40,867 nt of DNA, from the NCBI GenBank assembly GCA_964016885.1, contig CAXHJY010001265.1, positions 1 to 40,867 of the forward strand, given 5' to 3'. This document shows, piece after piece, positions 1-40,867 of the stretch. Both the position numbers and the translations under genes were made by a program. The notes under the pieces were generated by a model, which was given only the letters and a program-made list of their open reading frames with translations, was not told where the DNA came from and made no database searches. Within the stretch, counting starts at the first letter, position 1. Every line of letters starts with the position of its first letter. The DNA comes from Eledone cirrhosa (taxonomy: Eukaryota).

Positions 1-920
<920 letters not shown>

Positions 921-1130
921 CATCATCATCATCATCATCAGCGTTTAACGTCCGTGTTCCACGCTTGCATGGGTTTGGACGGGGGTAGTCCCACTTGAGG
1001 CAAGAGTGATTGTCTTGCTCGCATAGGACTGTCTGGCAGGTTTTCTACAGTTGGATGCCCTTCCTAACACCAACCACATTTACAGTGTGGGTCTGGGAGG
1101 TTTTTACCGTGTTGCCTACACGGCCACATT
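921..1130 (-). mobile_element. 3' end of a non-LTR retroposon (RTE-partner SINE-like) with a (GAT)n tail
   Basis: (CAT)n followed by gcgtttaacgtccgtgttccacgcttgcatgggtttggacgg and ggatgcccttcctaacaccaaccac. Resembles a common octopus interspersed repeat (recalled, not searched). Confidence 0.6.
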
Positions 1131-1279
1131 ACAGCGTGGACTGTGTGTTTTTTTGTCGTGACACCTACACGATCTCATTTGTTTCGGCCTCGATGGCGCG
1201 GCACCAACATAACTTTACATAGAACGGGGTGGTGTGGATCGGGTGGGGGTGGTGGGACGGGGTGTATTTGTTAGAGATG

Positions 1280-1326
1280 CTATATATATATATATTTATT
1301 TATATATATATATATATTTATATATT

Positions 1327-1401
<75 letters not shown>

Positions 1402-1466
1402 ATATTTATATATTTATATATATATATATATTTATATATATATTTATATATATATATATTTATATA

Positions 1467-1514
<48 letters not shown>

Positions 1515-1670
1515 TATATATATATATATTTATATATATATATATTTATATATATTTATATATATATATTTATATATATATATATTTATTTATATATATA
1601 TTTATTTATATATATATTTATTTATATATATATATTTATATATATATATTTATATATATATATATATATA

Positions 1671-1746
<76 letters not shown>

Positions 1747-1803
1747 TATGTATGTATACGTACATACATATATGTATACAGACGTACAGTAGCATGCACA
1801 CAT

Positions 1804-1837
<34 letters not shown>

Positions 1838-1852
1838 TTATATATATATATT

Positions 1853-1924
<72 letters not shown>

Positions 1925-1981
1925 TATGTATGTATACGTACATACATATATGTATACAGACGTACAGTAGCATGCACACAT

Positions 1982-2050
<69 letters not shown>
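1280..2050. repeat. (TA)n/(CA)n tracts with a duplicated ~60-bp spacer
   Basis: taagtatgtatgtatacgtacatacatatatgtatacagacgtacagtagcatgcacac occurs at 1743, 1921 and again at 2432. Confidence 0.95.
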
Positions 2051-2052
<2 letters not shown>

Positions 2053-2203
2053 GGTACACATACATATATGCACGCATCAGTTTAGCCGACGTTTATTATA
2101 ACGCAGCTTTGTTCGTTTGTTTGTCAACAAACAGAACAGCCTGAATTTATGCCATACGGTGTTAAGGCAACCACGTCACCTTTTTGTTCAACACTGACAC
2201 AGG

Positions 2204-2248
2204 AACGATGTACTAGTTTCAAGCTTGTTAGCTATCATCAGCACCGTT
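2204..2248 (-). ncRNA. Minimal type I hammerhead ribozyme motif (family E)
   Basis: Minus strand reads AACGGUG-CUGAUGA-UAGCUAACAAGCUU-GAA-ACUAGU-A-CAUCGUU: 7-bp stem I, AGCU/AGCU stem II (U.U at base), palindromic stem III, GUA cleavage triplet. Confidence 0.8.
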
Positions 2249-2366
2249 TACCCATCTGCCAGATAGTTGAACGTTCGAAAGTATATACTTTCCTTATGAA
2301 AATTAACGGCTGAGCAGCCCAATTTGCATATTGAGTGAGTTAAATCGGTCAGGCATACCGAAAACG

Positions 2367-2597
2367 ATAAGTTGAAAAAAAATGAAAACGAAATTTCATT
2401 TCTCACTCTTAGTATGGCACTTACTTAAATGTAAGTATGTATGTATACGTACATACATATATGTATACAGACGTACAGTAGCATGCACACATATATACAT
2501 ATACATATATGTATGTACGTATACATACATACTTACATTTAAGTAAGTGCCATACTAAGAGTGAGAAATGAAATTTCGTTTTCATTTTTTTTCAACT

Positions 2598-2600
<3 letters not shown>
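2367..2600. repeat. Perfect inverted repeat (101-bp arms, 32-bp loop) abutting (TA)n
   Basis: 2367-2467 is the reverse complement of 2500-2600. Confidence 0.95.
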
Positions 2601-2650
<50 letters not shown>

Positions 2651-2687
2651 TTATATTTATATATATATTTATATTTATATATATATT

Positions 2688-2718
<31 letters not shown>

Positions 2719-2752
2719 ATATATTATATATATATATTTATATATATATATT

Positions 2753-2802
<50 letters not shown>

Positions 2803-3177
2803 TATATATATTTATATCTATATATATATATATTTATATATATATTTTTATCTATATATATATATTTATATATATATATATATTTATATCTATATATATA
2901 TATTTTTATATATTTATATATATATATATTTTTATATATTTATATTTATATATATATATATATATATTTATTTATATATATATATATTTATTTATATATA
3001 TATATATATATTTATTTATATATATATATAAATTTATTTATATATATATATATATATATAAATTTATTTATATATATATTTATATATATATTTATTTATT
3101 TATATATTTATATATATTTATTTATATATATTTATTTATATATTTATATATTTTTATTTATATATTTATATATATAT
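2598..3177. repeat. Interrupted (TA)n tract
   Basis: TA repeat with TTTA interruptions. Confidence 0.97.
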
Positions 3178-3537
3178 TTTGTTATACTTTGGGAGGGCCA
3201 TGTTGCCAATAAGAAACACACGCACCGGTTGCTTTCACTTCAATTTATTATAATAAATTTATAATAAATTTATAATTTTCTGGTTGGTTGGTTGGTTCCA
3301 CAACCAGATAGTTGTTTATATATTGTCATAGTTCTTTCGTCAAACACTCTGTGACCTCTTCAGTGACTGGGGATTCCTTTCTTTGTTTCTGTGCCTCTCC
3401 TTTGTTCTGTCCTACGCCATTTTGTTTCTGTCCTTTTTTTGTTTCTTATTGGCAACATGACCCTCCCAAAGTATAACAATATCGATTTTAACACACGATT
3501 TCAGATAAAGAATCTTGCTAAACAAATTCAGAAACGA

Positions 3538-3541
<4 letters not shown>
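3178..3541. mobile_element. Truncated Penelope-like element (family A), 3' region with an inverted terminal segment
   Basis: 3178-3430 matches 5850-6100. 3440-3541 is an inverted copy of the 3' end plus a ~60-bp extension matching 5788-5849. Flanked by (TA)n on both sides. Confidence 0.8.
3325..3367 (-). ncRNA. Minimal hammerhead ribozyme motif (family A)
   Basis: GUCA-CUGAAGA-GGUCACAGAGUGUUUGAC-GAA-AGAACU-A-UGAC. Confidence 0.65.
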
Positions 3542-4752
<1,211 letters not shown>

Positions 4753-4753
<1 letters not shown>

Positions 4754-4920
4754 AGGATGAATTCAGTTTGAAACTGGTTAGCCAATTACTCAAGAGTACT
4801 CGATACTTGGGGTAGTATCGTATGGTTATAGTATAAGGAGTCGGAGCCCGACGGCTGAGCTCTTGCTATATTTCAACAGCTAGTTCTAGACTCTTCCTAG
4901 AACAGTCTGGAACTAGCTGC
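4753..4920 (-). mobile_element. (TA)n-abutting repeat family D, probable PLE terminus, with internal hairpin
   Basis: Shares gagtactc(g/a)atactt(g/a)gggtagta with 12801-13149 and 28650-28727, and cccgacggctgagctc with 12801-13149. Hairpin cagctagttctagact/agtctggaactagctg. Confidence 0.55.
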
Positions 4921-5996
4921 TATATTATTGTTGAAAAACTGGGGCGGTAGGGGTACAAATGTACAAATGAAAAAAAATATATATATTTGATCAGTTTAAT
5001 TTTACTGTTTCTTCACCAATGGTCATTTAGCCCATTCTACCCTATCTGACCATCACAACAAAACCTCCAATATCATTCTCACTCTATCACATTTTCATCT
5101 TAGTTTTCACTTTCCTATCATCCAAAAATGACATGTACCCTATTTTGATTTAGACTTCTTCATTTATATATATTCTCTTATCACTCTACTCACACTATCA
5201 CCCACTCTCTCTCCCCCTCCCCCTCCCTCTCTCTCTCTTTCTCTTTCTTTCTCTCTCTCTTTCTCTCTTTCTTTCTCTCTCTTTCCCTTTCACTCACTCA
5301 CTCACTCACTCACTCACTCACTCCACACTCACTCTCTCCACACTCACTCATCATCATCAATAGACCTATCGCTGAATACCAGAATATTCCCCAGGAAGTA
5401 AGGACTTATTGTAGAGATTTGAACTATTAAAGAAACCAAACACCAGTGAAGTCACCCCCCCCTCTCTCTAAAAGAGAGAGAGAGAGACGGAGAGTGAATA
5501 TGAAGGATGTAAAGAATAGACGAGCGAGAGCTATGAAAGGATAGTGAGAGAATGTGACGAAAGGAGAGATGTAACGAAAGATATAGAGAATAAAGACTTA
5601 CATGCCAACACGAGCAAGAATGAGGGGCTCATTTTACTGACATGGCTTTAAAAATGAGGCTTGTTTGCATAATTGCAAACGAATCGAATATTATTATTAA
5701 TATTCGAAAAACTCAGATTACATTTTTTGTATTCAGCCATGTAGAGCGAAAAAAAAAAATGTTTTTAAAATTATATATATATATATATATTTCGTTTCTG
5801 AATTTGTTTAGCAAGATTCTTTATCTGAAAACGTGTGTTGAAACCGATGTTGTTATACTTTGGGAGGGTCATGTTGCCAATAAGAAACACACGCACCAGT
5901 TGCTTTCACTTCAATTTATTATAATAAATTTATAAATTTAGGAATTTATAAATTTCCGGTTGGTTGGTTCCACAACCAGATGATTGTTTATATATT

Positions 5997-6039
5997 GTCA
6001 AAGTTCTTTCGTCACACATTCTGTGACCTCTTCAGTGAC
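5997..6039 (-). ncRNA. Minimal hammerhead ribozyme motif (family A)
   Basis: GUCA-CUGAAGA-G-GUCACA-GAAUG-UGUGAC-GAA-AGAACU-U-UGAC; same sense as the adjacent GIY-YIG fragment. Confidence 0.7.
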
Positions 6040-6220
6040 TGGCGATTCTTTTCTTTGTTTTTGTGCCTCTCCTTTGTTCTGTCCTACGCCATCTTGTTTT
6101 TGTGTGTGTTGTGTGCTTAGTTTGCGCATGTTACATCCGGGTGTCTGTGTGTGTTTATATTTATTTACATGTTACTGGTTGTTTGTTTGTTCTATGTGCG
6201 TGTGTGTTTTCATTTTGTCC

Positions 6221-6416
6221 TTAATTGTAAGTTGTGATGTTGCTGTTCCATTCATATTTTCTATTTAATTTTGGTTGGAGTTCATTTATGTTTATTGCCT
6301 CTGTGATTTGTCTAAACATTGCGTCTTTTCTGTGTGTAGATTCTATTTTTATTTCTATGTTCTCTAATTTACCCTTATGTTCTATTTTAGCATGTTGGTA
6401 GAGTACAGACGATTCT
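6221..6416 (-). pseudogene. Inverted second copy of the GIY-YIG fragment
   Basis: Minus strand reads ...RQITEAININELQPKLNRKYEWNSNITTYN*. Confidence 0.8.
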
Positions 6417-6419
6417 AGG

Positions 6420-6656
6420 GAACGGATAAATGAACACTGGCGAGACCTTCAAGATAGTAAAGAATCGTCTGTATTCTACCAACATGCTAAAATAGAACAT
6501 AAGGGTAAATTAGAGAACATAGAAATAAAAATAGAATCTACACACAGAAAAGACGCAATGTTTAGACAAATCACAGAGGCAATAAACATAAAAGAATTAC
6601 AACCAATATTAAATAGAAAACATGAGTGGAACAGCAACATCACAACTTACAATTAA
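6420..6656 (+). pseudogene. C-terminal fragment of a Penelope-type GIY-YIG endonuclease
   Basis: Manual translation ERINEHWRDLQDSKESSVFYQHAKIEHKGKLENIEIKIESTHRKDAMFRQITEAINIKELQPILNRKHEWNSNITTYN*. Shows the R-x-x-EH, H-x4-H, R-x3-EA-x-x-I and LN-x-K-x-EW motifs of PLE endonucleases. No start codon (5'-truncated). Confidence 0.85.
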
Positions 6657-6839
6657 GGACAAAATGAAAACACACACGCACATAGAACAAACAACCAACC
6701 AGTAACATGTAAATAAACAAATATAAACACACACACACACCCGGATGTAACATGCGCAAACTAAGCACACAACACACAAAAACAAGATGGCGTAGGACAG
6801 AACAAAGGAGAGGCACAAAATCAAAGAAAAGAATCCCCA

Positions 6840-6882
6840 GTCACTGAAGAGATCACAGAATGTGTGACGAAAGAACTTTGAC
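6840..6882 (+). ncRNA. Minimal hammerhead ribozyme motif (family A)
   Basis: CTGAAGA at 6844-6850, GAAA at 6869-6872, stem I gtca/tgac; about 185 nt downstream of the endonuclease stop codon. Confidence 0.7.
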
Positions 6883-7530
6883 AATATATAAACAATCATC
6901 TGGTTGTGGAACCAACCAACCTACCGGAAATTTATAAATTCCTAAATTTATTATAATAAATTGAAGTGAAAGCAACTGCTGCGTGTGTTTCTTATTGGCA
7001 ACATGATCCTCCCAAAGTATAACAATATATATATATATATATATATGAATGAATGAAAGGGTAGAGAGATAGATGATAACGAAAAGAGAAGAAAGTGTAA
7101 GAGGAGAGAAGGTTGAAAGTGTAGACAGAATATGAAGAATAGACGAGAGAGATGAAATGATAGTGAGAGAATACGAATAAAGATGTGACGAAATATAGAG
7201 AATAATGACGATGAATGAACGGATAGAGAAAGAATATGAAGAGAGTGTGCATGTAAAAATGGAGAGTCGTGGAGAGAGAGAGATGACTGTAACTAGAAGA
7301 AAAAAGCGAAGTTTTGACAAAAAGTGTTTGGTTGTGCTGTTTTAGTTTTTCTTTATATGGAAAAAGAAGCTTGTTTGTCATAGCGTGTCAAGGATAGCGA
7401 GTTACTAAAATTAGTCATTATTGATCATGTTGGTTGTTGTTGTTATTGCTTTATTTCATTTGTTTGTTTGGCATAGTGTGTGCGCGCTTTTCTCTTTGTC
7501 TCTCAGTCAGTCTGTATTTACCCATCTACA

Positions 7531-7533
<3 letters not shown>

Positions 7534-7577
<44 letters not shown>

Positions 7578-7677
7578 CTCACCCTCTCTCTCTCTCCTTC
7601 TCTCGCTCTCACCCTCTCTCTCTCGCTAATTCAAACGTTTTGATTAAACGTGCGAACGTACATGTGCGTGCGCTTTA

Positions 7678-7728
<51 letters not shown>
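7534..7728. repeat. (CT)n and (GT)n microsatellites
   Basis: Direct reading. Confidence 0.95.
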
Positions 7729-7731
<3 letters not shown>

Positions 7732-7872
7732 ATTCAAATTAAAACATATATATATATATATAATCTTTTTTTTTTCCTTGTCGATCGACTTTCCTCAAAT
7801 AGGACCGAGGAAACAACGTTTCCGTTGGTCTTTCCAATTGCTAATAATAGCTATCGGTCGCAACTCCAGGTA

Positions 7873-7975
7873 GGAGCAACATGAAAAAAAGGTGTCTTGC
7901 TCAAGGGCATAACGCATCGCCCGGTCCAGGAATCGAGCTCACAACCTCACGATTGCGAATCCAGTTCCCTAACCA
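7873..7975 (-). mobile_element. tRNA-derived SINE 5' part (CORE-like central motif)
   Basis: Reverse complement gives tggttaggg...gctcgattcctgg...cccttgagcaagacac; homologous to 13194-13320. Confidence 0.75.
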
Positions 7976-7995
7976 ATCAAACACACACACACACA

Positions 7996-8043
<48 letters not shown>

Positions 8044-8044
8044 C

Positions 8045-8185
8045 ATGGAAACTATATTTATAAAACCATATTTATTTCATTATACATATTTCAAGGACAC
8101 CAAGTCAAATTATGGTGCGCTTTCATCAGATAAAATATAATATAGATCAGTTTTATAAATATGGTTTTATAAATATAGTTTCCAT
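8045..8185. mobile_element. Short hammerhead-bearing fold-back element (family B)
   Basis: 30-bp perfect inverted repeats 8045-8074/8156-8185 enclose a hammerhead; homologous to 28471-28600 and 29043-29353. Confidence 0.8.
8073..8137 (-). ncRNA. Minimal hammerhead ribozyme motif (family B)
   Basis: UAUUUUAU-CUGAUGA-AAGCGCACCA..UGGUGUCCUU-GAA-AUAUGUAU-A-AUGAAAUA. Confidence 0.8.
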
Positions 8186-8609
8186 TTGTTAATATATCGT
8201 ATTTTTACTCCAATAATTTGTTGAGTGCTTTATATCAGTTATAAAAATATTTGCTTTTAATTTGAATTATTGATTCTTTGGGCAAATATCCATTGAGCTT
8301 TTCTCCTGAGAAACATAATCATCATGCATATTATATATATATATATGTGTGTGTGTGTGTATGAGGCATGTATGTATTCACGCACACACATTAACATTAA
8401 CATTTACCTTAATTGCCACTGGGGCGATTTAATAACAAGAACACTCTCGTCCTTCCCTCTTCTCTCGTTTGTAAACTTATTCTTATGCACACATGCAGAA
8501 AGCATTACTTGATTGGTTGGTGAATTTTGTTGAACAAGCGTGAGCGCGCCTCGTCTGCTTCTGATGTAGAACTAGAAGCATATTTTCTTTCATAATTCTT
8601 AATAGCAAT

Positions 8610-8640
<31 letters not shown>

Positions 8641-9036
8641 AGTGCTAGAGTGAGAGAGATGTGGTGGGGACGGTGGAGCACTATCTATTTCTATCTAAAT
8701 ATCCTCTGAGAAATAGAAAGACACATGAAACTCAATAAGAAATGTTTCTAAGATTCTGATTTAAAACATTTATACTCCTCCTCCCTCCTAGTCTCTCCCT
8801 GTCTTGGATCAATTAAGATTTATTGTCCTCTGGTGTGGGTGTATTTGTGTAACCAGGTATTTTATGGTGGAGCTGACCCCCGTGTAAACACCCACCAGGT
8901 GAAGTTCAATATAACATTTTAAATGTTTCATTTATAAGACATACATGCGCGCACGCTCGTACACTTTCTATCTCCCCCCCCCCCCATCTCAATGGTTGAG
9001 AAAGTACGATAAGGTATTATTATTAGCCAATCCAAA

Positions 9037-9613
9037 GGGCAGTGGATTGGCAGTATCGGTAGAGGGTCGGACGCCATGCTTTGCAGCATAGAGTTACGGC
9101 TCTTTATGATTTGAGCTCAAATCCCGCCGAGGTTAACTTTGCCTTTCATCCTTATGGGGTCGATAAAATAAAGTACCAGTCACGCACTGGGGTCGATTTA
9201 ATCGACTTTCTCCCCCCCCCCCCCCCAAAAAAAAAAATTTACTGGCCTTGTGCCCATATAAGAAACCATTATTAGCCAATCCAAAGGGCAGTGGATTGGC
9301 AGTATCGGTAGAGGGTCGGACGCCATGCTTTGACGCATAGTTACGGCCCTTGCCATTCTGAGTTCAAATCCCGCCGAGGTTAACTTTGCCTTTCATCCTT
9401 ACGGGGTCGATAAAATAAAGTACCAATAATGCACTGGGTAATTTCTGGCCTTGTGCCAAAAGTAGAAACAACTATTAGTCAATCCCGCCAAGGTTAGCTT
9501 TAACTTTCATCCTTACGAGGTCGATAGAATAAAGTACCAGTAATGAACATGGGTCGATTTAATCGACTTTCCCCACCTCCAAAATTGTTGGCCTTGTGCC
9601 TAAATCAGAAACC
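9037..9613 (+). mobile_element. Three tandem copies of the dominant tRNA-derived SINE
   Basis: A-box-like tggcagtatcggt, B-box gagttcaaatcc, tail ggccttgtgcc..agaaac. Copies at ~9037, ~9286 and ~9480, separated by attattagccaatcc-like sequence. Confidence 0.9.
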
Positions 9614-10232
9614 ATTATTAGCCAGTATGTCACGCGGTCAGATCTGCTTCAGTTGCTTGTTTCCTTTTTATTCTCTTTAAATATAGCACCTACAGTAATG
9701 CCACACCCGAGATATCAGTCACCATCAGAGACACACATTAACAAAATACCGGGAACTTACAAACCATTAAAGTTATCCTCATTGAGGTTAATCTCATAAA
9801 AGATTAAGACTATGGTGTTTATACATGTCTGCGCATGTCACCACCATTCTAATCCACTCTCTAAGAGGAGATATGATTGAAAAATAGAAAATATTAGCAC
9901 ATTATTCCAGATAAATGTAATGACTTGTAAAATATGAATGCTAGTTCACTGTTCCAATCTAAAAACTCTTGGAAATTACAACTTTGGAGGAAATAGATGG
10001 AACTGGAGACATGATACATTTAAAATGATGAAAGGACTTGAAAATATGCAGAAGAGTTCATCCATCGCCATCACACTTCTTTCTTTTTGGGGTGGGGGTG
10101 GAGGGTGAGGAAGGAAAAGGACCCTAAATATCATGAAATATATGGTACAAGTTGTTTGTCTTACTTTACTCTAGTTTTCACTCTTCTATTTCTAACTTGC
10201 ATTGTGCTGGCTTTCCCCCGAATAATCCTAAC

Positions 10233-10436
10233 CACATATTTCACTATGTTTCATATAAACTATATCATGTTCTTTGTTAGGGACGACATAACCGAAGGCG
10301 GAATGGTAGCGACTATCGCTCCATTTAGAGCGCATTATGTTGGGAGAACAAGTACCATACTTTGCGGTGATGCTGCCTTGACAGGAGCTTTCCGCTGACT
10401 CTTCAACACACAATGTGAAGGCGTGTGTGGTGCATG
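10233..10436 (-). CDS. Candidate internal exon (204 nt, phase 1-1), unknown Cys-containing product
   Basis: Unique high-complexity sequence; acceptor ttttatattttacatctAG, donor GTtagg; open frame CTTHAFTLCVEESAESSCQG...MKHSEIC. No homology recognised. Confidence 0.35.
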
Positions 10437-10636
10437 CTAGATGTAAAATATAAAATTTGGTAATGGAAGCCCACCTTGTGTGAAATGTAGGCTTAATCAA
10501 AGCTGGTAACTGATCCAGGCCAGATGTAAAAGACGTTTCTGGTAATAAACCCAGACCAGATGTCAAATGTAATGGACATTTCTAATAACAGACCCAGACC
10601 AGAATGAAATGAGATTGGTAATGGGCCCATGCTAGC

Positions 10637-10795
10637 TGTGAAATGTAGGCGACCCCAAAGCAGATAATAGGACCACGTTAACTGTGAAATGTAGGCCACC
10701 CCAAAGCAGATAATTGAACCACGTTAGTTGTGAAATGTAGGCCACCCCAAAGCAGATAATTGGACTAAGCTAGTTGTGAAATGTAGGCCACCCCC
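10637..10795. repeat. 46-bp minisatellite (~3.5 copies)
   Basis: tgtgaaatgtaggc starts at 10637, 10683, 10729 and 10775. Confidence 0.95.
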
Positions 10796-10878
10796 CATTT
10801 CCAAACTATTTTAGTAATCAGTGTTAAAACATGATTTATTTATAGGTTACATGTAAATGTAGCGTGTATTGATGTGTT

Positions 10879-10911
<33 letters not shown>

Positions 10912-11104
10912 ACGTGTATATATTAAACAGCCCCCCTCCCCCCAGAAGAGAAAAGAAATCATGACCGCAGGTCAACTGGCTCTCCTGCCAACTCCTCTGG
11001 CCTGATCAACTACCCCTTTCCTCCACCCACCCCGTATTAGTGGCCTTGTGCTCAAGTTAGAAATCAAGGTAAAAGGATAGATTCAGCTGCAACACACTTG
11101 CGCG

Positions 11105-11365
11105 CACACACACACACTTTCCCTCTCTTTCTCTTCCTCACACACACACACTCCCTATCTTTCTCTTCCTCACACCCACTCCCTTTTTCTCTTCCTCACA
11201 CACACTCCCTCTTTCTCTTCCTCACACACACTCCCTCTTTCTCTTCCTCACACACACTCCCTCTGTCTCTTCCTCACACACCCTCCCTCTTTCTCTTCCT
11301 CACACGCACACACACTCCCTATCTTTCTCTTCCACACACACACTCGCTCTCTTCCTCCTCACATC
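11105..11365. repeat. ~26-bp CT/CA minisatellite
   Basis: Repeated ctttctcttcctcacacacactccct. Confidence 0.9.
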
Positions 11366-12109
11366 CAATACACTCACACCAATGGACAATCAAAATACAT
11401 CTGTAAGCTAATGTCCTAATTGGAGACACACACATGCACACACACACACACACACACACACACTATCACTCAAACTCACATACACACTGTGTAAGAAGAG
11501 ACAAGACAACGTCCCCGTTGTTAACGTAACAAAGCAAATCTCACACAACAGAGGGAAGAAGAAAAAAAAGAAAGGTATATAACGGAGTGGCGATGGACGG
11601 TGGTGTATGATGACGATGATTGTGGCGGCAGCGGTGGTAAGCAAAGATGAATGAAAATTAATTATTTAACAAATAAATAATAGAATGAACGAAAGGCAAG
11701 AATGCTGTAAAGTACAACTTGTCATAGTTCTCTCTGTTTGTCTATCTGCCTATTTCTCTCTCTATAACTAGATATATATATCTTCTCTCTGTCATTGTAT
11801 CTCTCTCACTTCCTATATCACTCTTTGTCTCTATCTCATTGTGTGCCAGCCTATCTCTCTCTCTCTCCCTCTTTCTACCCGTCTCTTCTTTCTTCCAACC
11901 CCCTTCCTCCACCAGTCTCTCTCTCTATCTTTGTCGCCCCCCCCCCCCCCTCTCTGCCTTTTTATGTCTATCACCCCATCGTCCTCTCCTCTGCTGCTTG
12001 TCTCACTGTCTCTGTCTCCCTCATCCTATCTCTCTGTATTTCTGTCTCTCTGGCAATTTCCCTATTTTTGCACATGTGTGTGTTTGTATACCTGTATGTG
12101 TGTTAGTGT

Positions 12110-12385
12110 TGATATCTATTAAGCTGACTACGTTTGTATGTTTCCAGGTGTGTGTGTGTATGCGTGTCTGTTTCTATTGTGTATATATGTTTATCAAATT
12201 GTGTGACTGCATGTGTGTGTCTGTGTATTTCTATTGTGTATACATTGTCTATCAAACTGTGTCTCCAGGTGAGTATCTGTCTGCATGTGTGCGTGCGTGT
12301 ATCTATTTCTATTGTGTGTATATGGTTATCAAACTGTCTGACCGCAAATCTGTATGTGTGTCTCCAAGTGTGTGTGTGTTTCTAT

Positions 12386-12392
<7 letters not shown>
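12110..12392. repeat. Degenerate minisatellite (tttctattgtgt...atcaaactgt), units of roughly 60-80 bp
   Basis: tttctattgtgt recurs four times. Confidence 0.8.
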
Positions 12393-12434
<42 letters not shown>

Positions 12435-12739
12435 GTGTCTGTCTGTCTGTGTGTCGCTTTTCAGATATTTTGATCTTTAGATAAATATTCTTTGTGTGTG
12501 AGTCGGAGCTCGACGACTGAACTCTTGCTGTTTACACACACACTCACACACTGTGTGTATAACTGTATGTGTGGTAAATTATTGTTCTAGTCACAGCCAT
12601 GCTTTTCTGTCCCCCCCCCCCCCCTCCCCTGTATTTAGTAGTCAGGTTGATGGATGTAGTGTGCTAGAAATGTGAGATGAACCCCTTCCACTCTTTTATT
12701 ATGGCTGTCCCTAAACCTCTACTTTAATCTGGGTGTTTG

Positions 12740-12800
<61 letters not shown>

Positions 12801-12803
<3 letters not shown>

Positions 12804-12942
12804 CGAAGGAAATGTGGTAAGGAACCAGGTGGACCATAACGCACCAAAGTACTCAATACTTAGGGTAGTAGAGTGGGTAATTCTGGACGCGTCCAGAATT
12901 AGCCGTCGAAACGGCTTGAGCTCAGCCGTCGGGGTCTTACTT

Positions 12943-12984
<42 letters not shown>

Positions 12985-13147
12985 CAAAGGAATTGTGGTA
13001 AGGAACCAGATGGACCATAACGCACCAGAGTACTCAACACTTAGGGTAGTAGAGTGGGAAATAGGAAAAAGTATGACCCCGACGGCAGAGCTCAAGCCGT
13101 TAGCCGTCGAAACGGCTTGAGCTCTGTCGTCGGGGTCATACTTTTTA

Positions 13148-13149
<2 letters not shown>
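12801..13149. mobile_element. Two rearranged family D copies separated by (TA)n, each with an internal inversion
   Basis: 12801-12876 is duplicated at 12982-13058. Hairpin aaaaagtatgaccccgacggcagagctcaagccgtt / aacggcttgagctctgtcgtcggggtcatacttttt at ~13066-13146. Confidence 0.7.
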
Positions 13150-13193
<44 letters not shown>

Positions 13194-13194
<1 letters not shown>

Positions 13195-13527
13195 AAGATG
13201 CGTGACTTAGTGGTTAAAGAGTTGGGCTTGCAATCGGGAGGGGGCTAGTTCGATTCTCCGAACGGGTGATGCGTTGTGTCCTTGATCAAGACACTTTATT
13301 TCATGTTGCTCCAGTTTCCTCAGCTGTAGAAATGAGTTGCGATGTCTCTGGTGTCAAGCTGTATCGGCATTTGCCTTCCCCTTGGACAACATAGGTGGCG
13401 TGAAGAGGGGAGACTGGTATGCATGGGTGACTGCTAGTCTTCCACAAAAAACCTTGCCCGGACTTGTGCCTCGGAAAGGAACTTTCTAGGTGCAAATCCC
13501 ATGGCATTCGTGACTGATGGGTGGGAG
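13194..13527 (+). mobile_element. Near full-length tRNA-derived (CORE-like) SINE
   Basis: A box gtgacttagtgg, B box agttcgattc, central gtccttgatcaagacacttt. Confidence 0.85.
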
Positions 13528-14387
13528 TCTTAAATATATTATATATTAAAAGCCTCGCTATTTGTTCCGACTCAAATAGCGAGGCTTCTAGTTAAAATTC
13601 CATCCAGGTCAACTTCGCCTTTTATCCATTCAGTTTCGAGAGATAAAGCCCCAATTCAGAAAGTTCCAATTCGGTGGATCGGTGGAATTGTTAATGTGAC
13701 GGACAAGATGCATTGCAGTATCGTATCTGATTGGCTGTGTGCGACCGTCTGCAACCTTGTAGGAAGCCAGCTAAACCTACATAGATGATGTGAGCTGTAA
13801 CAACGATATGGTAGGACTGGAATCCCTATCATTAAAACACTCAAGGAACATGTTTTGAGATGTGACCCCGTATGATACCAGATAAACTACATGGGTGTGA
13901 GCTGTAATTTAAACAAAAAGAACTTTTAATCCTGTCAAGGATACTGTCCTTTCCTCCTGGCGAAGTGTTAAAGAAAATATGATAAATTACCCTAAAATCA
14001 CACTCAAGCGTGGTGGTGGTGGGGGGTCGCATATTTGATAATATAGTCTTAGATATACGGCAAATGAAGGTTATGAGTGGAATGCCTTTGATTCAGCCCC
14101 CCCCCCCCTTTCAATCAGGCCTAACAACACCCTATCGACTCACTGCCTAGGGTAGTGTGGGATTCTAATTATCTGCCCTTGAATAATGAGTATTAGTTCC
14201 AAGGGTGGTGCTTAAGCCTGGAATCTGTCACAGTATCGCCCCCCCCCCGTCTCTCTTCCTCTCTCAGACTCTCACACCCCCTCTCATGGTTAATTAATTG
14301 TTTGGAATTTTCTCTATTCTGATATAGTAATATAATGCTCATTGATTCTGAGATGTAGGAGTGAATATGAGTGTATGTTTGTGTATG

Positions 14388-14724
14388 ACACACACACACA
14401 CACACACACACACTACACACTACACACTACACACTACACACTACACACTACACACTACACACACTCTCACTCTCTCACACTTTCATTCTCACGCACTCCC
14501 TCACTCTCTTACTCATATTCACTCTCACTCACTGACTATCTCTCATTCTCACTTACACGCACACTCACTTACGCGCACACGCTCACTTACGCGCACACGC
14601 TCACTTACGCGCGCACTCTCACTTACGCGCGCACTCTCACTTACGCGCGCACTCTCACTCACGCGCACACACTCACTCACGCACACACACTCACTCACGC
14701 ACACTCTCCGACTCACACACACAC
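14388..14724. repeat. CA-derived minisatellites (cactaca; 18-bp ctcacttacgcgcgcact)
   Basis: Direct reading. Confidence 0.9.
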
Positions 14725-14863
14725 GTTTATATCGTATCTGACAATAATATTTATGATACACATACATTTTAGCTTCGTGTAAAGATGTATGTGTGTGTGT
14801 GAGTGTGTCTATCTATACCCCCCCCCCCCCCCGGTAAATGTTTATATAATCCACCCCTCCATA

Positions 14864-15032
14864 TACACACGCAAGTGTGGCTGTACACGCAAGTGTGGCT
14901 GTACACGCAAGTATGGCTGTACACGCAAGTATGGGACGACACACGCCAGTGTGGCTGTACACGCAAGTATGGGACTACACATGCAAGTATGGGACTACAC
15001 CCGCAAGTGTGTGGCTGTACACGCAAGTGTGT
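14864..15032. repeat. 18-21-bp minisatellite tacacgcaagt(g/a)tggctg
   Basis: About 8 units. Confidence 0.92.
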
Positions 15033-15123
15033 ATACTTCTTTAAGCTATGATATATTTATGTTAGTACTATTTTAGATGATGTTGATGACGATTTTCACG
15101 TTTTCCATAGTAGATTTGAGTGA

Positions 15124-15480
15124 TCTGGTCCCCAACATATGTCCCAATTCTCTCTTCCCTGTGGCTACCCTAATCTCTAGTCCCTAACATGCCTGCATAT
15201 GCCCTAATTCTCTCCTCCCTGTGGCTACCCAAATCTCTGCTCCCTAACATGCCTGCATATGTCCCAATTCTCTCCTCTCCGTGGCTATCCAAATCTCTGG
15301 TTCCTAACATGCCTGCATGTGTCCCAATTGTCTCCTCCCTGTCTCTACCCAAATCCCTAGTCTCTAACATGCCTGCATATATCCCAATTCTCTCGTCCCT
15401 GTGGCTATCCAAATCTCTGGTCCCTAACATGCCTGCATATGCCCTAATCCTTTCCTTCCTCTGGCAACTCAAACCTCTAG
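15124..15480. repeat. 60-bp minisatellite (~6 copies)
   Basis: ctaacatgcctgcat recurs at exact 60-bp spacing. Confidence 0.97.
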
Positions 15481-15547
15481 AAGTGGGTCACTTAATTATT
15501 CTTCCCGTGTTTTTCTCTTTCTCTTGCAATAACGCCGAAGCTTTAAA

Positions 15548-15675
<128 letters not shown>

Positions 15676-16461
15676 AGAAACACACCATTTTGCGCGCGCA
15701 CACATAGAGAGCAGATAATATTCAGGAAAATATACATACTTTAAGATGGTAAAATTAATTTTTTTCCTTACAGCGCTGTTTCATAGACCAAAGAACGATG
15801 CAAAACCATCGATCTAAGTAATCGATTACTATCGATTTTGGTAAAGCACCGAAAGACAGGATCTAATAATCAGAGGAATATCTTAACATATGTCCCACAC
15901 TGTGCAAAATACCTTTATGTAAAATATAATATTACTTTGAGTTTCAAGGAACCATTGGTTTTATAATCTTCGTTGGCCAAGCACGTATTCTGTATTTTCA
16001 TGAATAAAATAGCCACTTTATCGACTCAACCCAACCCAAGTGTTTTTTTTTTTTTGCTAACACGCAGGATTTTGAGGGAGTTGCGTTGAAAGATTCAGTC
16101 CACCTTGCGGATAGCTCATCTCCGCCCCAATCACACGCACTGTGCGTGTGTGTGTCGAATGGGGTGGTTGGAGAGTCTTGACGCCTGATGTTTATTTGAC
16201 GATAGCCCTTTCGTAATGGGGCGCCGCTGTTACTTTGACAGCTTGTGATCTGCTGATGCCTGGTCGGTGAGTCCACCAGGTGCACACACTCGCTCCCTAC
16301 TCTGTTTTCGCCCCCACTTTTCCTTAGCACCATGCATTCAAATTTCATGTCCGAACTGGTGTAGTCCGCTTTGATAATCCATTTCTTAATCAATTACCAT
16401 ACGGCTGTCACACGTGATGTCTGACACTTCTCAATTGCAATGCATTGTTGTTGTTTATAGT

Positions 16462-16680
16462 TTGGGCACAAGGCCACCAAGCCACCAAATTGAAGAGGGG
16501 GGGGGGTTTCAATTACACCGACCCCAGCACTTCACTGGTACTTTAATTTATTTTATCGACTGTGATAGGATGCAAGGTAAAACTAAGTTTGGTAGGATTT
16601 GAACTGAGAGGGCAAAGAACCAGAATAAATAGCCCCCAGACATTTTTATCCTACGCCATAATAACTCTGCCATTTCAGCG
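16462..16680 (-). mobile_element. Diverged tRNA-SINE copy
   Basis: ggcacaaggcc...ctggtacttt...atttgaactg. Confidence 0.75.
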
Positions 16681-17301
16681 TCTTTTGTTGTTAAATGAGG
16701 CTTTGGGAGGAATTAATGATAGTGTATTAAGAGGAATGTAAGAGAATGAAATTCAAAGACTCAACTATTTAGGTTACATGACAGTACTGATACTAACAAT
16801 AACATTCTGTCTGAATAATTTGTTTTTATCTCATTCAAGAGGTGTTTATATGTGTATGAGGAGAGAGAGAGAGAGCGAGATAATAGCTAGGCTGACCTTA
16901 ACAAGACTTGTAGCTATGAACTGTTGGGTTTCACGTGTGTAAAAAAGAAGTGCTTCTCAAAGTAGGAAATTCTGGCTGGTGGGTTATTATTGGAGTATTG
17001 CCCATACAATATAGATATGGGTTGTGCGAATAAAAAATAAAAAAAAGACAAATAAAACAAATCTCATAATGTTACAAGGGTTACGCTATGAAAAAAAAAC
17101 AAAAAACAAAAAAAAAAACAGCCTGGGAAGCATTATAACACGAATTGAAAAACTTTCATTAACGGAGTTTATTCTTATCAGTAGATTGACGCATTATGGC
17201 CAAATGGTTAAAAAGATGGCTTCTTAATTATATGGTCCAGAGATCGATTCCACGACTTGGCGTCTTTGGCTAGTGTCATTTACCATAGTACAAGGCGACG
17301 A

Positions 17302-17645
17302 ACAGGCAGTTGTTAGAACGTCAGATATAATGTTTCGCGGTATTTGGTCCGGCGATCTACTCACTGAGTTCAAATCCCGTCGAGGTCAATTTTGCCTTTC
17401 ATCCATTCAAGATCGATATAGTACCAGTCAGTGCCGTACTGGGGTCAATTATTCCTCTCTGTCACTTTCTATCCTTCTCTGGAAAAAATCTGCTGTATTC
17501 AGACCTAGAGAAGAGATGGACTCCGACAGGCTTAAAAAATGTCCCAGAAACACCCTAGGTCAATACGGCGCCATTACGACTCCCACATGAGTTACGGGAT
17601 GATACCATATCACCATACCATACCATACCATACCATTTACCATAG
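17302..17645 (+). mobile_element. SINE with shared head but alternative 3' tail ending (ACCAT)n
   Basis: Head ctgagttcaaatcccgtcgaggtcaa; tail homologous to 29965-30115 (minus). Confidence 0.75.
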
Positions 17646-17735
17646 TCTCAGGTCGGCACATGCAATGCCAGTGAAATTGGGAAGTCGCATGGAATGTATG
17701 TACCTGCAATTCAGGGTGGGGGGTGGGGGGGGGGG

Positions 17736-17855
17736 GCTTGTCACACTGAATTTCTTTGAGAATTACATTGTAGATACACTTGTCTGTGGAACGCTCAGCG
17801 ACTTCGCTAATTTTACAAACAGGCTGTTCCTTTGATTGAACAACTGGAACACTGA
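17736..17855 (+). mobile_element. 3' portion of a CORE-like SINE family
   Basis: Reverse-complement similarity to 19720-19850 and 39215-39270. Confidence 0.6.
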
Positions 17856-18139
17856 GACAAACACGTCAATTCAATTCCATTCCAGTCAAAAACTAGTGCT
17901 GTTGAAATTCTAAATACAAAGAAGGGAGATAACTCCAATAAACTCTCATAATCTAAATTTGTGATAGTATGTAGTGTGGTCTCACTTAACGTTCATCACC
18001 CATTCAACACTAGAAACCACGAGATGATACTCTGTGTAAACTTCAATGAAGTATATAAATAGCTGTGATGATAATGGTGGAAGATCGGTTAATTAAAATG
18101 TTTTCCTTTTAAGTTTGTCTGTATGAAAATTTGTTAGCA

Positions 18140-18480
18140 TCGCCATCACCACTACCATGACTACTACTGCCAATACCACCTCCACCACCACTGTCAATAC
18201 CACCACCACCACCACCACCACCACCACCACCACCACCACCACCACTGTCAATATCACCACCACTACTGTCAATACCACCACCACCACCACCACTGCCGCC
18301 ACCACCACCACCACCACTACCACCACCACCACCACTACTGCCAACGCCATCACCACCACCACTGCCAACACCATCATCACCACTACTGCCAACACCATCA
18401 TCACCACTACTGCCAACACCATCATCACCACTACTGCCAACACCATCATCACCACTACTGCCAACACCGCCACCATTACT
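18140..18480. repeat. (CAC/CAT)n trinucleotide tract with a 24-bp higher-order unit
   Basis: actgccaacaccatcatcaccact repeated 4 times. Confidence 0.95.
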
Positions 18481-18951
18481 TCCTCAATACTACAAACATC
18501 GCTAATTACCTCTACTAAGACCACTAACCACCACCATTATCCCTATGGCCACATCATCATCATCATCACTAGTTCTCTTCTGCCAACACTCCCATCTCCC
18601 CCCCCCCTCTCTCCAGTGCACTCGAGTATTTAGCTGTTGGCAACTCTGCTGATCAACTTTCATCTCTCTTTCTATCCCCCCCCCTCACTCTCCCCGTCTC
18701 CCTCTTTCCTCTCATATGCTCCCTCCCTCATGCTCAATCAACATTCTCTCACGTGTATACACAACAGACTTGTGTTGCGCGCGCACACACACACACACGC
18801 ACGTTATCACATGAACATACAATCACATTCACACACATTCTCTCATGTGCATTAATTTCATACATCTACACACATTCCTATACGCATTCAACATATAAAT
18901 CATCCTTGTACACGCGCGCATACAGTATTATATACATTCATTCATTCAGTG

Positions 18952-18991
<40 letters not shown>

Positions 18992-19683
18992 ATGGTTCTC
19001 CAGTCGTGTCCGAGGAAAACCTACAAGGAGAGGTTCCATAATATTGAAAGGACTCCGAATTGTTTCTTTTTGCTCCTATAAACTACCCACTAGGGCTCTC
19101 AATGCAAGTGTTAACTTCCCTCCCCCTCAGCTCTCTATACTTGCACGTCTTTTACTAGATAGACCTTACAAACTAAATTGTTTGTGGTGCCTCCACATCC
19201 CTACTCTTTCTCTCTCACACACACACACTCATACATGCACTCACACACATACCCCCACACCCACTCTCTCCCAGGCATTACACACACACACACACACACA
19301 CAGACACACAGACACACAGACAGAGAGAGAGACAGCCTTTTACTGTTATTTCCGTTTGCCAAGTTTCACTCACTAACCATTGGTCATCCCATGGCTATAG
19401 TAGTAGGCACTTGCCCAAAGTGCCACGCAACGGCGCCTCTCAGATACATACACACGTGCGTACATACGTGTTAGGGTGACTTACGATCATAAGGTCTTTA
19501 TTGACAGAGCCTAACCTTCGCGTGACAGACGGACAACAAATGGTGTTCAGTTATTATAATATATATATTATACGACTGCAGGATATTCTAGACCGATGTA
19601 GATTAATGATTATAGTCTATTACAATGTTAGCATGTGAAGATGGCCTCAGTGATGATATATAATTGATCATACCATGCTGTTG

Positions 19684-20065
19684 GGCCTCCGTCGGTCGCG
19701 ACAAAGAATGTTGAGTTGCTCGAACAACCGAGCAACCTGTTCGTGAAATTAACGTGCAAGTGCCTGGTCAGTTCCACAGACACGTGTATTCTCGACGTAG
19801 CTCCCAGGAAGATTCAGTGTAACTGTGTAACAAGGCTGGCCTCTTTGAATTATATTTCCAATCAGTCTTGTATTAGAATTGACCGGGTAATCCCACAGAC
19901 ACGTGCACCGTTATCGTAGTTTTCAGGGAGATTCAACGGAACGCAGTGTGTGGAGGGTTGGAGCAGCAAGAAAGGGTCTGTCCGAGTGAAGGAGTCAATG
20001 TGCCGCCGGGACTCTAACGCATGATCTTACGATGGTGATCCGACCACCGTAAATATTAAGGCTTC
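19684..20065 (-). mobile_element. Diverged SINE (minus) with internal duplication
   Basis: ctg(t/c)tcgt.aaat.aacgt.aagtg is shared with 25285-25315; ccacagacacgtg...gattca occurs twice. Confidence 0.7.
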
Positions 20066-20483
20066 ACCATCAAAGCATATTGCCATGTTACAATACGAGA
20101 AGATGACCTCAGTGAAATTCATCAATGTCTGTTATTAGATGGCGCTCAATAATTTCCCTGCCAAACACTCCACCAAGTTGTTTAATCTTCGGTTTAAGTT
20201 AGTGCTAACGCAGCATTATTAATTAATTAATACTTTATGTATATAATATAACTAATATTGTCTAGCTTTCATCGTACTTGCTCGATATAGCGATGAATGA
20301 GTCATGCAGGATGTAAAGAAAGACAGAAAATTGTACATTGATTGTAGTGAGAACAATGTAATTGTTTCCAGATTAAATAATTCAGACTTCATCTGCATGA
20401 AAAACGAATACGTCTGTTATTAGTGTTAACATATTTAATGTGGGAAGGATTTCGTTGTTAATACGAAATAAATACACAATGTA

Positions 20484-20585
20484 AAGGCACGTGGTCTAGT
20501 GGTTAGGGTGTTCCAGTCACAATCATAAGGTCGTGGGTTCGAACACCTTGTGTTCTTGAAGATGTTGCTTCATTTCCCGTTGTTC
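20484..20585 (+). mobile_element. tRNA-derived SINE head
   Basis: gtggtctagtggttaggg...gggttcgaac. Confidence 0.75.
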
Positions 20586-21048
20586 CCATTGTTAAAAACA
20601 ACCGAGAAACTTCCTGTAAACTACAACCTCGTAATCGGCCAGCTAAACCGGTATAGGTGTGAACTGTAACAACATAAGAGAACTGGGGCTCTCACCATTA
20701 AAACACCCGAGAAATTTCCTGTGAAATGCATCCTCATGGGGCCAGCTAAACCTGCTGTACATTTCATTATTTTTTCATTTTCATACCCCTACTTATATGG
20801 AATTGTTAGAACGTCGGGCGGGATACCTTGTCGAGTTTGTTTAGGGTGGGATGGTGCACCTTGAGCAATGTCCTTTTTCATAGTCTCGGACCGGCTCATT
20901 CATTATAATTTAAACCGGGTGTAAAAGCCCGACGGATGGAGTGTACTTGTAACCCAGAAGTACAACCTTGTCGCTGCACAGTGTGTCGTGCTGGTTTTAC
21001 TCGAGAATTATATATGGTTGTCTGCGGAATACGCAGGTATACTCAGCG

Positions 21049-21568
21049 ACTCTTGGGTCTCAAATAATAGGGGGTTGGTGGAATAAGGGATCTCTTGATT
21101 TAAAAAACAAACAAACACAGAATTAGTCGTTTAGTTCACCTATTGAGGCCCCATCGCACCCTATTTTATAGCGTATAGGATTTTTTTGCAATATATAATT
21201 TTCTACATTTGGCACAAGGCCAACAATTATCCCAGTGCATTACTAGTACTTTATTTTATCAACCCCGTAAGGATGAAAGGTAAAGTTAACCTCGGTGGGA
21301 TTTGAACTCGGACCATAAAGAGGTGTAACTCTATGCTGCAAAGCATGGCGTCTGCCCCTCTACTGATACTGCCAATCCACCACCCTCATATATATAATGT
21401 TTTTTTTAATGTATAAAGAAAATTGATTGTAGCCGGACTGCTACCACTTAACAAATTAAAATTTCGCTGTAGATAGATTAGCAAAATTTAATAAGCGGGG
21501 GTGTGGTGTAGGGTGGACGAAAAAATCTGAAAAATTAATAAGCCGGGGTGGAGATGAGACCCAAGAGT
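21049..21568. mobile_element. MITE-like element with 14-bp TIRs, interrupted by a SINE
   Basis: actcttgggtctca (21049-21062) / tgagacccaagagt (21555-21568), with subterminal aata(a)g(c)gggg motifs. Confidence 0.65.
21200..21386 (-). mobile_element. Dominant tRNA-SINE copy
   Basis: Full consensus on minus; probable TSD atatataat (21191-21199 / 21390-21398). Confidence 0.9.
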
Positions 21569-21886
21569 ACTTACACGCTACTTCAACAAACAGGTAGTTC
21601 ATCGTCGAAACCGACAGTAAACCGTTTAGAGTTTTTTTTCTCCTTCCATTTCAACCAGAACGTGTTTCTCTTTTAACACAACGGTCTCCTGCACTTAAAA
21701 AAAAAAAAATTAGACACCAGAAATTCAATACATATTAATCAGAAAGATTCGGTGTGATAGCTGTGTGTTGTCAGTCCACTTCAGTCTCTTTCAAACTGAT
21801 ATTGAGGACAGCAACCATAACAACGAATTTACTGAATACACAACAAATTCATAGCTGCCTTCAAGACTACATATATATATAAATAT

Positions 21887-21919
<33 letters not shown>

Positions 21920-21960
21920 AAATCTTAACCATTTAACATCTCAGGATATGTCATGTATCA

Positions 21961-22021
21961 TTATATTTTGTCTGATGAGGATGTACTGTTGTACCTCCGA
22001 AATATGTATAATAAAATGTAA
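21961..22021 (+). ncRNA. Minimal type I hammerhead ribozyme motif (family C)
   Basis: UUAUAUUUUGU-CUGAUGA-GGAUGUAC-UGUU-GUACCUCC-GAA-AUAUGUAU-A-AUAAAAUGUAA; predicted cut after A22010. Confidence 0.85.
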
Positions 22022-22087
22022 TTGATCACAAGACTATCTATTTTATTAATATTTGTATATTAATAAAATAGATGTTCTTTTGATCAA

Positions 22088-22148
22088 TTACATTTTATTA
22101 TACATATTTCGGAGGTACAACAGTACATCCTCATCAGACAAAATATAA
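22088..22148 (-). ncRNA. Minimal type I hammerhead ribozyme motif (family C), mirror copy
   Basis: Identical reverse complement of 21961-22021. Confidence 0.85.
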
Positions 22149-22355
22149 TGATACATGACATACCCTGAGATGTTAAATGGTTAAGATTTTATATATATAT
22201 ATATTTGTATAGAGATAGCACCCATGTCGTTGTGCATAACACCACTTCAGTATATACGGTTCCCCTTTTGTGAAGGTAAGAATGAAAAAAAAAGGGGGGG
22301 GGGGGGATATATTACAGGTTTTTGTATAATACGACCCACTAGAGTACAGACGTGG

Positions 22356-22412
<57 letters not shown>

Positions 22413-22468
22413 ATTCTTCTTTGTGTCAATTTGTACCATGTTATCCATCGAAATCTCCATCATATATA

Positions 22469-22564
22469 CAGGGTCCCCCCCCCCCAAAAAAACATCAACA
22501 GCATTCTAATGGATATTGCCAGTGCAGGTAATCAAAGTGTGTATACATATTTGGGGACACCCTG
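22469..22564. mobile_element. Tiny Tc1/mariner-type MITE
   Basis: ta-cagggt(c)ccc..aaaa ... tttggggacaccctg: CAGGGTGTCCCCAAA-type TIR, left copy degraded. Confidence 0.6.
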
Positions 22565-22577
22565 TGTGTGTGTGTGT

Positions 22578-22728
22578 GTAAAATTCCGTTATAACGAATT
22601 TTTCTGTAAAACGAAATGTTTTCAATCACCGAAGTAATAACAAACGAACGCTCGATTTGTTTCGGTCGATCTCCTTAGAACGAATTTTTTTTATACCTCG
22701 TAAATTTCATTATGACGGAATTTTACTA
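22578..22728. mobile_element. pogo/Tigger-like MITE
   Basis: TIRs gtaaaattccgttataacgaa / ttcattatgacggaattttac; an inverted paralog lies at 31126-31258. Confidence 0.75.
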
Positions 22729-22797
22729 TATTTCTCTCTGTCTGTCTGTCTGTCTGTCTGTCACTAAAGTACTTAGTTTCTTCATGGCGTTAGATAG

Positions 22798-22925
22798 ATG
22801 GTGAATTAACAAAGTTGTTAGAACGTTGAACTCGAACTCAGTTCAATTCCCGTTGAGGTCAACTTTGCCTTTAACATTCTCGAGGTCGATAAAATAAAGT
22901 ACCGGTTCAGTACTGAAGTTGATTC
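22798..22925 (+). mobile_element. Diverged tRNA-SINE copy
   Basis: agttcaattcccgttgaggtcaactttgcc...gtcgataaaataaagtacc. Confidence 0.75.
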
Positions 22926-23109
22926 TCTCGTTCCTTCTCTCTCCACCCTCTTTCTTCCCCATACTCACCCATCTTCCTCCACCCCATTTCTCTACTCCTC
23001 TCCCTTTATTACTACTGAGATTCTATTTCCCACGCACAATCTGAAATTCGTGGCTCTATCAGGATTTTTGAAACTATATTTTATATTCCACGTTGGAATC
23101 AAGATATAT

Positions 23110-23173
<64 letters not shown>

Positions 23174-23986
23174 AAACACACACACACACACATGAGGGAG
23201 AGAGAGATACAAACAGATACCTGACACGTGACTATCTTGCCAAGAATTTTCGGTTCATATGTTAAAAATAGCAAATTGATATTCCTCCATTTGAAATCTA
23301 TAAGAGCACATAGAAAACATTTTATCACTCCACTATCTATAAGATAGTATGTTAGCGCTAATACAGACCTGTTAATAAACACCACTGGTGAATCATATCC
23401 CTAGAGGGGACACTGTGGTCAAACAGTACTATCTACAGTGATTGCCTGTCGGGGATGCAATCATTCTGTAACATATGTGAATATCATTACAATATATTGG
23501 TTATTATTAAAAATAAATTGTAAACGATATTGAATTTAATGAAAAATATATAAAAAAAAAATATAAACTTGCACGTGTAATGTTTTAGTTACTATACCAA
23601 GTAATTTTATTCAATATGAAGTATAGTCAATCATATCGATCCCAAGTACCTATTTTGTCGAACTGCTAATTTAACGCGCGCGCGCGCACACGCACACACA
23701 CACATACACACATATATATACATATATATACACATATATACACATATATACACATATATACACAGATACAGACTCCATGTCTGGATTTCTGTCCCGTAAC
23801 CTTGCAGTTTGGTAAAAAGAGATCAATAAAATAAGTGCTGCGTAAAAATAACCTTAATCTATGATGGTGTCCCAACGCGCACACTCACTCGTCCCTGCCC
23901 TCATCCCTACCCTATATATATAAATATTGATGCAGCTTGTATGTATCTGAAAGAGATGCTGCAGCCTGCTGGTTATATATTCTGAT

Positions 23987-24018
<32 letters not shown>

Positions 24019-24597
24019 AACAAATGGAAGTTCAGTAGAATCGAAGCTCTGGCTGCAGCCATGCTAACGAATGCAATCGAGATATGCAGCTAAGCACTCA
24101 ATAGAGTAATAACATTACGTTTAGACAGCTTGGCAAATTGAAGACTGCGACCGGTTAGCCAGCCGCAAGGACCAAAGCAACGAGAAAATGAGAGAGAGAG
24201 AGAGAGAGAGATAATGTGAATATATAACCAGCCAGCTGCAGCATCTCTTTCAGAGAAATTAGTTCTGCTTGAAAGTAAAAGAAAATCTTGGCACATGAAA
24301 TAGGAATTGGTAACAGCAGCAGCTAGACTACTAACTGGGTAAACAACAGTTAATGATGATGGTGTGGTGGTATTGATGGCAGTTCTCTCTCACTACCATA
24401 CCCCAGTATTTCTTCCAGCTTCAATTGTGACTCCAGTTCTAACACCTTTGTGGTTAACTTTGTCTTTCGGGGGCGATGAGTAAAGTACCAATCCAGGGGC
24501 AGTGTATTAGAGGAATTGTTAAGTGTCAGATGAGATGTTTTGTGGTTGCTGATTCAGTTCTGGGTGTAAAATGAGTTTAAATCATGCCTACCTTATA

Positions 24598-25008
24598 ACA
24601 GACAGATAGTATGAGCAATGCAAAGACCAATGGAAACATAGTTTCCTTGGTGTGATCTGGCGATCAGCTCCTTTCTACTGCCAGGAGTTGTGACTGACAG
24701 TATCAGCAACAGAAAGACTAATGGAAACTGATTCTTTGCTGCGATTTGGTAACCAGCTCCTTTCTAATGCCAGGGATTGTGACTGAGAGCATCAACTATA
24801 GAAAGATCAATTGAAACAGTTTCCTTGGTGTCATCTGGTGACCAGGTCTTTTCTACTGCTTGGGGTTGTGACTGACAGATAGTATCAGCAATGCAATGAC
24901 CAATTAAACATAGTTTTCTTGGAGCCATCTGGTGACCTGTTTATTTCTACTGTCAGAAACTGTAACAGACAGATAGTTTTTTTTGTTGTGATCTAGCGAC
25001 CAGCTTCT
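24598..25008. repeat. ~90-bp diverged tandem repeat (~4.5 copies)
   Basis: Recurrent gacagatagtatcagcaa...tttccttggtg..atctggtgaccagctcctttctactgc. Confidence 0.9.
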
Positions 25009-25374
25009 TCCCATTTCTTCTTTCTTAACAGAATTGATATAAAAGTATGGATTACCTCCCTTTCTTTCTACTTCAAAAGTTGTGAGTTAACATTGTTTTT
25101 CATGTTACTGCTGTCTCGGTACTGACTTGATAAAATAAAAACAAACAATTGACTATATATCTTCCCCATTGTGAAAATACTTGGTATATGAATCAGGAGA
25201 AAAACTGAAATGAAAACGACGAATTTAGAGGAATGGATCTCCGTCGATTTCGACGGTCAGTTTCTCAGGCCGATCAACGAAACGGTCTGCTCGTCAAATA
25301 AACGTAAGTGGCTGGGCATTCCTCAAACATGATTGCTCTTGTCGAATGTGCCCCCCCCCCCTTTATATATATAT

Positions 25375-25983
25375 ATGATGGTTGGAAAATCACTGACGAA
25401 GGACTATTTTTATCATATGTAACCCATGTGCAAACCACGCAGTATTCTTCTTTCTTATGTTTTTTATATATATTTACCTCGGCTGCGTTTGTCTGTTTCT
25501 CTCTTACTGCTTCCCCGCTCTCTCTGTTTCTCTCACCTTATTTCTCCCCCTCTGTCAGTTACACTTTCTCTCGACTGACCTCTTCCTCACACTTCCACTC
25601 ACTCACTCTCTGTTTCTCCCCTTCTCACTTCCTCCCGTTTGGCTTGTGTGGGTCTCTTCTTGCTCACATCTCACATACATCAACACGGTCTGTACCTCTC
25701 TCGCTCATGAAATCCACCTAGCTTATGCTGACCGGACAACCATGTTGCTTGTTTATTTTCCTATCTTCGGTTTGCTTTTATTTTTCTATGTTGTTTACTT
25801 GTCCCCCTCGCCTTACGTGAATTCTGGTCCCAATAACTTTTTTTAGTTATTGCTCGCACCAACCTGAGGTATCTGATTTTTAATGCGATGAAATACCAAT
25901 GATGGTTGGAAAATCACTGACGAAGGACTATTTTTATCATATGTAACCCATGTACAAACCACGCAGTATTCTTCTTTCTTCTC

Positions 25984-25990
<7 letters not shown>
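25375..25990 (+). mobile_element. Direct-repeat (pLTR-like) non-coding element between (TA)n tracts
   Basis: 82-bp repeats 25375-25456 and 25899-25980 (1 mismatch, period 524), each containing CTGACGA. Confidence 0.7.
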
Positions 25991-26025
<35 letters not shown>

Positions 26026-26339
26026 ATGTATATGGATAGTTGGGTCAGGCCCGTCACAGGTCTCCGGGCATCAACACAATATATCAACAAAAGATTGTTC
26101 ACCTATCTTAAAATATATTTACTCACAACTTATATTGAATTGTGCGCGCTAGGTAGGCGAGATATACGATAAACATTTAATGTCTGTATACTCTATCTAT
26201 TTATAACTACACCTGTACGTGGTTTGGGTTAAATCTCTTACTCTGTCTGTAAGATACATATATTTATCGTACACACGTCTCTCTCCCTCTCTCTCTCCCT
26301 CTTCCCTCTCTCTCTCCCCCTCTCTCCCTCTCTCTGTGA

Positions 26340-26725
26340 AGGCAAGCTGGTCCGCAAGTGATAGTCACTGAGATGCTTAAATTGTCTGGCAAAATAGGTC
26401 GCATGCTAGTCACTTTGCATAGTCATTCAGCTAGTTCATGGAGTCATCATTTATACCCAATGACTGCTGTAGCAGTAGCATCATCATCATTAACTGCTAC
26501 AAGAGAAAAAGAGATGCACTAGAGTGAAAGGCGACTACAAAGGTGTTAGATTAATGGACCAGGTCATGGAAATTGCGGAAATAATAAAAATGATAAACTG
26601 ATTAGGAACAGAATTAAAGCTAGATGAAACGTAGCTCAGCTTTGTGCCTGGGAAAATTTATCAATGAGGTCATCTTCTCTGAAGCGACAACCGCAATAGA
26701 AGTATTTTTTCTAGGAATAAGCCCA
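26340..26725 (+). pseudogene. Decayed RTE-clade LINE reverse transcriptase fragment
   Basis: Frameshifted translation gives EMLKLSG..IPNDCC..NCYKRKRDALE..GDYKGVRLMDQVMEIAE..LIRNRI.LDET*LSFVPGK..VIF, matching the RTE pattern KGD..NYRGIKLL..MK...QFGF.PG. Confidence 0.8.
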
Positions 26726-27035
26726 GAAGAAGAGGAAGATTTATGGAATATATAAGGCGAAATGAGGAAGACTAATTTGAAGAAACTGAGGCCTACGAAG
26801 GAGATGAGACTGAGAGAAGCTATACGTGGTGCTAAAGATCCGCTTACCTGTGATAGAATGGTGATAGGGATGATGGATTTTGGGAGTTATGATATATCTA
26901 CGTTTGTAAATAGACGCCAGCACGAGGAGTAATTTACCCAATTTTCTTATTACCTATTACAATCGATAGATATTACATTAATTTTCTGTTTGGGACTTTC
27001 ACATTTTCAATTTTACATTTGTGTTTCTCGCCCAG

Positions 27036-27615
27036 AATTGGCAGTATCGGTAGAGGGTCGGACATGTTTCCAGCATAGTTACGTCCCTTTACGATCTGAG
27101 TTCAAATCCGGCCGAGGTTAACTTTGCCTTTCATCCTTACGGGGTCGATAAAATAAAGTACCAGTAATACACTGGAATAATTGCTGGCCTTGTGCCAAAA
27201 GTAGAAATAATTATATTCCAATATTATAGGGTGGTGAATTGGCAGTGTCGGTAGAGGGTTGGACGCCATGCTTTCTAGCATAGTTACGTCCCTTTACGAT
27301 CTGAGTTCAAATCCCGCCGAGGTTAACTTTGCCTTTCATCCTTACGGGGTCGATAAAATAAAGTACTAGTAATGTACTGGGTAATTGCTGGCCTTGTGCC
27401 TAAAGTAGAAACAATTATATTCGAAGGGTGTTGATAAAGCATCGGACACCATGTCTCGTGACATAGTTACGTCCCTTTACGTTCTGAGTTCAAATCTCGC
27501 CGAGGTTATCTTTGCCTTTCATTCTTACGGGGTCGATAAAATAAAGCACCAGTAATACACTTGGGATCGACTACCCCCACCCCCATCGCCAACCTTCTGC
27601 CTAAATCAGAAACCA
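27036..27615 (+). mobile_element. Three tandem copies of the dominant tRNA-SINE
   Basis: Copies at ~27036, ~27229 and ~27425, each followed by attatattc. Confidence 0.9.
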
Positions 27616-27972
27616 TTATATTCCTGCTAAATCTCTAACAGTTGTCTTCTTCGTTAGTCTCCCATTTATCTACCTCACCCTACCTCTCTTCCCCTAGTCC
27701 TCCCTCTCTCTTTCTCTTACTCACTTCCTATCTTATTAATCACTTGCTCTTACTATTACTCATCCTTCAACTCTCCACATATACTCTCTCTCTCATCGTC
27801 ACACACAAAGGTAATGGCGCTCCAAGGAAAGATAACTTTTGATCATTTGATCGTGCTAAAATCTAAAGATGCCCTTCAAAGGCAGAGAATATATAATCTG
27901 TTGTTAAGTGGGATTTACTTGTTAAATTGCGATGGTTGAATAATGATATAAAAGTTGTCTTGTCGGCTTCAC

Positions 27973-28004
<32 letters not shown>

Positions 28005-28470
28005 ATTGATGCTCCAGGTTACTATTAATTGAACAGACCTATGATCAAAAACATTCCAGTATAGTGAGCTCCATATCTCCCCCTCCTCACCATCCCACCT
28101 TCCTACCATTCATATTGTGGTTCGGACCATATCTGATGTCTCCCTCCACATTTATTTTTACGATAGCAGGATGTGATTTCAGGAATTTTGGCTACTATTT
28201 CTAGCCGGCCGAGTAACCACGTAAGGGTTCCTTTTTGTGTTGTAATAGTTATGAGAGGAAATTATTCGTTTTAATCATAGAATTGGATATAACCTGATGT
28301 ATTTATTATGATTAAATCTAATTTATTATTCAATTAATTCGTATTAGGGTCAATGTAATCGACTGTTCCCTTCCCACGAATGTTGAGGCCTTTTTGCTTC
28401 TGGAAGAAATTACTATACAGCTAATCACAACCACCAACACTAAAAGAATATATATATATATATATATATA

Positions 28471-28600
28471 TAAGTAGAAGGGGTATTTAATTTGTTGGAA
28501 GTCCGACAAATATAAATATTTATAAAACCATATTTATTTTATTATATATATTTCAAGGGTACCAAGACACCTTTGGTACGCTTTCATCAGATAAAATACA
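28471..28600 (-). mobile_element. Family B element fragment between (TA)n tracts
   Basis: 28471-28568 is the reverse complement of ~29257-29353. Confidence 0.8.
28535..28598 (-). ncRNA. Minimal hammerhead ribozyme motif (family B)
   Basis: UAUUUUAU-CUGAUGA-AAGCGUACCAA-AGGUGUC-UUGGUACCCUU-GAA-AUAUAUAU-A-AUAAAAUA. Confidence 0.85.
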
Positions 28601-28601
28601 A

Positions 28602-28632
<31 letters not shown>

Positions 28633-28649
28633 TTTAACAATATAATATA

Positions 28650-28729
28650 ACCATACTCTACTACCCCAAGTATCGAGTACTCTTGTTGAGTAATGGTCTA
28701 ACCAGTTTCAAACCGAATCCATCCTGATT
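28650..28729 (+). mobile_element. Family D terminus followed by (TA)n
   Basis: Reverse complement of 4752-4828. Confidence 0.7.
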
Positions 28730-28855
28730 TATATATATATATATATATATAATATATATATTAAGTTGTTAAACAATATTCTATGATTATGTCAAAGAAT
28801 GAGTTTTACAGTAGATTGGAAGCACTCAACGAAAAATAATTTTCAGGAGTTATTA

Positions 28856-29011
28856 ATATTAAAATATAAGTATTAATAAAATAGATGTTCTTTTGATCAA
28901 TTACATTTTATTATCCATATTTCGGACGTACTGTTGTACATCCGAAATATGTATAATAAAATGTAATTGATCAAAAGAACATCTATTTTATTAATACTTA
29001 TATTTTAATAT
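28856..29011. mobile_element. Family C fold-back (76-bp arms) hinged on the hammerhead stem II loop
   Basis: ...tttcggacgtac-tgtt-gtacatccgaaa...; the arms match 21991-22050. Confidence 0.9.
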
Positions 29012-29042
29012 ATATATATATAAAAACAATGATATTAAATAA

Positions 29043-29349
29043 ATGGGAACTATATCTATAAAACCATATTTATTTTATTATATATATTTCAAGGGTACCA
29101 AGACAACATTGGTACGCTTTCTTCAGATAAAATACAAAGTTTGTTTTATATTTATAAAACAAACTTTGGTACGCTTTCTTCAGATAAAATACAAAGTTTG
29201 TTTTATATTTATAAAACAAACTTTGGTACGCTTTCATCAGATAAAATACAATGTTGTCTTGGTACCTTTGAAATATATACAATAAAATAAATATGGTTTT
29301 ATAAATATTTATATTTGTCGGACTTCCAACAAATTAAATACCCCTTCTA

Positions 29350-29353
<4 letters not shown>
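29043..29353. mobile_element. Family B element with 57-bp tandem reiterations and an inversion
   Basis: Units start at 29109, 29166 and 29223; the sequence is inverted from 29249. Confidence 0.85.
29071..29134 (-). ncRNA. Minimal hammerhead ribozyme motif (family B, CUGAAGA)
   Basis: UAUUUUAU-CUGAAGA-AAGCGUACCAA..UUGGUACCCUU-GAA-AUAUAUAU-A-AUAAAAUA. Confidence 0.82.
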
Positions 29354-29393
<40 letters not shown>

Positions 29394-29580
29394 TTCCTCT
29401 ACACGCTACAGTCTTATACGCGCCACGCATCTCAACGTACACCCACTTACATCTCTCTCTCTCTCCACCACCGGATCTTGTTACCCGGAGATTTACCCAT
29501 CTGCATTGTTGAGGCTTCCAAATGACTTAAAGAAATTTACCTTATTATTCCACAATGCTTCAAGCAAACTTCAATACTCT

Positions 29581-29651
<71 letters not shown>

Positions 29652-29964
29652 TTCAATGCCAATTTCTTTTTTCCGTCTTTTAAGGGTCTTCATCCTATTC
29701 TATAGAATCTCCGTGCATGAGCACACCAATTATATATATTTATATTTATATTTATTTATTTATTTATTTATTTCTGAAACTTTAATTTCTTCTCAGCTGC
29801 CTACATAATAACGTGGCGGTTAATTTAATTTGATTAATTAACGTTGTAACTAAAAATTAGAATTAATTACTTCCATGTGTCAGAGGTTTCTCTTATGTAA
29901 AGCATAATTTATCCAAACACAAGTTTCCTAGATTGAATGATTGGTCGTATGTCCGATTATCCTG

Positions 29965-30281
29965 GAATATGCATGGTATGGTGCCGTAACTCTCGATGGA
30001 GTAATGGGTGGCGCTGTATTGACATACGCTGTTTCCTGGACATTTTAAAGCCTGGCGCACCCCATCTTCTCTGGGTTTTATTTTTCCAGAGAAGGGTAGA
30101 AAGTGTCGGAGAGGAAACGAGAAAGATATATAGAGGAAGAAACGAACCCAGCACTTGACTGGGGCTTTTTTTTTTTTTTTTTTGCTTTGAAAGGGCGGGA
30201 TTTGAACTCGGTGAGCAGAGAGCTGGAACGAATACAGCAAAACACTATCCGACATTCCAACGACCCCGCCAATTCGCCGCC
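29965..30281 (-). mobile_element. SINE with the (ACCAT)n-type tail
   Basis: Head ggcggcgaattggc..gagttcaaatcccgcc; tail homologous to 17455-17630. Confidence 0.75.
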
Positions 30282-31125
30282 ATTGTGTGTGTGTGATACT
30301 ATTCCTGGACTCCAAATATTGGCGGCATGAATTCAAATCTTACCGAAGTCAACTTTGCCTTTCATCTTTCCAGTTAAGTACTGCGACCTCCACTTCACCC
30401 AAATTACTGGCCTCCCATAAATGTTAGAAAGAAAGAAAGAAGGAATTATTGATGACACGAGACCACTAGTATGTTATAAATCAGTTACTTCGTCAGACAG
30501 TTCACATTGGCGATACACTTTTTAAAAATATCATTTTTCGTGACGTATTTTCTCTTTTCTTTTAGTGACACGAAATTGACGAAATTAATAATTAAATATT
30601 TAAATATATTGCAAGTCGTGCAGATTTGTCTACTTTCAAATATAGTTCGGTGTTTGTAAAATACAAAAACAAACACACATCACATTTAACTTAATTTAGC
30701 TACACAACTCGAAATTATCGGCGACACAGTTTAGAAGCCTCTAGATCTATATATTCTCCTGCTTGTTAAAGCATATCCAAAACAACAAAGGAACATTAAC
30801 ACAACTAACGGGTTGTGCTTGTTATTGTGGCAGATGTCACAAGAGTGCAGTATATATTTAAATTCATAGCGAGAACATTTCGAAATGAGAATAACGTTTT
30901 TTTTTTTCGAAATGACCACACACAGCTTCAGTTTTGTGGTCTTGTCCGCGGGGCGCAGCCCCAACACCGCCTCGCGTTAAACCTATAGCCCATTACCCTC
31001 TCCCTTTCCTTTCCCATTATTCTGTGTTCTTAGAATCATTGTCTTTCCCTTTTCCGTTTTTAAATACCTGTAGTGTTGTTATTTGAAATAGATTTGCTTG
31101 ATTTAAAAAAACAACTTTTTTAATA

Positions 31126-31258
31126 CAGTGAAATTCCGTTATAACGAAATTTACGGGGTATAAAATATTCTCTATAACGAGATCGAGCGTTTGTTTATCA
31201 ACTCGGGGATTGAAAAACATTGTTATACTGAAAAATTCGTTATAACGGAATTTTACCT
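31126..31258. mobile_element. pogo/Tigger-like MITE
   Basis: ta-cagtgaaattccgttataacgaa ... ttcgttataacggaattttac. Confidence 0.8.
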
Positions 31259-31504
31259 ATATAACATACATAAAATGAAAAACAAAATCCTTAACTTTTA
31301 TGCGGCACTCTTCACCATTTCCTCTACTATGAAGACTCCCATAGTCTCTGTTTAACATTTCATAACAATGCTTTGTTGCATCAGTCAAAACCACATTTCG
31401 ACTGTTTAGTTATTCCTCACATATAATTTGTTCAATAAAACATACGTTTCAGTTTGAAATCGTTAATCTCACTTTGAAGTGACATACACTCACTTAGAAT
31501 GACA

Positions 31505-31668
31505 AATACTTTAGTTAATTAGTTCTCAACGACTGGAATTTGGCCTGATTGTTGTTACTGTTTAGTCCTACAAGTCAGACTGGTTGAATACTTTAGTTAA
31601 TTAGTTCTCAACGACTGGAATTTGGCCTGATTGTTGTTATTGTTTAGTCCTACAGGTCAGACTGGTTG
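31505..31668. repeat. 82-bp tandem duplication
   Basis: 31505-31586 versus 31587-31668: 2 mismatches. Confidence 0.95.
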
Positions 31669-31777
31669 AGCAGAAGTTAAGATCTTAGAGGTATTCTAGT
31701 CGTGTCTATTCCACCCTGTTGGCCGTTGTGTTCTACGTTATTATTACGTTATTATTCCTTCCCCCTGGATTATTCCT

Positions 31778-31955
31778 GGATTGGCAGTATCAGTAGAGAG
31801 TCGGACGCCATGCTTTCCAGCATAGTTACGTCCCTTTACGATCTGAGTTCAAATCCCGCCGAGGTTGACTTTGCCTTTCATCCTTATGGGGTCGATAAAA
31901 TAAAGTACCAGTAATGCACTGGGTAATTGCTGGCCTTGTGCCTAAAGTAGAAACA
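31778..31955 (+). mobile_element. Dominant tRNA-SINE copy with a 15-bp TSD
   Basis: gttattattccttcc at 31748-31762 and 31956-31970. Confidence 0.92.
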
Positions 31956-32006
31956 GTTATTATTCCTTCCTCCTCTTTTAAGACAGTATCACCTGTAATA
32001 ATACGT

Positions 32007-32076
<70 letters not shown>

Positions 32077-32501
32077 ACTTTAAAGTTCGCACACGCACAT
32101 GTACACCTACACCTTATTTCAGTCACATTGTTACAATGAGATTCGCTTTCCATCTCGGTTCTTGTCCTACATTTGTTCCTTCGCTTTCCAATCACAATGC
32201 CTTCGGTTCTAGTCCTACATCTGACCCTCCAAATAGTAATTTCTACTAAGTTACTTATACATACATGTCATTTGTACATACACGCTGAACATTTATGTAA
32301 TTATATCCTAGAAACAAATTATAAATATTTTTATCTTTAATCACGTTTTAATCACGCCTACGTGTCAGCAGTAATCAACAGAAACTATAGTGTTTCTCTT
32401 AAGCAAACCATTGATTTATCAGAATGCAAATTTCCCAGACCAATCCTGGACTCCAAAAGTTTGGAACATTCAACGCTATTTGTCTTCATTATTGACAGCA
32501 C

Positions 32502-32547
32502 TGTAATGCACTGGGTAATTGCTGGCCTTGTGCCTAAAGTAGAAACA
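32502..32547 (+). mobile_element. Severely 5'-truncated SINE (tail only) with a 14-bp TSD
   Basis: attattgacagcac at 32488-32501 and 32548-32561. Confidence 0.9.
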
Positions 32548-32619
32548 ATTATTGACAGCACGCGTCTTTCAGTTGTAATCAAGGTCAACAATTTTGGGTG
32601 GTTGGAGGGTTGATTAAAT

Positions 32620-33296
32620 CGAATCCAGTGCATTACTGGTACTTTATTTTATCGACCCCGTACGTATGAAAAGCAAGGCTAATGTTAAATTTTCTTTTAC
32701 TTTTTGGTATTTAAAATACGTTCATCTTATGGTTAACTTAAAATAAGAGATAGACACAAACATTAATAAAAAATTTAACATTTGTTGGAAATTGTTTGTT
32801 CTTTCAAAAAGCCGCACAGAATGGCATCGGAGGCCGCAGATCCCCCATCTTTGTTCTAACCAGTCAGTCAATACACCAACACACTGATTTAGGCTCAAGG
32901 CCAATAATTTGGGTACTTTATTTTATCGACTCCGTAAGGATGAAAGGCAAAGCTAACCTCGGCGGGATTTGAACTCAGAACGTACAGGGCCGTAACTATA
33001 TGTTGCGGATGGTATTAAGGCTGTGAATTGGCAGTTGTTAGAGCTTGGTGGTCCGACCCTCTACCGATACCGATCATCCACTGCCCTTTATCAGTAGATT
33101 ATAGATAATTGTTTCTAATTTAGGCACAAGGCCAGCAAATACCCAGTGCATTACTGGTACTTTATTTTATCGACCTCGTAAGGATGAAAGGCAAAGTCAA
33201 CCTCGGCGGGATTTGAACTCAGATCGTAAAGGGACTTAACTATGCTGGAAAGCATGGCGTCCGACCCTCTACCGATACTGCCAATCCACCTGCCAA
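32620..33296 (-). mobile_element. Cluster of three minus-strand SINE copies
   Basis: Copies at ~32620-32680, ~32890-33087 and 33110-33296; the last has TSD tagattatagataat (33095-33109 / 33297-33311). Confidence 0.88.
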
Positions 33297-33835
33297 TAGA
33301 TTATAGATAATGATTAATAATTTGTATTGTGTAAATATTTCTCTCAGGTTGAGCCGTGTTTCTTGGTTTGTGTCAGTCTTTGCGCTTACGTAACTAACAA
33401 CACACTTTGTGTATGCCACCGCAAGCAACAACGTTTTGTTTCTTTGTTTATTTATTCAGAACTATTTATTCTGAACGCAGAAGATCATATTGTTTATTGC
33501 GCAATATTTTATGATGAGTAATGCTAACATGACCGAACACTGGTCAGTTTTTCTTTCAGTTAAGGATTTTTGGTGCGCGTGTGCGCGCGCACTTAACAAG
33601 TGGTACAATGTGCTTTTGAGCAAAATACTTTAATTTCATATTGTTGAAAATGAGTATCATCGTCAGCAGTAGCTTTAACCCAAGCCTTTTTTTAAAGGAT
33701 CACGAAGGGTGACAACTCTATCGTTGACGTTATATCCTCTCGTGTCCTTGGCAAAACGCCACATGTTGCAAATGTCCTTTATCCTAAATCTCTTAAAAGA
33801 ATCTCTATCATTTTTTTTTTGCTCAACATTATTTA

Positions 33836-35080
33836 TTCTCTCTCTCACCCCCTATCTCTTCCTTTCTCTCTCTCCCCTCCCTATCTCTTCCCTCCCTATC
33901 TCTTCCCTCCCTATCTCTTCCTTTCTCGCTCTCCCCTCCCTATCTCTTCCCTCCCTATCTCTTCCTTTCTCGCTCTCCCCTCCCTATATCTTCCTTTCTC
34001 GCTCTCCCCTCCCTATCTCTTCCTTTCTCGCTCTCCCCTCCCTATCTCTTCCTTTCTCGCTCTCCCCTCCATCTCTCTTCTTTTCTCTCCACCTCCATCT
34101 CTCTTCTTTTCTCTCCACCTCCATCTCTCTTCTTTTCTCTCTCTTTCTCTTCCTTTCTCTCTCTTTCTCTTCCTTTCTCTCTCTCTCTCTGTCTCCCTTT
34201 CTCTTCCTATCTGTCTCCCTTTCTCTTCCTTTCTCTCTGTTTCCCTTTCTCTCTGTCTCCCTATCTCTTCCTTTCTCTCTCTCCCCATCTCTCTCCACTC
34301 TCTCTTCCTTTCTCTCTCTCCCCATCTCTCTCCCCTCTCTCTTCCTCTCCCCATCTCTCTTCCTCTCCCCATCTCTCTTCCCTCTCTTCCTCTCCTCATC
34401 TCTCTTCCCTCTCTCTTCCTTTCCCATCTCTCTCTCTCTTCCTTTCCCATCTCTCTCTCTCCCCCTATCTCTTCCTTTCTCTACCTTTCTCTCCCCCTCT
34501 CCTCCCCATCTCTCTTCCTCTCTCTTTCTCCCCATCTCTCTTCCTCTCTCTCTTCCTCTCTCTTTCTCCCCCTCTCTCTTCCTTTCTCCCCCCTCTCTCT
34601 TCCCTTCTCCCCCCTCTCTCTTCCCTTCTCCCCCTTCTCTCTTCCTTTCTCCCCCTCCCCTCTTCCTTTCTCTCTCTCTCTTCCTCCCCCCTCTCTCTTC
34701 CCCACACACACTCTCTCCCCCCCCTCTCTCTCTTCTCTCTCTCTCTCTTCCCCATCTCTTCCTTTCTCTCTCGCTCTCCCCCATCTCTTCCTTCCCCCCA
34801 TCTCTTCCTTTCTCTCTCTCTCCCCCCACTCTTCCTTTCTCCCACCCCCCTCTTCCTTCCCCCCACCTCTTCCTTTCCCCCACCTCTTCCTTTCTCTCCC
34901 TTTCTCCCCCCCCCATCTCTTCCTTTCTCCCCCCCCCATCTCTTCCTTTCTCCCCCCCATCTCTTCCCCTCTCTCTCTCTCTCCCCCCCATCTCTTCCTT
35001 TCTCTCTCTCTCTCCCCCATCTCTTCCTTTCTCTCTCTCCCTCCCTCCCCTTATCTATTCCTTTCTACCCCCCCCCCCCT
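33836..35080. repeat. 1.25-kb homopyrimidine/homopurine minisatellite
   Basis: Variants of ctctcccctccctatctcttcctttctcg; almost only C/T on the + strand. Confidence 0.97.
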
Positions 35081-35407
35081 CGAGGTTTTTTGAAGCCTGC
35101 TGTATATTTTATCAATCTCTTCTCGATTCACTAAGGTCGGGAGATTGTGAACGAGGGCATTGGAGGTCTCTGACACGACAGCACGACAAGGAAGCGGTTG
35201 GTCAAGTCCCGGTATTTAGATATCTGTTGTTACTTATTTTAAGGCTCACGCGACAATTTTAGGGGACTGAATGGGGTGCAACTTTATATGAAAGTAAACA
35301 TAGTTGATATTTAGTTGGGGTCAGTAGACATGGGTGGTGATGGTATGTGATTGTGTACGAACTAAAAACATTGTTTTGTTTGTGTGTATGTACGTGTGTA
35401 AACACAG

Positions 35408-36124
35408 AACAAACAAAACGGAGTCATTATACATAGTTAGGTCCACGATATATATATCAAATGTATATATTGAGTTAGAAACTCAATAGTCTCTTACAAT
35501 AAAATAGCTCTGGGAAAGAGATTTTTCCGAGCTGTATTTTATAATTGAATATAAAAGAAAAAGAACACAGATATATACATATGTGTTCAAATAGTAAGGG
35601 ACCAGATTCGCTCAGGTTAAAAGAATACTAACTATAGACAATAGGGTTTGCCAGCCTCAATTTAAGAATAAATCAAGAAAATAAATACAAACCGGAATTG
35701 TGGTAACTACCAATCACCCAGACAGCTTTGGTAATGCTGTTTCGCAAAATTAATTGTGAAGAGGAATACCAATTCTTGCTCATCAGTGGGTGAAGAATTA
35801 GTATCCTGGACACTTCTAAGTATATTAAAAAACTGAATAGTGTGCGTATATATAATAACGCACATGGTATCGGAACATAGCGTGTCCCACAAACTCACAC
35901 CACTAAAAATTGCAGCCAGGTTTACTCGACATTTGAATTAGCTCAACAAATTAACGGAGCCGATTATATCAAAGGTAAATATTGAGTTAGAAACTCAAAA
36001 TAGTCTCTTACAATAAAATAGCTCTAGGAAAGAGATTTTTCCGAGCCGTATATTATAATTGAACACATATGCATATATCTGTGTTCGTTTTTCTTTATAT
36101 TCAAATAGTAAGGGACCAGATTCG
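35408..36124 (-). mobile_element. Retrozyme-like / non-autonomous PLE-like 1.3-mer
   Basis: Direct repeats 35467-35610 and 35979-36124 (period ~512) enclose a canonical hammerhead; no coding signal; ends at (TA)/(GT)n. Confidence 0.65.
35708..35803 (-). ncRNA. Canonical full-stem type I hammerhead ribozyme
   Basis: UACUAA-UUCU-UCACCCA-CUGAUGA-GCAAGAAUUG...CAAUUAAUUUUGC-GAA-ACAGC-AUUACCAAA-GCUGU-C-UGGGUGA-UUGGUA. All core nucleotides, GUC triplet and three stems are present. Confidence 0.92.
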
Positions 36125-36135
36125 ATATATATATT

Positions 36136-36187
<52 letters not shown>

Positions 36188-36439
36188 TGTGTGTATGCAC
36201 GTATATTCTCCATATTCCACCATACCAACCACTTTCCATTTCCACTAAAATCTACAGTCTATTCTATCTACAAAAATGTCTGTCTGTCTGTTTTTCTCTA
36301 TCAAACAGCCTCATAGTTTCACCCTTTCTTCCTCTCCACACTGGCAGTTCTTTTCCACATACAGCTGCTTCTATTTCGTTTTAAACATACATACATGCCC
36401 CCTTTCTCTACAATTTCTTTATATTCATATATAGAAATG

Positions 36440-36497
<58 letters not shown>

Positions 36498-36992
36498 CAC
36501 ATACATACATACATGTATAACTAACCATCTATTGTACCTATACGCACAATTATATTAATGAAACTTCCAGAGTAAAACAAAATTCACGAGTATGCCCCCC
36601 CCCCATACTGTTATATGTGGGGAGGGTCATGTTATAATATTGCCAGAAAAATAGTGTGTATATATGTATATATATATACATACATATATACACACTATAT
36701 ATATATATATGTGTATATGTATATATGTGTGTGTGTGTGTGTGTATATATATATGTGTGTGTATTTATATATGTGTATGTATGTGTGTACATATATATAT
36801 ATATATATATATGTGTGTGTATATATCTGTGTTGTGTGTGTGTGTATATATATATATACTTAATACATTAACAGAGAAAGCTATTAGCGATACTCCGACC
36901 AACTTCCATCTCACTCAACAAACATTAGGAAATACCTAAGTATATTCCCAATTATACGTATGGGGTGCTAACTATATTGTATTATGTGGAAG

Positions 36993-37179
36993 GGCCGGTG
37001 GATTGGCAGTATCGGTAGAGGGTCGGACTCCATGCTTTGACGCATAGTTACGGCCCTTGCCATTCTGAGTTCAAATCCCGCCGAGGTTAACTTTGCTTTT
37101 CATCCTTACGGGGTCGATAAAATAAAGTACCAGTAATGTACTGGTATAATTTGCTGGCCTTGTGCCTAAAGTAGAAACA
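36993..37179 (+). mobile_element. Dominant tRNA-SINE copy
   Basis: Nearly identical to 9286-9471; imperfect TSD att(a/g)tgtggaa. Confidence 0.92.
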
Positions 37180-37214
37180 ATTGTGTGGAAAGTCGGCTGT
37201 ATTATTTTATGAGA

Positions 37215-37252
<38 letters not shown>

Positions 37253-37498
37253 GCGTGTGCGTGCGTCAAGAAATTATTCCCAGATCTATAAATAATGAAT
37301 AATATAGCTGACAATAGAAATGATGAAAGACGCTCTCCTGTTTAAGTAATCTAAACATCAACCATGAGTTGAACTAACCGAGATAGTTTTTTATTGTCCA
37401 ACCACCTCCCCTAGTAGTAGTAGGACAATAACTGTGCCGTCTGTGTGTCAGGTCACAGGATAGTCTCTGTACCGGAGAAAGAATTTTTGACAGGATGC

Positions 37499-37647
37499 CA
37501 CACACACACACACGCTCACAAGTTAAACACACACACACGCTCACAAGTTAAACACACACACACACACGCTCACAAGTTAAACACACACACACACACGCTC
37601 ACAAGTTAAACACACACACACACACGCTCACAAGTTAAACACACACA
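37499..37647. repeat. Minisatellite (CA)n-cgctcacaagttaaa, 5 copies
   Basis: Direct reading. Confidence 0.95.
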
Positions 37648-37760
37648 TTATTAACTTATAAATATGTCTTACAGTTAGTTAACTGTATAATAACAGAAAC
37701 TGATCTACATTCTAGTTCTGGTATAGAGTTCTCCTTTTACGTGTGATGTGTGTGTGTGTG

Positions 37761-37897
37761 ATTGTTTCTACTTTTGGCACACGGCCACCAATTAGCCTAG
37801 AGCATTACTGGTACTTTATTTTATCGGCCCCGTAAGGATGAAAGGCAAAGTTAACTTCGGCGGGAATTGAACTCAGAACGTAAATGGCCATAACTCT

Positions 37898-37972
<75 letters not shown>

Positions 37973-38365
37973 GTTTGTACTTTGGCACAAGGCCAGCAAA
38001 TTATCCCAGTACATTACTGGTACTTTATTTTATCGACCCCGTAAGGATGAAAGGCAAAGTTAACCTCAGCGGGATTTGAACTCAGACCGTAAAGGGACGT
38101 AAATATGCTGCAAAATGTGTGTGTGTGTGATTATAATGTACCATTACCACCTGTATAGAAACGAACGTAGATATAAAAAAATGGATTTAATTTGATAACC
38201 TTGGCTCTCTTCATTGTCGAATAGAATGCTTTACGGTATTCATCTTTGCTCTCTCAGTTCAAATTCCGCCGAGGCCAACTTTGCCTTTCATCCTTTTGAG
38301 GTCGATGAAATAAAGTACCAGTAATTCCTGAGATAATTGCTGGCCTTGTGCCAAAAGTACAAACG
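37761..38365. mobile_element. Three 5'-truncated SINE copies (37761-37898 -, 37969-38112 -, 38254-38365 +)
   Basis: Consensus B-box and tail motifs. Confidence 0.88.
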
Positions 38366-38404
<39 letters not shown>

Positions 38405-38442
38405 CATGGTCTCAGGCCCTCGACTGGAACGCACAATCTCTT

Positions 38443-38487
<45 letters not shown>

Positions 38488-39214
38488 AACTGTTTCATTG
38501 GTAAAAAAAAAAATCATTTGTAGAAGTCATCTCTATAATATAATAAATATGCCTATACTAACGTATTGAGTACTTTTTTTCTTTTCTTTTTTTAAATCTG
38601 TGGTGCCCTTCCGATATAGTGGAGCAAGACTAGAACTTGTGATTTCCTTAGAATGAAACGGTTCTAGGGCTGCAGAAGCCATATATATATAATATCGGTG
38701 GTATAAATACAGCATCTAACTTACTCAACAGATCCAGTGAATTGCAGTTACGCAGCTGCAATCACATGTTCAGTGTGCACACATTTAGTTTTACTGTAGA
38801 GCGTAGGCTGTGTTTTTAATTAGAGGTGTGTGTGTGTGTGTGTGTGAAATGGTCTCGGGTTTTTAAAAAGAGTAATTGGTGTCGTGCCAGCAAATGTAAC
38901 TTAAAGATCGATAAAATAAGTACCAGACAGGATAACTGCTAAAATGGTGCTTTGTTTCTTTGTTAGAAACCAGTCCCCCCCCCCCTTGTGTGTGTAAAAT
39001 AAATAATAGGTAACAAGCACACGCATGCAACAAGCAGGTATGCATGTGCAGACCTGAGCAGGTGGGTGCCAGCTGGGGTAGGTAGAGGGGGCTGTTCCCC
39101 TGACATTTTAGTTCTTTTGTTGTTCTTTTAAACGTAAGTATACCATGCACACTGTTGAACCTGCGCCGCTTCCGACCACGCTGGCCCATGAAATTATCTT
39201 TTATGCTAAGTATT

Positions 39215-39410
39215 CGACAGACAAGTGTAACCTTGACGTAATTCTTAGGGAGATTCAGCGTGACACTGGCCTTTTGAATTATAGGCACAACTAATTTTTG
39301 CTAGCTGAGTGGACTGCAGCAACATAAAATATAGGCCTATTTCTGTCACAACGTATCGCCGGGAATCGAACTCACGATGTTAAGATCGTCAGTTGATTAC
39401 CCTAACCCAG
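39215..39410 (-). mobile_element. CORE-like tRNA-SINE
   Basis: gggagattcagcgtgacac...agctgagtggactg...cgccgggaatcgaactcac...ccctaacc. Confidence 0.8.
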
Positions 39411-39762
39411 AAATTGGAAACAATTTCATGTTGAAAGACCACATTAAGTTACTTATAATATAATAAAGCCGCATTCAAGAAACTATAATTATATATTCTT
39501 AAAATGTTGATAGTCACTGGCGTTCAAAGCCCCCACGGGTTCTCACCAACCAGCCTCGGGTGATAGTGGCTCCAGTTAAGCAGGAATTTAATGTACATTC
39601 TAGAATCGTATTAGAACTAAAACATGAGTGTGGAAAGTGCTGAAAGGGCCCTTATGATTTATTTTTATTCTGGCTGTCAGTATGGATTATGTCGTTGAAT
39701 TTTCTTTTACTCTTTGGTAATTAAAATACCCCTCCCCCATCTTATGGTTTGAATTAAAATAA

Positions 39763-39942
39763 TTGTTTCTACTTTTGGCACAAGGCCAGCAATTATCCCA
39801 GTGTATTACTGGTACTTTATTTTATCAACCCCGTAAGGATGAAAGGCAAAGTTAACCTCGGCGGGATTTGAACTCAGACCATAAAGGGCCGTAACTCTTT
39901 GCTGCAAAGCATGGCGTCCGACCTTCTACCGATACTGCCAAT
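39763..39942 (-). mobile_element. Dominant tRNA-SINE inserted in an older repeat (TSD aataa)
   Basis: Flanks 39690-39762 and 39943-40062 join to match the uninterrupted 32682-32860. Confidence 0.9.
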
Positions 39943-40662
39943 AATAAGAGATAGACAGAAACATATTAATAAAAATTAAAAATTTGTTGGACACTTTTGA
40001 TTCTTTCAAAAAACCGCTGAGAATGGCAAAGAAGGTTGCAGGTTCCGCATGTCTGCCCTAACCAAACACTAAGCCACGCGTCTTTATTACACGATACGAT
40101 GTGATCGATACACTGCAAGGAACAAAGGGTGACAGGATGTTGGCTGATCGAACGTCCTATGTAGGCAAGTGGACTAGATTCACAGTAAAGAAAACATATC
40201 ATTTCTCAGTTAACCTTCCCACGCCCACCAATATCGAGAGAGAAGGAGAGAGAGAGAGATGTCACCTTAGCCATGATAACAAACCGCCTTTGGTTCTATG
40301 ATACAAAGGTGTTTATATTTAACTAAAAAAAAACCTTTCATATTTTTATGTAAGAACCTTTATTCAGTTATGTTCCAAATACCAGACAAATAATGAGAAA
40401 GTTATATTGTTGAGTATTTGAAAAAAAAATGAAAGGCAGTGTCTTTCATTAGGAATCTGATAACAAGAAAGACCAGGGACATTGTTAGAATGCCTTGGGA
40501 AGGCTAAACAATAACTTATTTAAAAACCAATGTAAAGGAACTTCTTAATGGTCGCACTCCTTGCTAAAAATAACAGGTATATGTCACTAGTATCGTATCC
40601 TATCATATTAAATAAATGGAATAAACATAGAGGAATTTATATTTCTTAAGTATATGTATCCT

Positions 40663-40665
<3 letters not shown>

Positions 40666-40719
<54 letters not shown>

Positions 40720-40747
40720 GCGCGCGCGCGTGCGCGCGCGCGCGCGA
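40666..40747. repeat. (GT)n(GC)n alternating purine-pyrimidine tract
   Basis: Direct reading. Confidence 0.95.
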
Positions 40748-40867
40748 TTTGTAACCCCCTATTGGAAGATGCACTAAAAACAAACCAACAATAATCTTGA
40801 TGATGAGATTGTGAAGGTCTGACAGCGTCAATAAAATGATGGACTTGGGAACTTTGTTGATTCAAAA

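Follow-up and report, generated by a model that had tools for sequence, protein, structure and literature searches.

A two-armed, 5'-truncated Penelope-like element insertion in Eledone cirrhosa, from a family whose reverse transcriptase appears to represent a distinct Nematis-related lineage

The window, that is, the whole stretch of Eledone cirrhosa DNA that was analysed (40,867 nucleotides, GCA_964016885.1 CAXHJY010001265.1:1-40867), contains a large palindrome whose left arm (5847-6416) and right arm (6461-7028) enclose a 44-nt loop (6417-6460) and which is bordered by (TA)n on either side. The first-pass annotation, made from the sequence alone, had described arms of about 565 bp with a 44-bp loop; these were verified, with the correction that the left arm has an additional 60 nt (5787-5846), which correspond to the start of the element's open reading frame (ORF). 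We identify the palindrome as a single non-autonomous, 5'-truncated insertion with two arms, located in (TA)n and derived from a Penelope-like element (PLE). The features of the locus, together with a second insert of the same family elsewhere in the window, are as follows.

3176-3542, no strand assigned: a further insert with two arms, shorter than the palindrome and belonging to its family
5772-5786, no strand assigned: (TA)n target, left side (from the sequence)
5787-5846, minus strand: 60-nt tail, present in the left arm only; element ORF bases 27-86; marks the long 3' end
5847-6416, minus strand: left arm, an inverted 5'-truncated copy from reference position 3495 to the short end
5997-6039, minus strand: minimal type I hammerhead, family-typical, CUU cleavage-triplet subtype; cleavage predicted
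6221-6416, minus strand: C-terminal 60-odd codons of the GIY-YIG domain plus stop, left arm (E 5e-18, no-self profile)
6417-6460, plus strand: 44-nt loop, consisting of the junction base and of additional 5' sequence from the right arm, which reaches further
6420-6656, plus strand: last 78 ORF codons (second half of the GIY-YIG domain, with its R, H, H, E and N residues) plus stop
6593-6626, plus strand: right-arm patch with the haplotype of another subfamily (5/5 arm differences at segregating sites)
6657-7002, plus strand: 3' UTR / pseudo-LTR, with a 5'-truncation hotspot near 6775-6795
6840-6882, plus strand: minimal type I hammerhead, CUU subtype, stem II G6852A (sequence/structure pattern; cleavage predicted)
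7003-7028, plus strand: ATG and first 26 ORF bases; short 3' end
7029-7046, no strand assigned: (TA)n target, right side (from the sequence)

The 60-nt tail maps to r1-86 of a natural copy of the element, L129, at 97% and translates to [10 protein letters not shown]...QKRN; the ATG of the left arm lies at 5872-5870. In the second insert, a minus arm (3176-3431) carries a hammerhead of the CUA subtype and the short end, and a plus arm (3440-3542) carries the tail. The other hammerhead-core repeats of the window have no DNA in common with the palindrome family, and no contiguous ORF was found for these other families among 48 loci.

An assembly or read artefact was considered, given that the window is the entirety of a small unplaced contig. 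Junction 6417 is unbridged among the listed contigs of four other runs, which proves nothing; the contigs of these runs extend upstream of 6418 into YIGET-coding sequence. However, the junction sequence has a single occurrence in the assembly, the two arms differ by 14 substitutions and five indels over 556 aligned bases and are therefore not a read fold-back artefact, and 36 similar inverted inserts of the family lie mostly on chromosome-size contigs. We thus regard an artefactual origin as hardly credible.

A stop-free frame of 78 codons had been claimed to start in the loop, and it is present at 6420-6653 (ERINEH...NITTYN), followed by a TAA stop at 6654-6656; from stop to stop the frame spans 84 aa, the first 6 codons being supplied by the inverted arm. 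The suggested comparison with GIY-YIG profiles gave a divided answer. Pfam returned 0 families for both the 78-aa peptide and the left-arm frame, whereas a profile of 96 relatives, from which two octopus rows were excluded, recovered the peptide at E 3e-22 as the best of 984 six-frame pieces of the window, the next unrelated piece having an E of 0.35. The Pfam GIY-YIG family itself scored above cut-off in one of seven relatives scanned (P0118). In the AlphaFold model of the intact protein (residues 440-1229, pLDDT 92.5), model residues 682-781 superpose on the I-TevI catalytic domain 1ln0 (Z 9.9, rmsd 2.2, 90 aligned). The two Cys of the CCHH signature are conserved in 97/98 and 95/98 relatives, and the His, the Glu and the Asn in 95/98 each; the second CCHH His is visible in alignment A1. 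The endonuclease occupies residues about 1120-1220 of 1,229. As the palindrome keeps 78 of about 1,229 codons, the locus is a dead product of the element and not itself the autonomous machinery that the annotation had thought to identify behind its family A.

The hammerhead had been placed on the sense strand, about 185 nt after the stop. The distance is in fact 184 nt, and the right arm does have such a motif; the left arm carries a mirror-image copy too, which the annotation had missed. The right-arm motif consists of stem I (6840-6843), the core CUGAAGA (6844-6850), GAAA (6869-6872) and the 3' strand of stem I (6879-6882), with a predicted cut after 6878. Its form, with an extra base at 9/10.1, a 6-bp helix II, a 4-bp helix I and a 1-2-bp helix III, agrees with the norm of metazoan PLEs as described in the parts of PMC4209133 (Cervera and de la Pena 2014) compared here, namely a minimal motif that has an extra nucleotide at 9/10.1, a long helix II of 6 bp, a short helix I of 4-5 bp and a 1-2-bp helix III. 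Sequence apart, it does not differ from those motifs; its helix III loop is not palindromic, and two subtypes, CUA and CUU, exist; Hydra-clade motifs also have U at the cleavage site (PMC8557442, file S2, in part). An Rfam scan yielded no match at gathering score for hammerheads or any other family, nor any SECIS match, and the predicted folds showed no extra stability relative to shuffles (z -0.41 for the right arm, -1.27 for the left), as is expected of a minimal motif with a 1-2-bp helix III. The stem II position 6852 is G in 178/180 other copies, so that the right-arm G6852A is rare (2/180). Both palindrome arms belong to the CUU subtype. The motif would be of the dimer type, and RNA processing by it may be weak or protein-assisted.

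From 6418 onwards, the right arm corresponds to the 3' end of an element family with very many members, of which longer copies extend upstream into YIGET, a Cys linker and a full reverse transcriptase (RT). In the 3.0-Gb genome, 9,983 exact matches to the two 43-base hammerhead subtypes were counted (one insert may hold two or more), divided at equal abundance into 5,085 and 4,898, with 0 matches for reversed controls; the left-arm sequence accounts for 5,085. A first look produced 2,678 DNA and 25,195 protein candidates. Loci were picked by similarity or by exact hammerhead match, and the sample therefore leans to young copies. Among 20 stretches selected for long frames, an uninterrupted ORF from ATG (1,227-1,318 aa) was found in 13, and all checked motifs were present in 8. 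The intact ORF of about 1,230 aa encodes a telomerase-like RT, a short CxxC linker and, at the C-terminus, a GIY-YIG endonuclease; in copy L129 the unit measures 4,081 bp, and the ATG falls within the last pseudo-LTR bases. Pseudo-LTRs, partial tandems, inverted 5'-truncated copies and a tail are all present in the family. The annotation's view that a PLE with RT and GIY-YIG had inserted 5'-truncated with an inverted copy is therefore sustained, RT-linked full-length relatives having been found. Pfam gave a weak RVT_1 match in one of three long copies and nothing else, and a PDB sequence search with the family profile gave weak RT matches only. The best database relative, at 67%, is an Octopus vulgaris protein.

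The modelled RT found its best VIA match in a telomerase RT (Z 14.9, rmsd 4.1, 286 aligned), and the top Foldseek matches were also TERTs. In the element, 131 residues separate the RT3 Asp from the RT4 Gly. Across 120 relatives, this spacing is 129-135 residues in 108/108 proteins that allowed its measurement; the corresponding figures are 120-151 for 48/48 such proteins in a set of 145 representatives that are more remote, and 60-63 for 75/75 in a set of 120 Neptune-type proteins; a Nematis-like proxy from the same genome, L244, has 61. Counted by eye in the text of Fig. S1 of PMC8557442, it is about 61-63 in canonical PLEs, 84 in Naiad, 118 in human TERT, 152 in Tetrahymena and 63 in C. remanei. 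The same source, in the parts compared, describes canonical PLEs as lacking a fingers insertion, with IFD-like regions sporadic in Coprina. The additional segment contains the conserved motifs ELGL, CP.R, G..P..T and RW..W and is predicted with high confidence by AlphaFold as mostly helical. Its position is that of the TERT insertion-in-fingers domain and its size is similar, although the modelled version would differ in being mostly helical. Since it superposes only weakly on that of TERT (Z 4.0, rmsd 9.8, 107 aligned), shared ancestry is no more likely than an independent gain. The insertion fold alone retrieved nothing above Z 4.7 in 48,161 chains and no Foldseek match at E 0.001. We conclude that the RT appears to define a distinct Nematis-related lineage, apparently undescribed, with a 70-residue insertion at the telomerase insertion-in-fingers site.

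Relatives of the lineage occur in octopus, sea cucumber, jellyfish and marine metagenomes; the named ones are Octopus, Holothuria and Sanderia, and most others are marine records. At 50% identity, 2,491 clusters reached an E of 1e-30 or lower, some of which may belong to other PLE clades. No published description of the lineage was found in the sources compared, outside which lay Repbase, Dfam and Arkhipova 2006, and this is the main limit on its novelty. Lineage motifs had 0 matches in the supplement of PMC8557442, the sequences of which are those of Naiad, Chlamys and Hydra only. In the parts of the reports compared, octopus repeat annotation lists PLEs at order level only (PMC13282606), and a 2026 preprint still counts eight PLE clades (10.64898/2026.07.22.740005).

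The ending LNxKxEW had been taken as a tentative sign of the Naiad/Chlamys branch. This placement is refuted by the domain order, and the ending is simply where the final conserved Asn of the GIY-YIG domain lies; INNRLE stands at the end of a Nematis-like element from the same genome. According to the parts of PMC8557442 compared, Naiad and Chlamys are defined by an N-terminal endonuclease, a CxC block and the lack of a canonical hammerhead, and Naiads use DKA and may contain selenocysteine. A Naiad/Chlamys element, possibly a selenoprotein, could be argued for from its (TA)n targeting, very high copy number and fingers insertion, all of which are Naiad traits, as are the tail and inverted copies. 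Here, however, the endonuclease is C-terminal, with YxG(E/Q)(T/S) after (Y/L)VDD in 89/98 relatives, a hammerhead is present, the CxC motif is absent from the ORF of copy L130, and DKSG instead of DKA was found in 68/98 relatives. The insertion is also about 47 residues longer than that of Naiad. As to the selenoprotein check recommended in the annotation, no stop occurs at any of six conserved Cys in 117-124 aligned copies. Membership in Naiad/Chlamys is accordingly deemed to be of negligible probability.

For the remaining clades, same-genome Neptune-type, Nematis-like and Hydra-type elements, labelled here by their motifs, served as proxies. The linker of the lineage reads C-x4-C-x2-C-x7-C, with 7 residues to the next Cys in 80/98 relatives and 5-11 in all, and its three linker Cys are invariant in 98/98, which sets the lineage apart from Penelope/Poseidon, characterized by having no linker Zn-finger. 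From the linker CxxC to the next Cys there are 6-8 residues in 17 lineage proteins versus 23-27 in 11 Neptune-type proteins, so the long linker between CxxC and CCHH that is typical of Neptune is lacking. A Hydra affinity was hinted at by the KDHK and RW motifs but was ruled out by an hhalign E of 6e-4 only for the Hydra-type proxy, and the traits of the Hydra clade (no CCHH, a CxCX5C linker, DKT) were not observed in the lineage. The hhalign comparison gave E 2.6e-26 and 25% for the Nematis-like proxy and E 7.8e-24 and 21% for the Neptune-type; mean identities to these two nearer proxies are 25.0 and 24.4%. An RT tree was built from 25 rows over 253 columns and included one Nematis-like and one Hydra-like in-genome proxy, with neither a named reference nor a telomerase outgroup. 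In it, the lineage forms a long-branched monophyletic group (100) whose sister is the Nematis-like proxy (95); the Neptune-type P0148 was omitted since it has no anchor motif. An endonuclease-only tree gave a support of 60. A search of the protein database with the endonuclease region returned 41 candidates, none significant and no named Nematis protein among them. Because the linker length is Nematis-like, the proxy identities are nearly equal and the endonuclease tree lacks resolution, we describe the lineage as Nematis-related, without asserting membership.

When the ends of the family were mapped, 195 de-duplicated ends comprised 87 short, 82 long and 26 read-through ends. The short ends stop at ORF base 26 in 79/87 cases and the long ends at base 86 in 57/82, the remainder of the latter being mostly 1-5 bases short of base 86. 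Both 3' ends finish in AATAT, and their last bases are therefore common to the element and the (TA)n target, into which 74/87 short ends run. The 60 bases between the two ends form the tail; together with the pseudo-LTR they code for the beginning of the ORF, and rotifer PLEs show the same arrangement (PMC3846280, in part). Both ends could be seen in 36 inverted inserts, one nested pairing being excluded. Of these, 34 combine one long with one short end (binomial p 1e-8 against 50%), and one of the remaining two involves a long end that carries an internal deletion. Both inserts of the window obey this one-tail rule. It does not follow that the tail is always on the short inverted arm, an idea that was rejected, as the tail is on the longer arm in 20/34 pairs and on the shorter arm in 14/34, the palindrome being among the 14. 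Of 52 copies that were selected by their hammerhead and whose 5' end is visible, a set that includes both arms of some inserts so that neighbours count twice, 32 have an inverted piece at the junction, 7 abut TA runs and 13 show neither; some of the inverted pieces are just 20-30 tail bases.

The arms of a pair differ at 0-1 segregating sites in 20/22 measurable cases (the nested L054 pair excluded), and therefore both usually copy one source; the median arm difference is 1.5%, versus 4.2% for random copies. The palindrome is one of two exceptions, with 5/41 segregating sites that differ, all within 6593-6626. Its left arm is an ordinary representative of a single subfamily, whereas its right arm combines that subfamily's 3' part with the haplotype of another subfamily in the 34-bp patch, which presumably arose by a template switch or gene conversion. 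An origin of the arms from two different RNAs was dropped since the differences are confined to 34 bp. No A-to-G bias indicative of editing scars was seen among the 14 arm differences.

These data bear on whether two independent insertions could have met head to head in one (TA)n tract by chance. The great abundance of the family, its (TA)n targets and the five linked subfamily sites at which the arms differ would be compatible with such an encounter, as would the fact that the left arm is nearer to copy L006 (6/554) than to its own partner (14/556). But no target DNA separates the arms, 36/41 segregating sites agree with the 5 differences falling within 34 bp, and the one-tail rule applies in 34/36 pairs, which makes this explanation very improbable.

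A more serious alternative is fold-back copying, in which a single cDNA turns back to serve as its own template, or self-priming takes place on an antisense RNA, and the copied arm loses the tail at resolution. It has been proposed for rotifer PLEs (PMC3846280, in part), and it would account for arms that are almost always of one subfamily and for the 20/34 pairs with the tail on the longer arm, which also fit this process. Against it, the left arm of the palindrome has the tail, which is absent on the right, while the right arm has 43 bases absent from the left, and in 14/34 pairs neither arm contains the other; further, the junction shows no palindrome or clear microhomology. Since each arm thus contains sequence that the other lacks, two primings are favoured and fold-back is considered unlikely.

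The palindrome is a dead 5'-truncated PLE insertion, and we think it probable that it arose by two target-primed reverse transcriptions on the opposing strands of a single (TA)n site, one from each of two start points that lie 60 nt from each other in the element RNA. In this model the protein encoded by the element, likely a dimer to judge from part of PMC11167929, would nick both target strands, each 3'-OH would anneal or dock at one of the two start points, and both cDNAs would terminate early and then be joined head to head. The arms would usually derive from the same source RNA, the right arm of the palindrome having gained a 34-bp patch of another subfamily. The 20/52 hammerhead-selected copies without an inverted piece at the 5' junction are a counterpoint to this twin priming, and target-site duplications are indistinguishable within (TA)n. 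The model draws on the in vitro study of a lizard PLE, in those parts of PMC11167929 that were compared: both strands are cut and extended at AT-rich DNA, reverse transcription begins at two internal sites bounding the tail, the protein is a predicted dimer, and the hammerhead is protein-assisted and dispensable for insertion. That study saw no strand difference in start site and no homology of start site to target, which counts against the strand-coupled start sites and the ATAT annealing that we would propose for the palindrome family; a dimer is proposed by analogy with the lizard element. The hammerhead of the family was likely not needed for the palindrome insertion.

The palindrome structure, the tail and the hammerhead are already published PLE features, and the palindrome itself is ordinary PLE debris; the additions to the published features are the one-tail rule and the long fingers insertion in a lineage with a C-terminal endonuclease. 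As far as the compared parts of PMC8557442 (Craig et al. 2021) and PMC11167929 (Frangieh et al. 2024) extend, the closest known systems are the following. Nematis has the same single ORF with RT followed by GIY-YIG, a linker Zn-finger, a CCHH and a hammerhead, and the short C-x4-C-x2-C-x7-C linker of the lineage resembles that of Nematis_Cr/C4 (Fig. S2). The lineage differs from it by its RT3-RT4 spacing of 129-135 (61-63 in Nematis), by having DKSG and LPPK(F/Y) where Nematis has DKG and GxKF/Y, by an RT4 that reads GxIG.x3.G and a KDHK motif, and by a tail of 60 nt rather than 30-40 and an ORF of 1,230 aa that contains an Asn/Thr-rich stretch. Canonical PLEs with a C-terminal endonuclease share the pseudo-LTRs, the inverted 5'-truncated copy and the tail. 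Neptune has the same linker Zn-finger, CCHH and C-terminal endonuclease, with an RT3-RT4 spacing of 60-63 and a linker of 23-27 residues, versus 129-135 and 6-8 in the lineage. In PAc, the Poseidon of Anolis and thus a member of another clade, there are likewise two 3' ends that bound a tail within the first ORF codons, targets are AT-rich, and the hammerhead is near the ORF start. Unlike in PAc, the start points of the palindrome family are separated by 60 nt and each finishes in AATAT, which could pair with the target, and the strict use of one end of each kind in inverted inserts is unreported for PAc in the source as compared.

The lineage might rank as a ninth PLE clade, distributed in molluscs, echinoderms, cnidarians and marine metagenomes. 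Such a clade would be characterized by a C-terminal endonuclease, a conserved, folded, telomerase-sized insertion and an asymmetric dimer priming both strands 60 nt apart, with the two-armed insert as its normal product; we hold this to be possible, with the balance of probability somewhat against it. The lineage bears on PLE classification in marine invertebrate genomes, and on whether PLEs and telomerase inherited the fingers insertion from a common ancestor or acquired it several times. The origin of the tandem and inverted inserts of PLEs is still debated. Thousands of young copies, two sharp 3' ends, a one-tail rule that is nearly strict and no fewer than 8 motif-complete ORFs make the palindrome family a direct means of testing twin priming against fold-back, by genomics as well as by biochemistry. 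In two metatranscriptomes, the matches to the family consisted solely of fragments that were 90-95% alike.

The 5' ends of the Penelope-like element (PLE) under study, which carries a C-terminal GIY-YIG domain, cluster directly upstream of AA(G/A)ATGGCG, 55-75 nt ahead of the hammerhead, in 18 of the 52 hammerhead-selected copies, where some inserts contribute both arms.

Window 6775-6795 and 3431 (positions 3820-3845 of the natural reference copy L129): 5'-end cluster

The motif is similar to a YY1 site, and the cluster may reflect either a transcription start in the pseudo-LTR that gives short non-coding units or a stall of the reverse transcriptase (RT). In some inserts, pseudo-LTRs of different subfamilies are joined, with the CUU hammerhead subtype upstream and CUA downstream, while full-length tandems or large inverted duplications form the layout of others.

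PLE inserts with mixed-subfamily, tandem or inverted layouts
Locus L130, 4572-4942 versus 492-900
Loci L145-L146
Locus L147 (contig C1704)

The L130 ORF harbors, at residues ~250-450 ahead of the RT, an in-frame Asn/Thr/His-rich low-complexity stretch made of AAC-type repeats. It is reminiscent of the Asn-rich inserts of rotifer PLEs (PMC3846280), which occupy a different position.

Besides this PLE, the genome contains further families, labeled according to diagnostic motifs: several are Neptune-type, one is Hydra-type and one Nematis-like, and many of these elements have open ORFs of 758-775 aa.

L198, L234, L235, L201, L244: Neptune-type, Hydra-type and Nematis-like elements

The window also contains other repeats with a hammerhead core.

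8042-8188, 28448-28596, 29052-29376: second family, inserted in (TA)n, palindromic or tandem
21892-22217, 28856-29011: third family, palindromic
35740-35786, minus strand: additional hammerhead-like core within a partly duplicated and inverted repeat (35400-36150)

The second family, with 1,863 genome candidates, has no DNA likeness to the PLE, and no contiguous ORF was found for it, the search covering 48 loci of the window's other hammerhead-core families. The third (967 candidates) is ~75% alike to the second across 160-190 bases.

No hammerhead core was detected by scanning a further palindrome, which adjoins long (TA)n tracts, and a SINE-like repeat of 190-400 bases occurs in at least 10 copies in the window, several as inverted pairs.

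2367-2600: 234-base palindrome, 91%
9019-9624, 21191-21386, 27035-27567, 31777-32065, 32912-33298, 36990-37266, 37761-38403, 39756-39942: SINE-like repeat copies

What the first reader, a model, noticed from the sequence alone, without database searches (positions are those of the whole stretch)
28856..29011. Fold-back hinge falls exactly on the ribozyme stem II loop
Seen: the 4-nt loop of this palindrome (tgtt) is the stem II loop of the family C hammerhead, so both arms carry only the GAAA half. Inference: nascent cDNA snapped back on the ribozyme's own hairpin and self-primed, so ribozyme structure would dictate inversion breakpoints. Family B (29249) and family D (~12879, ~13102) breakpoints also fall in or next to stem-loops.
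Basis: partly seen in the sequence, partly recalled or inferred. Interest (0 to 1): 0.72.

Follow-up and report, generated by a model that had tools for sequence, protein, structure and literature searches.

The report
Twin-primed Penelope joint at ribozyme stem
This DNA palindrome is a head-to-head stub of a Penelope-like jumping gene, likely made by joining two separately primed DNA copies at the ribozyme's self-complementary stem; that stem is a favoured local joining site but explains only about one in a hundred such joints, so the locus is mostly ordinary.

Summary
The palindrome is real and its 4-nt loop is the hammerhead stem II loop, but the strand switch lies at the base of stem II (28924-28926): the whole native stem, mismatch included, belongs to the + arm. 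The opposite arm carries a 94-nt element 'tail' (28762-28855) that the + arm lacks, so it cannot be a snap-back copy of that arm. The element is a Hydra-like Penelope retroelement. In an unbiased sample, 52 of 76 insertions are head-to-head, 50 of 52 have the tail on exactly one arm, and 0 of 52 have both ends in stem II; 46 of 128 arm ends pile up at a TATA/initiator site, the likely RNA 5' end. Stem-II-register joints are about 5 (family C) and 12 (family B) genome-wide, roughly 1% or less of inversions, yet locally enriched in family B (13 of 45 joints on 1 of 31 registers, P about 1e-9). Best reading: two cDNAs primed from both target ends, joined by microhomology; stem II biases, but does not dictate, the joint. 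The layout is published, and this scan noted twin priming before on other DNA. Interest 0.3.

The parts
28730..28761 (.). (TA)n target, left flank
28762..28855 (-). Element tail (sequence between the two inferred reverse-transcription start sites, about +62 to +157 from the 3' tag), present on the left arm only
   Evidence: matches the tail of L016 with 1 difference; the same stretch follows the 5' pLTR at the start of the ORF in near-full-length copy L064
28856..28923 (-). Left, inverted arm: pLTR 3' part from GAAA onward; lacks stem II loop and CUGAUGA
   Evidence: 67 of 68 nt complementary to 28944-29011
28924..28926 (.). GGA overlap shared by both arms: the strand-switch point, at the base of stem II
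   Evidence: native C-A mismatch at 28927/28940 kept, so the switch lies outside it
28924..28943 (+). Complete native hammerhead stem II (5' strand 28924-28931, loop TGTT 28932-28935, 3' strand 28936-28943), part of the right arm
   Evidence: same as intact copies; stem II covaries between families B and C, 5 of 7 pairs with changes on both sides in 8 sequences
28944..29011 (+). Right arm: GAAA, short palindromic stem III (28947-28954), predicted cleavage site after 28955, stem I 3' strand, end at the tailless site (+61)
   Evidence: +61 is the end of 67 of 186 arms mapped
29010..29021 (.). (TA)n target, right flank
21892..22217 (.). Reference: two family C pieces with intact hammerheads (21972-22002 +, 22137-22107 -), arranged tail-to-tail

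Best explanation
The palindrome is a head-to-head insertion of two 5'-truncated pieces of a Hydra-like Penelope retroelement in a (TA)n tract, likely made as two separate cDNAs that were primed from the two cut target ends and then joined. Inferred steps: the endonuclease cuts both strands; one end primes reverse transcription at the tailless start (+61), the other at the tail start (about +157), on RNA from the same source element; both cDNAs are antisense, so their 3' ends can pair only where the element is self-complementary; here one cDNA stopped just after copying stem II and the other at its foot, they annealed in the stem's own register (GGA/TCC, up to 8 bp with one G-T wobble), and fill-in gave the palindrome. 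Shown: the anatomy, the one-sided tail, the microhomology excess and the counts. Stem II is the best inverted microhomology near the ribozyme, so it is favoured when both cDNAs end there, but most cDNAs run on to the likely RNA 5' end (-98) or beyond and join elsewhere through 1-4 nt overlaps.
For: Tail on the arm without the loop in this copy and in 10 of 17 stem-II-register loci (3 of 5 family C; 7 of 12 family B). Unbiased sample from the first 100 of 2453 tag hits (76 insertions): 52 head-to-head, tail on exactly one arm in 50 of 52, on both in 0, and in 15 of 52 the partner arm starts downstream of the tag and carries tail sequence absent from the main arm. In 93 mapped short-gap joints the tail is on the shorter arm in 38 and the longer arm in 37 (10 equal, 8 none). 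Both arms share a subfamily C/T variant in 71 of 73 scorable loci (alleles 68:78), so one source, one event. Microhomology: mean 2.26 nt in 61 joints without inserts against 0.89 expected, 0 of 5000 simulations as high. Arm ends: 46 of 128 in -104..-86 against 10 in stem II (-27..-8); the A of TCACT is at -98, 31 nt after TATAAA. Family B register: 13 of 45 (12 true stem II) on one of 31 registers, next best 4. In vitro, a Poseidon PLE cuts and extends both target strands and starts at two sites flanking the tail (PMC11167929).
Against: No intermediate was observed; the order of events is inferred from finished insertions. Short flipped copies of an arm end do occur at joints (at least 5 of 14 inserts of 7 nt or more: L151, L172, L180, L182, L183), L001 shows a 4-nt excursion at the base of stem II and L187 a 20-odd-nt inverted arm without tail, so transient snap-back exists in this family. 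In family C the local stem II enrichment is not significant with exact tags (1 of 11, P = 0.30). The in vitro data are from another clade. (TA)n flanks hide target-site duplications. The RNA 5' end at -98 is inferred from motif and end pile-up only.
Confidence: 0.75

Rival explanations
1. One reading: one nascent cDNA copied stem II, snapped back on its own hairpin and self-primed the second arm.
For: The cDNA strand of the centre folds better than the sense strand (-10.0 vs -8.0 kcal/mol, DNA parameters; the C-A mismatch becomes G-T). The native stem is kept whole. Short flipped copies at joints, L001 and L187 fit brief snap-back. Self-priming was proposed for palindromic PLE junctions (PMC3846280, passages).
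Against: A snap-back copy cannot hold sequence that its template lacks, yet the non-loop arm has the 94-nt tail; same in 10 of 17 register loci; tail on shorter arm 38 vs longer 37; median arm-length difference 52 nt, only 23 of 93 within 12 nt; no inverted copy of the flanking DNA here.
Confidence: 0.06
2. A fold-back intermediate (cDNA or antisense RNA self-priming) first gives a symmetric palindrome, which the endonuclease then trims at two staggered sites, leaving the tail on either arm.
For: Would also give a tail on exactly one arm and shared variants in both arms; the tail was ascribed to endonuclease resolution (PMC8557442, passage) and antisense self-priming was proposed (PMC3846280).
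Against: Needs loops of 50 nt to over 2 kb closed by 0-4 nt overlaps; 15 of 52 partners are tail or 3' pieces only; the two tail boundaries were shown in vitro to be reverse-transcription starts (PMC11167929).
Confidence: 0.09
3. The stem II joint is secondary: a longer head-to-head palindrome lost its centre by slippage between the two GGA(T/C)GTAC copies, which are direct repeats on one strand of such a palindrome.
For: The sequence geometry gives exactly this product (follows from the stem's symmetry); long palindromes are known to be deletion-prone (recalled). It would also explain the local register enrichment.
Against: No precursor allele seen; arms differ at only 1 of 68 nt, which leaves little time; primary joints in this family already show microhomology.
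Confidence: 0.08
4. Assembly or long-read fold-back artefact.
For: The window is a whole small contig (C1292); no contig of 4 public runs spans the joint.
Against: Arms differ, the tail is one-sided, both ends fall on the family's recurrent ends in (TA)n, and other loci have the same joint with different flanks.
Confidence: 0.02

Closest known systems
Endonuclease-positive Penelope-like insertions with an inverted 5'-truncated pLTR and a one-sided tail (PMC8557442; PMC3846280; passages read)
   Same: Head-to-head inverted pLTR pieces, tail on one end only, (TA)n target, hammerhead in the pLTR, TATA plus TCACT initiator in the pLTR.
   Different: Tail about 95 nt instead of 30-40 nt; both arms here are cut inside the hammerhead; those papers leave the origin open or favour self-priming, while the counts here favour two primed ends.
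Hydra clade of C-terminal-endonuclease PLEs (PMC8557442, passages)
   Same: CxCX5C linker, no CCHH in the GIY-YIG domain, CxxC and CxH motifs, DKT motif, (TA)n target, hammerhead.
   Different: About 4.2 kb with a 3' non-coding part of about 1.7 kb, against 'generally under 3 kb'; RWK appears as SWR at best; no tree was built.
Poseidon PAc in vitro (PMC11167929; abstract, main text and start of methods read)
   Same: Two reverse-transcription starts flank the tail, which lies at the start of the ORF; both target strands are cut and extended.
   Different: Other clade; the paper does not treat how inverted copies are joined in the parts read.
LINE-1 twin priming with microhomology joining (PMC10760644, passage)
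   Same: Two primed cDNAs joined through microhomology.
   Different: In L1 the two cDNAs copy different parts of one RNA; here they overlap (both copy the pLTR end), which gives a palindrome, and both starts are fixed sites.
Type-I PLE hammerheads with short palindromic helix III (PMC4209133, passages)
   Same: CUGAUGA/GAAA core, 3-bp helix III with palindromic loop, mismatch inside helix II; thought to act as dimers.
   Different: At this locus the core is destroyed (no CUGAUGA), so no cleavage is expected.

Membership tests
Type-I hammerhead (intact family C/B motif) | CUGANGA and GAAA core with UH cleavage site | tested here: met
   Invariant in 8 aligned B and C copies; core scan. Rfam gave no hammerhead match up to E = 1.
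Type-I hammerhead (intact family C/B motif) | Three helices, with covariation | tested here: met
   98.6% of 144 cells paired; stem II has 5 of 7 pairs changed on both sides; stems I and III show none; only 8 related sequences.
Type-I hammerhead (intact family C/B motif) | Self-cleavage | not testable with these tools
   No assay; no RNA holder listed.
Type-I hammerhead (this locus) | Complete core in the palindrome | tested here: not met
   CUGAUGA replaced by the inverted arm.
EN+ Penelope-like element | RT plus C-terminal GIY-YIG ORF upstream of the pLTR | tested here: met
   L064: YRDD RT motif and VYKC..YIG endonuclease in broken frames on the hammerhead strand; read by motif only, Pfam gave no significant hit on 6 fragments.
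EN+ Penelope-like element | pLTR at both ends with tail continuing into the ORF start | tested here: met
   L064 holds a 5' pLTR piece plus tail at about -4086..-3883 followed by the ORF.
EN+ Penelope-like element | Inverted 5'-truncated copy with one-sided tail | tested here: met
   52 of 76 insertions; tail one-sided in 50 of 52.
Hydra clade | CxCX5C linker; CCHH absent; CxxC and CxH in the endonuclease; DKT | tested here: met
   CNCRNKSNC, no cysteine pair between VYK and YIG, CPLC and CLH in L049; DKSDKT in L064 against the description in PMC8557442.
Hydra clade | RWK motif; length generally under 3 kb | tested here: inconclusive
   LSWR in L064; element about 4.2 kb.
Hydra clade | Phylogenetic placement of RT | not tested
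   No tree built; no reference proteins fetched.
Snap-back (self-primed) inversion | Second arm is a subset of the loop-bearing arm | tested here: not met
   Non-loop arm has 94 extra element nt.
Twin-primed insertion | Each arm starts at its own priming site on a target end; joint by microhomology | tested here: met
   Arms end at +61 and about +157 in (TA)n; 3-nt overlap here; excess microhomology family-wide.
Twin-primed insertion | Target-site duplication or direct proof of two primed strands | not testable with these tools
   (TA)n flanks hide a duplication; needs biochemistry.

The most novel reading that the evidence does not exclude
Penelope-like integration is as a rule two-ended: one cDNA from each of two fixed start sites, one per cut target strand, made by a paired complex on RNA of one source element. 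The hammerhead's stem II then serves as a built-in annealing site that closes the gap when both cDNAs end in the ribozyme, with a strength that scales with stem length (about ninefold local enrichment for the longer family B stem), so junction statistics read out the missing second half of the PLE transposition cycle.
Probability: 0.35. Interest if true: 0.55.

Novelty: new member of a known kind. Interest (0 to 1): 0.3.

Why it matters
How Penelope-like elements form their inverted ends is stated to be open (PMC8557442) and self-priming has been the published suggestion (PMC3846280). The counts here (tail on exactly one arm in 50 of 52, on either arm equally, shared variants in 71 of 73) favour two primed ends and give a testable prediction for the existing in vitro system. 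The ribozyme's role is modest: its stem II is a local microhomology hot spot, not the determinant of breakpoints. The single locus itself is a dead stub.

Tried and rejected
DNA search of the own genome with 28932-29011 found nothing (repeats are skipped), so exact patterns were used. Rfam gave only microsatellite-driven miRNA-type matches, no hammerhead. Pfam gave no significant hit for 6 ORF fragments. No RNA holder listed, so the start site at -98 and ribozyme cleavage could not be checked. Contigs of 4 public runs (one study) are too fragmented to span the joint. The automatic inversion call (54 of 76) held false and missed partners and was replaced (52 of 76; L053 and L088 were counted as single because their inverted hits lay far away in non-element DNA). 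One place (L104 = L035) was dropped as a duplicate from the gap set (94 to 93; 159 to 158). Only 15 of 80 pairs in the 106-135 bin were mapped; all 79 rows of the 15-105 bins were. L211 was dropped from the 13 family B hits as not in register. Idea that tail-bearing arms come only from the 5' pLTR and cannot pass the start site: rejected, several reach 400-1350 nt upstream. Idea that C3:330.7M is a haplotype copy of this locus: rejected, it is a 4-nt switch inside an otherwise forward copy. Enrichment of arm ends in stem II or its loop regardless of register: not found (50 vs 45.9; 18 vs 14.2). The place look-up of earlier notes returned nothing.

Full report
Observation. The window is one whole contig (C1292) of a 3.0-Gb, (TA)n-rich animal genome. 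The palindrome is there: arms 28851-28931 and 28936-29016, 95% complementary, spacer TGTT. Intact family C hammerheads at 21972-22002 (+) and 22137-22107 (-) show that TGTT is the stem II loop. The motif is a type-I hammerhead with a 3-bp palindromic stem III; stem II covaries between families B and C (5 of 7 pairs changed on both sides in 8 sequences), like the PLE hammerheads described in PMC4209133 (passages). Rfam does not detect it.

Where the switch really is. Genomic copies read CTGATGA GGACGTAC TGTT GTACATCC GAAA. The window's 28924-28943 is this stem unchanged, with the native C-A mismatch. The loop therefore only looks like the hinge because stem II is itself a hairpin: the + arm contains all of stem II, and the inverted arm takes over within GGA at 28924-28926. 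Outside the stem the arms match at 67 of 68 nt. The left arm then continues for 94 nt (28762-28855) that the right arm lacks; this stretch matches the downstream extension of other copies. Both ends lie in (TA)n.

The element. The 23-nt tag 3' of the ribozyme has 2453 exact hits. Walking upstream, L064 is a near-full-length copy of about 4.2 kb with broken frames for a reverse transcriptase (YRDD), a CxCX5C linker and a GIY-YIG domain without CCHH, the marks of the Hydra clade of Penelope-like elements (PMC8557442, passages); the clade is assigned by motifs only, and Pfam found nothing on the fragments. In L064 the extension follows the 5' pLTR at the start of the ORF, so it is the PLE 'tail'. 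In vitro, the two ends of the tail are reverse-transcription start sites and both target strands are cut and extended (PMC11167929; parts 1-2 of 4 read).

Test of snap-back. A self-primed arm is copied from the first cDNA and cannot hold more element sequence than it. Here the loop-bearing arm is tailless and the other arm has the tail. Among stem-II-register loci the tail is on the non-loop arm in 3 of 5 for family C and 7 of 12 for family B. Among 93 mapped short-gap joints (all pairs with 15-105 nt between tags, and 15 of 80 with 106-135 nt) the tail is on the shorter arm in 38, the longer in 37, on equal arms in 10 and absent in 8; never on both. In the unbiased sample (first 100 of 2453 hits, all on contig 1, 76 insertions) 52 are head-to-head, 50 of these have the tail on exactly one arm, and in 15 the partner starts downstream of the tag and carries tail sequence missing from the main arm. 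The two arms share a subfamily variant in 71 of 73 scorable loci. This is what two cDNAs from two start sites, one per target end, would leave. Against a pure reading: brief snap-back does happen. At least 5 of 14 junction inserts of 7 nt or more are 11-17-nt flipped copies of the adjacent arm end, L001 has a 4-nt flipped excursion at the base of stem II, and L187 has a short inverted arm with no tail on either side.

Test of 'structure dictates breakpoints'. Family C head-to-head pairs with exact tags number 11, 18, 50 and 80 for gaps of 15-45, 46-75, 76-105 and 106-135 nt (one place counted twice); one of 158 has the stem II register (gap 34). A looser pattern finds 5 such loci genome-wide, this one included, against roughly 600 pairs with both tags exact or 1300 inversions in all (scaled from 24 and 52 per 100 hits): 1% or less, as an order of magnitude, since exact patterns undercount both sides. 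In the unbiased sample 0 of 52 have both ends in stem II; 46 of 128 arm ends fall in -104..-86 and 10 in the equally wide stem II. Position -98 is the A of TCACT, 31 nt after TATAAA, the promoter layout noted for rotifer pLTRs (PMC3846280, passage); run-off at the RNA 5' end is the likely cause (inference; no RNA data). Joints show a general microhomology excess (mean 2.26 vs 0.89 nt in 61 joints), and arm ends are not enriched in stem II as such (50 of 93 vs 45.9 expected). In the window itself, the family A pair turns about 400 nt from its ribozymes (5847-7028) and the family B pair at 8042-8188 joins outside stem II.

When both arms end at the ribozyme, stem II register is preferred. For family B (9134 exact tags; about 22 head-to-head pairs per 100 listed hits, counted by eye from coordinates), 13 of 45 joints across 31 registers fall on the stem II register, 12 of them true (P = 1.1e-9 for 13, 1.4e-8 for 12); the next register has 4. 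A cross-family search gave 163 rows; about 14 of the first 48 distinct places look in register by eye. For family C alone the local excess is not significant with exact tags (1 of 11, P = 0.30). Two antisense cDNA ends can pair only at inverted repeats, so this bias follows from sequence complementarity and needs neither snap-back nor a folded ribozyme. Twelve loci are still about 0.6% of the estimated 2000 family B pairs.

Mechanism and rivals. Best: twin priming from both target ends with microhomology joining, here in stem II register (0.75). Rivals: fold-back intermediate trimmed later at two staggered sites (0.09), later deletion of a longer palindrome between the two near-identical 8-mers (0.08), simple snap-back (0.06), artefact (0.02). 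Shown: anatomy and counts. Inferred: order of events, identity of start sites and of the RNA 5' end.

Comparison with what is known. Inverted pLTRs with a one-sided tail are the described layout of these elements (PMC8557442, PMC3846280; passages). Twin priming is a proposed model for LINE-1 inversions (PMC10760644, passage), where the two cDNAs copy different parts of the RNA. Five searches of the held library listed no paper on a stem-II register bias or on twin priming in PLEs; subscription journals are largely missing and no supplements were read, so this is not proof of novelty. The bioRxiv retrozyme paper (10.64898/2026.07.22.740005, two passages) did not treat inversions in the passages seen. 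Earlier notes of this scan reach the twin-priming reading on other DNA (unchecked AI notes, seen after my own reading was noted). Verdict: a new member of a known kind, with a real but minor local effect of the ribozyme stem. Interest 0.3.

Noticed in passing
window 21892-22217: Two family C pieces with intact hammerheads arranged tail-to-tail (3' ends meet near 22054), both 5' ends at about -87 directly in (TA)n and both with the same stem II variant; the opposite of the usual head-to-head layout.
   Followed up: no
window 29105-29255: Family B copy with a 57-nt unit repeated 2.6 times; each unit holds the CUGANGA half through the top of stem II plus a small AT hairpin, suggesting repeated template jumps around stem II.
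   Followed up: partly
family C pLTR, position -129 to -98 from the tag (e.g. L032 about 1371-1402): TATAAA 31 nt before a TCACT initiator; arm ends pile up there (18 of 128 at -98..-96). Family B copies seem to start at a similar CACTA site (seen by eye).
   Followed up: partly
L001 (G000:C3:330677519): Forward family C copy in which ATGA of the core is replaced by TTTC, the complement of GAAA: a 4-nt template-switch mutation at the base of stem II that destroys the ribozyme core.
   Followed up: partly
window 5766-7028: Family A head-to-head pair of about 1.2 kb with hammerheads at 6035 (-) and 6844 (+), extension on the left arm only, turn near 6437 far from the ribozymes.
   Followed up: partly
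window 12803-13146, 28628-28729, 4751-4925: Family D: (TA)n-targeted repeat with the same head-to-head, one-sided 85-nt tail layout but no CUGANGA core in the pieces seen; its parent element was not identified.
   Followed up: partly
window 28448-29390: Nest of families B, D and C inserted side by side in one (TA)n tract; similar B/C/D neighbours recur in fetched loci.
   Followed up: no
L064 (G000:C1:131533775-131539375): Near-full-length Hydra-like PLE of about 4.2 kb with a 3' non-coding part of about 1.7 kb and an asparagine-rich stretch between RT and linker; frames broken by stops and shifts.
   Followed up: partly
window 9019-9620, 21191-21386, 27035-27570, 31777-31966, 32912-33298, 36990-37182, 37761-38403, 39756-39942: A frequent dispersed repeat of about 190 nt, often in tandem or nested; one copy is inserted in family C loci L001 and L013.
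   Followed up: no

Follow-up and report, generated by a model that had tools for sequence, protein, structure and literature searches.

A circularly permuted hammerhead repeat of Eledone cirrhosa with 3′ ends at twin hairpins also present in candidate Hydra-clade Penelope elements

The window that we have analysed is an entire contig of 40.9 kb (40,867 nucleotides; CAXHJY010001265.1) from Eledone cirrhosa, the genome of which is 3.0 Gb in size and rich in microsatellites. Its minus strand carries an insertion of a non-coding repeat that contains a type I hammerhead motif (Table 1). The insertion is a single arm that ends at the site termed A below, and has (TA)n on both sides. Unit positions throughout refer to a natural copy (L013:1428-1943, 516 nt), in which CUGAUGA starts at position 278 and C17 lies at 342. 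Three contig runs from one sample were used solely to define the limits of the element.

An earlier note on this DNA described a hammerhead between direct repeats of ~145 bp, within a unit of ~512 bp and a span of 35408 to 36124. The direct repeats are present, although they measure ~160 nt, and the period is 514 nt, becoming 512 only across a 2-nt indel. The element ends near 35452, within a TA run, and positions 35408-35447 are therefore flank. There is indeed no coding signal: any stop-to-stop frame that reaches into the element is shorter than 120 aa, and no RT plus GIY-YIG ORF of an autonomous Penelope-like element (PLE) was found within it. A 36-nt inversion in the 5′ repeat had escaped notice; its junction words are absent from every other sampled locus. 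Elsewhere in the window, positions 1-4752 are occupied by a ~4.7 kb array of TA and TTTA broken by short unique pieces, and further dispersed repeats lie at 9000-9750, 12500-13500, 21000-21500, 27000-27750, 32500-33500, 37750-38500 and 39750, each of which matches dozens of sampled loci.

Table 1. Features of the insertion, in window coordinates.
Feature	Position	Strand	Basis or remark
Whole insertion, ~1.3 units (5′ end at unit ~453, 3′ end at site A)	35452..36124	-	Flanks common to no other locus
Single unit, 514 nt (512 across the 2-nt indel; 516 nt in the reference copy L013)	35550..36063	-	
5′ repeat, second template pass	35965..36124	-	
3′ repeat, part copied first	35453..35610	-	
Type I hammerhead, predicted GUC cut 35721/35720	35708..35803 (core 35786-35780 + 35743-35740)	-	Descriptor, conservation
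36-nt micro-inversion of hairpin loop, bounded by TTGAA (36059-36063) and TTCAA (36100-36104)	36064..36099	+	
Bulged GCUC/GAGC hairpin after site B, internal copy	36021..36046	-	
Bulged GCUC/GAGC hairpin after site A, internal copy	35941..35960	-	
Site-B hairpin within the 3′ repeat, bulge CA	35507..35532	-	Sequence
Site A end, element ...TTTGATATAT fusing into the target TA run	35448..35458	-	
TA run beside the 5′ junction (opposite side of the target microsatellite)	36125..36142	.	

A hammerhead descriptor applied to both strands of the window gave one match, on the minus strand, with CUGAUGA beginning at 35786. Stem I comprises 7 bp, a 4-nt bulge and then 6 bp more. Stem II begins with a G-C pair (4 bp, G-U and U-G, and 4 further bp), and stem III consists of 4 bp plus A15.1-U16.1 with a loop of 9 nt. 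The CUGANGA, GAAA and NUH elements, three stems and open stem I of the type I fold are thus all present, and both the fold with its G-C pair and the predicted cut, which follows from C17 at 35721, are those that the earlier note had proposed. A search against Rfam returned no hammerhead family either at the gathering score or at E ≤ 5. The long loop II may explain this, and the call therefore relies on the descriptor together with conservation in the family.

The 12-nt core is intact in 114 of 160 family hammerheads. Among 58 distinct copies 92.6% of cells are paired, and 24 cells are changed on both sides against a shuffled mean of 6.5 (none of 500 shuffles was as high), a figure that is inflated by kinship of the copies. 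In an alignment of 60 copies, pairs altered on both sides occur once in stem II, twice in stem III and at the pair that closes stem I, and the length of loop III is variable. Such a pattern would be expected if the fold had been under selection in source lineages. Taken by itself, the 101-nt motif has only a modest folding advantage over its shuffles (z = −2.4), and its minimum-energy fold differs from that of the hammerhead. The rival fold lies below the catalytic fold by 4.0 kcal/mol in the window copy and by a median of 4.35 in 80 copies. It is driven by pairing between loop II and loop III, where UUGGUA is complementary to UACCAA (window 35730-35736 and 35767-35772, minus strand); in these computed folds such pairing could hold the ribozyme shut.

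A DNA search gave 2584 first-look candidates, the top 40 of which have 94-96% identity, the window itself excepted. Exact 24-34-mers of the unit occurred 138, 692, 381, 92 and 595 times, and the reversed controls 0 times. The locus is therefore not single-copy, and its relatives are circularly permuted, as had been anticipated. On identities of 85-97% the family would number at least hundreds of copies, and probably thousands. Older relatives were seen at 77% (L187:74-1549, about three units) and at 71% identity (L293:10-233), so that the history of the family goes deeper.

We mapped 154 loci, comprising 30 best matches, 30 with an anchor in the ribozyme, 87 with one immediately 3′ of the cut and 7 picked by hand. 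Removal of duplicates, of arms shorter than 45 nt and of arms touching an edge left 268 arms in 146 loci. Since the loci were chosen by exact words or best matches, the sample is biased towards long, young copies, mostly on two contigs. The family is dispersed, non-coding and circularly permuted, with one type I hammerhead in each unit. The permutation, however, is not random, a point missed previously. While the 5′ ends are scattered round the entire unit, the 3′ ends of 204 of the 268 arms fall at two sites 85 nt apart: 103 at A (unit 92-103) and 101 at B (unit 8-17). A TA run follows 78 of the A ends and 79 of the B ends, compared with 11 of the 64 other ends. Single-arm loci have a TA run on the 5′ side as well in 12 of 39 cases.

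Arms longer than one unit are common (66/204), and therefore the template was circular or multimeric; this agrees with the earlier description of the window copy as a 1.3-mer from such an RNA. Long rolling-circle arrays were considered and ruled out, as only two of the 268 arms reach two units. Two hammerheads are found in four of the 268, one of which resembles a local duplication. In a 2.4-unit copy (L097:4769-6036) units one and two have private changes in common, among them a broken GAAA, and the third ribozyme differs; it looks like a local duplication after insertion. Partial tandems, an inverted 5′ arm, a one-sided tail and a microsatellite target, all of them features of PLE-mobilised elements, are present in the family.

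The use of the two sites follows a strict rule in head-to-head insertions. Both ends lie at A or B in 60 of 98 such pairs, and every one of the 60 has one end at A and the other at B (binomial p ~1e-18 against one half); the remaining 38 have at least one end away from both sites. Note that one of the 60 is the inversion in the window itself, leaving 59 of 59, and that two loci (L020 and L021) look like a single duplicated event. Sixty more loci, as a test on new material, provided 54 new arms and 21 pairs, and A+B was found in all eight pairs with both ends at the sites. The arms of a pair share non-majority letters at 31%, compared with 5% for arms of other loci, and disagree at no more than one diagnostic site in 48 of 53 pairs, which indicates that they were copied from the same or a sibling RNA. 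Their junctions overlap in 56 of the 98 pairs.

Three autonomous Penelope families of this genome, H1 (713 aa), H2 (784 aa) and H3 (821 aa), were compared with the repeat. H1 was found through a locus where it is joined directly to the repeat, and H2 and H3 beside other copies of the repeat. Their proteins have a CxCx5C linker, CxxC and CxH, and a C-terminal EN without CCHH, and the elements insert at (TA)n. Read against the accessible part of the published description (PMC8557442), these features would place all three in the Hydra clade. A Pfam search returned no family for H1, and an assignment of H1 to Neptune was dropped in favour of Hydra on reading the motifs. Each family has two end sites that run into (TA)n, with a spacing of 88 nt in H1, 83 nt in H2 and 91 nt in H3. 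A+B pairs make up 10/18, 12/19 and 7/15 of all pairs in the same order, or 29 of 52 in total. No A+A or B+B pair was found in H1-H3, so that all 29 pairs with both ends at the sites are A+B.

At each of the eight sites, two in the repeat and two in each of H1-H3, the element stops a few bases 5′ of a single kind of bulged hairpin. This has the order RCUC, inner stem, 2-nt 3′ bulge and GAGY, and opens with a G-C pair in six cases and with A-U in the other two. A descriptor of the hairpin, composed after the eight sites had been seen, matches exactly twice in each unit, at both ends, and nowhere else on either strand of the ~11.5 kb of unit sequence; shuffled units give 0.02-0.24 matches per unit. 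BLAST found no similarity between the repeat and the H1-H3 units, the hairpin pair being the only sequence found in common. These hairpin-marked fixed ends, which the earlier note had passed over, are the main information in the locus.

In one of the 146 loci (L031:3879-7297; G000:C3, ~170.516-170.519 Mb) two arms of the repeat are joined without a TA run to an H1 copy that is 5′-truncated at the RT motif, and the composite is flanked as a whole by (TA)n. The junction may result from a template jump between helper and passenger RNA, or could be due to a later deletion. In five loci of the first set, the repeat and a separate H1 end have a TA run in common. In none of 175 loci with arms does a PLE ORF run into the unit from upstream, and the unit is thus not simply the 3′ UTR of an autonomous PLE in any locus examined. 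Together with the lack of similarity to H1-H3, this indicates that the unit is a passenger with the handle of its helper, and not a stump of H1-H3. An autonomous parent was absent from the H1-H3 units and from 76 of their loci, the one match at 71% being a separate old copy; a closer parent may lie among families that were not sampled.

We consider that the repeat is probably a non-LTR retrozyme, moved in trans into (TA)n by a Hydra-clade enzyme that would bind the two hairpins and prime one strand at each. In such a process the GIY-YIG nuclease would nick both strands of the (TA)n target, and each nicked 3′ end would anneal to a UA-rich patch lying 2-7 nt 5′ of a hairpin. Each enzyme subunit would bind one hairpin, the two RT subunits would copy one RNA or sibling RNAs, and their cDNAs would then be joined at the distal ends, overlapping slightly or leaving a short gap. 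In the window copy the loop of a hairpin would have been flipped by a template switch. In the available sections of a study of the Poseidon element PAc of Anolis in vitro, both strands of the target are cut and extended by the PLE protein, for which a dimer is predicted, and synthesis begins at two internal positions of the RNA, which delimit the tail (PMC11167929).

The form of the template is a separate question, and here we regard a circle as having an even chance. The RNA would be a unit-length circle excised by two hammerheads from rare longer source loci, at about even odds; copying would then go once round and stall soon after. As it has one ribozyme, the window copy could not excise a monomer itself. 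That arms of more than one unit are common while loci with two ribozymes are rare is consistent with a circle, as is the rise in stopping after about one round. Circular folding of the unit is strong as well (z = −3.0, 60 shuffles). Going further, we suggest tentatively, and at somewhat below an even chance, that a viroid-sized circular RNA mimics the two-hairpin handle, so that Hydra-clade RT dimers would start on both strands of a (TA)n break from staggered positions within a single RNA molecule.

The alternative that survives best has the same Hydra helper and twin priming, but the transcript copied would be linear and for the most part uncut, beginning close to unit position 451 and extending for ~1.3 units. 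On this view the window copy, which runs from 453 to A, would be complete and able to renew itself, much as a Penelope element flanked by pLTRs but lacking the ORF, and a circle would be unnecessary. We think this plausible, though less likely than not. The 5′ stops of the second pass do cluster at 451-486 in both A and B arms, at 2.3 per 100 nt compared with 0.3 in the body and 0.7 when the first pass crosses this same region; of the 33 arms that reach this region 18 stop there, and the window copy begins there too. Yet the other 15 pass 451, extending up to 1.7 units, and the stops are smeared over 451-516, where a hairpin and a TA-rich stretch could pause RT. The scarcity of arms with two hammerheads also fits a linear transcript, as do short H1 arms, which often start at one site 75 nt before B, much as far from it as the stops in the repeat. 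In the accessible text on PAc, moreover, ribozyme cleavage is dispensable for insertion and uncut RNA is the main substrate (PMC11167929). Repeats within one arm also disagree 40 times at subfamily-diagnostic sites, where ~10 are expected, unstable columns included, again in favour of a linear RNA. A purely linear cycle, however, would let the repeats diverge, and they differ by 5.0%, near the 4.3% for twin arms (p = 0.10, columns free of CpG and gaps) and below the ~9% for unrelated loci (all columns). It would also leave the conserved hammerhead with little role.

The possibility that most copies stop at the ribozyme cut was suggested by a step in depth and by word counts (692 downstream, 54 spanning and 138 upstream), and was rejected, as 151 of 204 arms cross the cut; the step in depth is due to differences between subfamilies in stem II and loop III. 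Two of 86 anchored arms have 5′ ends at 341-344, compared with 1.0 expected (p = 0.28). A wider interval of 338-344, chosen post hoc, has six against 1.8 (p = 0.01), and four of these six include bases 5′ of the cut. The earlier expectation that the predicted ribozyme would cleave as a monomer is weakened by the rival fold, calculated to be better by ~4 kcal/mol, by the arms that cross the cut and by the absence of an excess of 5′ ends there.

It is also conceivable that the unit represents a pseudo-LTR detached from an autonomous Penelope family that the genome still contains, the copies being 5′-truncated stumps of that family. Xenopus retrozymes have been traced to PLE pLTRs in the accessible part of a recent preprint (bioRxiv 10.64898/2026.07.22.740005), every end feature of the repeat is a PLE feature, and of tens of thousands of candidates our comparison took in three complete families together with a few fragments. 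Nevertheless, we regard this as very unlikely. What lies upstream of the unit in the many arms exceeding one unit is the unit itself, and in none of the arm-bearing loci does a PLE ORF lead into it; the neighbouring elements are separate insertions sharing a TA run, and the H1-H3 termini bear no similarity to the repeat. Ancestry from an extinct pLTR is likely, and is compatible with trans mobilisation by a Hydra-clade enzyme. Finally, that the inverted arms arose not from two priming events but from later DNA rearrangement or from fold-back self-priming, put forward in the accessible text of PMC3846280 as the model for head-to-head PLE structures with palindromic junctions, is most improbable: the 36-nt flip in the window demonstrates that local template switches do happen, but in none of the 60 pairs are the two 5′ ends 10 nt or less apart, neither arm contains the other in 20, B extends further in 34 and A in 26, and fold-back leaves the second fixed end beside a second hairpin unexplained.

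The comparisons that follow refer to the accessible portions of the papers cited. Metazoan non-LTR retrozymes were defined, with PLEs named as their likely helpers, by Cervera and de la Pena (2020, PMC7229834), and have been tied to pLTRs by sequence in the preprint of Li, Clavereau and Pollet (2026, 10.64898/2026.07.22.740005). The repeat resembles them in its AT-rich non-coding unit, single type I hammerhead and many copies, in having no visible LTR, PBS or PPT, in a unit of 514 nt that lies within the preprint's range of 51-972 bp, and in its co-occurrence with PLEs. It differs in that it exceeds the circles of 170-400 nt shown in invertebrates, is dispersed in (TA)n as one- or two-armed copies with fixed ends, and has no sequence match to a PLE terminus in the three families compared. 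Tandems with at least two complete ribozymes are the preprint's criterion for an active locus, monomers still being family members; in the present family such tandems are nearly never found, and the window copy has one ribozyme. Plant LTR retrozymes have a type III hammerhead in LTRs and a 4-bp target duplication, whereas here the fold is type I, the repeats depend on permutation and the ends lie in TA runs.

The Hydra clade of C-terminal EN+ PLEs (Craig et al. 2021, PMC8557442) has the same (TA)n target, partial tandems, inverted 5′-truncated arm, one-sided tail and sense-strand hammerhead as the repeat. The repeat, however, has no ORF, the tail is 83-91 nt here against 30-40 nt there, and neither the twin bulged hairpins nor the strict rule of one A and one B was found in the sections of that paper available. 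PAc (Frangieh et al. 2024, PMC11167929) is similar in that two internal RT starts define the tail, and in the use of both strands of an AT-rich target. Its starts lie in an AC-rich stem-loop without target homology, whereas the UA-rich patches here match (TA)n, and both of its strands use the same sites where our two arms use different ones. The inverted arm, the tail and a self-priming model have been described for PLEs (PMC8557442, PMC11167929, PMC3846280, as far as accessible). The twin-hairpin rule was not found in a survey of the accessible literature on PLE twin priming, hairpin and dimer models and cephalopod retrozymes, made outside subscription journals, Repbase and preprint supplements. 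The class of element is itself known already.

In the portions available to us, the retrozyme papers propose mobilisation by PLEs without a mechanism, and the PLE papers leave the inverted arm and tail unexplained. Here a passenger and three autonomous families, which otherwise have no sequence in common, employ one pair of hairpins and one pairing rule. This points to a concrete cis signal, and could guide the use of PLE enzymes for RNA-templated insertion at (TA)n. With 514 nt the substrate is short enough for an in vitro test. If circular RNA does mimic the handle, a single model would account for the cis signal by which animal retrozymes hijack PLEs and for how PLEs come by their inverted arm and one-sided tail.

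Some further observations concern the neighbours of the repeat. An arm at L060:1297 is joined to a sequence that recurs in L093 near a short CUGACGA...GAAAC motif, possibly a second hammerhead-bearing family. The terminal repeat of H1 lacks a canonical CUGANGA hammerhead and has only CAGAAGA...GAAA (L092, reverse strand, 2915-2950 of the sampled stretch); no canonical hammerhead was seen in H2, and H3 has CUGAUGA...GAAA at unit 1230. In many tiny H1 insertions (L043:1079-1266; also L023, L108, L184, L093 and L095) the arms begin at unit 3169, TTAGTT, 75 nt before B, which in our view resembles an Inr. This fixed start suggests that transcription begins there, with priming on the 5′ copy of the hairpins. 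Lastly, four copies of H2 with open 784-aa frames lie in perfect tandem at a spacing of 3531 nt (G000:C1:437201752-437213142), an array that is possibly young and active.
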